Shown here piece by piece: positions 1 through 64,000 of a stretch of 64,000 nucleotides of DNA. Both the position numbers and the translations under genes were made by a program. Below the pieces are notes generated by a model. The model was not told the DNA's origin. It saw only the letters and a program-made list of their open reading frames with translations, and made no database searches. Within the stretch, counting starts at the first letter, position 1, and each line of letters starts with the position of its first letter. Source of the stretch: Deltaproteobacteria bacterium (GTDB lineage Bacteria; Desulfobacterota; Syntrophorhabdia; Syntrophorhabdales; JANXAF01); NCBI GenBank assembly GCA_026417175.1, contig JAOADT010000011.1, positions 2,214 to 66,213 of the forward strand, given 5' to 3'.

Positions 1-267
1 CCGTACGTTGATCCAAAGCTTTTAAAAAAAGCGCTTGAAGTGAAAGAGTCGAAGACCACGAAAGTGATAAAAACATGGTCAAGAAGATCGACAATTATTC
101 CAGAATTCGTGGGGCTAACTTTTGCCGTACATAATGGAAAAAAATTCATTCCCGTCTTTGTGACCGAGGAAATGGTGGGTCATAAATTAGGAGAATTTTC
201 TCCCACCCGCACATTTCATGGTCATTCGGGAGATAGAAAAGCGAAAGTTACAAAAAGGAAGGAATAA
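1..267 (+). CDS. rpsS: 30S ribosomal protein S19 (5'-truncated by window edge)
   Basis: Frame is open from position 1 ([10 protein letters not shown]...); contains [21 protein letters not shown] and [13 protein letters not shown] motifs; lies upstream of rplV. Confidence 0.97.
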
Positions 268-270
268 GAA

Positions 271-603
271 ATGGAGATCGTAGCGAGGGCACGAAGAATC
301 CGTATTTCTCCAACAAAAGTGAGATTGGTAGCGGATCTGATAAAGAAAAAGAACATTAATACCGCATCAGGAATCTTAAGTTGTATGCCTCATAAGGCAT
401 CTAGAATTCTTAAAAAGGTCTTAGATAGCGCCATAGCCAATGCTAGACAGAAAAAATATGTAGACATAGATAGCCTTTACGTAAAAAATGTGATTGTTGA
501 TGGAGGTCCGATGCTAAAGAGGTACATTCCTAGGGCTCTCGGGAGGGCCACCATGATCAGGAAGAGGATGAGTCACATAACAATAATACTTGAGGAATCA
601 TAA
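271..603 (+). CDS. rplV: 50S ribosomal protein L22
   Basis: RISPTKVRLVADLI, SAIANA, PRALGRA..IRKRMSHITI motifs; S10 operon order. Confidence 0.97.
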   Translation: MEIVARARRIRISPTKVRLVADLIKKKNINTASGILSCMPHKASRILKKVLDSAIANARQKKYVDIDSLYVKNVIVDGGPMLKRYIPRALGRATMIRKRMSHITIILEES

Positions 604-617
604 AAACTGGAGGTTAG

Positions 618-1262
618 ATGGGTCAGAAAACGCATCCTTACGGATTTCGACTTGGCATAATAAAGACATGGAATTCCAAATGGTTTGCGTCACAGAACTA
701 CGCAAAATTTCTTCATGAAGATATAAGAATAAGACAGTTCCTGAAAAAAAGGCTTTATCAAGCGGGGATCTCAAAAATTGAGATTGAGAGAGCAGCAAAT
801 AAGGATAGAAAAGCAAAGATAAACATATATACTTCACGGCCAGGTCTTGTCATAGGAAGAAAGGGAGCTGAAATAGAGAACATAAAGAAAGAACTTTTGA
901 AAATAACGGACAAAGAACTCATACTCAATATTATTGAGGTTAAAAGGCCCGAGACTGATGCGCAGCTTGTCGCAGAAAATGTGGCCCTCCAGATAGAAAA
1001 AAGAGTATCCTTCAGGCGGGCAATGAAAAGAAACGTAAGTCAAGCTTTAAAGTTTGGAGTCAAAGGTATAAAAATTATGTGTTCTGGAAGACTCGCCGGG
1101 GCAGAGATTGCAAGATCTGAATGGTACAGAGAAGGAAGAGTACCTTTACAAACTATACGGGCCGACATAGATTACGGTTTTGCGGAAGCTAGAACTAAAT
1201 ATGGTGTTATAGGTGTAAAAGTCTGGATATACAAAGGAGATGTTCTAGAGGAGGTGTTCTAA
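618..1262 (+). CDS. rpsC: 30S ribosomal protein S3
   Basis: [39 protein letters not shown]; GGAGG SD. Confidence 0.98.
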
Positions 1263-1675
1263 TGCTGGCCCCTAAAAGAGTCAAATATAGAAAGCAGCAG
1301 AAAGGTAGAATGAAAGGTGTAGCATATAGAGGAAACACCATAAGCTTTGGTGACTTCGGTCTCCAGGCGTTAGAGTGTGGCTGGCTTACAGCTAGGCAGA
1401 TCGAAGCCGCAAGAGTAGCTCTTACAAGATTCATACGGAGAACTGGAAAGATTTGGATAAGGGTTTTTCCAGACAAACCAATAACGAAAAAACCACTCGA
1501 GACGAGAATGGGAAAGGGAAAGGGTCCGGTAGAAGGATGGGTTGCAGTTGTCAAGCCCGGCAAGATACTTTACGAGATAAAGGGTGTTCCCGAGGACAAA
1601 GCTAGAGAGGCTCTTAGAATTGCTGCGTTTAAGTTACCTATAAAGACTCGATTTGTAGTAAGAAGTGAGGAATGA
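1262..1675 (+). CDS. rplP: 50S ribosomal protein L16
   Basis: [18 protein letters not shown] motifs. Confidence 0.98.
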
Positions 1676-1869
1676 TGAGAGCGAGGGAACTGAGAGAATT
1701 AACAACCGAAGAACTTGTAAAAAAGAGGAAGGATCTAAAAGAGGAGCTTTTTAACCTGAGATTTCAGCTGTCCACGGGGCAATTAGAAAATACAGCTAGG
1801 ATAAAACTTGTGAAGAAAGATATTGCAAGAATAGAAACAATTCTTAGGGAAAGGGAGATTAAGAGGTAA
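1672..1869 (+). CDS. rpmC: 50S ribosomal protein L29
   Basis: [28 protein letters not shown]. Confidence 0.96.
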
Positions 1870-1871
1870 AA

Positions 1872-2186
1872 ATGGAGGTTCAGACGTCAAAAAAGAAAAA
1901 AATGGTAGGTACAGTAATAAGCAACAAAATGCAAAAGACGGTAGTTGTAGAGGTTGAAAAGCTCCTTAAACATCCCAAATACAAGAAATATCTAAAAAGA
2001 AAAAAAAGATATAAAGCGCACGACGAAAAAAATGAGTGTCAGATTGGAGATAAGGTACTGATAGTGGAATCGAGGCCAATTAGCAAGGAAAAAAGATGGA
2101 TTGTAAAACAGATAATTGAGAGGAAGTCAGAAATGCCATTATTAGAAGAGGTGGGAAGCGATGATACAGGAGAGATCGAGACTTGA
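1872..2186 (+). CDS. rpsQ: 30S ribosomal protein S17
   Basis: [30 protein letters not shown]; acidic C-terminal tail overlaps rplN by 26 nt. Confidence 0.96.
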
Positions 2187-2529
2187 TGTGGCTGATAATT
2201 CTGGAGCAAAAAAACTTGGTTGCATAAGGGTTCTCGGGGGATCCCGGAAAAGATATGCAACAGTCGGTGATATAATAGTTTGTTCTGTCAAAGAGGCATT
2301 ACCAAATGCCAAGGTAAAAAAAGGAGATGTGGTTAAGGCTGTGGTTGTACGAACAAAGAAAGAGATAAGACGACCAGATGGCTCGTATGTTAGATTTGAT
2401 GACAATTCGGCAGTCATTATAAACCAGTACAATGAGCCCATAGGTACCAGAATATTTGGACCTGTTGCGAGAGAGCTCCGTGCGAAAAAATTCATGAAAA
2501 TCGTATCGCTTGCACCGGAGGTTGTGTAG
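2161..2529 (+). CDS. rplN: 50S ribosomal protein L14
   Basis: [27 protein letters not shown]. Confidence 0.98.
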
Positions 2530-2545
2530 AAAAATGGAGAACCCG

Positions 2546-2869
2546 ATGAAGAAACATTACCACGTAAAGAAAAACGATCTTGTAATGGTAATTACTGGTA
2601 AGGATAAAGGTAGAACCGGAAGGGTTCTTAAGGTACTTAGGAAAAAGGACAGGATTATTGTAGAAAAGGTGAATATAATCAAAAAACACGTAAGGCCATC
2701 CGCAAAGTCAAAGGGAGGAATACTTGAAAGGGAAAGCCCGATTCATATTTCTAACGTTATGATATACTGTGAGAAATGTGCGAAACCCGTGAGGGTTGGA
2801 AGAAAGATTTTGGACGACGGGAAAAAGGTCAGATTTTGCAAGAAATGTAACGAGGTTATCGACAAATAG
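2546..2869 (+). CDS. rplX: 50S ribosomal protein L24
   Basis: KOW motif VITGKDKG and ESPIHISNV; start set to ATG 2546 after GGAGA (ATG 2534 is an alternative). Confidence 0.95.
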
Positions 2870-2879
2870 GAGGTTTTCT

Positions 2880-3422
2880 TTGAAGACAGCGTATATGGAG
2901 TACTACGAAAAAGAAGTAAGGCCTCTTATGATGAAAAAGTTTAAATACAAAAATGTGATGGAAGTCCCAAAACTGGAAAAAATAGTAGTTAATATTGGTA
3001 TGGGCGAGGCAATTCAAAATATTAAGGCTTTAGATTATGCCACTAATGATCTTATGCTTATTACTGGTCAGAAACCTGTTATAACTAAAGCAAAGAGATC
3101 AATTGCTTCCTTCAAGTTGAGGGCGGGAATGCCTATAGGATGTATGGTGACTCTGAGAAGAGAGAGAATGTATGAGTTCTTCCATAAACTTGTGACGATA
3201 GTTCTTCCAAGGGTCAGAGATTTTAAAGGTGTTTCACCTAAATCCTTTGACGGAAGAGGAAATTACACTTTGGGCTTAAAAGAGCAAATAATATTTCCCG
3301 AGGTTGACTACGACAAAACCGACAAAATAAGGGGCATGAATATAACGATCAATACTACTGCAAAAACCGATGAAGAGGCATATGAGTTACTAAAATTGAT
3401 GGGTATGCCTTTTAGGGGCTAA
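2880..3422 (+). CDS. rplE: 50S ribosomal protein L5
   Basis: [28 protein letters not shown]; TTG start at 2880, 6 nt after GGAGG. Confidence 0.96.
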
Positions 3423-3436
3423 AGGAGTTTAGACCT

Positions 3437-3622
3437 ATGGCGAGAAAAGCTATGATGGAGAAGGCAAAAAGAGAACCAAAATTTAAGGTAAGGAAGAGAA
3501 ATAGATGTCCATTATGTGGTAGACCGAGAGGCTTTCTAAGAGCATTTCAAATGTGCAGGATATGCTTTAGAACCCTTTCATTGAGAGGGGAAATACCCGG
3601 AGTTATAAAGTCGAGTTGGTGA
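3437..3622 (+). CDS. rpsN: 30S ribosomal protein S14, short zinc-binding (type Z) form
   Basis: 61 aa, RCPLCGR...[15 protein letters not shown]. Confidence 0.96.
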
Positions 3623-3629
3623 GGTGATT

Positions 3630-4031
3630 ATGGGAATGACAGACCCCATAGCAGATATGCTGACAAGGATGAGAAATGGAATTAAGGCAAGACATGAGTC
3701 CGTTGATGTTCCTTATTCTAACTTAAAGATAGGAATCTTAAAGATTTTAAAGGATGAAGGCTACATAAAGAATTATAAAGTATTCGTTGACGAGAAGAAG
3801 AAAAGACTAATAAAGATTTATCTGAATTACGACGAAAATGGAGAGTCAGTAATTTCAGGATTAAAAAGAATCAGTAAACCAGGAAGAAGAGTGTATGTAG
3901 GTGCAACTGATGCTCAAAAAATGAAAAAAAACGTAGGTTTTGTAGTTCTCTCAACATCGAAGGGTATCATAAGTGATGTGGAAGCAAGAAAGAAGAACGT
4001 AGGTGGAGAAGCGCTTTTACACATTTGGTGA
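3630..4031 (+). CDS. rpsH: 30S ribosomal protein S8
   Basis: TDPIADMLTRMRN, RISKPGRRVY, STSKG, VGGE; ATG 3630 after GAGGTG. Confidence 0.97.
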   Translation: MGMTDPIADMLTRMRNGIKARHESVDVPYSNLKIGILKILKDEGYIKNYKVFVDEKKKRLIKIYLNYDENGESVISGLKRISKPGRRVYVGATDAQKMKKNVGFVVLSTSKGIISDVEARKKNVGGEALLHIW

Positions 4032-4039
4032 GGTGGTGT

Positions 4040-4576
4040 ATGTCAAGGATAGGAAGAAAACCAATTGCAATCCCTCAAGAAGCTAAGGTGGAATTGAAAG
4101 ATGGTATGATAGTTGTTTCGGGTCCAAAAGGTACACTTTCTAAAAGTATCTTGCCAGGTCTAGACATACTGATTGAAGGTAATCAAATTGTGGTTAAAAG
4201 AAATGGGGATGATAAAAAAACCAAGGCGTATCATGGGCTTATGAGAACGCTTATAAATAATATGGTCGAAGGTGTGGTTAAGGGATATGAGAAAAGACTG
4301 GAAATAGTCGGGATAGGATACAGGGCTGAGATGAAAGGGAAAGATTTAGTTTTTCATCTAGGCTATTCACGCCCAGTAGTTTTTCAAGTACCTGCCGGTA
4401 TCCAAGCTGAAGTGGAGAGACAGAATTTTGTCACCCTAAGAGGTATAGATAAAGAGCTCGTTGGTATTGTGGCCGCAAAGATAAGGGCTTTAAGAAAACC
4501 GGATGTTTACAAAAACAAGGGCATAAAATACGTTAACGAAACTTTGAGGAAGAAGGCCGGGAAAGGTGGTAAGTAA
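4040..4576 (+). CDS. rplF: 50S ribosomal protein L6
   Basis: [24 protein letters not shown]; ATG 4040 after GAGGTGG. Confidence 0.97.
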
Positions 4577-4587
4577 GGAGTGAACTA

Positions 4588-4953
4588 ATGGAGAGAAGGG
4601 AAAAAGAGGAAAGAAGGTTAAGAAGACATAAGAGAATAAGAAAAAAGATTTTTGGTACAAGTGATCGACCCAGGCTATGCGTTTATAAAAGCTTGAAGCA
4701 TATATATGCCCAGCTTATAGATGATGAATCTCAAAAGGTTATTACCGGGGTTTCAACTTTAACACCCGGCATAAGAGAAAAGATAAAGAATGGTGGAAAC
4801 AAAGAATCTGCAGGTCTTGTGGGAAAGGCTATCGCTGAGAAGGCTTTAGCTTTAGGTATAAAAAAAGTTGTTTTCGATAGAAATGGCTTTAAATATCACG
4901 GCAGGATAAAAGCCCTCGCCGACAGTGCCAGAGAAGCAGGTCTTATTTTTTAA
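4588..4953 (+). CDS. rplR: 50S ribosomal protein L18
   Basis: [40 protein letters not shown]. Confidence 0.97.
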
Positions 4954-4968
4954 AGAGGAGGTAAGGGG

Positions 4969-5472
4969 TTGGTAGATAATAGGATAGATTTGCGAGAAGA
5001 GTTGGAGTTACAAGATAGACTTATTTACATAAACAGAGTTGCGAAAGTTGTGAAAGGAGGAAGGAGATTTAGCTTTAACGCCATAGTTGTCGTGGGAGAC
5101 GGAAATGGAAAAGTAGGTTTTGGTTTAGGAAAGGCAAACGAGGTACCTGACGCGATAAGGAAGGCGTTAGAACACGCAAAAAAGAACATGATTGTGGTCC
5201 CCATAGAGAATGGTACCATACCCCACGAGATTATGGCCAAATACGGTGCTAGCAAGGTTTTTATGAAGCCTGCCAGAGAAGGTACAGGGGTGATAGCAGG
5301 AAGAGCGGTGCGAGCAGTTGTTGAGGTAGCAGGTATAAGAAATATTCTCACAAAGTGCTACGGCTCCCGGAATTATCACAACGTGGTTAAGGCTACAATA
5401 AAAGGTCTGTCTATGTTAAAGTCGCCGGAGAAATCTCTAAAGCAAAGAGGAAAGATGCCGAGGGAGGAGTAA
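4969..5472 (+). CDS. rpsE: 30S ribosomal protein S5
   Basis: [22 protein letters not shown]; TTG start after GAGGAGG. Confidence 0.97.
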
Positions 5473-5473
5473 G

Positions 5474-5659
5474 TTGGGATACATAAAGGTTAAATGGGCA
5501 AAAAGTTACATAGGTAGATCGAAAGATCAGAGGGATACAATAAGAAGTTTAGGATTCAGAAGACTAAATGAGGAAAGAGTACTTAAAAACACACCAGAAA
5601 TCAGAGGGATGATAAAAAAGGTGATCCATCTCGTTAAAATCTTGGAGGATGTGAGATAG
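5474..5659 (+). CDS. rpmD: 50S ribosomal protein L30
   Basis: KSYIGR..DQRDTIRSLG..TPEIRGMIKKVIHLV; position between rpsE and rplO; TTG start. Confidence 0.95.
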   Translation: MGYIKVKWAKSYIGRSKDQRDTIRSLGFRRLNEERVLKNTPEIRGMIKKVIHLVKILEDVR

Positions 5660-6106
5660 ATGAAACTAGAGGAACTGAAGCCAAAAGAAGGATCAAAAAA
5701 GAAAAGAAAAAGAATAGGAAGAGGTACAGGTTCAGGTCACGGTACAACGGCTACTAAGGGAAATAAAGGACAAAGAGCAAGAAGCGGTGGCGCAAAGGGG
5801 AAGGGATTTGAAGGTGGTCAGATGCCTATCACAAGAAGGATCCCAAAAAGGGGATTTAAGAACCCTTTCAGAAAAGAGTATTCCATAGTAAAGGTTGGTG
5901 ATCTTCAAATATTTAAAGGGAAAGAAATAGTTGAAGTGGAAGATTTTATAAATTCAGGCCTTGTAAAGAAAATCAGAGACGGTATAAAACTTCTTTCGGA
6001 TGGAGAAATTGATTTCCCTTTAGTGGTAAAAGTACACAGAGCATCAAAAAAAGCAATTGAAAAGATAAAAGATAAAGGGGGCAAGGTAGAGGTTATCGCT
6101 TCATGA
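5660..6106 (+). CDS. rplO: 50S ribosomal protein L15
   Basis: RIGRGTGSGHG, GFEGGQMP, PKRGF. Confidence 0.97.
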   Translation: MKLEELKPKEGSKKKRKRIGRGTGSGHGTTATKGNKGQRARSGGAKGKGFEGGQMPITRRIPKRGFKNPFRKEYSIVKVGDLQIFKGKEIVEVEDFINSGLVKKIRDGIKLLSDGEIDFPLVVKVHRASKKAIEKIKDKGGKVEVIAS

Positions 6107-7410
6107 ATGGCTTTCAAAATATAGGGAAAATACCCGAATTAAAAAAGAGAATACTCATTACGCTTGCCCTTTTATCGGTTTACCGTATAGGGGTACACAT
6201 ACCGACCCCTGGTATAGACGGGAAAGTGCTTGCAGATATATTCGAGAGGGCAAAAGGTACCCTTTTAGGTTTTCTCGACATGTTTGCCGGTGGAGGTTTA
6301 GAGAGACTATCTGTTTTTGCCCTGGGGATAATGCCGTATATAAGTGCATCGATTATCCTTCAACTTCTAACGGTTGTTGTCCCTGCCCTGGAGAGACTTT
6401 CAAAAGAGGGAGAAATAGGTAGAAGAAAGATCACGCAGTATACTAGATACGGTACGGTCATAATAAGCCTGATTCAAGGATTTGGGATAAGCGTCGGTCT
6501 TGAACAGATGAGAGGTATAAACGGTGAACCTGTCGTTTATAATCCGGGATGGAGTTTCAGATTGATGACGATGCTTACACTCACGGGTGGTACATCGTTT
6601 CTAATGTGGCTTGGGGAACAGATTACAGAAAGAGGAATCGGGAATGGTATCTCATTGATAATATTTGCGGGAATAGTAGCGCGAATGCCTAATGCAATAG
6701 CTAAAACCTTGACGCTAGTTTCTTCGGGTGAAATAAATTGGTTTGTGGTTTTACTGCTTGTAGCTATGATGCTTTTAGTAGTGGGTTTCATAATATTCAT
6801 GGAGACTGCTCAGAGAAGGATACCCGTACAGTATGCGAAAAGGATTGTGGGAAGACGAGTCTACGGTGGGCAGTCTACTCATCTTCCGCTAAAGATAAAT
6901 ACATCGGGGGTTATCCCACCCATTTTTGCATCTTCCCTTATAATGTTTCCTGCAACAATAGCAAATTTCATTCCCCATCCCTATATGAAAAGGTTCGCAG
7001 AATATTTAACTCCGGGGACTTTTTTGCACGAGGTGTTATACGTCGGTTTCATAATATTTTTCTGTTTCTTTTATACCGCTATCGTTTTTAATCCTGACAA
7101 TGTAGCTGAAAATATGAAAAAGTACGGAGGATATATTCCTGGAATTAGACCTGGGAAGAGAACTTCAGAATACATAGAAAGGATTCTCACAAGGATCACA
7201 CTCTTGGGAGCACTTTACGTTTCTTTTGTGTGTGTATTACCTACTATACTGGTTAAGGAATTTAACGTACCTTTTTATTTCGGTGGCACCGCTCTGCTTA
7301 TAGTTGTGGGTGTTGCGTTAGATACGATTCAACAGATAGAATCGCATTTAATTCTCAGGCATTACGACGGTCTTGTCAGAAAGACGTCACGAATGCGAGG
7401 AAGGAGATAG
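6103..7410 (+). CDS. secY: Preprotein translocase subunit SecY
   Basis: FALGIMPYISASII, GIGNGISLIIFAGI, IPGIRPG, GGTALLIVVGV. Confidence 0.98.
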   Translation: MNGFQNIGKIPELKKRILITLALLSVYRIGVHIPTPGIDGKVLADIFERAKGTLLGFLDMFAGGGLERLSVFALGIMPYISASIILQLLTVVVPALERLSKEGEIGRRKITQYTRYGTVIISLIQGFGISVGLEQMRGINGEPVVYNPGWSFRLMTMLTLTGGTSFLMWLGEQITERGIGNGISLIIFAGIVARMPNAIAKTLTLVSSGEINWFVVLLLVAMMLLVVGFIIFMETAQRRIPVQYAKRIVGRRVYGGQSTHLPLKINTSGVIPPIFASSLIMFPATIANFIPHPYMKRFAEYLTPGTFLHEVLYVGFIIFFCFFYTAIVFNPDNVAENMKKYGGYIPGIRPGKRTSEYIERILTRITLLGALYVSFVCVLPTILVKEFNVPFYFGGTALLIVVGVALDTIQQIESHLILRHYDGLVRKTSRMRGRR

Positions 7411-7436
7411 GCCTTTTTTATCCTGCGGGCATTGGG

Positions 7437-7445
7437 TGGTATAAT
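7437..7445 (+). promoter_or_regulatory. Extended -10 promoter (TGgTATAAT) 8 nt before the map ATG; no SD
   Basis: TG at 7437-7438, TATAAT at 7440-7445, ATG at 7454. Confidence 0.6.
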
Positions 7446-7453
7446 ATATCTAC

Positions 7454-8203
7454 ATGGTATACCTAAAAACGGAGGAGGAAATAGAAAAGATAAGGACCGC
7501 GAGCAGATACGCCATGGAGATCCTTTTCTACCTTAAGGAGTTCATAAAGGAAGGTATAAGGACAAAAGACTTGGAAAAGCTGTGCGAAGAAAGACTTAAA
7601 AAAAGTAAGAAAATAAAACCTGCTTTTAAAGGGTATAATGGATATCCTTACACCCTGTGCGTTTCTGTTAACGAGGAAGTCGTTCACGGAATGCCGTCAG
7701 ATAGGGTTCTGAAAGAAGGGGATATTGTGAGTCTCGATTTTGGAGTTGTTTACGAAGGTTATTACGGAGACGTGGCTTACACTTTTGCAGTCGGCAAGAT
7801 TTCCAAAGAGGCAGAAAGACTTATAAAGGTAACAGAAGAGGCTTTATACAAAGGAATTGAGATGGCCAGAGAAGGCAATAGACTCTACGATATTTCTTTC
7901 GCAATTCAATCTCACGTAGAAAAAAACGGATTCTCAGTGGTTAGAGAATTTGTAGGTCATGGAATAGGAAGGAGCTTGCACGAAGAACCCCAGATACCAA
8001 ATTTTGGTGAAAAAGGCACAGGCATGCGACTGAAAAAGGGAATGGTTTTTGCCATAGAACCTATGGTAAACATGGGGAGAAGCGAGGTTTCTATTAGAGA
8101 AAACGGCTGGACCGCGTATGCTAAAGATATGAGTCTTTCCGCGCATTTTGAACACACTGTTGCGATAACTGATGATGGTCCAGAAATATTAAGTAGGGTG
8201 TGA
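7454..8203 (+). CDS. map: Methionine aminopeptidase type I
   Basis: [45 protein letters not shown]. Confidence 0.97.
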
Positions 8204-8207
8204 GGTT

Positions 8208-8426
8208 ATGCCAAAAGGTGAAGGTATAGAGGTCGAAGGCACGGTAATAGAGCCGCTCCCAAATGCAATGTTTCGAGTGGAGCTTCCTAATGGTCATAAG
8301 GTTTTAGCGCATGTCTCTGGGAAGATGAGGATGCATTATATAAAAATACTCAAAGGGGATAAGGTGATTGTTGAGCTTTCACCCTACGATTTGACTAGAG
8401 GACGGATAATCAGTCGCGTCAAATGA
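8208..8426 (+). CDS. infA: Translation initiation factor IF-1
   Basis: [30 protein letters not shown]. Confidence 0.98.
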
Positions 8427-8436
8427 GGAGGATAAG

Positions 8437-8550
8437 ATGAAAGTAAGACCTTCTATAAAGAAAAGGTGTGATAAATGCAAAATTATCAAGAGAAAAGGAA
8501 TTTTGAGGGTTATATGTGCAAATCCCAAGCATAAACAAAGACAGGGTTAA
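8437..8550 (+). CDS. rpmJ: 50S ribosomal protein L36 (zinc-binding form; not in the ORF track)
   Basis: Manual translation [37 protein letters not shown], with GAGGAGG SD. Confidence 0.97.
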
Positions 8551-8562
8551 AGGAGGAAGAAG

Positions 8563-8931
8563 TTGGCAAGAATAGCAGGAGTCGATGTACCAAAGGAAAA
8601 AAGAATAGATGTTGCACTTACTTATATTTACGGAATAGGAAAGTCCACTGCAAGTCAGATTTTAGCGCAGGCTAATATCGATCCGGCAAGGAAGACAATG
8701 GACCTTAAGGATGAAGAAATAGCGCGAATAAGGGATATCATTGAAAGAAACTACAAGATAGAAGGTGATCTAAGAAAAGAAATAAGTATGAACATAAAAA
8801 GGCTCATGGATATAGGCTGCTACAGAGGTCTGCGCCATAGAAGAGGACTTCCTGTTCGTGGTCAGCGAACAAGAACAAATGCAAGAACAAGAAAAGGACC
8901 GAGAAAGAGCTCTATGAGACGTAAAAAGTGA
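8563..8931 (+). CDS. rpsM: 30S ribosomal protein S13
   Basis: [30 protein letters not shown]; TTG start after AGGAGG. Confidence 0.98.
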
Positions 8932-8940
8932 GGTGCTTAA

Positions 8941-9330
8941 ATGGGTAAACCTAGAAGAACATCAAAGAAAAAAGTGAAAAAAAATGTACCCTTTGGTTCA
9001 GCTTACATTCATTCTAGTTTTAATAATACTATAGTTACCATAACAGATCCCCAGGGTAATGTAGTTGCCTGGTCCAGCGGGGGGGTAGTAGGATTCAAGG
9101 GATCCAGAAAGAGTACTCCATTTGCTGCCCAACTGGCTGCAGAGGATGCTGCAAAAAAGGCTATGGAGCATGGCATGAAGACCGTAGACGTATTTATAAA
9201 AGGACCAGGAGCAGGCAGAGAAGCAGCCCTCAGGGCACTGCAGAGTGCTGGACTAAAAATACACATGATAAAAGACATTACTCCAATACCGCACAACGGA
9301 TGTAGACCACCTAAGAGAAGAAGAGTGTAA
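8941..9330 (+). CDS. rpsK: 30S ribosomal protein S11
   Basis: [38 protein letters not shown]. Confidence 0.98.
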
Positions 9331-9343
9331 AAAGGAGAAAAAG

Positions 9344-9964
9344 ATGGCTAAATATACGGGACCAACCTGTAGATTATGCAGAAGAGAAGGAATAAAGCTA
9401 TATTTAAAAGGGGAAAGATGTTACACTGAAAAATGTGCTATAGAAAGGAGAAATTACCCGCCTGGGCAACACACGGAAATAAGAGGAAAATTTTTAGAGT
9501 ACGGAATGCGTTTAAGGGAGAAACAAAGGGTTAAACGCATGTATCATTTAACGGAGAGACAGTTCAAGAGATTTTTCGAAATGGCGGAAAGGATGAAAGG
9601 GATAGTTGGTACAAACTTTTTGATACTTCTTGAGAGAAGACTTGATAATACCGTTTACAGGTGCGGATTTGCTTCATCTAGAAAGGAAGCTCGCCAGCTT
9701 GTTTCCCATAAACACGTGCTCGTCAATGGGAAGTGCGTAAATATCCCTTCCTATCTTGTGAAGCCAGGAGATGTGATAGAAATAAGAAAGAAAGATTTGG
9801 TCTCAGTTAAAAATGCGATTGAGTCAGTAGTAAGAAGAGGGGTGCCTTCCTGGTTGGATGTGGATAAAACGAATATGAAAGCGACTGTAAAAATTATGCC
9901 TACACGTGAAGATATTACTATGCCTATAAAAGAGCAACTTATTGTCGAGTTTTACTCTCGATAG
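9344..9964 (+). CDS. rpsD: 30S ribosomal protein S4 (N-terminal Cys-containing form)
   Basis: [32 protein letters not shown]. Confidence 0.98.
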
Positions 9965-9991
9965 TTTCCCCTTTGAAGGAGGGATCATTTC

Positions 9992-11011
9992 ATGATCGAA
10001 AGAAACTGGCTAGAACTAATAAGTCCAAAAAAGATTGATATAGAACGAAACGAGCGCGATTACCTAAAATTATCTGTGGAGCCTTTGGAGAGGGGTTTTG
10101 GGATAACCATAGGCAATTCATTAAGAAGGGTACTCCTTTCATCTATAATGGGTTCTGCCATAGTTTCAGTATGGATAGACGGTGTTCCGCACGAATTTTC
10201 GACAATTCGTGGAGTGAAAGAGGACGTAGTAGAGATTATCTTAAACCTTAAAAAAGTTGTTCTTAAGATAAATGACGGAAAGACAAAAGAGCTTAAAATA
10301 GACAAAAAAGGGCCGTGTGATGTTAAGGCCGAGGATATAATGCATGATGGCAATGTCGAAATAATTAACCCAGACCATCATATAGCCACTTTAAATAGTG
10401 ATGGTCGGCTTTACATGGTTATGAAGGCGAAATATGGGAGAGGATACATTCCCGCAGAACAGATGAAATTAGATGATGAACCTTTAGGGACGATCCCAAT
10501 TGATGCTGCGTTTTGTCCGATTATAAAAGTTTCGTATAACGTAAGTCCTGCGAGAGTGGGTGAGAGAACGGACTATGACAAGCTAACTCTGGAAATATGG
10601 ACTAACGGGAGTGTAAAACCACTCGATGCGTTATCATATGCGGCAAAAATTATAAAAGAGCAAATGAACATATTTATTCAATTCGAAGAGAAAGAAGAAT
10701 TCGTGGAAAAAGAAGATAAGCCCAAAGAAAAGTATGAATTTAACGAGAATCTTTTCAAGACAGTGGATGAACTTGAACTCTCTGTCCGAAGTGCAAACTG
10801 CCTGAGAAATGCGAATATTAAATACATAGGAGAGCTGGTACAAAAGACAGAACAACAAATTCTTGAAACAAAGAATTTTGGAAGGAAGTCTCTGAACGAG
10901 ATAAAAGAGATTTTGGCCAGTATGGGATTGAAGTTAGGTATGCATCTTGAGAATTTCCCATCGAGGGAAGAACTAGACAGAATGGCTGAAAAGAGAAAAC
11001 AACAAATATGA
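9992..11011 (+). CDS. rpoA: RNA polymerase alpha subunit
   Basis: [44 protein letters not shown]. Confidence 0.98.
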
Positions 11012-11023
11012 GGAGAGTAGCAA

Positions 11024-11410
11024 ATGAGACATCTGGATAAAGTGAAAAAATTAAACAGGACTAAAAGTCACAGAGAGGCCCTGCTTAGAAATTTAGCCTC
11101 TGCGCTATTTATTCATGAAAGCATAAAAACCACCAAATCCAAAGCTATGGCTTTAAAGAGCTATGCAGAAAAACTTATTACTCTTGCAAAAAGAAAGGAT
11201 CTTCATTCTATGAGATTGGCATTTAGTTTATTACGAAACAAGGAGGTTGTTAAAAAACTATTTAGAGATATTGGCGAAAGGTATAAAGATGTAAATGGTG
11301 GTTATACGAGAGTTTTGAATTTTGGCTTAAGGAAGGGTGATTGTGCTCCAATGGCGCTAATTGAGTTGACAAAGAAAAAAGAACAAAAGGAAGAGGAAAA
11401 AAAGAAGTAA
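11024..11410 (+). CDS. rplQ: 50S ribosomal protein L17
   Basis: MRH...LNRTKSHR.ALLRNL, GGYTRV, RKGDCAPMALIEL. Confidence 0.97.
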   Translation: MRHLDKVKKLNRTKSHREALLRNLASALFIHESIKTTKSKAMALKSYAEKLITLAKRKDLHSMRLAFSLLRNKEVVKKLFRDIGERYKDVNGGYTRVLNFGLRKGDCAPMALIELTKKKEQKEEEKKK

Positions 11411-11565
11411 ATACCCAAAGTTCATAAACATTATCCAAACTCGACCGTTATCATCATCTTACTTACAACTATTTCTTTTTTATTCTTTTTTAGCTTAAAT
11501 CCGTCTTTTCTCCAGCGTTTTTAGAGACTTATTGGTTAAAATTAAGGGGAGGAATTTTACCTTCC

Positions 11566-11595
11566 TTGAAAATAAAAGAAAAAAACTGGTATCAT
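11566..11595 (+). promoter_or_regulatory. Sigma70-type promoter (TTGAAA-18-TATCAT with extended TG), 6 nt before the rarA GTG
   Basis: -35 at 11566-11571, TG at 11587-11588, -10 at 11590-11595, GTG at 11602. Confidence 0.55.
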
Positions 11596-11601
11596 GAGTT
11601 A

Positions 11602-12939
11602 GTGGATCTTTTTGGTCAGACAAGAGAAGAGAAAACGGAAAAGAAAGCTCCTTTAGCCGAAAGGTTAAGGCCAAAGAGACTTTCCGAATTTGTAGGCCAG
11701 AAACACATCCTGGGTGAAGGTAAGCTTCTTTCTGTACTGATAAAAAGAAAAGAAATCCCTTCGATGATTTTGTGGGGTCCAAGTGGTTGTGGAAAAACAA
11801 CACTCGGTTACATAATAGCCAGCGAAGTAGGTTTTCCTTCTTTCTTTTTAAGTGCAGTAAATATAGGCGTAAAGGAGGTTAGGGAAATAATAAGGAAAGC
11901 AAGGACGGAAAAGGTACTTTTATTTCTCGATGAGTTCCACAGGTTTAACAAGCTCCAGCAGGACACGTTTCTTCCTTACGTGGAGAAAGGTAAAGTTATA
12001 CTAATAGGAGCAACAACCGAGAATCCTTCTTTTGAAATAATACGGCCGTTACTTTCAAGAATGGAGGTTATAAGGCTTAATCCTCTTTCAGAGGATGAGA
12101 TATTTGAAATCTTAAACAGGGCAAAGAATGACCCTGAATTTAAAATGGATGGAATCGAAACAAACGAGGAGGTTCTAAGGATTATAGCTACACTTTCTGA
12201 CGGAGATGCAAGAAAAGCTTTAAACATCTTTGAAGTAAGTCATGTGGTGGCGAAAGAAAAAAATCTTAAAATAATCGATTTCAACACAGTCTCAGAGGCG
12301 TACCAAACAAAGGTTCAAATTTATGATAAAAAAGGTGACATGCATTATTGGCTAATAAGTGCTTTTATAAAGAGCATGAGAGGATCTGACCCAGATGCCT
12401 CTCTTTACTGGCTTATGCGAATGCTTGAGGCAGGCGAGGACCCTCTCTTCATAGCGCGGAGAATGATTATATTTGCATCTGAGGATGTGGGATGTGCGGA
12501 TCCTTACGCATTAACAGTTGCTGTTGCGGCAAAGGAGGCATTTGAATTTGTGGGTGCTCCCGAAGGTTATCTGGCGCTTGCACAAGCCTGCATTTATCTT
12601 TCTTTATGTGAAAAAAGTAACTCTGTGTACAATGCCGTGAGGCAGGCACAAAAAGATGTACGGGAATTACCCCATTTTTCTGTTCCAGTACATCTGAGAA
12701 CAGCACCTACAAAGATTATGCGCGATTTAGGATATGGAAGAGATTATCTTTACCCTCATGATTTTGAGAATGGGATAGCAAATCAAACCTACATGCCTCA
12801 AGAGCTTATTGGAAGAAGATACTATTTTCCTACCCAGAGAGGATACGAGGCTAAAATCAAAGAATACCTGGAGAAGGCAAAGAGAATCATAAATACAGGA
12901 GCAAAAGGAATTGGAGATCCCGGAAAGGAAGCTGATTAA
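11602..12939 (+). CDS. rarA: Replication-associated recombination protein A (RarA/MgsA AAA+ ATPase)
   Basis: PLAERLRP, GQKH, WGPSGCGKTT, DEFHRFNKLQQD, GATTENPSF, SAFIKSMRGSDPDA; start moved to GTG 11602, giving an MDLF N-terminus. Confidence 0.93.
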   Translation: MDLFGQTREEKTEKKAPLAERLRPKRLSEFVGQKHILGEGKLLSVLIKRKEIPSMILWGPSGCGKTTLGYIIASEVGFPSFFLSAVNIGVKEVREIIRKARTEKVLLFLDEFHRFNKLQQDTFLPYVEKGKVILIGATTENPSFEIIRPLLSRMEVIRLNPLSEDEIFEILNRAKNDPEFKMDGIETNEEVLRIIATLSDGDARKALNIFEVSHVVAKEKNLKIIDFNTVSEAYQTKVQIYDKKGDMHYWLISAFIKSMRGSDPDASLYWLMRMLEAGEDPLFIARRMIIFASEDVGCADPYALTVAVAAKEAFEFVGAPEGYLALAQACIYLSLCEKSNSVYNAVRQAQKDVRELPHFSVPVHLRTAPTKIMRDLGYGRDYLYPHDFENGIANQTYMPQELIGRRYYFPTQRGYEAKIKEYLEKAKRIINTGAKGIGDPGKEAD

Positions 12940-13876
12940 GATACTAAGGAACTTTGAAAAAAAAGATATCAATGTGTTAAGGGGCATAGGTGATGACTGT
13001 GCAATTGTAAAGTTATCTGGTAAGCCCTATGCACTTTGTCAAGATGCTATAGTGGAAGAAATCCACTTTTCTTTATCTTATATGAGTCCTTATCAAATTG
13101 GAAAAAAAGCGATTTACGCAAATATAGCTGATATCCTTTCAATGGGTGCTATGCCACTTTACTATCAGGTGACTCTGGGAATTCCCGAAAGAATAATGTC
13201 AGATGTTATACGTGGGATATACAGAGGCATGAGTTATGTAGCAAAAGAGTTCGGACTTTCCCTTCTTGGGGGAGATACAGTTTCAACCCTAAATGATTTC
13301 TTTATAGATGTCTCAATGGTAGGAGAAGTTGTCTGGGGAGATTACAAAGGGAGAAATCAAGCAAAGGAGAATGATCTGATAGGGGTTACTGGATTTCTGG
13401 GAGAAAGTGCTTACGGGCTCAAAATCATGAAAGAAGGAATAAAAAAAAAGAGAGGGATAAAAAGATTCGTAAAAAGGTATCTCAATCCCAGGCCTCCCTT
13501 CGAGATTTGGATGGAGATTATGAAAAATGATATAACAAATGCTATGATGGATGTAAGTGATGGCCTTTTGTTAGACCTTGAAAGGATGATGGAGGAAAGT
13601 GGTAAATGTGGGGTTATCTATTACGAGAAATTACCGATCCCTGAGATACTCAAAAAGGAGAAATTGGATGATTATGCTTTATGGGGTGGGGAAGATTACC
13701 AGTTTCTTTTTACCTTCCCCAGGAATAAGTTGGAACTAATAAATATCTTGAAGAGCAAAGGCTTAATAATCTCGGTCATTGGTGAGGTAACAAGTGGTCG
13801 CGGAATTAAAGTCATAAAGGATGGGAAGGAAGTCAAATACAACAAAGTAGGATATGAACATTTTTCTCGGGAGTGA
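12911..13876 (+). CDS. thiL: Thiamine-monophosphate kinase
   Basis: GIGDDCA, NIADILSMGA.P, GGDT, MDVSDGL, GGEDYQFLFT, GYEHF. Confidence 0.95.
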   Translation: MEIPERKLIKILRNFEKKDINVLRGIGDDCAIVKLSGKPYALCQDAIVEEIHFSLSYMSPYQIGKKAIYANIADILSMGAMPLYYQVTLGIPERIMSDVIRGIYRGMSYVAKEFGLSLLGGDTVSTLNDFFIDVSMVGEVVWGDYKGRNQAKENDLIGVTGFLGESAYGLKIMKEGIKKKRGIKRFVKRYLNPRPPFEIWMEIMKNDITNAMMDVSDGLLLDLERMMEESGKCGVIYYEKLPIPEILKKEKLDDYALWGGEDYQFLFTFPRNKLELINILKSKGLIISVIGEVTSGRGIKVIKDGKEVKYNKVGYEHFSRE

Positions 13877-13879
13877 AAG

Positions 13880-14842
13880 ATGGAAAAGGGGGTGTATGTA
13901 AAGGACATTACGATCAATCTAGAGGTTAATGATTACTTCCTTGTGGTGAAAAAAAACTTAACCACATCTAAAAACAACACAAGATACATAAGTCTCTTGC
14001 TTAAAGACTCCTCAGGTACGATTGAAGGTAGAATATGGGACAGAGTGGATGAGCTTGAAAGTAAGTTTGATAAGAACGACATTGTGTTTTTAAATTCCAG
14101 GGCAACTCTATACCAAGAGAAACTTCAACTGACCATATGGAATATAAAGAAAGTCGAAGAAATAAGTACTGTGGAAGAAATGAGAGCATTTTTGCCTGAA
14201 ATTCAAACAGGAATCAATTATATGAGAGGTGAATTCCATAACATTTTAAATGAGATACAGAACTCACAGCTTAAAGCCATCTTTGAAGAAATGGAAAAGA
14301 AAAAAAACATGGCGGATAAGTATTTCTTTTTTCCTGCATCTACTAATGTTCACCATATGTCCATAGGTGGATTACTGGAACATTCTGTTTCAATGGCAAA
14401 AATGGGAAGAGAGGTCGTAAAAATAATAGGTGGAAATAAGGATTTAGTTCTTGCGGGTTGCTTATTGCACGATATTGGTAAGATAGAGGAGATTGAGATA
14501 AAAGGAGGGTTTAAATATTCAGACAAAGGAAGACTTTTGGGACATATTGTTCTTGGTATCGATATTTTAAAAGGTATAACTGGGGAAATAGAGGGATTTC
14601 CAGAAAGTCTATACAATGCTCTTCTTCACATAATAGCAAGCCATCACGGGACCGAAGAATGGGGATCCCCTAGAAAACCTATGTTCATTGAGGCGCTTAT
14701 TGTTCACTATTTGGACAATCTGGATTCGAAAGTCATGGGTGTTAAAGAGCATATGAAGGAAAGAATGGCAGACGAAAGATGGACCGAGTACCACAGAGTT
14801 TATGAGTCCAGATTTTACCAATTCATTTCAGAAGATTTTTGA
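13880..14842 (+). CDS. OB-fold plus HD-domain protein, YhaM/Cbf1-like 3'-5' exoribonuclease
   Basis: N-terminal OB fold (LKDSSGTIEGRIW); HH..GGLLEHS, LLHDIGK, GRLLGHI, SHHG..EWGSP. Confidence 0.85.
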   Translation: MEKGVYVKDITINLEVNDYFLVVKKNLTTSKNNTRYISLLLKDSSGTIEGRIWDRVDELESKFDKNDIVFLNSRATLYQEKLQLTIWNIKKVEEISTVEEMRAFLPEIQTGINYMRGEFHNILNEIQNSQLKAIFEEMEKKKNMADKYFFFPASTNVHHMSIGGLLEHSVSMAKMGREVVKIIGGNKDLVLAGCLLHDIGKIEEIEIKGGFKYSDKGRLLGHIVLGIDILKGITGEIEGFPESLYNALLHIIASHHGTEEWGSPRKPMFIEALIVHYLDNLDSKVMGVKEHMKERMADERWTEYHRVYESRFYQFISEDF

Positions 14843-14854
14843 AAAGGAGATATA

Positions 14855-15589
14855 ATGGAAGTACGCAGGATATTTGTGGATAAAGTAAAGGCAAAAAATG
14901 GACTGGTTTATGTCACGGGTCCTGCATACAAGTATGTTGTCAACGTTTTGAGGAAAGTGCCTGGCGAGAGGATAGACATAATAGATGGCAAGGGTTATCT
15001 GTACAGAGCCCAGATACACAGTATAAAAAGTAAGGAAGTTTACTTCAAGATATTAGATGTGGTTTACCATCCCGAAGAAAAGAGGCCTCGAGTGACCCTA
15101 TGTGTAAGCCCTATAAAAGGTCCCAGGATGGATTGGATGATAGAAAAGGCTACGGAGCTAGGCGTAGATAGAATATTACCAACAATATTTAAAAGAACGG
15201 TGGTAAAATTCGATGAAAAAGACAAGAAAGTTGAAAGATGGAAAAAACTGACTGTGGAGGCCTCTAGACAATCGGGAAGATTTAAAATTCCTGAGGTGCT
15301 TAATCCTATCCCCTTGAGGGGAATTACGCAATATATAAAAGATGCGCACCATAGATGGGTTCTGTACGAACACGAAAAAGAAAGAAAGATAAAGGAAGCG
15401 TTCCAGGAATTTAAAGAGGGAGAGATATGTGTAGCAATTGGTCCAGAAGGCGGGATTGAAGAGTCAGAGGTGTTGTGGCTCCAAGAAAATGGCTTTACCC
15501 CGTTTTCTCTTGGAAGTACCATATTACGGACTGAGACAACCCCCCTTGTTATTCTGTCGATAATTCACTATGAGAGTACAAAGATATGA
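14855..15589 (+). CDS. rsmE: 16S rRNA m3U1498 methyltransferase
   Basis: VLR, EKATELGV, EASRQSGR, IGPEGG, SLG..ILRTET. Confidence 0.95.
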   Translation: MEVRRIFVDKVKAKNGLVYVTGPAYKYVVNVLRKVPGERIDIIDGKGYLYRAQIHSIKSKEVYFKILDVVYHPEEKRPRVTLCVSPIKGPRMDWMIEKATELGVDRILPTIFKRTVVKFDEKDKKVERWKKLTVEASRQSGRFKIPEVLNPIPLRGITQYIKDAHHRWVLYEHEKERKIKEAFQEFKEGEICVAIGPEGGIEESEVLWLQENGFTPFSLGSTILRTETTPLVILSIIHYESTKI

Positions 15590-16233
15590 AAAAGAAAAGT
15601 GGAAAGATAGGATGCGGATGCCTTTTCTTTTTACTCCTTTTTTTTCTCGTTTTCTTAGGTATTTTTTTTCATCCGATCTCCCTTAAGTTTTTATCCAAGC
15701 AACTCGTATATGGAGACAAGATCTATTTTTCAGATGTGGCTTTCGTACCTAGATTTGTGGAGGACCTAGACGGAGAGTTGTATATTGCAGCTTTTGAAGA
15801 GTTAAGAAAGGGTAACGTAAAGGCTCTATGGATAGAGGATTATTACGTACTCGGAATCAGCGTAACTCAAATTTTGAAGAAAATGGCCAAAGACAGGGGT
15901 TTAAAAGAGAATCTGATAACAGGTATAAAGCTCGATGGAAAGGACTATGAAAAAAGAGAGGCGCTTCTTGACCATTTTATGAAAATTGGAATAAAAAAGG
16001 TAATCCTTTTTGTTCCAGAATACTCTTCACGACGTTACAAGGCATTATATGGGAATTCAAGGGAGAGAGCTCCCATTTTTCTCATAAATCCGGTAAAAAT
16101 GAGAATTTACAACCACGAAAGGTGGTGGAAAGAAAATGTTTCAAGGGAATTACTTTTTAGAGAGTATTCAGCTTTGATTTCTATCTATTTGGGAAAATTA
16201 AAATACCAAGAAATACTCAAAATTAAAGACTAA
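15586..16233 (+). CDS. Membrane-anchored hypothetical protein, probably a divergent YdcF/ElyC (DUF218)-like protein
   Basis: N-terminal TM helix; KKVILFVPEYSSRR and WW...FREY resemble DUF218 C-terminal motifs; tight junctions with both neighbours. Confidence 0.5.
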   Translation: MKKKSGKIGCGCLFFLLLFFLVFLGIFFHPISLKFLSKQLVYGDKIYFSDVAFVPRFVEDLDGELYIAAFEELRKGNVKALWIEDYYVLGISVTQILKKMAKDRGLKENLITGIKLDGKDYEKREALLDHFMKIGIKKVILFVPEYSSRRYKALYGNSRERAPIFLINPVKMRIYNHERWWKENVSRELLFREYSALISIYLGKLKYQEILKIKD

Positions 16234-16234
16234 A

Positions 16235-17266
16235 ATGGAGAAACTCAAACTTCTTCTCTTGGCTCTTTCCAAGGTGAAAGGACTTTCCCGAATTAAAAAG
16301 AGAGAGGTTGCAGAAAGGATAATAAATAGGGAAAAAATTGCAGATGAAATCATAGAAAAAATGGAAAGCGAAAGCGTAAAAGTAGATTTGGAAAAGGAAA
16401 TAAGTTATTTGAAGAAAATAGGAGCTCATTTTGTGACCATTTTCGAAGAGGGATATCCTTCCTTGTTAAGACAGATTCCCGATTGCCCTATAATCCTCTA
16501 CGTAAAAGGTTCCCTTCTCATAGGAGAGAATACAATAGGAATAGTTGGATCAAGAAGGGCATCTTACGAAGGGATGAACATGGCAGAGAAGATAGGAGAA
16601 ACCCTTTCCTCCGTAGGTATTACAGTTGTAAGCGGTCTTGCAAGAGGCATAGACGCAGCTGCTCATAAGGGAGCACTGATGGGTAAAGGGGGGACAGTTG
16701 CTGTTTTAGGCTGTGGAATAGACATTTGCTATCCTTCAGAAAATCGCTGGCTTTATAATAGGATTTCCGAGCAGGGACTTATTTTATCTGAATATGCACC
16801 AGGTGAACCTCCATTAGCACATCACTTCCCTGAAAGAAATAGAATTATAGCTGGGATTTCAAAGGCCATTCTGGTAGTTGAAGCCTCAAAAAAAAGTGGA
16901 GCTCTTATAACTGCTAGTCTTGCTCTGGACTATGGAAGGGACGTTATGGCAATTCCTGGTAGCGTTTTCGATGATGCTTATGCAGGCACAAATAGTCTTA
17001 TAAAGGAAGGCGCAAGACTTGTAGATTCTGTGGAAGACATTCTAGAATTTTCCTTTCCTAACATTAAACCTGAAAGAAAAGATTCATCGGGTCTTGAAAA
17101 AGAGGAGCTCATAGTTTATTCAATTATAAAAAATACTAGAGTCCATGTGGAAGAGATTATAAGTAAGAGCCGCATGGATTCTTCAAAAGTTCTTGCGATT
17201 CTCACAAAGCTGGAGATGAAAGGGTTAGTGAAGTGTTTTCCTGGAGGATTTTACCTGAGGTCATAA
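16235..17266 (+). CDS. dprA: DNA-processing protein DprA
   Basis: YPSLLRQIPD.P, IVGSR, VSGLARGID..AH, FPERNRIIAG, SGALITA; C-terminal winged helix. Confidence 0.96.
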   Translation: MEKLKLLLLALSKVKGLSRIKKREVAERIINREKIADEIIEKMESESVKVDLEKEISYLKKIGAHFVTIFEEGYPSLLRQIPDCPIILYVKGSLLIGENTIGIVGSRRASYEGMNMAEKIGETLSSVGITVVSGLARGIDAAAHKGALMGKGGTVAVLGCGIDICYPSENRWLYNRISEQGLILSEYAPGEPPLAHHFPERNRIIAGISKAILVVEASKKSGALITASLALDYGRDVMAIPGSVFDDAYAGTNSLIKEGARLVDSVEDILEFSFPNIKPERKDSSGLEKEELIVYSIIKNTRVHVEEIISKSRMDSSKVLAILTKLEMKGLVKCFPGGFYLRS

Positions 17267-17267
17267 C

Positions 17268-19478
17268 ATGACTAAATTTTTAGTAATAGTAGAGTCGCCT
17301 ACAAAAGTGAGAACCCTTTCTAAATTCTTGGATGACAACTACATCATAAAAGCTACGTATGGACATATAAAAGATTTACCAGAGAATCGTCTGGGAGTGG
17401 ATGTGGATAATGGCTTTGAACCTGAGTTTATAATTATAAAAGGCAAGCATAAGATTGTAGAAGAAATCAGGAAATCGAGTGAAAAGGTCGACAGGATCCT
17501 AATAGGTTCTGACCCAGATAGAGAAGGGGAAGCTATAGCTTTTCATGTGGCGGAAATAATAGACGGAAAGAAAGATATAAGGAGGATCCTTTTCCATGAA
17601 ATAACGAAAAGAGGTGTCGAGGAGGGGTTAAAATCGATTACGGAACTTAATGAAAACAAGTACAACGCTCAGAAGGCAAGAAGGATCCTGGACCGTCTTG
17701 TTGGTTACAAAATAAGTCCCATTCTATGGGAGAAAGTTAGTCACGGTTTGTCAGCTGGAAGAGTTCAATCTGCTGCTTTAAGGATAATTTGTGACAGAGA
17801 AGAAGAGATCGAAAAATTTGTTAGGGAGGAATACTGGAAAGTAGATGTTATTCTGACTGTAGATTCTAAAGGGGAATTTAAGGCTAGTCTCGAAAAAATA
17901 GATGGAGAAAAAATAAAGATTACATCTCAGGAAGAGGCAGAAAAAATAAAGGAAGAACTGAAAAAATGTCTATTTGAAATAAAATCAGTGTCTGTAAAAA
18001 GGAGACATATTGGGCCACAGCCACCCTTTATAACAAGCAGGTTGCAGCAAGAAGCTTCAAAAATCCTAAAGTTTACACCTAAGAAAACTATGCTTTTAGC
18101 GCAAATGCTATACGAAGGTGTTGAGTTAGAAGAAGGAACGACTACGGGGTTAATAACCTATATGAGGACGGACTCAGTAAGGATATCAAATGAGGCAAGG
18201 GAGAGTGCAAGAAACCTCATAGGAAGGTTCTTTGGGAATGAGTATCTCCCATCTTCTCCCCGTATTTTCAAAAACAAAAGTACGGCACAGGATGCCCACG
18301 AAGCTATAAGACCAACCGATGTTAACCTCACACCGGAAAAAGTTAAACCATATCTTTCAAAAGACCTTTATCTTCTTTACGAGCTCATATGGAAAAGATT
18401 TGTGGCTTCTCAAATGGCAGAGAAAATAGTCGATACGAGAACTGTAGAGATAATTGCTGGAAGATACACATTTTCTGCTAAGGGCGATAAGACGATCTTT
18501 GACGGATTTGCTAAAGTTTACGAAGAGGAGACGGAACTTGAGGAAGAGAAGGGAATCCTACCTGATATAGACGGTTCAGAAAAATTAAAACTTAAAGAGG
18601 TTCTTCTTGAGAAAAGATACACTACTCCTCCTCCTCGGTATTCGGAGGCCACTTTGATTAAATCCCTAGAAACTAATGGAATCGGAAGACCATCTACCTA
18701 TGCCACAATCGTAAGTACTATTCAGGAAAGGGGATATGTTAAGAAAGAGGAAGGAAAACTAATGCCTACACCTTTGGGAAGAACGGTGAACAGGCTACTT
18801 AAACAGTTTTTCCCACTCATTGTGGATGTGGATTTTACTGCAAAAATGGAAGAAAGATTGGACTTGATAGAAAATGGAAAGAAAAATTGGGTGAAAACTC
18901 TAGAAAAATTCTACTCGGTTTTTCAGGAAGACATTGAAAAAGCTCAAAAGGAGATGAAAAACCTAAAAAAGGAAGAAAAACCGACGGATATAAAGTGTGA
19001 CAAGTGTGGAAAAGACATGATCTTGAAATGGGGCAAAAACGGCGAATATCTTGTATGTGGTGATAAGAAAAATTGTGGCCGGAAAAGAAACGTCAGAATA
19101 GGTGACGACGGAAAAATCCAGCTCGTGGAAGAAGAATATAAGGGTATCTGTCCCGAATGCCAAGGAAAACTTGTGGAGAAAAGTGGTCGTTACGGCAAAT
19201 TTATAGCGTGCTCTAATTATCCTACTTGTAAATACACAGAACCATACTCAACTGGTTATCTTTGCCCTGTTCAAGGTTGTGATGGAAAGCTTTTAGAAAG
19301 AAGATCAAAAAAGACAAGAAAAAGATTTGTAAGTTGTTCAAAATACCCAACTTGTGTTTTCATAACCAACAAAGAACCGACACAGGGACCTTGTCCAGAG
19401 TGCGGTTCACCGACCATTTTTACTTCCAAAGGAAAAAACTTCTGTTTGAGGGAGGGATGTAGTTGGCAATCAAAATAA
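17268..19478 (+). CDS. topA: DNA topoisomerase I
   Basis: [50 protein letters not shown]; C-terminal zinc ribbons. Confidence 0.98.
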
Positions 19479-20743
19479 TAGGCGGGGGATTGGCTGGAGT
19501 GGAAGCAGCCTACCAAATTGCAAAAAGAAAAAAAAACGTCATCTTATACGAGATGAGACCTGAAAAGCTTACCCCTGCACACAAAAGTGGGCTTCTTGCA
19601 GAAATTGTCTGTAGTAACTCATTTAAATCAAAAGATATAGGAGACGCCCATGGTCTATTAAAAGAAGAAATGAAAATTTTGGATTCGTTGGTTTTAAGGA
19701 TTGCCCAGGAAACGGAAATCCCGGGGGGAAAGGCTCTTGTGGTGGACAGATGGAAGTTTGCGGAGCGAATAACCGAGGAAATTTTTAAAAATCAGTATAT
19801 CAAGGTTGTGAGGGAAGAAGTGGCGGAGATCCCCTCTGGGGTTGTTATCGTAGCAAGTGGACCGTTGACTTCGGCATCTCTTGCGGATAAATTGGCCTCA
19901 CTTACGGGAAGAAACAATCTTTACTTTTTTGATGCCATATCACCCATCGTAGATGGAACGACAATCGATATGAGAAAAGCCTTTTTCGCCTCAAGATATT
20001 CTGAAGACAGTTCAGATTATCTTAACTGTCCCCTAACCCAGGAAGAATATGAGTTATTTTACAGGGAGTTGATCAATGCAAAGAAAGTGGAATTCAAGGA
20101 ATTTGAAAAGATCCCGTATTTTGAAGGTTGTCTTCCCATAGAAGTACTGGCAGAAAGAGGAAAAAACACACTTCTCTTTGGTCCTATGAAACCCGTAGGT
20201 TTAAAAGATCCGTTGACTAAAAAAACACCTTACGCCGTGGTACAACTCCGAAGAGAGGATAAAGAAGGTTCTATGTACAACATGGTGGGCTTTCAGACCA
20301 AGATGACTTATCCTGAGCAGGAAAGAGTTTTTAGATTAATTCCCGCTTTGAGAAACGCTAGATTTCTTCGCTATGGAAGTATCCATAGGAATACGTTTAT
20401 AAACTCGCCCGAGGTTTTGAAGAATACACTTCAACTTAAGGAGGATGAGAGAATATTTTTTGCAGGGCAATTAACCGGTGTGGAAGGATACCTGGAATCA
20501 GCAGCCACCGGTATTATAGCAGGTATATCCGCCTCATTTTACGTGGATGGTAAAAGGTTTATACCTCCCCCTTCTACAACTTTAATTGGGTCACTCATAA
20601 ACTACATTACTGAAAAAAAGGCTCATTTTCAACCGATGAACGCTAATTTTGGTCTGCTAAAAGGATATAAGAGAAAGGAAAAAAATACTCTAGTGGAACG
20701 AGCAATGAACGACTTAAGAGAGTGGCAAAAGACTACCCAATAG
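19463..20743 (+). CDS. trmFO: Folate/FAD-dependent tRNA (m5U54) methyltransferase
   Basis: [53 protein letters not shown]; typical position after topA. Confidence 0.96.
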
Positions 20744-21938
20744 TTTGTCCCAGCTGGAAAATAGGCAAATACATAGATATTATGAGACCCCCAAGTATAA
20801 CTCCCAAAAATACCATAATGGCGGGCTCCATAAGTGTCATAAGATTTGAGACCGTGTTATCAACATCCTCCTCATAGAAATCCGCTACCTTATTTAACAT
20901 ACTATCTAGAGCACCTGTGGACTCTCCAACCTGAACCATCTGGACGACCATAGGTGGGAATATCCCGCTTTCGGCTAAAGGTTCTGACATACTTTTCCCC
21001 TCTGTAATACGAGTTTTTGCGTCTAACATGGCCTCTTCAACTATTTTATTGCCTGCCACTTTGGAAACAATATTTAGACTTTCCAAAATAGGAACACCAC
21101 TGGAAAGAAGGGCTGCCAAGGTACGTGATACTCTTGCGACAGATGTTTTAAGGACAAGAAGACCTATGAGGGGAAGTCTAAGCAACAACCCATCTATTCT
21201 CTTTCTTCCTCTCTCTGTGGAGTAATACTTTCTAAAGCCGAAAAAAAGAAGAACTAAGCTTCCCAACATATGGAATACATAGCTTTTAACGAGTTTACTC
21301 AGGTTAATCACAAACTGAGTGGGCGCCGGAAGAGATGCGCCCATATCCTTAAACATGGTTTCGAAAACTGGAATTACAAAAACCAGAAGAACGAGTACTA
21401 CACCTATAGCTACCACCACTATACTCGTAGGATAAATAAGTGCGGACTTTACCTTTTTTTTCAATTTTGCAATCTTTTCCATGTAATTGGCAAGCCTAAG
21501 AAGAATAGTGTCCACCATTCCAGCCTCTTCTCCTGCTCGAACAAGATTCACGTATAGAGAATCGAAACACTGGGGGTAGTCTTTTAAAGCCTCTGCAAAT
21601 GTAGAACCTTCCTCTAATTTCTGTTTTACCTCCCTTATGATACCTTTCAAATTTTTATCTTCTGCTTGATTGGCCAGAATGTCCAAAGCTTGTATCAGGG
21701 GTAGTCCTGATGCGATCATTGTTGCAAGTTGTCGTGTAAAAATAACAACGTCCATTACTTTTACTTTTGCTTTAGGGTTATACTTGCCCTCAACTCGCTT
21801 TTTCTTTTCTACTGCCTTAAGCAAAATCACCCCATCTTTTCTTAAAGCGATCCTTAAAGATACCTCTGAATCAGCACTCATCGTTCCTTTTTGGGTTTCT
21901 CCGCTTAATGTTCTACCTACCCACTCGTAGACAGGCAT
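20733..21938 (-). CDS. pilC: Type IV pilus inner-membrane platform protein (PilC/GspF family)
   Basis: [57 protein letters not shown]. Confidence 0.93.
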
Positions 21939-21951
21939 GAGTGTTGCCCCC

Positions 21952-23415
21952 TCAATCAGTTTTCAAGACTACATAAAATGTTGTATTTTCCCTTTTTATT
22001 AGCATTACAATACCTTCCTTAAGATTGGCTCCCCTCATAGCTTCTTTAAAGTCTCTGGAGTTCTTTATCTGTTTTTTTCCTACCTCTTTTATTATATCGC
22101 CTCTCCTTATATTCGCTTCATGGGCAGGACTGCCTGGCTGAACATCTGTTACTATCACTCCCGTTCTGTCCTTTATGTTTAAATGTTTTGCAATTTCTGG
22201 TGTCAAATCTTGAACTACAAGACCTAAATTCCTCTCTAACTCTGGTTCTCTTTGGGCTTTTTGATCCTCCTCTTTAAGTTCGCCTATCGTTACCTCCCTT
22301 TCAATTGTTTTTCCTTCTCTTATGATTTTTAACTTAACTTTTTTCCCGACCTCCGTCGAGGCCACAAGTTTAGGTAAAGTGTCCACATCCTTAATTGGTT
22401 TTCCGTCGTATTCAATTATTATATCTCCCGTTTTTATACCCGCTTGATCGGCGGGAGAACCCTCTACCACATCAGAAACTAATGCACCTTCAGCTTCCTT
22501 CAGACCAAAGTTTTTTGCTATCTCAGGGGTTACTCTCTGGATCATCACCCCAAGCCAACCCCTTATCACTCTTTTTTTTGTCTTGAGTTGCTCCACTATA
22601 CCTTTTGCAATATTTATCGGGATCGCAAAGCCAATACCTTGTCCACCGGATATTATGGCCGTATTTATACCCACAACCTCTCCTTTCAAGTTGAAAAGCG
22701 GGCCTCCGCTATTTCCAGGATTGATCGACGCATCCGTCTGAATGAAATCATCATATGGTCCCTGACCTATTACTCTTCCCTTTGCACTTACAATACCCGC
22801 GGTTACCGTGTGTTCGAGTCCAAATGGATTACCAATTGCTATTACCCACTCACCTACTTCAAGTTTGTCAGAATCACCAAGCACTGCAACTGGCAAATTT
22901 TGTTTCGGGTTTATTTTGATAAGCGCAATATCAGTTTTAGGATCCCTACCAACGACTGTTGCATCGTATTCCCGTGAGTCGTAGAGCTTTACCTTTATGG
23001 ACTGAGCCCTTTCCACTACGTGATTATTCGTTAGAATATATCCATCCTTGTCTATTATAAAGCCAGATCCAAGGCTCCTCTGTTTGTATTCCCTCTGGGG
23101 AATATCACCGAAGAATCTTTCGAAATAATCCCCAAAAAAGTCCTCGAAGGGACTTCTTCTTCCAAAGAACCACTCCCTCAGATCTGGACCTTTAACTACA
23201 GTGGTCGTGCTTATGTTGACCACAGCTGGTTTTACTTTCTTTACAAGCTCAGTAAAGCTAGGCAATGGCTTATCCAAAGATAGAGGGTTCGTTACTTGAG
23301 ATTTAAGAGCTGTTATGTTTATATCCCTTGAAATCACCTTTTCGCGCATGTATACAAGAAAGAGCGTCGATCCTAGAAGAAGACTCAATACAATATAGAT
23401 TTTTTTATTTCTCAT
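21952..23415 (-). CDS. degP: DegP/DegQ (HtrA) periplasmic serine protease with two PDZ domains
   Basis: GSGFII, LTNNHVV, DIAL, QTDASINPGNSGGPL, two PDZ domains, N-terminal hydrophobic segment. Confidence 0.92.
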   Translation of the reverse strand: MRNKKIYIVLSLLLGSTLFLVYMREKVISRDINITALKSQVTNPLSLDKPLPSFTELVKKVKPAVVNISTTTVVKGPDLREWFFGRRSPFEDFFGDYFERFFGDIPQREYKQRSLGSGFIIDKDGYILTNNHVVERAQSIKVKLYDSREYDATVVGRDPKTDIALIKINPKQNLPVAVLGDSDKLEVGEWVIAIGNPFGLEHTVTAGIVSAKGRVIGQGPYDDFIQTDASINPGNSGGPLFNLKGEVVGINTAIISGGQGIGFAIPINIAKGIVEQLKTKKRVIRGWLGVMIQRVTPEIAKNFGLKEAEGALVSDVVEGSPADQAGIKTGDIIIEYDGKPIKDVDTLPKLVASTEVGKKVKLKIIREGKTIEREVTIGELKEEDQKAQREPELERNLGLVVQDLTPEIAKHLNIKDRTGVIVTDVQPGSPAHEANIRRGDIIKEVGKKQIKNSRDFKEAMRGANLKEGIVMLIKRENTTFYVVLKTD

Positions 23416-24849
23416 TTAACTTCCTCCTTTCTGTCCGGATAGGATAGGCAATTTTACAGAGAATACACTTCCTTTATGGGGTGTACTTTTCACTTCTATT
23501 TTACCGTTATGAGCTTCTGCTATCCACTTGCTTATGGAAAGTCCAAGTCCCACCCCTGTTTCTCTTTTTCTCGATTTGTCCGCTCTGTAAAATCTATCGA
23601 AAATATATTTAATGTCATTTTCAGATATTCCTATACCTGTATCTTTTATGTCAATCCTGGCATACCCATCCTCAACGGAACTTCTAATCTCAACGGTTCC
23701 ACCAGGATTAGTATATTTTATTCCGTTCTCAATAATGTTGATGAACATCCTTCTTAGCTTCAATTCATCACCTTCCACACAAATGTCATCTAAATTCCCT
23801 ATCTCAAGTTCCACACCCTTCTGTTGAGCATACATTTTCATATCCAGACATATGTCAGTTAGAAGATCTTGGAGGATAACAGGTTCCTTTGCAATAGGCA
23901 TATTTTTATTTTCTGCTTTGGAAAGAAAAAGAAGATCATCGATTATTTTTGTCATTCTATTTATCTCCTCGAGATTGCTTTTTAGAATCCTCTTGTATTC
24001 CTCTTTATCTCTTTCCTTTCTAAGAGCGACTTCCGTTTCTCCCTTTAGAATAGCTAGCGGGGTTTTCAACTCGTGGGATACATCTGTACTAAACTGGTTT
24101 ATTCTTTGGAATGATTCTCTGAGCCTGTCAATCATTTCATTGAAAGTCTCTGCTAGTTTACCAAGTTCGTCTCTTCTTCCACCTACATCTATTCTCTCCT
24201 CTAAATTGCTTGAAGATATTTTTATTGCTGCCTTTCTAATCTGATCAACAGGTTTGAGACTTTTTTTTGCGAGAAAATATCCTCCTATAAGTGTAAGAAA
24301 AAGTGTAGTCGGAATGCTTATTAACATCACCATCATAAGCTTCGTCAGTGATTCGTCGAATTCTTCCAGAGACGTGCCTACTTGAACTATACTCACTACT
24401 TTTCCATTTTCTTTTATAGGTAAAGTGATGATCCTTAACCTGTTGCCTTTTTCTCCGATAGTTTCGTATGAAATCTCACCAGAGAAAGCCTTTTCGAGAG
24501 ATCTATAACTTACTGCCGGCAACGTTTGGGTTTCAAGATCACTCATCTTTGCCCCAATCTTTCCAGAAGCGTCAAGAATTTGGATAAATTTTCCCTTAGG
24601 TTTTCTTCCAAAAACATTTTCTAAGTACCTCTCAAAGTTTCCGAAAATCGTGGGTGCGTTGGTATCGACTATGGATGATGAAAGGACATCAGCTATCGAC
24701 TTAAGTTTCATGTCTATGCTATGTTCTAAGCTATTCCTGAAATAAATATAAACCCATATCGAGAAAACGATTAAAACTAACGCCAGAATAGATCCGTACC
24801 AAAGAGCCAGTTTCCATTTTATAGGCAGATCCATTCTACTAATCTTCAT
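23416..24849 (-). CDS. HAMP-domain sensor histidine kinase (CusS/heavy-metal-sensor-like architecture)
   Basis: Two TM helices, HAMP, H-box SHELKTPL, NGIKY, DTGIG, FDRFYR, GLGLSI. Confidence 0.93.
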   Translation of the reverse strand: MKISRMDLPIKWKLALWYGSILALVLIVFSIWVYIYFRNSLEHSIDMKLKSIADVLSSSIVDTNAPTIFGNFERYLENVFGRKPKGKFIQILDASGKIGAKMSDLETQTLPAVSYRSLEKAFSGEISYETIGEKGNRLRIITLPIKENGKVVSIVQVGTSLEEFDESLTKLMMVMLISIPTTLFLTLIGGYFLAKKSLKPVDQIRKAAIKISSSNLEERIDVGGRRDELGKLAETFNEMIDRLRESFQRINQFSTDVSHELKTPLAILKGETEVALRKERDKEEYKRILKSNLEEINRMTKIIDDLLFLSKAENKNMPIAKEPVILQDLLTDICLDMKMYAQQKGVELEIGNLDDICVEGDELKLRRMFINIIENGIKYTNPGGTVEIRSSVEDGYARIDIKDTGIGISENDIKYIFDRFYRADKSRKRETGVGLGLSISKWIAEAHNGKIEVKSTPHKGSVFSVKLPILSGQKGGS

Positions 24850-25510
24850 CTTTGAGTACGTAACCTAGTCCCCTGATTGTATGGATATAACGTTTTTTTG
24901 TTAAAGGATCCATCTTTTTTCTAAGAAAATTCACATATACATCCACTATGTTTGTAGACCCCATTTTTACGCCCCATACGTAAGTAGCTATTTCATCTCT
25001 GGTGAGAGGTTTTTCTTTATTTTTTAACATGTACTCTAAAATCATAAACTCCTTTTCAGTGAGTTCCACTTCTTTGGATTGTACGATCAATTTTCTTGCG
25101 TAGGGGTCTAACTTAAGCTCCTTATACTCTACAATTCTTGAATCTCTCATTTTACTTCTCCTCAGAAGAGCCCTCATTCTAGCAAGAAGTTCTTCAAAGG
25201 AGAAGGGTTTTGTGAGATAATCATCACTTCCCAGGTCAAGACCCTTTACCACATCTTCTTTTGATGTTTTTGCGGTTATTATGAGAACGGGGGTTTCTAT
25301 ACCCTTTTTTCTCATAAGTCTTAGAACTTCAAGACCGTCTATCTCAGGGATCATAAGATCAAGAAGCACTATGTCGTATGTCTTTGTGGATAATAGATCT
25401 AAACCTGTTTTTCCGTCTGAGGCTATGTCGACTTCATATCCTTCCTCTTCAAGACCCTTCCTCATAAGCTCGCATAATTTTTCCTCATCCTCAATGAGAA
25501 GTACTTTCAC
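24839..25510 (-). CDS. OmpR/PhoB-family response regulator
   Basis: LLIEDE, LLDLMIP.IDG, DDYLTKPF, winged helix NIVDVYVNFLRKK..TIRGLGY; GTG start. Confidence 0.95.
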   Translation of the reverse strand: MKVLLIEDEEKLCELMRKGLEEEGYEVDIASDGKTGLDLLSTKTYDIVLLDLMIPEIDGLEVLRLMRKKGIETPVLIITAKTSKEDVVKGLDLGSDDYLTKPFSFEELLARMRALLRRSKMRDSRIVEYKELKLDPYARKLIVQSKEVELTEKEFMILEYMLKNKEKPLTRDEIATYVWGVKMGSTNIVDVYVNFLRKKMDPLTKKRYIHTIRGLGYVLKDED

Positions 25511-25517
25511 AAGGATT

Positions 25518-25562
25518 ATTATATCATTTTCAATTGAAAAAATCTCAAAGATACCGGATACT
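25518..25562. promoter_or_regulatory. Compact divergent promoter region with a 14-bp palindrome TTTTCAATTGAAAA (25527-25540)
   Basis: Minus strand: TGaTATAAT (25526-25518), 7 nt before GTG 25510. Plus strand: TTGAAA (25534-25539)-17-GATACT (25557-25562), 7 nt before ATG 25570. Confidence 0.55.
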
Positions 25563-25569
25563 TTAAGCT

Positions 25570-26319
25570 ATGGAAAAAATTTCAGACGGAAGCTACGTAG
25601 TAATCATCTACAGAGACAGAAAGTATCTAAAAAAGGTCAAGAAAGGAGATTTATTTTCGGGAAAGGGTGGGAATATTCCGTACGATGAGATAATCGGTAG
25701 AGATTTCGGTATAAAGTACGGAGAGTATCTTATATTCAAGCCAACCATCGAAGATGTAGTTATGTTAGGTATCAAGCGGGAGACTCAGATTGTCTATCCA
25801 AAGGATGGCTTTTACATATGTATGAAATTAAATTTAAAAAACGGATCAAAATTGCTAGAAATAGGTACAGGAAGTGGTGCGCTTACACTTCTTTTTTCCC
25901 GAGCATGCGGTCCAAACGGAAAAGTTGTGAGTTTGGAGAAGGAGGAGAGGCATTACAAAAATGCTAAGCGGAACCTTGAAACTTATTGTGAACTCAAAAA
26001 CGTGGCACTCATACTGGGGGATGTGACCAACTGCAGAGAAAAGGAGTTCGACGCCTGTTTTGTAGATGTTCGTGAGCCCTGGTCACTTATGCAGTATGTA
26101 AGGGAGTCCTTAAAACCCAGTGGAATCTTTGGTACAATTATTCCCACCACAAATCAGATTTCGGATACCCTAAAGGGCCTCCAGGATGGATTTGGTGATA
26201 TTGAAGTTATGGAGATATTATTAAGAAAATATAAAACCCTACCTGAGCGAGTGAGACCGTTTGACAGAATGGTAGCCCACACTGGATATTTGGTTTTCGC
26301 TAGAAAGGTCAAAGAATGA
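25570..26319 (+). CDS. trmI: tRNA (adenine-58-N1)-methyltransferase, GCD14/TrmI family
   Basis: KRETQIVYPKD, LEIGTGSGALT, DVREPW, PTTNQ, RP..RMVAHTGYLVFARK. Confidence 0.9.
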   Translation: MEKISDGSYVVIIYRDRKYLKKVKKGDLFSGKGGNIPYDEIIGRDFGIKYGEYLIFKPTIEDVVMLGIKRETQIVYPKDGFYICMKLNLKNGSKLLEIGTGSGALTLLFSRACGPNGKVVSLEKEERHYKNAKRNLETYCELKNVALILGDVTNCREKEFDACFVDVREPWSLMQYVRESLKPSGIFGTIIPTTNQISDTLKGLQDGFGDIEVMEILLRKYKTLPERVRPFDRMVAHTGYLVFARKVKE

Positions 26320-26959
26320 TAAACCGTCTTATATAAGCTACTATTTCTTCAATGTCGTCCATCACCCTGAAGATGTTTAAATCTTCAGGACATATGGCGT
26401 TTGACTTAACTAGAGTATTTTTTATCCATTCCACAAGACCGCCCCAATATTCAGAATCTACAAGGACAACAGGGAATGGCTTCACTTTTCTGGTTTGAAT
26501 TAAAGTTATTGCCTCAAAACACTCGTCCAATGTGCCGAACCCGCCAGGCATTATAATATAGGCCACTGCGTACTTTATAAACATTACTTTGCGTACAAAA
26601 AAGTACCTGAAATTTAGTCTCACATTTGCGTAGGGATTAGGCTTCTGTTCTAATGGCAATTCGATGTTAAGGCCAACAGATTTTACTCCAGCATCGCGTG
26701 CTCCCTTGTTTGCAGCTTCCATCACACCTCCACCGCCTCCTGTGATAATATTGAACCCATTTTTTCCAAGTAATCTAGCCAGCTGGTACGTTTTATTGTA
26801 AATCGGGTCATCCTTTTTGCATCTTGCACTTCCAAAGATGCTCACGGCAGGATATATGTCCGAAAGATTTTCAAAGCCTTCCACAAACTCGGCCATTATT
26901 CGAAACAGTCTCCATGTGTCCTTAAGTGTTATCTCGTCTATTAGGTACTGTTTTTCCAT
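26309..26959 (-). CDS. LOG-family (TIGR00730) nucleotide phosphoribohydrolase
   Basis: VSIFGSAR, TGGGGGVMEAANKGA, FRYFFVRKVMF, PGGFGTLDE. Confidence 0.92.
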   Translation of the reverse strand: MEKQYLIDEITLKDTWRLFRIMAEFVEGFENLSDIYPAVSIFGSARCKKDDPIYNKTYQLARLLGKNGFNIITGGGGGVMEAANKGARDAGVKSVGLNIELPLEQKPNPYANVRLNFRYFFVRKVMFIKYAVAYIIMPGGFGTLDECFEAITLIQTRKVKPFPVVLVDSEYWGGLVEWIKNTLVKSNAICPEDLNIFRVMDDIEEIVAYIRRFIIL

Positions 26960-27001
26960 CTAACTAACCCCTTTTCACTTGAGAATTTTTAGCATGCCGT
27001 T

Positions 27002-27031
27002 ATATTATTAAACAAGTTTTGGGCCTGTCAA
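27002..27031 (-). promoter_or_regulatory. Putative sigma70 promoter for the LOG gene (TTGACA-18-TAATAT)
   Basis: Plus-strand tgtcaa at 27026-27031 and atatta at 27002-27007. Confidence 0.45.
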
Positions 27032-27072
27032 TTTAAAATGAAAGTTTACTCAATTCGTGTCAATATTTAAAT

Positions 27073-28011
27073 ATGAGGATAAGTGTTGACATAGGAGGAA
27101 CAAAAATTAGTTTTGGACTTTTAGATGAGAATACTCAATTGCTTTTTTTCGACAAAACCGAGACCGAAAAAGAAAAAGGTTACGAGTTTGTAAGAGATAA
27201 AGTAGTGAATTCTATTTTAAAAATCCTTTCGGCCAATAGCGTAACCATAAAGGACTTAACCCGTATAGGAATCGCATGCGCAGGCCAGATAGATATAAAG
27301 ACCGGAACCGTGAAATTTTCTCCGAACTTAAAATGGCGAGATGCTCCTCTGGGAAAGGATATAGAATCTATTTTTTCGGTAGAGACTTTCGTGGAGAACG
27401 ATGTTAACGCAGCTACATACGGCGAGTGGAAGTTTGCTTTTGGGGCAGAGAGCGAAAATGTTATAGGTGTGTTTTTGGGAACAGGGGTTGGAGGGGGTAT
27501 AATTTTAAACAAGAGAATATATCGGGGATTTAATTTTGTCGGAGGAGAAATTGGGCACATGATCTTGAACCCAGAAGGATATCTATGCAATTGTGGTTCA
27601 AGAGGCTGCTTCGAGGCGGTTTGTGGCGGTGATTATATTATCCGCAGAGTAAGACACCTTATTGCAGAGGGATATAGGGGGAAATTATGGGAACTTGCGA
27701 AGGCAAGCGAAGAAATTCACATGTCACATATAGAGAAAGCCTACTATTTAGGAGATGAGGGGGTAAAAAGGCTATGGGAGGAAGTAATAGAATATCTCGG
27801 ATGCGGTCTAACCAGTTTAGTAAATGTCTTTAACCCTGATTTATTAATAGTTGGCGGAGGTGTCATAAAAGGGACAGAGAGGCTTTTCGCTGAGGCTAAA
27901 AAAATAGTGGAACAAAGAGCGATGCCTGAAAGTAGAAATGGTGTTCGCATTGAGGTAGCAAGATTAGGTGATTGGGCCGCTCTCTTGGGAATTGCAAGTT
28001 TAGATGGGTAA
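27073..28011 (+). CDS. ROK-family sugar kinase (glucokinase-like)
   Basis: DIGGTK, VENDVNAA..GE, GTGVGGG, GEIGH, CNCGSRGCFE; no N-terminal HTH. Confidence 0.9.
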   Translation: MRISVDIGGTKISFGLLDENTQLLFFDKTETEKEKGYEFVRDKVVNSILKILSANSVTIKDLTRIGIACAGQIDIKTGTVKFSPNLKWRDAPLGKDIESIFSVETFVENDVNAATYGEWKFAFGAESENVIGVFLGTGVGGGIILNKRIYRGFNFVGGEIGHMILNPEGYLCNCGSRGCFEAVCGGDYIIRRVRHLIAEGYRGKLWELAKASEEIHMSHIEKAYYLGDEGVKRLWEEVIEYLGCGLTSLVNVFNPDLLIVGGGVIKGTERLFAEAKKIVEQRAMPESRNGVRIEVARLGDWAALLGIASLDG

Positions 28012-28654
28012 AAACATAAGAAGCAGGGAGTATTACTTCACACCCCGTCTAGACATGATAGACATGATTCCAAAAACGGTAGAAAAAGTGCTTGATGTGG
28101 GGTGCGGGGGAGGATGTACGGGGTTGGCTCTTAAACAAACGAAAAATATCCAGGTGGTGGGCATTGAAATAAGGCATGACATTGCTGAATTTGCAAAAAA
28201 AAGTTATGACCTTGTATTGGTAGGGGATGTAGAAAGAATTGACCTTCCGTTTCCACCCAAATATTTCGACTGTATTATATATGGAGACATACTTGAGCAC
28301 TTGATAGATCCTTGGTCTTTACTTAAAAGACACAACGCTTATTTAAAAACTGGTGGCATCATTCTAGTGAGTATTCCAAATGTTAGATACTATAAGGTTT
28401 TAAAAAAACTTATTTTTGTTGGTAGATGGGACTACGTGATGGAAGGAATCTTAGACATAGGTCACCTTCGTTTTTTTACCCTTTCGAATGCGAAAGAGAT
28501 GATAGAGGAAGCCGGGTACAGGATTTTAGAAGTGAGAAAAAAGTTTTCTAAAGCCCAGTGGCTTAAACTGCTTAACTTCTGTTTTATGGGAACATTAAGC
28601 GAGTTTTTGGCAAAACAGTATATTATTTTAGCGGAAAAAGTGCTGGAGGTTTGA
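28004..28654 (+). CDS. Class I SAM-dependent methyltransferase (type often found with glycan genes)
   Basis: VLDVGCGGG, FDCIIYGDILEHLIDP, GILDIGHLRFFT. Confidence 0.85.
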   Translation: MGKNIRSREYYFTPRLDMIDMIPKTVEKVLDVGCGGGCTGLALKQTKNIQVVGIEIRHDIAEFAKKSYDLVLVGDVERIDLPFPPKYFDCIIYGDILEHLIDPWSLLKRHNAYLKTGGIILVSIPNVRYYKVLKKLIFVGRWDYVMEGILDIGHLRFFTLSNAKEMIEEAGYRILEVRKKFSKAQWLKLLNFCFMGTLSEFLAKQYIILAEKVLEV

Positions 28655-28658
28655 CTCC

Positions 28659-29621
28659 TTGCCAAGGGTAACAGTTATTATTCCTAATTATAACGGTAAA
28701 AGACTTCTATCTATATGTCTCGACTCTTTAAGAACCCAAGAATTCCAGGATTTTTCCGTACTAGTAGTTGATAACGGTTCGACTGATAACTCTGTCTGCT
28801 TCCTTAGAGAATTCTATCCTGAGGTAAAAGTGATTGAATTGGAAAAAAATTACGGCTTTTCGTACGCGGTAAACAGAGGGATAGAAGTCTCTACCTCAGA
28901 ATATGTTGCGCTTCTCAACAATGACATGGAAGTAACTCCCGGCTGGCTGAAAGAAATGATAATAGCCCTTGATGAACATCCTGAGGCGTCAGCATGTAAT
29001 CCAAAAGTTTTAAGATACAATGAAAGAAATAGAATAAATGTGCTTGGTATACGTTATAACAGCAATAGCGAAGTAGAAATCATAGGAGCAGGAAAGGAAG
29101 ATAATGGCCAGTACCAGGGAATAAAACAAATCTTTGGAGTAAATGCTGGAGCTTCTCTGTATCGGAGAGAAATCTTTAAGGACATTGGTCTCTTCGATGA
29201 AATTTTTTTCGCCTCGTTCGAAGATGTGGACTTGAGTTTTAGGGCCCAACTTGCAGGATACAAGGCCATCTTTGTTCCGACTGCGGTATCGTATCACATG
29301 ATAGGCGCAACTATAAAGAGGAGACGGTATATTCAGACTTATTTGAATAATAGAAATTCACTTCTATGTTTTCTTAAAAATATGCCGTATGAACTTATGC
29401 TTAGAAATCTATGGTCAGTCCTCAGTTACAGACTATCTATGTTTTTGAAAAGAACATTTCTTAACTTTTATAAGGTCAGAACCTATTATTTTTTAGCAGG
29501 TGTAACCGCCGCTATTACAAGGATTCCGTATGTAATTAAGGCAAGAAAAGAAGTGCAAAAAAAAAGAAGGGTTTCAATTGAATACATCGCTTCAATTATG
29601 GACAGGGATTTCATAGAATGA
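28659..29621 (+). CDS. GT2-family glycosyltransferase (WbbL/rhamnosyltransferase-like)
   Basis: IIPNYNG, VVDNGSTD, NYGFS.AVN.G, LLNND, FEDVDLSFR; TTG start. Confidence 0.9.
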   Translation: MPRVTVIIPNYNGKRLLSICLDSLRTQEFQDFSVLVVDNGSTDNSVCFLREFYPEVKVIELEKNYGFSYAVNRGIEVSTSEYVALLNNDMEVTPGWLKEMIIALDEHPEASACNPKVLRYNERNRINVLGIRYNSNSEVEIIGAGKEDNGQYQGIKQIFGVNAGASLYRREIFKDIGLFDEIFFASFEDVDLSFRAQLAGYKAIFVPTAVSYHMIGATIKRRRYIQTYLNNRNSLLCFLKNMPYELMLRNLWSVLSYRLSMFLKRTFLNFYKVRTYYFLAGVTAAITRIPYVIKARKEVQKKRRVSIEYIASIMDRDFIE

Positions 29622-31012
29622 TACAAAAAACTGTTTGGTTTATTGAGAATAAAGATTTAAGGAATATTTTGGCGAGTCATTGCGGTGAACCTAAGAGGGG
29701 ATACAAAATTATAGAATTAAAAGATGGAAGAAAAATCTTCCTCAAGTCTTTTCGAGAAAAGGGGCTTTTAGGATTTATAAGAAACGTATTTTTCCCAAGA
29801 GGAAAAAAGGAATTTCAGGTATTCAAAAAACTAGCGGACCTTTCCATACCCACCCCTTTAGGTTTTGGATATGGAGTAAGCAGGACAGGATCATTCTCGG
29901 TTTGGGAGTATTTAAGCGGAGAAAGTTATTTAGAAAAGTTTAATACTGTAGGTGATCGCATGCCCCTAATAAAAATGTTAGCCCATTTTCTCAAGGATTT
30001 AAAACTTAAAGGGGTAAGACACGATGATCTTCATCTAGAAAATATAATCATCTCTAATGACCGGCCGGTACTTGTAGATTTGCACAAAGTCAAAGTAAAG
30101 AAGGAAATAAACAGAAAAGAAGAGATATCAAACATTTCCCATGCTTTACATATGGTCTATAATGAGATGAACGAAAAAGAGAAAGAGACCTTCTTTAAAT
30201 TTTACGGTGCAACAGACCTTAGGGAGGCTGTGGAAAGTAAAATTGAGGCTTTAAGAGAACATTGGATAAAAAGAAAAGTTAAAAGAGCATTTCGTAAAAC
30301 ATCTATCGTGTCCGTGAAAGACTGTTTTAGATTTATCAAAGGATTCGAAGAGATAACTGAAGGAAGATATTTACTTACCTTAAAGAAGGACAAGAAAGTT
30401 GACGTAATAAGATATGAGAACTGTGTAAAGAAGATTTACAAAAGTAAAATGAGATTAAAAAAAGCATGGATAAATAGTGTCGTTCTAGAGTATATGAAGC
30501 TAAAAATAACGCCTCAAATTTTTGCAGCGAGAATCCCAAATTTTTTATCAAAAGGCTTTATTCTTATGGAGGATCTTACTGAAAAAGGGGAGGAACTGGA
30601 TAGGTACCTTGATGGAAGGTACGAAAGTCTGAAATACTCGGAAAGAAAATTCTTTTTAAAGAGAATTTCCACTTTCTTTTTAGAAATGTTAAAACATGGT
30701 GTGTTTCATAGAGATTTGAAAGGATGCAATGTTTTTGTCACAGCTGATAAAACATTTTATCTTCTCGATGTTGAGGATATAGAATTCAAAAAAGTTGGGA
30801 TAGAAGACGTTGTTCGCATGCTTACAAAACTGAACAATACTATCCCTAAAAAAATCTATGTTAAAGACCGCTTAAAATTTGTTGCGTCTCTTAGGACATT
30901 TTCTAAAAATGAAAAAAGAGAGATCTGGAAAAGAGTAGCTGAAAAAGCAAAGAGGGAAGAAATTGTATACGAAGGTACGCAAGGATTAATTAGGGAAAAA
31001 TGGGAAAGTTAA
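29618..31012 (+). CDS. Tandem two-domain LPS/sugar kinase (WaaP/Kdo/InaA-like kinase fold)
   Basis: Two catalytic-loop motif sets: HDDLHLENI...LVDLH and HRDLKGCNV...LLDVE. Confidence 0.75.
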   Translation: MIQKTVWFIENKDLRNILASHCGEPKRGYKIIELKDGRKIFLKSFREKGLLGFIRNVFFPRGKKEFQVFKKLADLSIPTPLGFGYGVSRTGSFSVWEYLSGESYLEKFNTVGDRMPLIKMLAHFLKDLKLKGVRHDDLHLENIIISNDRPVLVDLHKVKVKKEINRKEEISNISHALHMVYNEMNEKEKETFFKFYGATDLREAVESKIEALREHWIKRKVKRAFRKTSIVSVKDCFRFIKGFEEITEGRYLLTLKKDKKVDVIRYENCVKKIYKSKMRLKKAWINSVVLEYMKLKITPQIFAARIPNFLSKGFILMEDLTEKGEELDRYLDGRYESLKYSERKFFLKRISTFFLEMLKHGVFHRDLKGCNVFVTADKTFYLLDVEDIEFKKVGIEDVVRMLTKLNNTIPKKIYVKDRLKFVASLRTFSKNEKREIWKRVAEKAKREEIVYEGTQGLIREKWES

Positions 31013-32001
31013 AAATCGCATTTTTTATTCAGGGTCAAAATGTGGCAGCGAGTAGACTCCGAGTTCTTCAATATCTTCCACATTTAAGAGAACTTGACAT
31101 AGAACCTCTTGTAACAGAGTATCCAAAAAGTATCGTTAGCTGGGTAAGGATGCTAAAGTTGCTCCGGCACCATGACGGAGTATTTTTTCAGAGAAAGAGA
31201 CCCCCCCTATTTTTTTTGGCCTTAATCAAGGCAATGCGAAAGAAAGTAATATTTGACTTTGATGATGCAATAATGTTCAAAAACTCACTTTCAAAAAATC
31301 CATACTCTTTAAGAAGAAAAATGAGTTTCAAAAGGATAATGCGCTTTTCAGATTTGGTTATAGCTGGAAATAGCTTTCTCAGGGAGGAAGCTTTACGGTA
31401 CAACAAAAATGTTCAAGTTTTACCTACGCCTATTAACGGCACGAAGTACTATATGAAGCCTCAGAATAGTGGAACTGAGGTCATACTAGGGTGGATTGGT
31501 GGCCATGTAAGTATACACTATCTTGAAAGCTACAAGGAGGTTTGGGAAGAGATAGGGAGACGGTTCAAAAATGTAAGTCTCACAATTATATGTGACACTT
31601 TTATCCAGACGAATTTCATAAAAATAAATTTTGTTCCCTGGAGTGTAGAGACAGAGGTCGAAGAGCTTTCTAAGATAGACATAGGAATTATGCCACTTTT
31701 TGAGGACATGTGGTCGAGAGGTAAATGTGGTTTTAAAATAATTCAGTATCTCGGTATGGGCATCCCCTGTGTATGCACACCCGTAGGAATAAACAGAGAT
31801 ATCGTTCAAGATGGTGTGGAGGGATTCTGGGCAACTACCAAAGAGGAATGGGTTGACAAAATATCAATTCTCGTTCAAGATCCGCAGTTAAGGAGACAAA
31901 TGGGAGAAAGAGGAAGACAAAAGGTACTTAGAGATTATACAGTTGAAGTTTGCGCTCCAAAGCTTGCCAGATACATCCAATCCTTATTTTTTGGGACTTA
32001 A
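31000..32001 (+). CDS. GT4-family glycosyltransferase
   Basis: SRLRV.QY, FDFDDAI, GWIG, DIGIMPL..D.WSRGKCGFKIIQY, PVGIN. Confidence 0.88.
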   Translation: MGKLKIAFFIQGQNVAASRLRVLQYLPHLRELDIEPLVTEYPKSIVSWVRMLKLLRHHDGVFFQRKRPPLFFLALIKAMRKKVIFDFDDAIMFKNSLSKNPYSLRRKMSFKRIMRFSDLVIAGNSFLREEALRYNKNVQVLPTPINGTKYYMKPQNSGTEVILGWIGGHVSIHYLESYKEVWEEIGRRFKNVSLTIICDTFIQTNFIKINFVPWSVETEVEELSKIDIGIMPLFEDMWSRGKCGFKIIQYLGMGIPCVCTPVGINRDIVQDGVEGFWATTKEEWVDKISILVQDPQLRRQMGERGRQKVLRDYTVEVCAPKLARYIQSLFFGT

Positions 32002-32465
32002 TATCCTATCTTTCGTCTCCAATCTGGTTCAAATTCCTCATCAAAGAATTTTTCGAGTTTCTTTAGTATCTTCCTCCATCCGGATTCATATTCAGTAGTT
32101 AAGACATCTTTTAGAAACGGCACTATCTCTCCTAGTTTGTTCTTTGGTAGGTAAGCCCTTGCCTTCATATCGTAAGATTTTTTCAGCGAATCTGCATTTA
32201 AAGAGTGAGCGGTAAGCATTACAACTTTTAGATTTTTCTTGACTGCCATATCTAGAAGATCGAAACCTCTTACCCCCATTATGTCAAGTATAACTATGTC
32301 ATAATCATTTTTCTCAAGCTTTTCTTTTGCCTCTTCGAAAGTAGTCGCTTCATCAAACTGGCAAGTCTCGCACGCATCAAGTATCTCTTCTTTTAATACT
32401 TGTAAGACATCGGGTTCATCGTCTACAGCAAGGATTTTTTTTCCGTCAAGTATGGGCTCCTTCAT
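31998..32465 (-). CDS. Stand-alone receiver-domain response regulator
   Basis: ILAVDDEPD, VILDIMGVRG, MLTAH, YLPK; no DNA-binding output domain; AGGAGG SD. Confidence 0.88.
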   Translation of the reverse strand: MKEPILDGKKILAVDDEPDVLQVLKEEILDACETCQFDEATTFEEAKEKLEKNDYDIVILDIMGVRGFDLLDMAVKKNLKVVMLTAHSLNADSLKKSYDMKARAYLPKNKLGEIVPFLKDVLTTEYESGWRKILKKLEKFFDEEFEPDWRRKIGY

Positions 32466-32525
32466 ACAATCCCTCCTTCTTTTTGATCATACAAGCATAT
32501 AACATAGAATTAGGCCTAATGTAAA

Positions 32526-32984
32526 TTAAAAGATTACGGATCTGAAGGCAATAACGTTTTTAGCCCAATATGCAGACCTAAGAGTATCCACACCCACACC
32601 CTTTAATTTCGAGGCATGAATAAACTCCTCTTTACTTATCATTATACCAGCGTGTAACTCTTTTTGAATTTTAAAGAATACTAAATCTCCAGGAGTCACA
32701 TTTTCCTTTGAAATTTCCATACCTGTTTTTATGAGTTTTTCTGTGGAAAGCGGTAAAGCGATATTTACACTCCTAAAAACATAGTGAATCAGACCACTAC
32801 AATCAAATGCGTCTGGCCCTTTCCCTCCGAATAAGTAAGGTTTACCTATTAAGGATACAGAAATCTCAACTACCCTGCTCCTTATTTCTTCCACATTTTT
32901 GTATACTCTCACCTTTTTCGGGGCACAGGACGAAAATCCCAAAATGATAATCAAAAAGGTTAAAAAGCAAATGGGTTTCTTCAT
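32526..32984 (-). CDS. NlpC/P60 (C40) cell-wall peptidase lipoprotein
   Basis: Lipobox-like FSSC; GKPYLFGG, FDCSG, HAGI, FIHAS. Confidence 0.9.
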   Translation of the reverse strand: MKKPICFLTFLIIILGFSSCAPKKVRVYKNVEEIRSRVVEISVSLIGKPYLFGGKGPDAFDCSGLIHYVFRSVNIALPLSTEKLIKTGMEISKENVTPGDLVFFKIQKELHAGIMISKEEFIHASKLKGVGVDTLRSAYWAKNVIAFRSVIF

Positions 32985-33625
32985 TTCATATACCTTTCTA
33001 ATATGGGTATGAGGTCTTTTAGGGTATCACTAAAAATATAGTGCTTTAAAAAAGGTATCGTAGCTTCGTCTGGATTGAATCCGATAGGCAATCCCACACT
33101 CTGAAACATACTAATATCCCCGATGCCATCACCTATGGCTATAGCTTTTTCAGCTTCTATTCCCAGTTCATTTAATATTCTTTTTACGACAGCATCCTTT
33201 TTATTCTGTTCTACATTTATCCTTATCTCGCCAGTTAAAAAGCCAGAGAGGGCCAAAAGCTCATTAGATTCAGCAAAGTCGATACATAACAAGTCCTTTA
33301 CCCGATTGACAAGAAAGGAAAGGCCGGTAGATATTATACCGGTAGTCAAACCCCATTGTTTAAATGCATTGACCATTTCTTTAGCACCAGGAGTCAACGG
33401 GATCTCACTTATTATCTTTAAAACCTTTTCCAATGGCAGTCCCTTCCATAATTGAGCATCTCTTTTGCAAAACTCATAATAATCAATCTTTCCTTTAAAA
33501 AACAGGCTTTGAAAATGTTCTGCCAGATCGTTCCACAGATTGAGCCGTCTGTGAATGTATTCCCAGCTACTTTTTATTGGTGTAAGTGTCCCGTCACAGT
33601 CCAAAAAGACTATCTTCATGGACAC
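32981..33625 (-). CDS. HAD-IB family phosphatase (phosphoserine phosphatase-like)
   Basis: DCDGTL motif I, ISTG motif II, K, AIGDGIGD motif IV. Confidence 0.85.
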   Translation of the reverse strand: MSMKIVFLDCDGTLTPIKSSWEYIHRRLNLWNDLAEHFQSLFFKGKIDYYEFCKRDAQLWKGLPLEKVLKIISEIPLTPGAKEMVNAFKQWGLTTGIISTGLSFLVNRVKDLLCIDFAESNELLALSGFLTGEIRINVEQNKKDAVVKRILNELGIEAEKAIAIGDGIGDISMFQSVGLPIGFNPDEATIPFLKHYIFSDTLKDLIPILERYMK

Positions 33626-33631
33626 TTGGAA

Positions 33632-33669
33632 TTTATATCATTGAAAAGACAAAAAATCTACCGTAGAAT
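33632..33669. promoter_or_regulatory. Compact divergent promoter region
   Basis: Plus strand: TTGAAA (33641-33646)-17-TAGAAT (33664-33669), 7 nt before ATG 33677. Minus strand: TGaTATAAA (33640-33632), 6 nt before GTG 33625. Confidence 0.6.
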
Positions 33670-33676
33670 CTTTGAG

Positions 33677-34240
33677 ATGAGCACGGACTGGGAAAGAAAA
33701 TATAGGGAAGGTTTTTATCCTTCGTCAATTGAACCTCATTGGCTTATGCAAAGATTCTGGACTGAAATAAAATTTGGACCCGTGTTAGAAGTTGCTATTG
33801 GCGTTGGAAGGGATTCTCTATTTCTGGCGGAGAGAGGTTACCAAACAATTGGCATTGATATTTCAAAAGAAGCTTTAAAAATGGCAAAAGAAAAGTTTCT
33901 GGAAAAGCACATTAGAAATTTCTTACTCATAAATGGAGATGCATTTCACCTCCCTTTTAGAGAAGAATCATTCGGATGTATAGTTGTCTTTTACTTTCTT
34001 ATAAGGGAAAAAATAGATGAATTGAAGAGACTATTGAAACCGAAAGGACTCATCATTTACGAAACATTTTTAAAAAGGCAGAATTTGGTTGACAGATGGC
34101 GTAACCCAGAATATCTATTAGACGATGGAGAGTTGCTTCGTATGTTTATTGACTTTCAATGTGTTTTTTACGAAGAAGGCTTGCTTAAGATAGGGGGTAA
34201 GCAGAAGGCAATTGCGAGATTCGTGGGTAGAAAAGTATGA
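33677..34240 (+). CDS. Class I SAM-dependent methyltransferase (TehB-like)
   Basis: WERKY, VLEVAIGVGRDSLFLA, GIDIS, LKPKGLIIYETF, YLL..GEL; start moved to ATG 33677 because the upstream extension overlaps the HAD gene. Confidence 0.8.
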   Translation: MSTDWERKYREGFYPSSIEPHWLMQRFWTEIKFGPVLEVAIGVGRDSLFLAERGYQTIGIDISKEALKMAKEKFLEKHIRNFLLINGDAFHLPFREESFGCIVVFYFLIREKIDELKRLLKPKGLIIYETFLKRQNLVDRWRNPEYLLDDGELLRMFIDFQCVFYEEGLLKIGGKQKAIARFVGRKV

Positions 34241-34848
34241 TCTTAGAATGGGATCCTGAAAGACCGAAGAAGGCCACAACAGAGAAAATAAGGGATATTC
34301 TCCTTTCGGGAGGGGTTATTGCTTATCCTACGGACACTTTTTATGGTCTTGGGTGTGATTTTTACAACGTGAAGGCCATAAAAAAACTATACTACATAAA
34401 AAAGATGGATGAAAAAAAAGCAATGAGTCTTATTTGTCGCTCTTTCAAGGAGATAAGCATATATGCCGTAATGAGTGATTATGCTTTCAAGATAATGAAA
34501 TCAATCTTACCAGGTCCGTACACAATCGTTTTGAAGGCAAAAAAACTAGTTCCAAAAATCATGATGACTCCCAGAAAAGAAATTGGAATAAGAATGCCAG
34601 CTAACAAAGTACCTATTGGACTGGCAACGCTTATAGACAGACCTATAATCAATACAAGTGCAAAAATATCTGGAGATGAAGCGCTATCTGAACCGAAGGA
34701 GATCGAAAAAAAATTTAAGGGTCATATTGATCTAGTAATAGATGGTGGAGTTTTACGGAGTGATCCATCCACGGTTATAAGACTCATAGAAGACAAAGTG
34801 GAGATTTTAAGAAAAGGAAAAGGGCCTACAGATTTTCTTCCTCTTTAA
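34237..34848 (+). CDS. Sua5/YciO/YrdC (TsaC-like) family protein
   Basis: GGVIAYPTDTFYGLGC, LPGPYT, IGIRMP, NTSAK, PSTVI..RKGKG. Confidence 0.88.
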   Translation: MILEWDPERPKKATTEKIRDILLSGGVIAYPTDTFYGLGCDFYNVKAIKKLYYIKKMDEKKAMSLICRSFKEISIYAVMSDYAFKIMKSILPGPYTIVLKAKKLVPKIMMTPRKEIGIRMPANKVPIGLATLIDRPIINTSAKISGDEALSEPKEIEKKFKGHIDLVIDGGVLRSDPSTVIRLIEDKVEILRKGKGPTDFLPL

Positions 34849-35179
34849 GGTCAGAAGAACTTTCTGCCTCGGAAAGTGCCTCCTCAACAGAACCTTCAAA
34901 ATCTTCCCCAATCTCATCACCAAGCTCTTTTCCCATTCTTCTCATAAACCTTTCAATACTTCTCGGATCCTTCTCATCAAGATCTGAAAACTTTGAAGGA
35001 TCTAAAAGACTTTCCATTCTCTTCTCTTCGCTTTTCAATATGGCAACTCTAGAAATCAATTTCTCCACCTGTTTGTTGCCACAAAATTTACAATATGGCT
35101 CTATAACCTCACTCACTCTTAAAGAGATAAAGCTTGACGTTTTGTTACATAAGTTACATTTGTACTCGTATATGGGCAT
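34826..35179 (-). CDS. FmdB-family zinc-ribbon protein with acidic C-terminus
   Basis: MPIYEYKCNLC...CKFCG...KLISR; start at 35179 is 8 nt after GGAGG. Confidence 0.85.
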   Translation of the reverse strand: MPIYEYKCNLCNKTSSFISLRVSEVIEPYCKFCGNKQVEKLISRVAILKSEEKRMESLLDPSKFSDLDEKDPRSIERFMRRMGKELGDEIGEDFEGSVEEALSEAESSSDLKEEENL

Positions 35180-35187
35180 TTCCATAT

Positions 35188-35206
35188 CCTCCGATTTTAT
35201 CGGAAG
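35188..35206 (-). promoter_or_regulatory. Hairpin CUUCCGAU-AAA-AUCGGAGG sequestering the SD of the zinc-ribbon gene
   Basis: 8-bp stem (one G-U pair) whose 3' arm contains the whole GGAGG. Confidence 0.5.
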
Positions 35207-35241
35207 CGGCCTAAAATATTCGATTTAGGCCGTGCTATAAT
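35207..35241. promoter_or_regulatory. Perfect 9-bp inverted repeat CGGCCTAAA-N8-TTTAGGCCG abutting the extended -10 (TGcTATAAT) of the MFS gene
   Basis: Arms at 35207-35215 and 35224-35232; TG at 35233-35234; TATAAT at 35236-35241; ATG at 35251. Confidence 0.55.
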
Positions 35242-35250
35242 TAAGTTACC

Positions 35251-36627
35251 ATGAAAAAAACATCTTCTTCAAATTACAATGTGCTCATTTCAGCCACTCT
35301 TTCCTCCTTTCTCATACCCCTTTCTTTATCTGCGGTAAACGTGGCTCTTCCTAAAATGGGGAAGGAACTCATAATGACTTCATCAGAATTAAGCTGGACA
35401 GCAAATTCTTACCTCTTAACATCAGCTACTTTTCTTCTACCATTTGGCAATATGGCAGATATATTTGGAAGAAAAAGAGTCTTTCTTTTCGGGATGCTCT
35501 TATTTACTACGATTTCCCTATTTCTTAGTCTATCGGATTCATCGACGAGTATAATTATTTTTCGAGCACTCCAAGGAATAGGAGGCGCAATGGTATTTGG
35601 TACTGCGGTAGCGCTACTAGCATCTGTATATGAAGAAAACAGAGGGAAAGTGCTGGGTATAAATGCAGCCTCCATTTATCTTGGTCTTTCTTTAGGACCG
35701 TTAGTTGGGGGAATCATCACCGAAAATTTTGGTTGGAGATATGTTTTTGCAATTAAAGTGCCTATAGGGATTATAGTCCTTCTGTTTACTTTATTTTCTG
35801 TAAAAGAGGAGTGGTATGGAAAGAAAGATGAACAGTTTGATTTTGCAGGGGCTACCTTATATAGTCTCGCCCTTTTTCTTTCGATGTTAGGTCTTTCCAG
35901 AATTCCGAGAATAGAAGGTTTTCTACTAATTTCTGGCGGTATGGTCTTGTTTTTTGTGTTTGGATATAGGAAGCGAATAGGAAAATATCAGTTTTTTCCC
36001 ACCGAGATGATTACGAAAAATAAGACGTTTTTATATTCGAGTTTGGCTGCTCTTATTCATTACGGGTCAACGTATGGACTTTCTTTTCTATTAAGCCTTT
36101 TTTTTCAACACATAAAGGCGTTTTCTGCAGATAAGACAGGTTTAATTCTTATATTTCAATCTGTGGTACAATCCATTCTTTCACCTTTTGCGGGAAAACT
36201 CTCAGACAAGATAGAACCCAGGGTTATCTCTTCTTTAGGCATGGGGTTAACGGCAATCGGAATCTTTTTTCTTTCATTGTGCGGACCTAGTACGCCCGTC
36301 ATATGGATTTTACTCTATCTAGCTTTTGTTGGGATTGGTTTTGCATTTTTTATTTCACCGAACACCAACGCTATCATTTCCTCCGTGGACAAGAGACGTT
36401 ATGGTGTTGCTTCTTCTGTGGTGGCCACCACGAGACTTGTAGGACAGTCCATAAGTATGAGTCTTATTATGATCGTTTTTTCTATAAAAATTGGCGAAAG
36501 ACCCATAGATCAAGTTGTTTATTTGCAGTTTATGCAATCTTACAAGGCCATACTTGTTGCTTACTTTCTTATGTGTGTATTAGGCATTTATATCTCTATT
36601 AAACGAGGAAGACTCAGAACTCTTTGA
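35251..36627 (+). CDS. MFS transporter, DHA2/EmrB-like
   Basis: VNVALP, ADIFGRKRVF, FRALQGIGGA, LGPLVGG, FAGKLSDK, SPNTNAI; many TM segments. Confidence 0.9.
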   Translation: MKKTSSSNYNVLISATLSSFLIPLSLSAVNVALPKMGKELIMTSSELSWTANSYLLTSATFLLPFGNMADIFGRKRVFLFGMLLFTTISLFLSLSDSSTSIIIFRALQGIGGAMVFGTAVALLASVYEENRGKVLGINAASIYLGLSLGPLVGGIITENFGWRYVFAIKVPIGIIVLLFTLFSVKEEWYGKKDEQFDFAGATLYSLALFLSMLGLSRIPRIEGFLLISGGMVLFFVFGYRKRIGKYQFFPTEMITKNKTFLYSSLAALIHYGSTYGLSFLLSLFFQHIKAFSADKTGLILIFQSVVQSILSPFAGKLSDKIEPRVISSLGMGLTAIGIFFLSLCGPSTPVIWILLYLAFVGIGFAFFISPNTNAIISSVDKRRYGVASSVVATTRLVGQSISMSLIMIVFSIKIGERPIDQVVYLQFMQSYKAILVAYFLMCVLGIYISIKRGRLRTL

Positions 36628-36652
36628 CATTTAGTCCAGTCCATAATATAAT
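36624..36652 (+). promoter_or_regulatory. Perfect sigma70 consensus promoter TTGACA-17-TATAAT for the MoxR-VWA pair
   Basis: TTGACA at 36624-36629 (overlapping the MFS stop), TATAAT at 36647-36652. Confidence 0.75.
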
Positions 36653-36689
36653 CTTAGTGATTTTTTTCACGTTATTAGCGGAGGATTTT

Positions 36690-37541
36690 ATGGCCAATGA
36701 ATACCGAGGAAGTAGTAAATACATAGCGTCTAGAGAATTAATGGAGATTGTTAATGTGGCTATAGCTTTAGGCAAACCTTTGCTTATCAAAGGTGAACCA
36801 GGAACAGGAAAAACTCTTCTCGCTCACAGTATTGCTGAGGCTTTAAACAAAAGATTAATAGTTTGGAACATTAAGTCCACTACAAAGGCCAAAGATGGTT
36901 TATACGTATATGATACTGTACAGAGGCTCAATGATGCACGTTTTGGAGACAAAGACATCTCGGACATAAGGCAGTACATCAAGTTGGGGAAACTCGGTCA
37001 AGCATTTCTTTCGGAAGAACAGGTTGTACTTTTGATCGACGAGATCGATAAGGCAGATATAGAGTTTCCAAATGATTTACTCCACGAGCTTGATGAAATG
37101 TCCTTCTATATTCCAGAATTGAATGAGGAAATAAAAGCCAAACATCGACCAATAGTAGTTATCACCAGCAATGCGGAAAAAGAGTTACCTGATGCGTTTT
37201 TAAGAAGGTGTATCTTCCATTACATAGAGTTTCCGAGTCCTGAAATGATGGAAGAGATAGTAAAGGTTCACTTTCCCGATATTGAGGAGAGGCTAATAAG
37301 GGAGGCTATTAAAAAATTTTACTGGATAAGAGAAGTAGATGGTTTAAAAAAGAAGCCTTCTACAAGTGAACTCCTCGATTGGATTAAGGCTCTGAGCATA
37401 GGAGGCATCGATCCTGAGAAAATAAGTAAAGGGATACCTTTCCTTGGGACCCTCCTCAAAAATGAACAGGACACGCAAAGGCTTGAGCGCTTCATTATGA
37501 ATCAACAGGGATCATATGGTATGAGAAGAAGGTTTATATAG
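36690..37541 (+). CDS. MoxR-family AAA+ ATPase (PA2707-like subfamily)
   Basis: LLIKGEPGTGKT, WNIKSTTKA, LIDEIDKADIEFPNDLL, ITSNAEKELPDAFLRRC, KKPSTSELLDW; ATG 36690 after GGAGG. Confidence 0.9.
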   Translation: MANEYRGSSKYIASRELMEIVNVAIALGKPLLIKGEPGTGKTLLAHSIAEALNKRLIVWNIKSTTKAKDGLYVYDTVQRLNDARFGDKDISDIRQYIKLGKLGQAFLSEEQVVLLIDEIDKADIEFPNDLLHELDEMSFYIPELNEEIKAKHRPIVVITSNAEKELPDAFLRRCIFHYIEFPSPEMMEEIVKVHFPDIEERLIREAIKKFYWIREVDGLKKKPSTSELLDWIKALSIGGIDPEKISKGIPFLGTLLKNEQDTQRLERFIMNQQGSYGMRRRFI

Positions 37542-38753
37542 ATGTTTACGGGTTTCTTTTTTAAGCTTCGCGAAAAGGGAGTACCAGTAACAATTACCGA
37601 GTGGCTATCCTTTGTTGAAGCGCTGTACAGAGGATTGTTTAAATCGAGCCTGAATCATCTCTATTACGTTGGAAGGGCTTTCCTTGTGAAAAGTGAGGCT
37701 TACTATGATATGTTTGATTTGGCATTCCAAGAGTACTTTGGTGGAGTAAAAACAGAAGATATAGAATTGGAAAAAGTCCTTAAATGGCTTGATGACCCGC
37801 GAAACAAGCTACCGGCTCTCAGCCCGGAAGAGATTGAAGAATTTAGAAGAAAAATGGAGGAGCTTCAGAAAAGTGTAAACATGGAAGAACTTTTGAGACA
37901 GTTTAGGGAAAGGCTCGCGGAGCAGAAAGAAAGGCACGATGGGGGCAACAAATGGATTGGTACCGGTGGAAGATCCCCATTCGGTGCTTTTGGTTATCAT
38001 CCGGGGGGGATAAGGGTTGGAGGAGAGTCTTGGATGCAGTCTGCGGTCAAGGTGGCAGGGGAGAGGAAGTATAGAAACTATAGGAATGACCTCATCCTGG
38101 ATGTGAGACAAATAAAGTTAGCTTTGAAGAGATTAAGAGAATTAAAAAGAGAAGGGGCTGAAGAATTAGATTTGGAAGGGACGGTCGACAAAACAGCTAA
38201 AGAAGGTGGAGAAATTGAACTTGTCTACACACGTTCCAGGGAGAACTCCATAAGATTGATCCTTATCATGGATGCAGGCGGCTCAATGCTTCCCTATACC
38301 GAGCTGTGCGAGCGACTTTTTTCTGCGGCTTCGCAGATGGAGCATTTCAAAGAATTCAGACATTACTACTTCCACAACTGTATATATCAAGATGTTTTTG
38401 AAGATATAGCAAATTACAAACGAGTGCCCACGGAAAAACTCTTTATTAATTTTCACGGAGGATATAAAGTTATTATTGTAGGTGATGCAAGAATGGCTTA
38501 CTCAGAGCTTTTTGACATAAATGGGTGTATAGATTACTTTTACACAAATGATAAACCAGGTATTGAGTGGCTTAAAAGGATAAGGGAACACTTTCCTTAC
38601 TCAGTGTGGTTAAATCCGACACCTAAGACCTTCTGGAACCACGTAACAGTAAATGCCATAAGGCAAATATTTCCCATGTTCGAGCTTACACTTGATGGGT
38701 TAAAAGAGGCTGTCTCCGCTCTTACTTCTAAATCTAAGCAGATAGCAAATTAG
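37542..38753 (+). CDS. VWA-domain partner of MoxR (CoxE-like/COG3825-type)
   Basis: HDGGNKWIGTGGRSPFG, MIDAS-like DAGGSM, YFHNC.Y, VGDA, WLNP. Confidence 0.87.
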   Translation: MFTGFFFKLREKGVPVTITEWLSFVEALYRGLFKSSLNHLYYVGRAFLVKSEAYYDMFDLAFQEYFGGVKTEDIELEKVLKWLDDPRNKLPALSPEEIEEFRRKMEELQKSVNMEELLRQFRERLAEQKERHDGGNKWIGTGGRSPFGAFGYHPGGIRVGGESWMQSAVKVAGERKYRNYRNDLILDVRQIKLALKRLRELKREGAEELDLEGTVDKTAKEGGEIELVYTRSRENSIRLILIMDAGGSMLPYTELCERLFSAASQMEHFKEFRHYYFHNCIYQDVFEDIANYKRVPTEKLFINFHGGYKVIIVGDARMAYSELFDINGCIDYFYTNDKPGIEWLKRIREHFPYSVWLNPTPKTFWNHVTVNAIRQIFPMFELTLDGLKEAVSALTSKSKQIAN

Positions 38754-39811
38754 AGGAGTCTAAAGAGCTCTTCTTTTAGGATATCCTTTGCCATTTCTTT
38801 AGGAACGTTCTTTTTTTTAATGATGCCCCGAGAAAATATTATGGCGCTTTTGGCTCCAAAAGCAACACCTATATCCGCGTCTTTTGCCTCACCTGGACCG
38901 TTAACTTCACATCCCATAATGGCCACTTTCACGTACTTTTCTATATGGATCGTCTCTCTTTCAAACTCATCTACGATTTCCTTTAAATTAGTTTTACATC
39001 TCCCACATGTGGGACATGATATGATGCTTATACCGCGTTTTCTCAATCCCAAGTTAGATAAAATATGATACGCCGCGATGACTTCGTACACAGGATCCGA
39101 AGTTAGAGAAACCCTTATTGTGTCGCCTATTCCTTCGTGAAGGAGTATACCAAGCCCAACCGCTGATTTTATTGCTCCTGAAAATAGTGGGCCCGCCTCC
39201 GTAATACCAATGTGTAGCGGGTAATCGCTCACCACTGAGAATTTTCTATAGGCATTGACCGTCTCTATTACATCAGAACCTTTCAAGGAGACTTTGAGCT
39301 CTGTCCATCCCACATCCTCGAATAACTTTATATAATATAAAGCACTTTCCACCATTGCGTCAGATGTGCTTTTCCCGTATTTTCTTAAAATCCTTTTTTC
39401 AATTGAACCCGAGTTTATCCCGATCCTGACTGGAGTTTTTGTCTGTTGGGCCTGCCGTGCCACATCCTTCACTTTCCGCACGTTGTTAATTGTTCCTGGG
39501 TTTATCCTGATACCATCTACTCCTATCTCCATTGCCTTAAGTGCGATCCGTGTGTTAAAGTGGATGTCGGCTACAATGGGGATATCAACTTCTTTTTTTA
39601 GAAACGGTATAATGTTGCAACTTTCTTCCGTAGGGAGAGCAATTCTAACAATTTCGCATCCCGCTCTCTTTAATTCTCTGAGCTGTATCAGACTTCCTTC
39701 TAGGTTTTCAGGACTTACCTTCAGCATAGATTGAACGACAATAGGGTTGCCACCTCCTATGGGCACACGACCTATTTTAATAACTTTTGTCTTCCTTCTG
39801 TCGATAACCAT
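38750..39811 (-). CDS. ispG: (E)-4-hydroxy-3-methylbut-2-enyl-diphosphate synthase
   Basis: VQSM, VADIHF, RINPG, RIGINSGS, HIGITEAG, GDTIRVSL, SCPTCGR, MGCEVNGPGEA. Confidence 0.96.
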   Translation of the reverse strand: MVIDRRKTKVIKIGRVPIGGGNPIVVQSMLKVSPENLEGSLIQLRELKRAGCEIVRIALPTEESCNIIPFLKKEVDIPIVADIHFNTRIALKAMEIGVDGIRINPGTINNVRKVKDVARQAQQTKTPVRIGINSGSIEKRILRKYGKSTSDAMVESALYYIKLFEDVGWTELKVSLKGSDVIETVNAYRKFSVVSDYPLHIGITEAGPLFSGAIKSAVGLGILLHEGIGDTIRVSLTSDPVYEVIAAYHILSNLGLRKRGISIISCPTCGRCKTNLKEIVDEFERETIHIEKYVKVAIMGCEVNGPGEAKDADIGVAFGAKSAIIFSRGIIKKKNVPKEMAKDILKEELFRLL

Positions 39812-39830
39812 ACATTAAAAGGTATTAATG

Positions 39831-39859
39831 ATTGTATTTTTCAGACCCGGCTTTGTCAA
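39831..39859 (-). promoter_or_regulatory. Sigma70 promoter for ispG (TTGACA-17-TACAAT), implying a very short SD-less leader
   Basis: Plus-strand tgtcaa at 39854-39859 and attgta at 39831-39836; ATG at 39811. Confidence 0.65.
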
Positions 39860-40134
39860 CTTGAAATTCGATTATTGACGGAGTCTGGAAATTAGGATAT
39901 TTTTAAACGAGAAGAATTATATAGAAAATCAACGGTATAGAGCCATGATTACGTGGGACAATAAATATGGAGATAAATGATAAACGTTCAAGTTGGGATC
40001 ATTATAAAATTGTTTGGTTACTTGCTGACATGGGAAAGAAACTTGAGATTCCTTATGGAGAAAAATCATTTTTTAAAAGCATGTTCAAAAGTAGATAAGA
40101 AAATGAGTTCACGTGATTGCTAATGGAGTTTCAA

Positions 40135-40830
40135 ATGGTTGGGATAATCGGTGGGTCTTCGCTTTTTAACTCCATTGTTTTTGAACAATGGATGAAGGAA
40201 ATTGTTGAGACCCCCTACGGAGAGGTTGTTATAAAAAAATCTGGCAACGTAGTGTTCTTGCAGAGACATGGACCTAGATTTCTTCCACCTCATAAGATAA
40301 ACCACAAAGCAAACATATGGGCTTTAAAAGAGAAAGGTATAAAAAAGGTGATTGCTATAAACTCAACTGGGAGTCTAAAAAGAACTATAAAGCCTGGTAC
40401 ATTTGTCATCCCGAACGACTTTTTCTGTCCCTGGGTGATTCCTACATTTTTTGAAAATGAATGTAAATTTTCAATTCCAGTTTTGGATAAAAGCATAATT
40501 GAACTATTGTATGAGTTGACAAAAGAGTTAAACATAGCGGTAAAAAAAGGAGGTATCTACGTTCAGACTGTGGGACCCAGATTTGAGACAGTTGCTGAGA
40601 TCAATTTTTTAAAAAAAATAGGTGACATTGTAGGTATGACGCTTGCTTCTGAAGCTACTCTATGTATTGAGTTGGGAATACCGTACGCAAGTCTCTGTTC
40701 TGTGGACAATTACTGTCATGGGATAAGCGATAAACCTCTTACGGTAAATGATGTTGAATACTTTCAAAAGACTAACCTATCTAAAATTGAACGGTTTATC
40801 GAAATTCTAATAAAAAGGGTGGAAGCATGA
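40135..40830 (+). CDS. MTAP-family purine nucleoside phosphorylase, probably S-methyl-5'-thioinosine phosphorylase
   Basis: GIIGGS, TPYG, RHG...PPHKINHKANI, GPRFET.AEI, VGMT..SEA, VDNY (Asn rather than DYD); ATG 40135 after GGAG. Confidence 0.8.
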   Translation: MVGIIGGSSLFNSIVFEQWMKEIVETPYGEVVIKKSGNVVFLQRHGPRFLPPHKINHKANIWALKEKGIKKVIAINSTGSLKRTIKPGTFVIPNDFFCPWVIPTFFENECKFSIPVLDKSIIELLYELTKELNIAVKKGGIYVQTVGPRFETVAEINFLKKIGDIVGMTLASEATLCIELGIPYASLCSVDNYCHGISDKPLTVNDVEYFQKTNLSKIERFIEILIKRVEA

Positions 40831-42086
40831 AAATATTAATAAAAAACGTAATATTAAACGGAAAAACAGTTGATATATACGTTAACGGTGGAAAAATTGA
40901 AGATATTGGGACCGAGTTGAAAAAAGAGGCAGATAAGTTGATAAACGGTGCTGGCAAAGTTGCTCTTCCATCATTCATAAATGGTCATACACACGCAGCA
41001 ATGACTCTCTTTAGAGGATATGCTGATGATATGCCTCTTAAAAAATGGTTAGAAGAAAAGATATGGGTTTTAGAAAGAAAACTAACGGAGGAAGACGTTT
41101 ACTGGGGTGCAAAACTTGCCTGTCTTGAAATGATAAAAAATGGTATTACTGTCTTCAATGACATGTACTGGCACTGGGAGGCCACTGCACGGGCTACTTA
41201 TGAGATGGGGTTGCGAGGCTTTATTAGTGCGGTTTTCATAGATATGTTCGATAAGAAAAAGGCTGAACAGCAAGTGGAACTCAACTTGAAACTCTTTGAT
41301 CTGTCAAAGAAGTATAGCCCGAATGTTACATTCACACTTGGGCCTCACGCCATATACTCAGTTTCGAAGGAGAGCCTTATTTGGGCCAATGAATTTTCTA
41401 GAAAAAATGGTATTTTGATTCACATGCATGTTTCAGAAACTGAAGAAGAGGTAAAATTTGCGATGGAAAAGTACGGGATGAGACCCGTTGAATTTTTAGA
41501 CTCATTAGAGATGATATCAGAGAAATTTATAGGATGTCACGGATGCTGGCTCGATGAAAATGAATGTGAGATTCTTGGAAAAAAAGGGGGAAGAATAGTC
41601 CACATGCCAGTATCAAATATGAAGCTCACGGTCGGACGGGTGGTGCCGCACTCTCTCTTTTCGAAATACGGAGTGACATATTGTCTAGGAACTGACGGTT
41701 GTGCGTCCAACAATCATCTTGATATGATAGAAACGATGAAATTTGCTTCTCTTTTGGCGAAATTTTCAACTGGAGATCCTACAATACTTCCTGCAAAAGA
41801 AGTATTTCAACTGGCAACAAAAAAGGCTGCCCACATATTTAATCTAGGAGAGTGGGATTTAAATGTAGGGTCCTATGCCGACATAATCTTAGTAGATATG
41901 GAAAGGCCCGAATTTGTGCCGAATTTTGATTTGTTTTCCGATATGGTTTACGCGACGAATGGTTCATGTGTGGATACCGTTATATGTATGGGAAATGTTA
42001 TAATGGAAAACAGAGTCGTTCCGGGAGAAGAGGAAATATTGAGGAATGTAAAAAAAGTAGCAAAATCACTTATAGAAAGAGAATAG
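40827..42086 (+). CDS. mtaD: Amidohydrolase, 5'-methylthioadenosine/S-adenosylhomocysteine deaminase-like
   Basis: NGHTHAAM.LFRGYADD, WLEEKIW, DMY, PHAIY, HMHVSET, SNMKL, GTDG.ASNN; adjacent to the phosphorylase. Confidence 0.82.
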   Translation: MKILIKNVILNGKTVDIYVNGGKIEDIGTELKKEADKLINGAGKVALPSFINGHTHAAMTLFRGYADDMPLKKWLEEKIWVLERKLTEEDVYWGAKLACLEMIKNGITVFNDMYWHWEATARATYEMGLRGFISAVFIDMFDKKKAEQQVELNLKLFDLSKKYSPNVTFTLGPHAIYSVSKESLIWANEFSRKNGILIHMHVSETEEEVKFAMEKYGMRPVEFLDSLEMISEKFIGCHGCWLDENECEILGKKGGRIVHMPVSNMKLTVGRVVPHSLFSKYGVTYCLGTDGCASNNHLDMIETMKFASLLAKFSTGDPTILPAKEVFQLATKKAAHIFNLGEWDLNVGSYADIILVDMERPEFVPNFDLFSDMVYATNGSCVDTVICMGNVIMENRVVPGEEEILRNVKKVAKSLIERE

Positions 42087-42089
42087 AGC

Positions 42090-42530
42090 ATGAGATTCAT
42101 ATGTGATTCCATGCTCGGCAAACTTGCAAAATACTTGAGGATATTAGGATTGGATGCCATTTATTTTCGACCTTCAAGAAAAGGTGTAGAAACCATATTT
42201 GAGGAACCATATTACTTTTTTACGAGAAGAAAAAAATCGCCCTATCAAAACACTGTATATATAAAAGCTGATCGAGTTCAGGACCAACTGAGGGAAATAA
42301 AAAATATAATAAAACCATATGTGGATACTTCGAGAATAATGATGAGATGCATAAAATGCAACAAAGAACTCGAGGCTGTTGAGAAGGATAAGGTTGAACC
42401 CTTGGTACCAGAGTACGTCTTTCATACTCAGAAACAATTCTATATATGTCCCCAGTGTAAAAAGGTTTACTGGAGTGGGTCGCATGTGGAAAACATGTAC
42501 AAGTGGATAAGGGAATTGTTGGAACTTTAA
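42090..42530 (+). CDS. Mut7-C (DUF82) PIN-like RNase-domain protein with zinc ribbon
   Basis: RFICDSMLGKLAKYLRILGLD, TR, RC.KCN, C.QC.KVYWSGSH. Confidence 0.88.
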   Translation: MRFICDSMLGKLAKYLRILGLDAIYFRPSRKGVETIFEEPYYFFTRRKKSPYQNTVYIKADRVQDQLREIKNIIKPYVDTSRIMMRCIKCNKELEAVEKDKVEPLVPEYVFHTQKQFYICPQCKKVYWSGSHVENMYKWIRELLEL

Positions 42531-42534
42531 GAAC

Positions 42535-43176
42535 TTGAGGAAGACAATAACCTTTAAAAAAGTCTTTGAATCTCTACAAACTTACTTGCCCTACAAGAAG
42601 GAAGATAGAAAAAATAACAGTCCTTTTTTTGTTCTGCTTTCAGCTATCATTAGTCACAGAACAAAAGATGAGATAACGGAAAAAGTTATGCAAAAGATTG
42701 AAGGCATCGTGAACGGACCTGAAGATTTGGTTCAAATGAGTCAAAGTGAGCTTCAAAAACTTTTATTTCCCGCTGGGTTTTATCGGAACAAAGCAAAAAT
42801 TTTAAAAGATGTTGCAGAGACTATTCTGAATAATTATGGTGGAAAGGTACCTGACACACTAGAAGAACTCTTGAAATTAAGGGGAATTGGCAGAAAGACG
42901 GCAAATCTCGTTATTTCCGAAGGGTATGGAAAACCAGGGATTTGTGTGGATACACACGTTCACAGAATTTCTAATCGTCTTGGTCTTGTAAAGACAAATC
43001 ATCCAGAAGAAACTGAGTTTGAGCTTAGGAATAAGATGCCTGTAAAGTACTGGAATGATTACAACTGGCTGATGGTAAACTTCGGTAGAACCATATGTAG
43101 GCCGATTTCTCCTTTGTGTAGTAAGTGTCCGCTGAACACTGATTGCCCAAAGATAGGTGTTAAAAAAAGAAGATAA
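42535..43176 (+). CDS. nth: Endonuclease III
   Basis: HhH LRGIGRKTAN, VDTHVHRISNRLG, 4Fe-4S motif C-x6-C-x2-C-x5-C. Confidence 0.93.
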   Translation: MRKTITFKKVFESLQTYLPYKKEDRKNNSPFFVLLSAIISHRTKDEITEKVMQKIEGIVNGPEDLVQMSQSELQKLLFPAGFYRNKAKILKDVAETILNNYGGKVPDTLEELLKLRGIGRKTANLVISEGYGKPGICVDTHVHRISNRLGLVKTNHPEETEFELRNKMPVKYWNDYNWLMVNFGRTICRPISPLCSKCPLNTDCPKIGVKKRR

Positions 43177-43230
43177 GGTTTCAAATTTTGGCTTTACATT
43201 ATAGGAATTTTTCTGTTAACTTTCCTAACT

Positions 43231-45486
43231 ATGATGGTGAGAGTATTTTGTTTAGCTTTTGTATTTCTATCATCTTCTGCGACTTTTAGTTTCGCCTCTG
43301 AAATGGATAGGATAGTGAAAATAGAAGTTATAGGTAATGAGAGAGTGGATAGGGGTGTAGTACTAAACGCCATTAAGACAAGGGAAAACGATGTTTACGA
43401 TCTTGAAAGGCTAAGGGAAGATATGAAAAATATTTACAGGACCGGTTTTTTCAGCGACGTACAGATAGATGTTAAGGAAACTGAAAAAGGTAAAGTAGTG
43501 ACGTTTGTTGTAATCGAAAGGCCAGTGGTTAAAGCTATATACATTCAGGGAAATAAAAAAGTTAAAACGGATGAAATTAAGGAGAAAATTAAGATCAAAC
43601 CTAACGCCGTATTGAATACGGAGAAAGTAAAAGAAACTGTTGACGAGATAAAAAAACTGTATGCGGGGAAGGGTTATTATGCAACAAAAGTTGAACATGA
43701 GATAGTGTATGGGGAAGCTTATGATGTAACACTTAATTTTAAAATAGAGGAGGCAAAAAAGGCGTATGTAAGGAAGATCGAGTTCCGTGGTAATCATAGT
43801 TTTAAAGCTGCGGAACTGAAAAAATATATGAAGGTGAAAGAGAAGGGGATGTTTTCTTGGTTTACAGGTTCCGGAATAATGGATGAAGACGTATTAGAAG
43901 AGGATCGAAAAAATATCGAAGCTTTTTACATGGACAGAGGATATGCAAAGGTGAGGACAGGCGTGCCGGAAATAATGTTATCAAATGATGGTAAGACGAT
44001 CAGCATCGTGATGCAGATTGATGAAGGTCCTGTATACAAAGTAGGGAAAATAGATTTTTCTGGAGATATATTGGGTTCGCCAGATGCATTAAGAAACAGT
44101 TTATCTCTCCGGTCAGGAGATCTTTTTAGGGGCAGTATATTCCAAAAAGACGTGCTTAAACTTATGGATTTTTATCAGGACAGAGGGTATGCTTTTTGTG
44201 ATGTTATCCCTTTAACATCTATTAATGACGAAGAAAAAACTGTCGATGTTAAGTTCGACATAAGGAAAAATCAAGAAGTATATTTCAACAGGATAAACAT
44301 TGTGGGGAATATTAAAACGAAAGACAAAGTTGTTAGAAGGGAACTAAAATTTGCCGAAGGAGATCGATTTTCAGCTACAAAACTGTCGGAGAGCAAGAGA
44401 AAGTTAAGGAATACGACCTACTTTAAAGAAGTTGATATGAAGATTCAGAGGACAGAAAAACCGGATAGGGTTAATGTAGATGTGGTATTGGAAGAAAGGC
44501 CAACGGGAACCTTGAGTATGGGAGTGGGATACAGTACAGCTGAGAAAATTATCGTATCTGGTTCTATATCACAAGATAATTTGTTTGGAACAGGACGGAA
44601 GGTGTATCTGGATGCTTCCCTTGGTTCTGTTTCTTCAGACTTCAGACTCACCGCGGTGGACCCTTACTTTTTAGATTACAACCTCTCTACAGGGATCTCT
44701 CTGTCGAATTATAGGAGGATCATGGATACATACAATTACAAGATTACAGGTGGGAGTCTTAGTCTAAACAGACCTCTTACTGATTACGTTAGTTTGGGGC
44801 TAAGATATAGGTACGAGAGGAACAACGTGTATGACGTGGAGGAAACTGCCAGTCGGTATATAAAAGAACAAAAAGGCAAAAGGACCACGAGCGGTGTCAC
44901 ACTTTCTTTGGCAAAAAATACCATAGACGATGTGCTTAATCCAACTCAGGGAGATTTTGGGAACCTTTCAGTTGAGAATGCGGGAGGAATTTTGGGAGGC
45001 AATGTGTATTTTGTAAGGAGTATTGCTTATTATGGGAGATACATAAAGGCTGGCTTTTGGGATAGCACATTTATGCTCAAAGGCACTATTGGGGCGATTT
45101 GGCCATACGGGGGAAGAAAGTTGCCTGTGTACGAAAAATTCTTTGTAGGTGGCATAAACACTATAAGAGGGTTCAAATATGGAGAAGCGGGTCCCAAAGA
45201 TGAGGAAGATGAAGTTATAGGTGGGAAAAATCAAGTGATTTTTAATGCAGAGTGGATCTTTCCAATCTTCAAGCCAGCTGGATTAAAAGGGGTTCTATTT
45301 TTCGATTGTGGGCATGGTTTCGATGACGCAGAAGGCTTTATAAAAAATTACAGATTTGGATCGGGTTTTGGGATCAGATGGCTTTCACCCTTGGGTCCCA
45401 TAAGACTTGAACTTGGATTTAATCTGTCGCCAAGGAAAGGTGAAAAAAGAAGTGTCTTCGACTTTATGATAGGGACTTTTTATTAA
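43231..45486 (+). CDS. bamA: Outer membrane protein assembly factor BamA
   Basis: Signal peptide, POTRA repeats, IRGF motif, WLSPLGP, C-terminal aromatic residue. Confidence 0.96.
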   Translation: MMVRVFCLAFVFLSSSATFSFASEMDRIVKIEVIGNERVDRGVVLNAIKTRENDVYDLERLREDMKNIYRTGFFSDVQIDVKETEKGKVVTFVVIERPVVKAIYIQGNKKVKTDEIKEKIKIKPNAVLNTEKVKETVDEIKKLYAGKGYYATKVEHEIVYGEAYDVTLNFKIEEAKKAYVRKIEFRGNHSFKAAELKKYMKVKEKGMFSWFTGSGIMDEDVLEEDRKNIEAFYMDRGYAKVRTGVPEIMLSNDGKTISIVMQIDEGPVYKVGKIDFSGDILGSPDALRNSLSLRSGDLFRGSIFQKDVLKLMDFYQDRGYAFCDVIPLTSINDEEKTVDVKFDIRKNQEVYFNRINIVGNIKTKDKVVRRELKFAEGDRFSATKLSESKRKLRNTTYFKEVDMKIQRTEKPDRVNVDVVLEERPTGTLSMGVGYSTAEKIIVSGSISQDNLFGTGRKVYLDASLGSVSSDFRLTAVDPYFLDYNLSTGISLSNYRRIMDTYNYKITGGSLSLNRPLTDYVSLGLRYRYERNNVYDVEETASRYIKEQKGKRTTSGVTLSLAKNTIDDVLNPTQGDFGNLSVENAGGILGGNVYFVRSIAYYGRYIKAGFWDSTFMLKGTIGAIWPYGGRKLPVYEKFFVGGINTIRGFKYGEAGPKDEEDEVIGGKNQVIFNAEWIFPIFKPAGLKGVLFFDCGHGFDDAEGFIKNYRFGSGFGIRWLSPLGPIRLELGFNLSPRKGEKRSVFDFMIGTFY

Positions 45487-45509
45487 ATCACGACCGCTAA
45501 GGAGGTAAC

Positions 45510-46040
45510 ATGAGGTTCGCTTTTTTTTCGATTTTTACGCTGGTTTTTTTTAGTTTTTCTGTTTTTGCTCAACAGGTAAACATTGGATATGTTGATCTTC
45601 AAAGAGTTATGTTGGAGTCAGAAAAAGGAAAGGAAGCAAAAAAAACTCTCACTGAGGAAGCAAATAAGATGAAGAAGAGCTTGGATGCGAAACAGGAGGA
45701 ATTGCAGAAAATGAAAGACGCCTTAGAAAGGCAAGGAGCCACCATAACTCCCGAGGCAAGAGCTGAAAAAGAAAAGCAGTATCAATCGAAACTTAGGGAC
45801 TACCAAAGGGCGTATAGTGACTACCAAGCCGAATTACAACAAAAAGACATGGAGCTCACTCAAGGGATTCTTAAAGAGATAGAAGAGGTTATAAAGGTTT
45901 TGGGAGAAAAAGAGAAGTTTACTATAATTTTTGAGAAAAACCAGGCCGGAATATTATTTGCTACACCTGCGATTGACATAACTGATAAAGTGATAAAACA
46001 GTATAATGAAATGACAAAGAAACAGACTCCTAAGAAGTGA
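45510..46040 (+). CDS. skp: Skp/OmpH periplasmic chaperone
   Basis: Signal peptide, IGYVDLQRV, coiled coil, DITDKVI; follows bamA. Confidence 0.9.
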
Positions 46041-47065
46041 TGAAACTTAGGGAGATTTCTGAAATTATAGGTGGAACTGTTTTTGGTAACGGAGAAGTTG
46101 ACATAGAAGGAGTTTCTTCAATAAAAGATGCAAAAGAGGGAGATATCACATTCTGTTTCCGTAAGGCATACCTGGACGCCGCTAAACAATCCAAAGCAAC
46201 TGCCCTCGTGATCGGAAAAGATATACCAATTGACCAGCTAGATGTTGAAAATTTAATAGTGGTGGATGATCCTTACGAAGCGTACCTAAAGACCATAAAC
46301 CTCTTTGTAAAAGAGGAAAAAGAGGAGCCTTTTATAAGTCCTCTTGCATATATATCAGAGGGAGTAACTTTAGGTGAGAACGTTAGAATTTACCCGTTCG
46401 TTTATATAGGTAAGGGATCTAAGATTTATAACGGGGTAACCTTATATCCATTTGTGTATATTGGTAGGAATGTAACAATAGGAGAAGAGTCAAAGATATA
46501 TCCAAATGTTACCCTCTACGATGGTGTAAGACTTGGGAAAAGAGTTGTAATTCACGCGGGAAGCGTTATCGGGAGTGATGGTTTTGGTTACACCTGGGAT
46601 GGAAAAAGGCACATAAAAATACCACAGCTTGGAAGTGTGGAAATTGAAGACGACGTAGAGATAGGCGCAAATGTGACAATAGATCGCGCCACACTGGGAA
46701 AAACGGTAATAGGAAGAGGAACAAAGATAGACAATCTCGTTCAGATTGGTCACAACGTAGTAATTGGAGAAGATTGTATAATTGTTGCTCAGGTTGGAAT
46801 TGGAGGGAGCGCTCAAATAGGGAAAAGGGTTATAATTGCGGGACAAGTGGGAATAAGGGACCATGTAAGGATAGAAGATGATGTAAAGATTGGTGGTCAA
46901 TCTGGAATTGTTAAGGACATCGAAAAGGGATCAGAGGTTATTGGTACTCCGCATATGGATCGAAGAGAGTGGGCTAGGTTACAGGTTTATCTGAAACAAC
47001 TTCCTAATCTTTTTTCTACAGTGAAGGAAATAAAAGAAAAAATAAAGGCTGGAGAACACAAATGA
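46040..47065 (+). CDS. lpxD: UDP-3-O-acylglucosamine N-acyltransferase
   Basis: Hexapeptide repeats, [30 protein letters not shown]. Confidence 0.96.
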
Positions 47066-47505
47066 TAGAAGTTAAAGAAATAATTGCTCTTTTACCGCAC
47101 AGATTCCCGTTTCTGCTCGTCGATCGAATAGTGGAGCTCGAACCGGGAAAAAGAGCTGTGGGTATTAAAAATGTAACATACAACGAACCCTTCTTCGAGG
47201 GACATTTCCCAGACTCTCCTATAATGCCAGGCGTTTTAATAATAGAAGCCATGGCCCAGACAGGTGGTGTATTGGCTTTTAAAACTTTTCCTGAAAAAAA
47301 AGGGTCAGTTTTTTTTCTAGGAATAGATGAGGCAAGGTTCAGGAAACCAGTTATTCCTGGTGATCAGCTTAGGATGGTTGTCGAAGTTGTGAAACACAAA
47401 AAAGATATCTGGATATTTGAGGGAAAAGCATATGTGGAAGGTGAAATAGTTGCAGAAGCAAAAATCATGGCCATGCTAAAAGAAGAAAAGGAGAGTAAAA
47501 AGTGA
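47062..47505 (+). CDS. fabZ: 3-hydroxyacyl-ACP dehydratase
   Basis: [32 protein letters not shown]. Confidence 0.97.
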
Positions 47506-48269
47506 TTCATAAGACGGCGATTGTAGATAGAAAAGCAGAAATAGACGATGATGTGTATATTGGTCCTTATTGTATTATAGAAGGAAAAGTCAAAATAAGA
47601 AAAGGAACGAAGCTTTTAAGTCACGTAGTAATACAGGGAAATACAACTATCGGAGAAGACTGTACAATAAGCCCTTTCGCATCTATAGGCGGTCCACCAC
47701 AGGACATTACTTACAGGGGAGAAGAGACCGAAACTATAATAGGGAAAAGAAACATAATAAAAGAGTACGTTACCATAAACCGGGGTACAACCCACGGGGG
47801 CGGCGTGACAAGAATAGGCGACAATAATTTCATCATGGCATACTCCCACATTGCTCACGATTGCAAGGTGGGAAGTAACGTGATTATGGCGAACTGTGCA
47901 ACGCTCGCAGGCCACGTAGAAGTTGATGACAACGTGGTTTTCGGAGGTTTGTGTGCAGTACACCAGTTTTGCAGAATAGGAAGATTTGCTTTTGTAAGCG
48001 GACTTACAGGTGTACCGAAGGATATCCCCCCATTTATGATCGCAGCAGGCAACCGGGCGAAGCTTTACGGATTGAATTTGATCGGACTTGAAAGAAATAA
48101 TTTTCCCAAGGAGGAAATAGCCAAGTTGAAAAAGGCCTATCGTATTCTTTTTAGATCGTCTCTTCCTCTTTCAACCTCTCTCAAGATTCTTGAAGAGGAA
48201 TTGAAAGGAGAAAACATAAAGATCCTAGTTGAGTTTATTCAAAGTTCAAAAAGAGGAATATGCCGGTAA
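47502..48269 (+). CDS. lpxA: UDP-N-acetylglucosamine acyltransferase
   Basis: PQD, EYVTINRGT, HIAHDC, LAGHV, HQFCRIG, GLNLIGL. Confidence 0.96.
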   Translation: MIHKTAIVDRKAEIDDDVYIGPYCIIEGKVKIRKGTKLLSHVVIQGNTTIGEDCTISPFASIGGPPQDITYRGEETETIIGKRNIIKEYVTINRGTTHGGGVTRIGDNNFIMAYSHIAHDCKVGSNVIMANCATLAGHVEVDDNVVFGGLCAVHQFCRIGRFAFVSGLTGVPKDIPPFMIAAGNRAKLYGLNLIGLERNNFPKEEIAKLKKAYRILFRSSLPLSTSLKILEEELKGENIKILVEFIQSSKRGICR

Positions 48270-49168
48270 AAATAGCAGTGGTTGGACTCGGACATATGGG
48301 AATGTTGCATCTAAAAAAGGCCTTAGCTATTGAAAGTGTAAGAGTTGTGGCCTTGATTGAGAAAAATAGAGAAAAACTCTGCCACCTGAGGGAAAAATTC
48401 CAGATAGACTGTTATGAAAATTACGTTGAGATTGACAAAAAGATTGATGGTGCGATAATTGCTACTCCTGCTACCACTCACTATGAGATAGCGAAGTTTT
48501 TTTTGGAAAATGGGGTGCATCTCTTCGTAGAGAAACCTCTCGCTATCACTTACAAAGAAGCAGAGGATTTGTGTAATCTCGCAGAAAGTAAGAGTGTCCA
48601 ATTACAGGTTGGGTTTCTAGAAAGATATAATCCTGCACTGAGACAGGCGATCCGGATGTTGGAAGATCCAAGATATTTGGAAATGAGGAGAATGAGTCCC
48701 TATACTGGAAGATCGCTTGATGTAAATGTGATAATGGATTTAATGGTTCACGATTTAGATCTTTTGTCCAGCATAAAAAAGGAGAAAGTTACCTTTGTTT
48801 CCGGAAAGGGAGTTAAATTTCTGAGTGACACAGTTGATGAAGCCGTTGCTATTTTGGGTTTTGAAGACGACTCCGTAAGTGTGTGTACAGCCAGTAGGAT
48901 TTCTATTGATAAGGAAAGAAGCTTAAAACTTGTGGACAAAGAGAAAGTTATAAAAGTGGACTTCCTGAACATGACATTGACTGTTGCTTCAAGAAATGGG
49001 TGTGGACTTAGCTTACATTGTTACGAGTTTGAAAAAAAAGACCTAATTAGCGAGGAACTGGAAGATTTTATATCCTCTATAGAGGAAGGAAAAGAGCCAA
49101 TAGTTAAAGGTAGGGATACTTTAAATTCAATTTTTTTGGCAGAAAAAATAACAAACTCCCTTTGCTAA
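48260..49168 (+). CDS. Gfo/Idh/MocA oxidoreductase, GnnA-like (UDP-GlcNAc 3-dehydrogenase candidate)
   Basis: VVGLGHMG, EKP, VGFLERYNP, DVNVIMDLMVHDLD, ASRIS; located between lpxA and lpxB. Confidence 0.78.
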   Translation: MPVKIAVVGLGHMGMLHLKKALAIESVRVVALIEKNREKLCHLREKFQIDCYENYVEIDKKIDGAIIATPATTHYEIAKFFLENGVHLFVEKPLAITYKEAEDLCNLAESKSVQLQVGFLERYNPALRQAIRMLEDPRYLEMRRMSPYTGRSLDVNVIMDLMVHDLDLLSSIKKEKVTFVSGKGVKFLSDTVDEAVAILGFEDDSVSVCTASRISIDKERSLKLVDKEKVIKVDFLNMTLTVASRNGCGLSLHCYEFEKKDLISEELEDFISSIEEGKEPIVKGRDTLNSIFLAEKITNSLC

Positions 49169-49175
49169 TGACAAA

Positions 49176-50339
49176 GTGAGAAGCTTTAATGGAAAAATAA
49201 CAGTAATCTGCGGGGAATACTCTGGAGAAATTCATGCTGCAAATTTAATAAATCGCCTTTCAAAGTTGATTCGGCTGGAGTATCACGCTGTAGGTGGTAA
49301 TCTACTTGAAAAACAGGGAGCAAAATTGATTTACGATTACCGACTAATTTCTGTTACGGGACTAACAGAGGTACTCATAAAGTCTATTGACATCATAAAG
49401 GCATACCAAAAAGTAAAATACCATCTTGAAAAAGATGAGCCATCTCTTCTCATTCTTGTAGATTATCCAGGCTTTAACTTAAAGATAGCAAAGAAAGCAA
49501 AGGAAAGGGGGATACCAGTTGTATATTACATTCCACCTCAAGTGTGGGCTTGGGGTAAGAGGAGGATAAAATATATAAAGGCTTATGTTGACTTGGTTAT
49601 ATGTTTCTTACCTTTCGAGAAAAAAATATATGATTTTCACTCAATAAGAAACAAATTCGTAGGCCATCCATATGTAAAGACCGTCAAACCTCTTTACGAA
49701 AGGAATAGATTTTTTGAGGAATTTCGGGTACCACATGGGTGCTCTATTATTGCAATTTTACCTGGAAGCAGAGAAAATGAAGTAAAAAGGCACATGCCAG
49801 AACTATGTAAAGTGATGGAGAGAATTGAAGGTATGGTTGATAATCCTTTTTTTCTTATAGCTCAGGCACCCGGTATATCTACGGGGCAAATTGGGCCATA
49901 TCTCCGCTCAACTGATAACGTACGCATAGTAAAGGGTTTATCCCATGACGTGCTTTGTCATTCTGACTGTGCTATTTTGGCTTCAGGAAGTGCCACTCTC
50001 GAGGCGGCCATTTTGGGTACTCCATCTGTAGTTATTTATAAATTGTCTCCTCTTTCTTACCTTTTAGGAAAGTATTTAGTAAAAATTCCTAACATTAGCT
50101 TACCCAATATAATACTTGGAGAAAAGATCTTTGCTGAGTTTATTCAAAAACTAGATCCTGAGAGAATTGCGGTTGTGGTTAAGGATATGTTAAGAGATAA
50201 GAAAAGAAATATGAAGATAGTAAGTGCTAAGTTGATTGATCTGCTCGGTGGTCCAAGTGTCGACGCGTATGAAAATGCAGCAATAGAAGTACTTTATTTT
50301 TTGAGGGAAATCTATGGGTTTGTACCTGAGGCTGCTTAA
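49176..50339 (+). CDS. lpxB: Lipid-A-disaccharide synthase
   Basis: GEYSGE, VDYPGFN, YYIPPQVWAW, LPFE, VGHP, LPGSR..EV, SGSATLE. Confidence 0.95.
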   Translation: MRSFNGKITVICGEYSGEIHAANLINRLSKLIRLEYHAVGGNLLEKQGAKLIYDYRLISVTGLTEVLIKSIDIIKAYQKVKYHLEKDEPSLLILVDYPGFNLKIAKKAKERGIPVVYYIPPQVWAWGKRRIKYIKAYVDLVICFLPFEKKIYDFHSIRNKFVGHPYVKTVKPLYERNRFFEEFRVPHGCSIIAILPGSRENEVKRHMPELCKVMERIEGMVDNPFFLIAQAPGISTGQIGPYLRSTDNVRIVKGLSHDVLCHSDCAILASGSATLEAAILGTPSVVIYKLSPLSYLLGKYLVKIPNISLPNIILGEKIFAEFIQKLDPERIAVVVKDMLRDKKRNMKIVSAKLIDLLGGPSVDAYENAAIEVLYFLREIYGFVPEAA

Positions 50340-52083
50340 ATATGTAAAACCTTACTGGATCAAGTTGTTGTTTGCGATGATATTTATGTCTCTAGTCTCT
50401 GCTTCAAATGGGCTTACTGCCTTTATCGTAAAACCAGTCTTGGATAAGATATTTTTTGAAAAGAATGCCAGTATGCTGTTTATCATACCATTCGGGATTA
50501 TACTTTTGTACATTGCCAAAGGCATATGTGATTACTTTCAAGGTTATCTTATGGGATATGTGGGACAGAGAGTGGTGACAGATATAAGAAATATACTTTT
50601 CAGGGCGGTACAGAGACAACCGCTTTCATTTTTTGACAAGACGCCAACAGGCATAAGCATCTCGAGGGTTATAAACGACGTTAACCTCATACAGAACACG
50701 GTTTCTGATACACTAACAGCTGTGCTAAAAGACGCTCTCACAGTTATTGCGCTCGTATTTGTTGTTTTTTATCGAGACTGGAAGCTTGCCATAATATCAT
50801 TCTTAATACTTCCTTTTGCTATATATCCAATAGTCAACTTCGGACGACGTTTAAGGAAAGTAAGTATTAAAACGCAGAAGTCCGTAGCGAGATTGACAGC
50901 TTTCCTTCATGAAAATATTACGGGACAAAGGATAATAAAGGCCTTTTGTATGGAACCATACGAGGAAAGACGATTTGAAGAAGAAAATGACAATCTTTTT
51001 CAAACTGTTATGAAGAGATACAGAATAAGAGCTCTTTCTTCTCCAATTATGGAGGCTCTTGGGGGTATTGCGGTTGCTGTAATAATATGGTATGGCGGAA
51101 ACCAAGTGATTTCTGGAAAGTCTACCCCTGGCAATTTCTTTTCTTTTATCGCTGCTTTGCTTATGCTTTATGAACCTATAAAAAGGCTAAACAAAGAGAA
51201 TCATAACATCCAACAGGGACTGGCAGCAACCCAGAGAGTTTTCGAGATTATAGACAGGGAACCCGAAATAAAAGAAAAAAGAGATGCAATAGATCTTAAG
51301 AATGTACAAGGGGATATCGAGTTTGTAAATGTCTCTTTCAAATACGAAGATAGATATGTTCTCAAAAATATAAATTTAAAAATAAGAAAAAAAGAGGTTG
51401 TTGCTATTGTTGGAGAAAGTGGCGTAGGCAAAACCACGCTTGTTAATCTTATACCTAGGTTCTACGATGTGACGGAAGGTTCCGTAAAGATTGACGGTAT
51501 AGATATACGAGATGTGAAGCTAAAGTCTTTAAGGGAAAATGTGGCTATAGTTACCCAAGATGTAATCCTCTTTAACGATTCCATTATAAATAACGTGACC
51601 TTTGGTCAAGAGATTGATCTTGAAAGAGTTAAATTGGCCATTTCTATGGCTCACGCAGATGAAGTGGTACGTAAGTTACCAAATGGGCTTCATACAAACA
51701 TCGGGGAGAAAGGAGTAAGATTGTCTGGGGGTGAGAAACAGAGAATTGCTATAGCAAGGGCCATATACAAGAACGCTCCAATTCTCATTCTCGATGAGGC
51801 AACCAGCTCTCTGGATTCTGCATCCGAACTTATGGTCCAGAAGGCGATCGAAAACCTAATCAGGGGAAGGACAACTATAATTATAGCTCATCGTCTATCC
51901 ACGATTATGGGGGCAGATAGAATAGTGGTTTTGGATAAAGGAAAGATAGTTCAAGAGGGAGACCATCAAACACTTGTCGAAGAAGAGGGTCCTTACAAGA
52001 GGCTTTTTGAATTGCAGTACAGAAAGAAACACAAAAAAGTTATTTCTTTTGAAAAGGCTTTAAAAAATGTGGAAAAGACTTAA
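50314..52083 (+). CDS. msbA: Lipid A export ABC transporter (MsbA-like)
   Basis: TM domain plus Walker A GESGVGKT, signature LSGGEKQR, ILDEATS, IAHRLST; located in the lpx operon. Confidence 0.92.
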   Translation: MGLYLRLLKYVKPYWIKLLFAMIFMSLVSASNGLTAFIVKPVLDKIFFEKNASMLFIIPFGIILLYIAKGICDYFQGYLMGYVGQRVVTDIRNILFRAVQRQPLSFFDKTPTGISISRVINDVNLIQNTVSDTLTAVLKDALTVIALVFVVFYRDWKLAIISFLILPFAIYPIVNFGRRLRKVSIKTQKSVARLTAFLHENITGQRIIKAFCMEPYEERRFEEENDNLFQTVMKRYRIRALSSPIMEALGGIAVAVIIWYGGNQVISGKSTPGNFFSFIAALLMLYEPIKRLNKENHNIQQGLAATQRVFEIIDREPEIKEKRDAIDLKNVQGDIEFVNVSFKYEDRYVLKNINLKIRKKEVVAIVGESGVGKTTLVNLIPRFYDVTEGSVKIDGIDIRDVKLKSLRENVAIVTQDVILFNDSIINNVTFGQEIDLERVKLAISMAHADEVVRKLPNGLHTNIGEKGVRLSGGEKQRIAIARAIYKNAPILILDEATSSLDSASELMVQKAIENLIRGRTTIIIAHRLSTIMGADRIVVLDKGKIVQEGDHQTLVEEEGPYKRLFELQYRKKHKKVISFEKALKNVEKT

Positions 52084-52728
52084 AACATTCCTCATGATTA
52101 CAATTTTTCCTCCTTTGGTATATCTCTTTCTTTGGTTTCTTAGAATCACATCCTGCGTTGTGCATATTAACAGGGAGTGCGCTCTTGAAGCATGGTCGAA
52201 AGGTAATCTCATAGTTTGTTTCTGGCATGGGAGACTTCTTATGATGCCTTTTGCTTATGAGAGAAAAAAAGGAAAAGTCATAATAAGTAGACACAGGGAC
52301 GGAGAGTTCATAGCCAGGGTAATGAGATACTTTAATCTAGCTTCTATTAGGGGATCGTACAGAAAAGGAGGGATAGGAACTTCAAGGGAGGTGTTAAGAA
52401 GTCTTAAGGAAGGATATGATATTGCTATTACGCCAGATGGTCCTAAAGGGCCTAGGTATTTGGTAAAGAAAGGGGTTTTGGAGATAGCGAGACTTTCTGG
52501 GAGACCTATAATTCCTGTTTCTTACAGTGCAAGTAAAAAAAAAGACTTAACTCTTGGGATGAATTTATCATTCCACTTCCTTTTTCCAAAATTTTTTTCG
52601 TCTGGGGTAATCCTATAATAGTTCAATCGGACGAAAAAGATGAAGAGATAGAAAAGAAAAGATTAGCCCTGGAGAAGGCTCTCATTGAACTTACAGAAAA
52701 AGCGGATGGTTTTGCATGTGGAAAATAG
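52067..52728 (+). CDS. DUF374 (LpxJ-like) acyltransferase, interrupted by a -1 frame change at A9 (52535-52543)
   Basis: Frame 0 has FWHGRL, ISRHRDGE, IRGS, TPDGPKGP and stops at 52618. The family-like C-terminus (RLNSWDEFIIPLPFSK..WGNPI..LEKAL) continues in the -1 frame to TAG 52728, overlapping the waaA start. The joined product is about 220 aa. Confidence 0.85.
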
Positions 52729-53963
52729 TTTACAGATTTTTTTCTTACTTGTTTCTTATTCCGGGAATTCTTTTTTTACACAGGAACGAAAAGACCAAAG
52801 GTACTATCAGAGAAAGACTAATACCACCTCAGAAATCTCAAACAGAAAATCAAACTGTATGGATTCATGCGGCATCAATAGGAGAAGCAATCATAGCGAT
52901 AGCCATAAAAGAGTTTCTTACATCTAAAAAGAAACTATCGTTTGTGGTCACCACAAACACGATTTACGCAAAAGATCTTCTCAAGAGAGAGCTTGGAGAA
53001 GAAGTTCAGATTTGCTATGCCCCACTTGATGTTAAGTTTTCTGTTAGATCCTTTATGAGAGGACACAATTTCAGAGCACTTTTATTAATTGAAACCGAAT
53101 TGTGGCCAAATATGATTTGGGAAGCAAAAAGAACTGGGGTCCCAGTTCTCATTTTAAACGGAAGGATTTCAGATAGAACATTTCCCATATACAGAAAGAT
53201 CTCTTTTTTCATGAAAGACGTGTTATCAAGTATAGACTTCGTACTTGCTCAATCAGAGTTACACGCCGAAAGATTCCGATATCTCGGGGTCAAGAAAGAT
53301 AGGATCCGGGTTATGGGAAATATAAAGTACCTTAGACGAATTGAGATTACAGATGATATGAAAGATAAGAAGAATATAGTCACCTTCGGAAGCGTAAGAT
53401 CTGGTGAAAAACGAACTGTTTTGGAAGTGATCGAGCAAGTTAAAGTAAACTATCCATATATTACTTTTTTTGTAGCTCCAAGGGAATTCTCGGTTATTTC
53501 GGAGCTAGCAAAATCACTGGGAGAACGTTTTCGTTTGGGTTATTTTTCTGCAATAAAAGAGAAAAGCCTTGATCCTTTGAATTTTGACGTGGTTATAGTT
53601 GACACGGTTGGAGATTTGCCACAAATCTACCGGAAAAGTCTTTTAGCCTTTGTGGGTGGAAGCCTTATTCCGCATGGAGGACATAATATTTTGGAGCCCT
53701 TGTTTTTTGGCACGCCCGTTCTGTTTGGTCCATATATAGAAAATTTTAAAGATTTGTCAGAAGATATTATGGCCAATGGTGCAGGAGCAATGGTAAAGGA
53801 TCAAGAAGAGCTAAGAAAGATGGTGGAAATGATCATCACTGATGACTCCTTAAGAAAGTCTATGGCTAATAATGGGTGGACTCTTATAAAGAAAAAAAAA
53901 GATGAGATAGAAAAAGAATTGGAAGTGATTTTTGAATTCATAAATAAGGGAGGAATGTTCTAG
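52716..53963 (+). CDS. waaA: 3-deoxy-D-manno-octulosonic acid transferase
   Basis: WIHAASIGE, PLD, ETELWPN, NGRIS, GNIKY, DTVGDL, FVGGSL..GGHNILEP. Confidence 0.95.
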   Translation: MWKIVYRFFSYLFLIPGILFLHRNEKTKGTIRERLIPPQKSQTENQTVWIHAASIGEAIIAIAIKEFLTSKKKLSFVVTTNTIYAKDLLKRELGEEVQICYAPLDVKFSVRSFMRGHNFRALLLIETELWPNMIWEAKRTGVPVLILNGRISDRTFPIYRKISFFMKDVLSSIDFVLAQSELHAERFRYLGVKKDRIRVMGNIKYLRRIEITDDMKDKKNIVTFGSVRSGEKRTVLEVIEQVKVNYPYITFFVAPREFSVISELAKSLGERFRLGYFSAIKEKSLDPLNFDVVIVDTVGDLPQIYRKSLLAFVGGSLIPHGGHNILEPLFFGTPVLFGPYIENFKDLSEDIMANGAGAMVKDQEELRKMVEMIITDDSLRKSMANNGWTLIKKKKDEIEKELEVIFEFINKGGMF

Positions 53964-53965
53964 AG

Positions 53966-54721
53966 ATGGAAGAGTTTTCTGAGCTTTTAAAGGTAATGGA
54001 AGTATTAAGGGGAGATAAAGGGTGTCCCTGGGACAAGAAACAGACACTTAAAGCATTTAAAACGTTTTTACTTGAAGAAGTGTATGAGCTGATCGAGGCA
54101 ATAGGAAATAACGATTCGGAATCTATAAAAGAAGAGTTGGGAGATATTCTGTTTCATATAGTATTCATGTCTCAGATATGTAAGGAAGAAAGGCGTTTTG
54201 AAATAAAAGACGTGATAAATTGCGCCCGGGAAAAAATGATTAGAAGACATCCACATGTTTTCGGAAATGAGCAACCACCGGTTTCTGTTCCCCAAAGGTG
54301 GGAGGAGATAAAAAGAAATGAAAAGAATAACTATTCTCTTTTATCCAACATCCCCAAAACCCTTCCCGCTCTTCTTAAGGCTTATGTGGTTACGAAAAGA
54401 GTATCAAGGGTGGGTTTTGATTGGAAGAACATAAATGATGTTTATCGTAAATTGGATGAAGAAATAAACGAGTTGAAGGAGGCTCAGAAATCGGGTAATA
54501 TTGAAAAAGTTAAGGAAGAGATCGGAGACATCCTTTTCACGATCGTGAACCTTTCGAGATTACAGGGAATAGACCCAGAGGATGCGCTTCGTGGAACTAT
54601 AGAGAAGTTTGTAAATAGATTCGAATATATACAAAATCGAACAGATATCGGAACAACAAATCTCGACGAAATGGACCGATTGTGGGAAGAAATAAAAAGT
54701 ATAGAAAAAAAGGGGGTATAA
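53966..54721 (+). CDS. mazG: Nucleoside triphosphate pyrophosphohydrolase MazG
   Basis: GCPWDKKQT, EEVYEL, EELGDILF, RRHPHVF, GFDW, EEIGDILF. Confidence 0.95.
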   Translation: MEEFSELLKVMEVLRGDKGCPWDKKQTLKAFKTFLLEEVYELIEAIGNNDSESIKEELGDILFHIVFMSQICKEERRFEIKDVINCAREKMIRRHPHVFGNEQPPVSVPQRWEEIKRNEKNNYSLLSNIPKTLPALLKAYVVTKRVSRVGFDWKNINDVYRKLDEEINELKEAQKSGNIEKVKEEIGDILFTIVNLSRLQGIDPEDALRGTIEKFVNRFEYIQNRTDIGTTNLDEMDRLWEEIKSIEKKGV

Positions 54722-54730
54722 CCCCCTTTT
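54705..54730. terminator. Bidirectional intrinsic terminator between convergent mazG and csp
   Basis: AAAAAAA-GGGGGT-ATA-ACCCCC-TTTT; GC stem flanked by A and T tracts. Confidence 0.75.
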
Positions 54731-54932
54731 ATTTTGCCTTTGTTACATTTGCTGCCTGAGGACCCTTTGGACCCTTAACAATATCGAACTCCACTTTTTC
54801 GCCCTGCTTTAAAGTTTTGAACCCGTCCTGTTTGATCGCAGAAAAATGGACAAAAACGTCTTCTCCATTTTCCTGTTCGATAAAACCATAACCCTTTGAA
54901 TCGTTGAACCACTTAACCTTACCTACTGGCAT
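54729..54932 (-). CDS. Cold-shock domain protein
   Basis: [34 protein letters not shown]; AAGGAG SD. Confidence 0.97.
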
Positions 54933-54979
54933 ACTTCTTAACTCCTTTCAAGAAAATTAAAGCTGCGAAGCTTTGTGCT

Positions 54980-55008
54980 ATCTTATGATTATTTGGGTTG
55001 TATGTCAA
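54980..55008 (-). promoter_or_regulatory. Sigma70 promoter of the csp gene (TTGACA-17-TAAGAT)
   Basis: Plus-strand tgtcaa at 55003-55008 and atctta at 54980-54985; a hairpin AAAGCT-N4-AGCTTT (54959-54974) follows at the predicted 5' end of the mRNA. Confidence 0.65.
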
Positions 55009-55089
55009 GACAAATCTTTCTGTATTTAATTAGTCAGAGATTTAAGGTATAATCTATGGCCTTATAATACAGCGAAGTAGGAGGTGCTT

Positions 55090-56298
55090 TTGAAGAGCAT
55101 TGATGAGATCAATGAGAAAATAAAGAGTGGAAAAGTAGTGGTGGTTACTGCCGAAGAAATGGTTGAACTAGTGAAAGAAAAAGGAGTAAAAATGGCCTCT
55201 GAAATAGTAGATGTGGTCACAACTGGAACGTTCGGTCCCATGTGCAGTACAGGCATGTTCATTAACTTGGGACATTCAAGTCCAAGGATAAAAATTGGAG
55301 GAGGCAAATGTTTTCTAAATGAGGTTCCCGCTTATACAGGTCTTGCCGCAGTGGATATTTACATAGGAGCTACTGCACTGCCTGAAGAGGATCCCAGAAA
55401 CTCTGTGTATCCCGGCTCTTTTAAATATGGTGGCGGACATGTAATAGAAGATTTTGTAGCGGGTAAAAACATAAAACTCTTGGCTTACGCCTATGGGACT
55501 GATTGCTATCCAAGAAGAAAGATAGAAACATATATAAATCGAGAGAATGTGAATGAAGCTTATTTATATAATCCTAGGAATTGCTATCAGAATTATAATG
55601 TTGCAGTAAATCTTTCCAGCAGAATACTTTATACTTATATGGGCATTCTAAAGCCTAATCTACAGAACGCCAATTATTGCAGTGCTGGTCAACTTTCACC
55701 TTTGCTTAAAGATCCAAACTTCAGGACAATTGGAATAGGAACGAGGATATTTTTGGGAGGAGGGATAGGTTTTGTGGCGTGGCAAGGCACCCAGCATAAC
55801 CCGAATGTGCCTAGAACCGAAAGTGGTATACCCAGGATGCCTGCTGGAACTCTAGCAGTTATAGGTGACGCAAAAAAAATGAATCCGAGATACCTAAGAG
55901 GGGCAAGTTTTGTTGGTTATGGGGCGACAATCTTTGTGGGGGTGGGGGTACCTATTCCAGTTCTCGATGAAGAAGTTGCTTACTACGCGTCAAGAGGCGA
56001 TGATGAGCTTTTAGCGCAAGTTGTGGATTATGGTAATGATTATCCAGAAAATGTAAAACGGTCATTATGTGAGGTGACGTACGCTCAATTGAAATCGGGG
56101 ACTATAAAGGTGAACGGAAAAGAAGTGCCATGCTATCCAATATCGAGTTATTCTATGGCTGTAGAAATAGCTGAGACCCTAAAGGAGTGGATTAAAAGCG
56201 GATTATTTTATCTCACAAACCCAGTTGAATCGCTCCCTAAAGCAGGTTCCAATCTTAAGATCTGTGCTTTGGAGGATGGAAGAATTGATCCTATGTGA
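55090..56298 (+). CDS. DUF39 homocysteine biosynthesis protein (L-aspartate semialdehyde sulfurtransferase family)
   Basis: EINEKIKSGKVVVVTAEE, VDVVTTGTFGPMCS, YGGGHVIED, GTDCYPR, NPRNCYQNY, TIGIGTRIFLGG, GTQH; TTG start at 55090 after AGGAGG. Confidence 0.88.
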   Translation: MKSIDEINEKIKSGKVVVVTAEEMVELVKEKGVKMASEIVDVVTTGTFGPMCSTGMFINLGHSSPRIKIGGGKCFLNEVPAYTGLAAVDIYIGATALPEEDPRNSVYPGSFKYGGGHVIEDFVAGKNIKLLAYAYGTDCYPRRKIETYINRENVNEAYLYNPRNCYQNYNVAVNLSSRILYTYMGILKPNLQNANYCSAGQLSPLLKDPNFRTIGIGTRIFLGGGIGFVAWQGTQHNPNVPRTESGIPRMPAGTLAVIGDAKKMNPRYLRGASFVGYGATIFVGVGVPIPVLDEEVAYYASRGDDELLAQVVDYGNDYPENVKRSLCEVTYAQLKSGTIKVNGKEVPCYPISSYSMAVEIAETLKEWIKSGLFYLTNPVESLPKAGSNLKICALEDGRIDPM

Positions 56299-56306
56299 GG
56301 TGAGCC

Positions 56307-56960
56307 GTGAAATTATTTGAAGATTTCTACATCTATCCTTGGATGTCTTTTGAGGAGAATAATTGCAACACCATATTTATAGACGGAAATCCTCCAGTCA
56401 TCATAGATCCTGGTCACAGACACCTATTCAATCATGTTATAGAGGGCATGGCAAAAGACGGAAAGATCGCAGAAAATATAAAAGTTGTGATTGTTACGCA
56501 TGGTCATCCTGACCATATTGAGGCTTGTGAGCTATTTGGGCAGGACGTTGTGAAGGCTATAAGTTTTGAGGAATATAAATACATTCGAGGAGATGGGAGA
56601 GAACTTTTTTTAGCTTCTGGATCTGAGCCACCCAAAAATGACTGGAAAATTTTTCTTAAAGAAGGAAATTTAAAGATCGGCGATAAGACTTTTAAAATAA
56701 TAAATACTCCGGGTCATTCACCTGGTTCCATATGTCTATACTGGGAGGAAAGACGTCTTCTCATTTCCGGAGACACTGTATTTTACATGGGTGTGGGAAG
56801 ATTCGATTTGCCGGGTGGTGAAGAGGAGCGATTAAAACAGAGCGTTAAAAAACTTGCAAAACTCGACATAGAATACCTTGTACCTGGTCACGGAGAAATT
56901 CTTGCCGGTTCTAGAGTGATAAAGAAAAACTTCCAAGTGATACTTGATGAATTTTTCTAA
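56307..56960 (+). CDS. Metallo-beta-lactamase-fold hydrolase (glyoxalase II-like)
   Basis: THGHPDH, TPGHSPGS, SGDTVF..GVGRFDLPGG, PGHG. Confidence 0.9.
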   Translation: MKLFEDFYIYPWMSFEENNCNTIFIDGNPPVIIDPGHRHLFNHVIEGMAKDGKIAENIKVVIVTHGHPDHIEACELFGQDVVKAISFEEYKYIRGDGRELFLASGSEPPKNDWKIFLKEGNLKIGDKTFKIINTPGHSPGSICLYWEERRLLISGDTVFYMGVGRFDLPGGEEERLKQSVKKLAKLDIEYLVPGHGEILAGSRVIKKNFQVILDEFF

Positions 56961-56999
56961 GTGATTATAATATGATTCAGAAAAAAGGGAGGTTAGTTT

Positions 57000-57857
57000 A
57001 TGAATCACTTTAAAACATTTATCCTAATGATGGCGCTTACCATCTTATTCGTTTTCGTTGGAAGTTTAATTGGAGGTAAAGATGGTGCCTACATAGCTTT
57101 CGGTATAGCCCTTCTTATGAATCTCATAAGTTACTGGTTTTCTGACAGGATAGTCTTGGCAATGTATGGAGCAAAAGAGGTCTCTGAAAGGGAGGCACCA
57201 GAGCTTTACAGGATGGTATACAATCTTTCCCAGAAAGCGGGAATACCTGTTCCGAGGGTTTACATAATAGAGAACGATAGCCCCAATGCCTTTGCTACCG
57301 GAAGAAACCCAGCAAATGGAGTTGTAGCTGTCACAACAGGCATACTAAGACTCCTTGGAAGAGACGAGCTGGAAGGCGTTTTAGCGCATGAAATATCCCA
57401 TATAAAACACAGAGACATACTAGTTCAGACAATAGCGGCAACACTTGCCGGGGCAATAACTATGCTTGCAAATTTTGCCCGTTTCGCAGCTTTTTTTGGT
57501 GGAAGATCTTCAGAAGACGAGGAAGGTGGTGGTGGAAACATTATTGCCCTCATAATATTTTCGATGATAGCAGCGTTTGCAGCCATGCTCATACAGCTTG
57601 CCATATCAAGGTCAAGGGAATATCTTGCCGATGAAGGAGGGGCTAGACTTTGTGGAAATCCCCTTTACTTGGCTTCTGCATTAAGGAAACTCGCATTAGG
57701 GGTGGCCAGGGTTCCTATGGTACAGGCAAACCCCTCAACAGCTCCCATGTTTATCGTGAATCCTCTTAGAGGTGAAGGTGTACTTTCACTATTCAGCACT
57801 CACCCCCCTATTGAAGAGAGAATAAGACGCCTGGAGGCAATGGCATATCTCAGATAG
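57000..57857 (+). CDS. htpX: Zinc metalloprotease HtpX
   Basis: [13 protein letters not shown] zinc motif, [20 protein letters not shown]; GGGAGG SD. Confidence 0.96.
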
Positions 57858-57921
57858 TCCTGACTTTATACCTAGAGACTCAATAATCGATTTACTGGAG
57901 AAGATTGATTCAGGGGCTTTA

Positions 57922-59112
57922 GTGGATGAAGCCCTGAATTTTTATTTCTCCAGTTCCAAAATAGATGAGTCCAGAAAGCCTATAATTTACGAAATAGTTG
58001 CGGGTGTAGTAAGGTGGAAGCTTTACCTTGAGTGGTTATTATCCCATCACATAAGAAAGAAAGTAAAAAAAAAGATAGAAAATTTACTGAAGTTAACCCT
58101 CTATCAAGTAGAGTTTATGAAGAAACCTGCGTATCATGTAGTACATGAGGCTGTTTCATTTGCGAAATCGCGGTGGGGAGAAGAAATTGGTGGATTTGTC
58201 AACGCTGTCTTAAGGAATCACATGAGGTTCAGAAAGAACTATAGTCCACCGGATTTATCAGTTAAGTATTCATTCCCCACATGGCTAGTAAAAAGATGGC
58301 AAAAGAGGTTTGGAGATGAAGTAGAGCACCTACTTTCTCATCTTAATTCCCCCTCTTTATTTGGCGTAAGGGTGAACCCTAAAAAGATTAGTAGTGACGA
58401 AGTTATAAAATACTTTGAAAACGTAGGTATTCAAGTTCAGAAAGGCAGATACTTAGAATATGCTTTATACGTAAATAAGCTCACACCAGTTCTCAAAAGC
58501 GATCTCTTCAAGCTCCAGTTAATATACATTCAAGATGAAGCTTCACAGTTAGTTTCTGAAGCCTTGGAAGTAAAGGAGGGCGGGAAAGTTCTCGATGCTT
58601 GTTGTGGATATGGAACCAAAACTAGTCATATTCTTGATATGTATGCGGAGAAATGTAAAGTGATTGCCCTTGATAAGTCAGGAAGAAAAGTTAAGAAGGT
58701 TTCTCCTCAGGCTTTGAGGGTGATTGGAGACATCTTTAGTATCCCGTTCAAAAAGGATTCTTTTGACACAATTCTCCTTGACGCCCCCTGTTCATCACTG
58801 GGTATAATTCAAAAACACCCGGAGATCAAGTGGCGTATCTCAGAATCTGACATAGAAAGATTTTCAGAGATTCAGGTCTCCCTTTTAAAAAAGTTGTGGG
58901 AAACTTTAAAGCCTGGAGGCACCTTAATATACAGTGTTTGTTCTTTTGAACCCGAAGAGACAGAACGCGTAATTACTGAATTGATCAACACAGAAGAAGT
59001 TTTGGTAGAAAAGGTGTTTCCCTTTGTAGAAGGTAGTTTTTTTATCTCAATCCCACACAGAACAGGAATGGATGGATTCTTCATAGCAAAGATGAAAAAG
59101 GCGAGAAAGTGA
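57922..59112 (+). CDS. rsmB: 16S rRNA m5C967 methyltransferase RsmB/Sun (true start probably further upstream)
   Basis: NusB-like N-terminal domain (GFVNAVLR), YSFPTWL, IQDEAS, DAPCS..G...HPEIKWR, YSVCS...EE, DGFF. Confidence 0.9.
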   Translation: MDEALNFYFSSSKIDESRKPIIYEIVAGVVRWKLYLEWLLSHHIRKKVKKKIENLLKLTLYQVEFMKKPAYHVVHEAVSFAKSRWGEEIGGFVNAVLRNHMRFRKNYSPPDLSVKYSFPTWLVKRWQKRFGDEVEHLLSHLNSPSLFGVRVNPKKISSDEVIKYFENVGIQVQKGRYLEYALYVNKLTPVLKSDLFKLQLIYIQDEASQLVSEALEVKEGGKVLDACCGYGTKTSHILDMYAEKCKVIALDKSGRKVKKVSPQALRVIGDIFSIPFKKDSFDTILLDAPCSSLGIIQKHPEIKWRISESDIERFSEIQVSLLKKLWETLKPGGTLIYSVCSFEPEETERVITELINTEEVLVEKVFPFVEGSFFISIPHRTGMDGFFIAKMKKARK

Positions 59113-59804
59113 AAAAACTTTTTTACGTACTAGTAATGTTCATTACCTTTATATTTTCTATGTACCTGACAATGGGTTTTTTACTAAAAACTGAGAAAAC
59201 TATCCTGTGTCCAGACATAAGGGGATTAACATTACCTGAAGCGGAATTGATTCTTAAAAAGTGCGGACTTGAACTTCAAATACTAAGACAAGAGAAAAGG
59301 AGTGATGTTGCAAAAGGGGTGATTGTTAGGCAAAGACCAGAAGGAAATGTCCCCGTCAAAAAAGGTAGAAGGGTGTACGTTACAGTTTCCGCTGGCCCGG
59401 ACCTTGTGATCGTTCCAAACGTAAAAGGTCTTACAGTGGAGACAGCATATGCAGTGGTTTCTGAAAAGAAGATAAAGATAAAAGAAAAAATTCTCGTCCC
59501 AAGTAAGTATGATGGTAAAGTCCTGGCTCAAATACCAAAAGAGAGTGAGAAAATACTTGAAGGAGAAGGGATAGTGGTGATTGTAGGTAGAAAACCTGAA
59601 AAATACTTTGTAATGCCAGAGATAAGCAATTGGGACTTCAAAGAACTTATAGAAGAATTAGAATCGAAAGAAATTAGCTACAAAATAACGTACGAGAAAA
59701 ATGAAAACCCAGGATGGCTAAACAGAATAACGGTTGATAAGAAACCGGGTACCATTTTCCGATCGAGCGAGACAGTATCAATTAACGTTTTTATTGGAGG
59801 TTAA
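59109..59804 (+). CDS. Membrane-anchored PASTA-domain protein (no kinase or PBP domain)
   Basis: N-terminal TM; repeats of PD.RGL/PNVKGL/MPE and Q.P motifs (GVIVRQRP, GKVLAQIP). Confidence 0.8.
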   Translation: MKKLFYVLVMFITFIFSMYLTMGFLLKTEKTILCPDIRGLTLPEAELILKKCGLELQILRQEKRSDVAKGVIVRQRPEGNVPVKKGRRVYVTVSAGPDLVIVPNVKGLTVETAYAVVSEKKIKIKEKILVPSKYDGKVLAQIPKESEKILEGEGIVVIVGRKPEKYFVMPEISNWDFKELIEELESKEISYKITYEKNENPGWLNRITVDKKPGTIFRSSETVSINVFIGG

Positions 59805-59805
59805 A

Positions 59806-60468
59806 ATGGTGAATGTTCTTATTGCTCCTTCGATTCTTTCCTGCAATTTTCTTGAACTCGGAAGAGAGATAAAAGAAATCGATGAAGCTGGGTGTGATCT
59901 TATTCACGTGGATGTTATGGATGGACATTTCGTTCCTAATATTACGGTCGGTCCAATGATTGTTGATTTTATAAGAAACATAACGGAAAAACCTCTTGAC
60001 TGCCATTTAATGGTGGAAAGACCCTACCGCCTTGTAAAAGATTTTATAAAAGCTGGTTCGGACATAATAACAGTTCATGTTGAGTCAGATGCTCACATAC
60101 TGCGGACAATAGATATGATCAAAGGAGAGGGTAAAAAGGCCGGGGTGACACTTAATCCAGGGACTAGCCTACACTCTGTAGAGGAAATTCTTCCATATGT
60201 CGACGTTCTCCTTATAATGACTGTAAATCCTGGTTTTGGTGGACAACCTTTTATTCCGTCTATGTACGATAAAATAAAAAAAGCAAAAGATATGATTGAA
60301 AAGGTTAACAGGAAAGTTCACCTTGAAGTCGACGGTGGGATAAAGGTCTCCAATGCGAAGAAAGTTGTATTATCAGGCGCTGATATACTTGTAATGGGTA
60401 CTGAAATCTTCGGAAGCAAAAACTATAAGCAAAAAATCACCGAGGTGAGAAATAGTGTGGGTGAGTGA
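59806..60468 (+). CDS. rpe: Ribulose-phosphate 3-epimerase
   Basis: IAPSILS, HVDVMDGHFVPNIT, DCHLM, MTVNPGFGGQ, EVDGG; ATG 59806 after GGAGG. Confidence 0.97.
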   Translation: MVNVLIAPSILSCNFLELGREIKEIDEAGCDLIHVDVMDGHFVPNITVGPMIVDFIRNITEKPLDCHLMVERPYRLVKDFIKAGSDIITVHVESDAHILRTIDMIKGEGKKAGVTLNPGTSLHSVEEILPYVDVLLIMTVNPGFGGQPFIPSMYDKIKKAKDMIEKVNRKVHLEVDGGIKVSNAKKVVLSGADILVMGTEIFGSKNYKQKITEVRNSVGE

Positions 60469-61093
60469 AAAAGAAAAGCGAACTCGTCTTATAAAACAAG
60501 AACTTACAACTCTAAAAAGGGAACTTGTAAAAAAGGATTTGGAAAACCTTCTTCTAAATGCAAACCTTGATTACAGGCAAGAACATGGTTTGTTAGTAAA
60601 CGTACCTTTCTTTGACGAAGTGATCGAACTTGGTATTCCCTCTTTTTCTTTCCGAAAGAGCAGAGGAAATGTGGATACTTTACTGAAAATCGTTATCTTA
60701 AAATATTTGAAAAATTTAGAAAAAATTAATGATGAAAAATTTTTTGATTTTGTAAACCTGAGGGAGCTTAGTCTTATAAAAGCGAAAACTCTAAAAAGTA
60801 TTGAGAGATTATTTGCCTATGATGCAAAAAGTTTTCTGAGATACGGTATAGCGTTAGGAGGAAAAGAAATGGCCTATAGCGATACAAGCATTATTTTTAC
60901 TATACTGCCAGGGGTGGAGATTTTATTCGTTTTTAGAGAAGCGGAGGAAGAAAGAGAAGCGAAACTCGATGTTTTGGTAAAAAAAAATATTCAACAGATT
61001 TTTTCTGAAACAGAGCTTTTGTATCTGACTAAGATCATAATAAAGAAAATATTGAACTACGCGAAACTTAAAATGTGCGAGGACTTCCTATAG
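60455..61093 (+). CDS. DUF3786-like domain protein
   Basis: FVNLRELS, ALGG..Y.D.S..F.ILPGV.I, EEE.EAK..VL pattern recalled for DUF3786; not verified by search. Confidence 0.55.
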   Translation: MWVSEKEKRTRLIKQELTTLKRELVKKDLENLLLNANLDYRQEHGLLVNVPFFDEVIELGIPSFSFRKSRGNVDTLLKIVILKYLKNLEKINDEKFFDFVNLRELSLIKAKTLKSIERLFAYDAKSFLRYGIALGGKEMAYSDTSIIFTILPGVEILFVFREAEEEREAKLDVLVKKNIQQIFSETELLYLTKIIIKKILNYAKLKMCEDFL

Positions 61094-61162
61094 TAGTTTA
61101 ATCTTGTAATTTTTCGTAATAGTGTCTGTTTGAGTTATGCCAAAGCAATTAAGCCTCTTCAT

Positions 61163-62251
61163 TTAAACACTGAATCTTATATGTAAAATATCCCCATCTT
61201 TCACAATGTAATCCTTACCTTCCAGATGAACTAACCCCCTTTCCCTTGCTTCTTTCTCTGATCCTGCTTTGACGAAATCGTCGTAAGAGATCACCTCAGC
61301 CTTTATAAAACCCTTCTCCATGTCAGAATGAATCTTCCCAGCGGCCTCTACGCAGGTAGTTCCTCTCTTTATGGTCCACGCTCTCACTTCTTTTCCAACT
61401 ATAGTGTAAAAAGTTATTAAGTCTAAGATTTTATAAGCTGTCTTCACTATTTTTTCTACGGCAAGTTCCTCAAGACCATACATTTCCATGAACGATCTTT
61501 TTTCTTCATAAGGAATACAAGAGAGTTCCTCCTCAAGTTTACCGCATACATATACCACTGTGGTATGCCTTTTTTTTGCGTGTTCCTCGATTTCGTCAAT
61601 AGGAGTTCTACCGATGAGCTCCTCTCCTATATTCCCGATGTAAAAGAAAGGCTTTGCGCTCAAAAGGCTGAATGATTTAAGTAAAGATCTTTCTTCTGTA
61701 TTAAAGGATGATGTGTCTATGAAACTATAAGATTCCAGGATGCTTTTAACTTTTAGTAAAAGATCGATTTCTTTTTTTTGCTTTTCTCCGGAAAGTTTTA
61801 GCATTCGTTCCAGTTTTTTCAATCGTTCCTCTATTATCTCCAAATCAGAGATGATAAGTTCGGTTTCCACAATTTCAATATCTCTTTTTGGATTGACAGT
61901 ACCGTATACGTGAGTAATATCACCCCTTTCGAAACATCGAACAACATGTCCTATGGCATCTACTGTCCTTATATGAGAGAGAAATTTGTTTCCAAGACCC
62001 TCTCCTTTATGGGCATCTTTTATTAATCCTGCAACATCGAAGAATTCAATGCTGGTGTATGTCACTTTTTCAGGATTCACTATCGATGCCAATACCTTCA
62101 ATCTTTCGTCCGGCACATGAGAAGCACCCACGTTGGGCTCGATAGTGCAAAAAGGATAGGGATGGGCACCAGCGCAAAGTCCAGTGAGCGCATTAAATAT
62201 GGTAGATTTCCCAGAATTAGGAAGACCTATTAGTCCACAAGAAATTCCCAT
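61163..62251 (-). CDS. ychF: Redox-regulated ATPase YchF
   Basis: GLPNSGKST, YPFCTIEPN, DVAGL, GEGLGNKFL, AGKIHSD, EGKDYIVKDGD. Confidence 0.97.
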   Translation of the reverse strand: MGISCGLIGLPNSGKSTIFNALTGLCAGAHPYPFCTIEPNVGASHVPDERLKVLASIVNPEKVTYTSIEFFDVAGLIKDAHKGEGLGNKFLSHIRTVDAIGHVVRCFERGDITHVYGTVNPKRDIEIVETELIISDLEIIEERLKKLERMLKLSGEKQKKEIDLLLKVKSILESYSFIDTSSFNTEERSLLKSFSLLSAKPFFYIGNIGEELIGRTPIDEIEEHAKKRHTTVVYVCGKLEEELSCIPYEEKRSFMEMYGLEELAVEKIVKTAYKILDLITFYTIVGKEVRAWTIKRGTTCVEAAGKIHSDMEKGFIKAEVISYDDFVKAGSEKEARERGLVHLEGKDYIVKDGDILHIRFSV

Positions 62252-62254
62252 TTT

Positions 62255-62812
62255 TCATCTCATCCATTTCCGGTTGTAAAGGCTCATCGCTTTGTGCTTT
62301 CCTTCCCGGATGAGAGTCTCTATGGCTTGGGCAGCTCTATCTATAATTTCTGGAAGGAGATTTTTCTCTTCTTCGGTGAATGGAGAAAGAACATAATCCT
62401 CCGCATTTTCAGACTTGGGTCTTCCAATCCCCACTTTTAGCCTAAAAAAATCCCTCGTACCGATGTGTTCAATTACTGATCTGACCCCTCTGTGACCTCC
62501 GTCTCCCCCGTTCCATTTGATTTTTAATTCCCCAAACTCGAGATCCATATCATCATGAACTATAATAAGATGTTCACTTTCGATATTGAATTCTTTCATA
62601 AGAATCTGGACCATCTTCCCTGAGAGGTTCATAAAAGTTTGAGGCTTTGCTAGTAATATATTGTCTGATAGTCCTATGATTGAACCGTGAATCTTTTGGC
62701 AGAGTGGCAACCCGAGCCTGGACGAAAGCCTTTCTACTACCAAATACCCCGCATTGTGCCTTGTGTTTTTATATGCGAGTCCTTTATTACCGAGTCCACA
62801 TATAAAATACAC
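62255..62812 (-). CDS. pth: Peptidyl-tRNA hydrolase
   Basis: GLGN..Y..TRHNAG, KPQTFMNLSG, HDDMD, GGHRG, RLKVGIGRP, YVL. Confidence 0.96.
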   Translation of the reverse strand: MYFICGLGNKGLAYKNTRHNAGYLVVERLSSRLGLPLCQKIHGSIIGLSDNILLAKPQTFMNLSGKMVQILMKEFNIESEHLIIVHDDMDLEFGELKIKWNGGDGGHRGVRSVIEHIGTRDFFRLKVGIGRPKSENAEDYVLSPFTEEEKNLLPEIIDRAAQAIETLIREGKHKAMSLYNRKWMR

Positions 62813-62820
62813 CTAGGTCG

Positions 62821-63450
62821 CTATTCCTCTTCTTTCTTTTTCTCTATTCTTTCTGGCTCGGTGGTTTCTGTTGAAGGACCTACCTCTTCAGATGTAGGTG
62901 GCACAATGGTCACAACAGCCACATCGAGACTTCCCAATATTTTTATGCCAGGAATAGTTATTTCGTTTAAATGGACAGAGTCTCCTATATCCAGGTTAGA
63001 TATGTCAATTTCTATTTTTTCTGGAATCTGATTGGGTAAACATTCTATGAGAACAGAGTGAAGATGTTGCTCGACTATCCCACCTTTTTTTGTCCCTATT
63101 GATTCACCCACGATATGAATACCAACCTCAATTTCTACCGGTCTTTCCATGGAAATTTGTAAAAAATCTACATGAAGAACCTTATCACCAAGATAGTCGT
63201 ACTGAATATCCTTGACCATGACAGGTCTCTCTTCATACGAACCGTTGCTCTTTATTTTTAATGTCGCTATGGTAGTCCTTTTAAAATTCTTATGGAACCT
63301 GTTCCACTCCTTAAGATCAATAGAAATGAGTGTAGGGTCAATATCCTTTCCATATATAATGGCAGGAATTTTATTTGCCGATCGAAGTTTTCTTGCTTGA
63401 GATTTGCCTTTTTTTGTACGTTTCTCTGCGTAAATTACTGCATTTTCCAT
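62821..63450 (-). CDS. rplY: 50S ribosomal protein L25 (Ctc-type long form)
   Basis: ARKLR..KIPAIIYG, HVDF, GG, P.QIPE.IEIDIS.L.IGDS. Confidence 0.94.
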   Translation of the reverse strand: MENAVIYAEKRTKKGKSQARKLRSANKIPAIIYGKDIDPTLISIDLKEWNRFHKNFKRTTIATLKIKSNGSYEERPVMVKDIQYDYLGDKVLHVDFLQISMERPVEIEVGIHIVGESIGTKKGGIVEQHLHSVLIECLPNQIPEKIEIDISNLDIGDSVHLNEITIPGIKILGSLDVAVVTIVPPTSEEVGPSTETTEPERIEKKKEEE

Positions 63451-63471
63451 GTTCTTTCCTCCGCTTCTAAA

Positions 63472-64000
63472 TTATACAAAGAGTGAGCTTACTGATTCGT
63501 CGTTGTGAATTCTCTTTATAGCTTCTCCTAAAAGTGGAGCTACATCAAGGACCTTTATCTTATCAAGCTTCTTTGCCTCATCTGAAAGAGGAATAGTATT
63601 GGTCACAACCAACTCTATAAGTTCTGAATCTCTTATTCTTTCTACTGCAGCTCCAGAAAGAACGGGATGTGTACAAGATGCCATCACAGACTGCGCTCCG
63701 TTTCTCATGATCGCTTCTGCAGCCTGGACTATGGTACCCCCGGTATCTATTATGTCATCTATAAGTATAGCCACTTTATCCCTCACATCTCCAACCAAGT
63801 GCATCACTTTTGAAACATTTTCTTTTTCCCTTCTCTTATCAATTATGGCAATAGAAGCGTTTAACCTTTTGGCTAGCTCTCTTGCTCTTTCTACACCTCC
63901 GGCATCAGGAGCCACAATCACTGTGTTGTCCCTGATTTTCTTCAAGTATTCAAGTTGAACAGGTAGAGCATAAAGGTGATCAACAGGAATATCAAAAAAA
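63472..64000 (-). CDS. prs: Ribose-phosphate pyrophosphokinase (5'-truncated by window edge)
   Basis: [45 protein letters not shown]. Confidence 0.97.

Follow-up and report, generated by a model that had tools for sequence, protein, structure and literature searches.

A recurrent -1 break at a nine-adenine run in lpxJ-type lipid A acyltransferase genes of Syntrophorhabdales and other bacteria, probably bridged by recoding

Gene content of the locus and identity of the split gene

The 64,000-nucleotide stretch of DNA analyzed in this study (referred to as the window; contig JAOADT010000011.1 of assembly GCA_026417175.1) contains the genes lpxB, an msbA-like exporter gene, a DUF374 gene, and waaA in this order, and all of their ends overlap (Table 1). 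Since lpxB and the msbA-like gene share 26 nt (50314-50339), and the stop of the exporter gene overlaps the start of the DUF374 gene, designated lpxJ in the following, by 17 nt (52067-52083), the entire gene row looks translationally coupled. The lpxJ open reading frame (52067..52618) comprises 183 aa; it reads ...PVSYSASKKK over a run of nine adenines (A9) and then continues with 24 unrecognisable codons. The -1 frame, entered at the last A of the run (52543), reads RLNSWDEF...GFACGK over 61 codons up to a stop at 52728, by which it overlaps the waaA ATG by 13 nt. All of these features, i.e., the A9 run, the 24-aa tail in frame 0, the 61-codon -1 frame, and the overlap with waaA, had been listed in an earlier note on this DNA and were found to be correct.

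Table 1. Features of the lpxJ region; positions are counted from the first nucleotide of the window.
Feature	Position	Strand	Remarks
lpxB (lipid A disaccharide synthase)	49176..50339	+	First gene of the cluster examined; PF02684, E 4.8e-87
msbA-like ABC exporter	50314..52083	+	ABC_membrane and ABC_tran domains
lpxJ-like (DUF374) 5' part, frame 0	52067..52543	+	159 codons, end Ser-Lys-Lys-Lys; PF04028
A9 run, recoding site	52535..52543	+	AAA AAA AAA = KKK; flanked by T and G
lpxJ 3' part, -1 frame	52543..52728	+	61 codons and stop; SWD..PLPFS motif and C-terminal helix
Frame-0 tail of lpxJ	52544..52618	+	24 codons and stop; made without a slip; not conserved
Local 8-bp hairpin	52555..52575	+	11 nt 3' of the A9 run; not a conserved element
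waaA (Kdo transferase)	52716..53963	+	PF04413, E 8e-53

In the 5' part of lpxJ, a match to the DUF374 model (PF04028) of 89 bits was obtained for residues 64-130 (gathering cut-off 26.8; E 1.5e-25), and the gene is the single DUF374 member in the genome (2.15 Mb, 97 contigs). No NCBIfam model matched either of the lpxJ parts or two in-frame homologues. For LpxJ of Rickettsia typhi, each of the substitutions W60A, H61A, D86A, D132A, W172A, and D173A was reported to abolish activity (PMC6148475). Equivalents of W60/H61/D86/D132 are located in the frame-0 part of the window gene (W53-H54, D78, and D124; alignment A1), and the Trp-Asp of the SWD motif in the -1-frame part corresponds to W172/D173 (W165-D166 of alignment A3). 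All six essential residues were invariant in 38 in-frame homologues.

From the alignment of these homologues, a structure model was built for the in-frame homologue L061 (221 aa) rather than for the window's own protein (pLDDT 89.5, pTM 0.86). Past the site corresponding to the A9 run, the modelled protein features core strands (residues 169-171 and 176-181) as well as a long terminal helix (residues 193-218). Foldseek matches of the model included 5kym (E 4e-7), 5kn7, and 5f2z, and similarity to PlsC, LpxM, and PatA extended along about 207 columns. Within the order, in-frame proteins have a length of 221 aa, in agreement with the 159 and 61 codons of the two parts in the window. The previous identification as DUF374/LpxJ is thus upheld by the PF04028 match, the essential residues, and the PlsC/PatA/LpxM-like fold; judged by its sequence, the gene is of the LpxJ/DUF374 type and predicted to encode a lipid A late acyltransferase. 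Going by the lpxB-msbA-lpxJ-waaA context only, its product may be responsible for 3' secondary acylation of lipid A precursors. As the 3' part contains the essential Trp-Asp and, according to the model, supplies core strands and the terminal helix, it is necessary for the enzyme.

Two separate open frames are present at the locus, and split enzymes exist, so the 3' part could be imagined as a separate 61-aa protein that joins the 5' part non-covalently. The SWD motif begins 8 nt after the run, and no ATG, GTG, or TTG is located in between, which precludes translation of the 3' part on its own. Moreover, no ORF of at least 30 aa with a common start was found in the -1 frame between 52543 and 52728, the same being true at the junctions of the relatives, and the junction lies inside the beta-sheet region of the L061 model. 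An arrangement of two associating proteins is therefore regarded as extremely improbable.

Recurrence of the break, selection on both parts, and distribution

In a first search, the frame-0 part was compared with 40 relatives from the same order, and both parts were placed by tblastn at the resulting 29 loci. At 22 of the 29 loci, the frames of the 5' and 3' parts differed, always by the same -1 offset, and all 22 carried an A9 run at the junction. Added to these were 40 regions from 401 sampled genomes of the phylum and 73 loci from species-representative genomes. Loci were assigned to a frame class according to how many nucleotides separate the third Lys codon from the TGG of the SWD motif. 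Eight of the 143 loci (L050, L111, L113, L115, L116, L120, L124, and L131) were left out, the match of the 5' part having ended early, and the remaining 135 loci corresponded to 107 distinct sequences, with the window counted among the shifted ones.

In total, 65 of the 107 distinct loci were shifted by -1 and 42 were in frame, so that a recurrence of the break at the KKK poly-A in relatives, as raised in the earlier note, was confirmed. The relatives are non-independent samples. Recurrence at one codon in so many distinct loci indicates that the break is more than chance. Each of the shifted loci (65/65) featured nine or ten consecutive A's, followed after exactly 11 nt by the TGG, none of the 65 examined being devoid of the run, and all nine A columns were invariant in the 64 aligned shifted loci. 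Between KKK and TGG, in-frame loci have 12 nt. At least nine A's were kept in 8 of the 42 in-frame loci and were absent from 34, and those in-frame relatives keeping A9 possess one extra base farther downstream. The first Lys position is often occupied by Arg in in-frame relatives (AGA, AGG, CGC), and the sequence AGA-AAA-AAA was seen in none of the 65 shifted loci. Four loci from Alphaproteobacteria and Rickettsiales (L114, L117-L119) were in frame and had no A-run. As far as can be judged from these sequences, the A-run is kept only where it is needed for recoding.

A single locus, originating from a Syntrophorhabdaceae MAG (L061:1975-1990), combined A10 in the DNA with an open frame. It reads KKKTFKSWD, i.e., the exact product predicted from a slipped transcript, and its sister L013 is shifted. 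In the phylum sample, the DUF374 match was also located inside open frames of 620-880 aa in several families (e.g., G053, G130, G147, G060, and G168), which suggests fusions with a neighbouring lipid A gene.

Selection was evaluated by pairwise dN/dS values (Nei-Gojobori) for 63 shifted loci. For the 5' part, the median was 0.215; for the 3' part, it was 0.254 when read in the -1 frame, and reading the same DNA in frame 0 gave 1.15. The 3' part was 58 codons long in 53 of the 63 loci, and the length of the frame-0 tail ranged between 1 and 40 codons. In addition, the 13-nt overlap between lpxJ and waaA was identical in 52 of the 65 shifted loci. On the evidence of the substitution ratios, both lpxJ parts are under purifying selection.

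These results also bear on the question of whether the break is an artefact, namely a homopolymer miscall (the true sequence being A10), or a mark of a recently dead gene. Homopolymers are error-prone on some sequencing platforms, and further indels in lpxJ besides the A9 junction were noticed in several long-read MAGs of the set (L088, L050/L111, and L116). In L088, a second indel restores frame 0, and reading continues into waaA. These extra indels look like assembly errors, and the corresponding loci were kept out of the selection analysis. However, identical run length and spacing were observed in 65 distinct loci from many projects, including the one-contig genome G383, and in-frame relatives, too, have A9 together with one base farther downstream. 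Decay is opposed by the dN/dS of 0.25 for the 3' part.

The remaining homopolymers of the assembly point in the same direction. The earlier remark that no run in the window is longer than A9 holds, but the run is not unique there, since seven A9 runs are located at about 13441, 19528, 29557, 52535, 53892, 58065, and 60979. Genome-wide, the numbers of A/T runs were 4940 (length 6), 1935 (7), 835 (8), 99 (9), and 3 (10), and no run longer than 10 was found in the genome. The lengths end abruptly, with counts dropping sharply at 9. Sixty-six of the 102 runs of at least nine are located within ORFs that are open on both sides, one of them near the 3' end of waaA (KKKK). The DUF374 run is the sole one of the 102 that breaks a gene internally; five other break-like runs turned out to be gene ends or starts. 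Sixty-six runs of this kind accordingly keep the frame in the very same assembly, and three runs of 10 were assembled. Furthermore, an independently built contig of sequencing run X1 matched 52067-52800 with 0 differences at a depth of 13.5; as X1 perhaps stems from the window's own source sample, this match excludes an assembler artefact only. Sequencing run X2 covered only 52067-52432, which is short of the A9 run. Sequencing error had formerly been named as the main alternative, a rank it does not retain in view of the 65 loci, the 66 frame-keeping runs, and the X1 contig, and an artefact or a dead gene is considered highly improbable.

To place the shifted genes phylogenetically, a maximum-likelihood gene tree of 102 rows was calculated with the Lys codons and the linker excluded; L040, L088, L121, L122, and L123 were left out as too short. 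The Syntrophorhabdales genes clustered together (69 rows, support 97), and 53 of these rows were shifted. The cluster includes a subclade of 14 rows (support 96) that is entirely in frame, five members having A9 and nine having AAG, AGG, or AGA codons in place of AAA. Six other families of the phylum made up a second group (13 rows, support 98), in which ten members, among them the one-contig genome G383, were shifted and three were in frame. The two shifted clades were not sisters in the gene tree, with weak support. The minimum number of state changes was 7 on 102 rows and 11 on 186 rows, both on unrooted trees and with the rows added for the larger tree chosen for being shifted.

A strict 21-base motif of the shifted form was detected in 22 of the 401 genomes of the phylum sample, all belonging to the two shifted groups, and the reversed motif used as a control had no match in the 401 genomes. 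The same motif was present in at least 120 metagenome stretches. Among the matches listed, both homologues occupied the expected frames (0 for the 5' part, -1 for the 3' part) in 117 of 120, and contig ends interrupted the remaining three; 106 of these listed matches were distinct, and ten were identical to loci already in the set. The metagenome matches were picked by a pattern requiring A9 and are thus uninformative on the link between run and shift, but they show the spread of the form and the intactness of the -1 frame. Also among the matches listed were extra groups of 16, 8, and 6 members, all of them shifted, whose nearest relatives in the set are in-frame genes with 46-57% identity. 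The nearest ESM Atlas clusters were DUF374 proteins of 167-177 aa, mostly labelled Nitrospirota, Pseudomonadota, Acidobacteriota, or Thermodesulfobacteriota, and these labels are to be taken as leads only. Going by motif and reading frames, the split form occurs throughout the Syntrophorhabdales as well as in another clade of this phylum, and at least 120 metagenome contigs carry it.

The codon 5' of the A9 run ends in T throughout the Syntrophorhabdales (AGT, GGT, CGT, TCT, GCT, TGT, GAT, and ACT; 52532-52534 in the window), with a varying amino acid, and it mostly ends in C where the run has decayed. A T in this position forms, together with the first two A's, a TAA triplet of the -1 frame. 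In the metagenome clades, the codon ends in C or G (CGC, CTC, AGG, CGG, and ACC), which rules out the T as part of a general signal.

Route of the frame change

Since selection maintains this split in many bacteria, close relatives and distant ones alike, the split is, as far as sequence comparison can tell, a decoding device and neither an error nor a dead gene. The idea that the full-length enzyme is made solely via slippage or frameshifting at A9, likewise put forward in the earlier note, has gained strong comparative backing from the recurrence in 65/107 loci, the link to the A-run, and the dN/dS values. It appears rather probable that lpxJ encodes a working enzyme whose full-length 220-aa product needs a -1 change at A9, most likely by polymerase slippage. 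The analysis demonstrates the break, its conservation, the selection acting on both parts, and the need for the 3' part; the step at which the frame changes, its efficiency, and any regulatory use are points that we infer.

In the proposed mechanism, RNA polymerase would slip on the nine template T's and insert one extra A in a fraction of the transcripts. By standard translation, the A10 mRNA would yield ...Ser-Lys-Lys-Lys-Arg-Leu-Asn-Ser-Trp-Asp... up to the stop overlapping waaA, and the unslipped mRNA would give a truncated protein without the essential Trp-Asp that is probably inactive. A -1 slip of the ribosome on A_AAA_AAA would lead to the identical protein and may contribute. The site unites features looked for in slippage sites, namely an A/T run of at least nine at the frame junction, conservation of the run against synonymous codons, and selection on both parts. 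Runs of nine A/T were reported to cause efficient polymerase slippage in bacteria (PMC5009743), and, in another study, an E. coli reporter with 11, 9, and 7 A's reached 63, 40, and 10%, respectively (PMC3711429). The polymerase is favoured on the basis of these published data, the nine A's that are always kept, and the absence of a conserved RNA element from the shifted loci.

The 66 in-gene runs of at least nine A/T are awkward in this respect, as they fit poorly with high-frequency polymerase slippage on every A9. They count against the polymerase, and the sharp fall in run counts at nine has to be set against that.

Alternatively, the unedited A9 mRNA could be decoded by a programmed -1 ribosomal frameshift on the last seven A's (A_AAA_AAA), with tRNA-Lys re-pairing. 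A_AAA_AAA is a recognised -1 slippery heptamer, and it was found in the correct zero frame in every shifted locus. In the Syntrophorhabdales, the T before the run and the resulting TAA in the -1 frame confine productive -1 entry to the heptamer. A genome with 66 in-frame runs of at least nine may also indicate that its polymerase is not very slippery. Finally, a moderately stable hairpin is located 11 nt downstream of the run in the window. Its folding agrees with the former description (-8.6 kcal/mol, z -2.38; 3 of 200 shuffled sequences folded equally well), but its suggested role as a stimulator did not hold, because it is not conserved: on average, 5.17 of 7 pairs were formed in shifted loci vs. 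4.82 of 7 in in-frame loci without the A-run. This near-equal pairing is explained by a core that consists of fixed Trp-Asp and Pro codons, and the hairpin is a by-product of coding that is local to the window. Stimulators are usually spaced 5-9 nt from the slippery site, and the 11-12 nt to the local hairpin exceed this distance.

Neither a downstream structure nor an upstream element proved to be conserved in the 64 shifted loci, the search for a Shine-Dalgarno-like element being done by eye. RNAalifold revealed no conserved structure for the 64 shifted sequences (-0.42 kcal/mol). Two helices named by hand were 67% paired in these loci with covariation no better than in slid controls, and the constant pairs of helix 2 were the coding-fixed GG/CC only. 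An upstream mini-hairpin over the Pro-Val...Tyr-Gly codons (columns 40-54) formed 3.22 of 4 pairs in shifted loci vs. 2.15 of 4 in in-frame loci without the A-run. As a signal it was rejected, since it is missing in the second clade (Phe for Tyr), its covariation is no better than that of slid controls, and phylogeny confounds the comparison. Furthermore, seven A's would do for the ribosome, Arg is tolerated in the first position by in-frame relatives, and AGA-AAA-AAA would leave the heptamer intact, yet 65 of 65 shifted loci keep at least nine A's; the reported drop in efficiency from 40% with nine to 10% with seven A's (PMC3711429) also speaks against the ribosomal route. Frameshifting by the ribosome as the main route, the chief competitor of polymerase slippage, is accordingly possible but unlikely.

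A further proposal was ON/OFF phase variation, in which replication alters the run length and cells switch between A10 (ON) and A9 (OFF). A homopolymer in an LPS gene is the classic setting for such switching, and L061 is in frame with A10 and sister to a shifted locus. Mixed lengths would be expected, but the 65 distinct loci, which stem from a range of species and studies, show one OFF register and one spacing, with A10 in frame at L061 alone. Long-term purifying selection on the -1 frame requires regular expression, and no indel was present in the X1 contig, although contigs hide minor variants. The proposal was thus not sustained, and phase variation is considered very unlikely.

Assuming slippage, the simplest origin would be a one-base loss beside a pre-existing slippery KKK run, rescue by slippage, and subsequent lock-in. 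Reversion would then consist of a base gained downstream, after which the run decays, as in the in-frame subclade. More speculatively, and in our view doubtful, the site could act as a regulatory valve instead of being an accident that is tolerated, with the slipped share following polymerase speed, temperature, or nucleotide pools and setting both LpxJ acylation and the supply of ribosomes to waaA. If so, the slipped share would determine the extent of secondary acylation of lipid A (a tuning of acylation had been envisaged in the earlier note) and, through the conserved 13-nt overlap, the number of ribosomes passed to waaA. Selection would have maintained this valve in several phyla of bacteria, and the A-run would have decayed after the occasional reversion.

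Comparison with known recoding systems

To our knowledge, few non-mobile bacterial genes need recoding, the textbook cases being prfB, dnaX, and a handful more. In lpxJ, a core gene of envelope biosynthesis would need recoding at one orthologous codon in an entire order, a second clade, and metagenome lineages. Annotation pipelines label such genes as truncated or as pseudogenes (compare the 167-177-aa DUF374 clusters of the ESM Atlas), and, as a consequence, these bacteria seem to lack part of the lipid A pathway. The reversions with later decay of the A-run within the set also make the site a natural, phylogenetically replicated system for studying why a frameshift is maintained.

No description of frameshifting or slippage in DUF374/LpxJ or in Syntrophorhabdus was found in the literature. 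The main text of the GeneTack survey, to which the search was confined, names no DUF374 cluster; it does include a cluster 'Tetraacyldisaccharide kinase/acyltransferase', named as a gene junction (PMC3711429). Likewise, the searched text of the 2016 review contains no mention of the lpxJ site (PMC5009743). Programmed slippage at poly-A runs is already known, and the lpxJ case was not found described.

As a protein, the product resembles LpxJ of Rickettsia typhi, Helicobacter pylori, and Campylobacter jejuni in its Pfam family, the six essential residues, and the PlsC/PatA/LpxM-like fold, and the gene likewise resides within a lipid A/Kdo cluster. From this group, two Helicobacter loci were inspected; these loci, L115 and L120, which are outside the frame classification as their match stopped short, have no long A-run near the site.

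Regarding the proposed decoding, the dnaX gene of Thermus thermophilus is similar in that a chromosomal nine-base run receives polymerase-added A's, giving two products with different C-termini, as described in PMC5009743 and PMC3711429; for lpxJ, the same would apply by analogy. In dnaX, however, the unslipped product is full-length tau and the slipped product is the shorter gamma, and both are used. The unslipped product of lpxJ, in contrast, is without essential residues and ends in a non-conserved tail, and only the slipped product looks functional.

The magnesium chelatase recoding cluster (GeneTack, Antonov et al. 2013) also features two adjacent ORFs, a -1 shift, and poly-A runs of 7-11, with an efficiency that rises with run length from 10% to 63% in E. 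coli (PMC3711429). It differs in that it belongs to a separate gene family and comprises 23 genes from six genera. Like lpxJ, this cluster has fused in-frame homologues elsewhere.

In insect endosymbionts, genes broken at long A runs still give protein via slipped transcripts. The rescue of frameshifts in poly(A) tracts by polymerase infidelity in these organisms is also mentioned in PMC5009743. The endosymbiont breaks are scattered over decaying, very AT-rich genomes, whereas the lpxJ break is found at one orthologous codon throughout an order, in a second clade, and in metagenome lineages of free-living bacteria.
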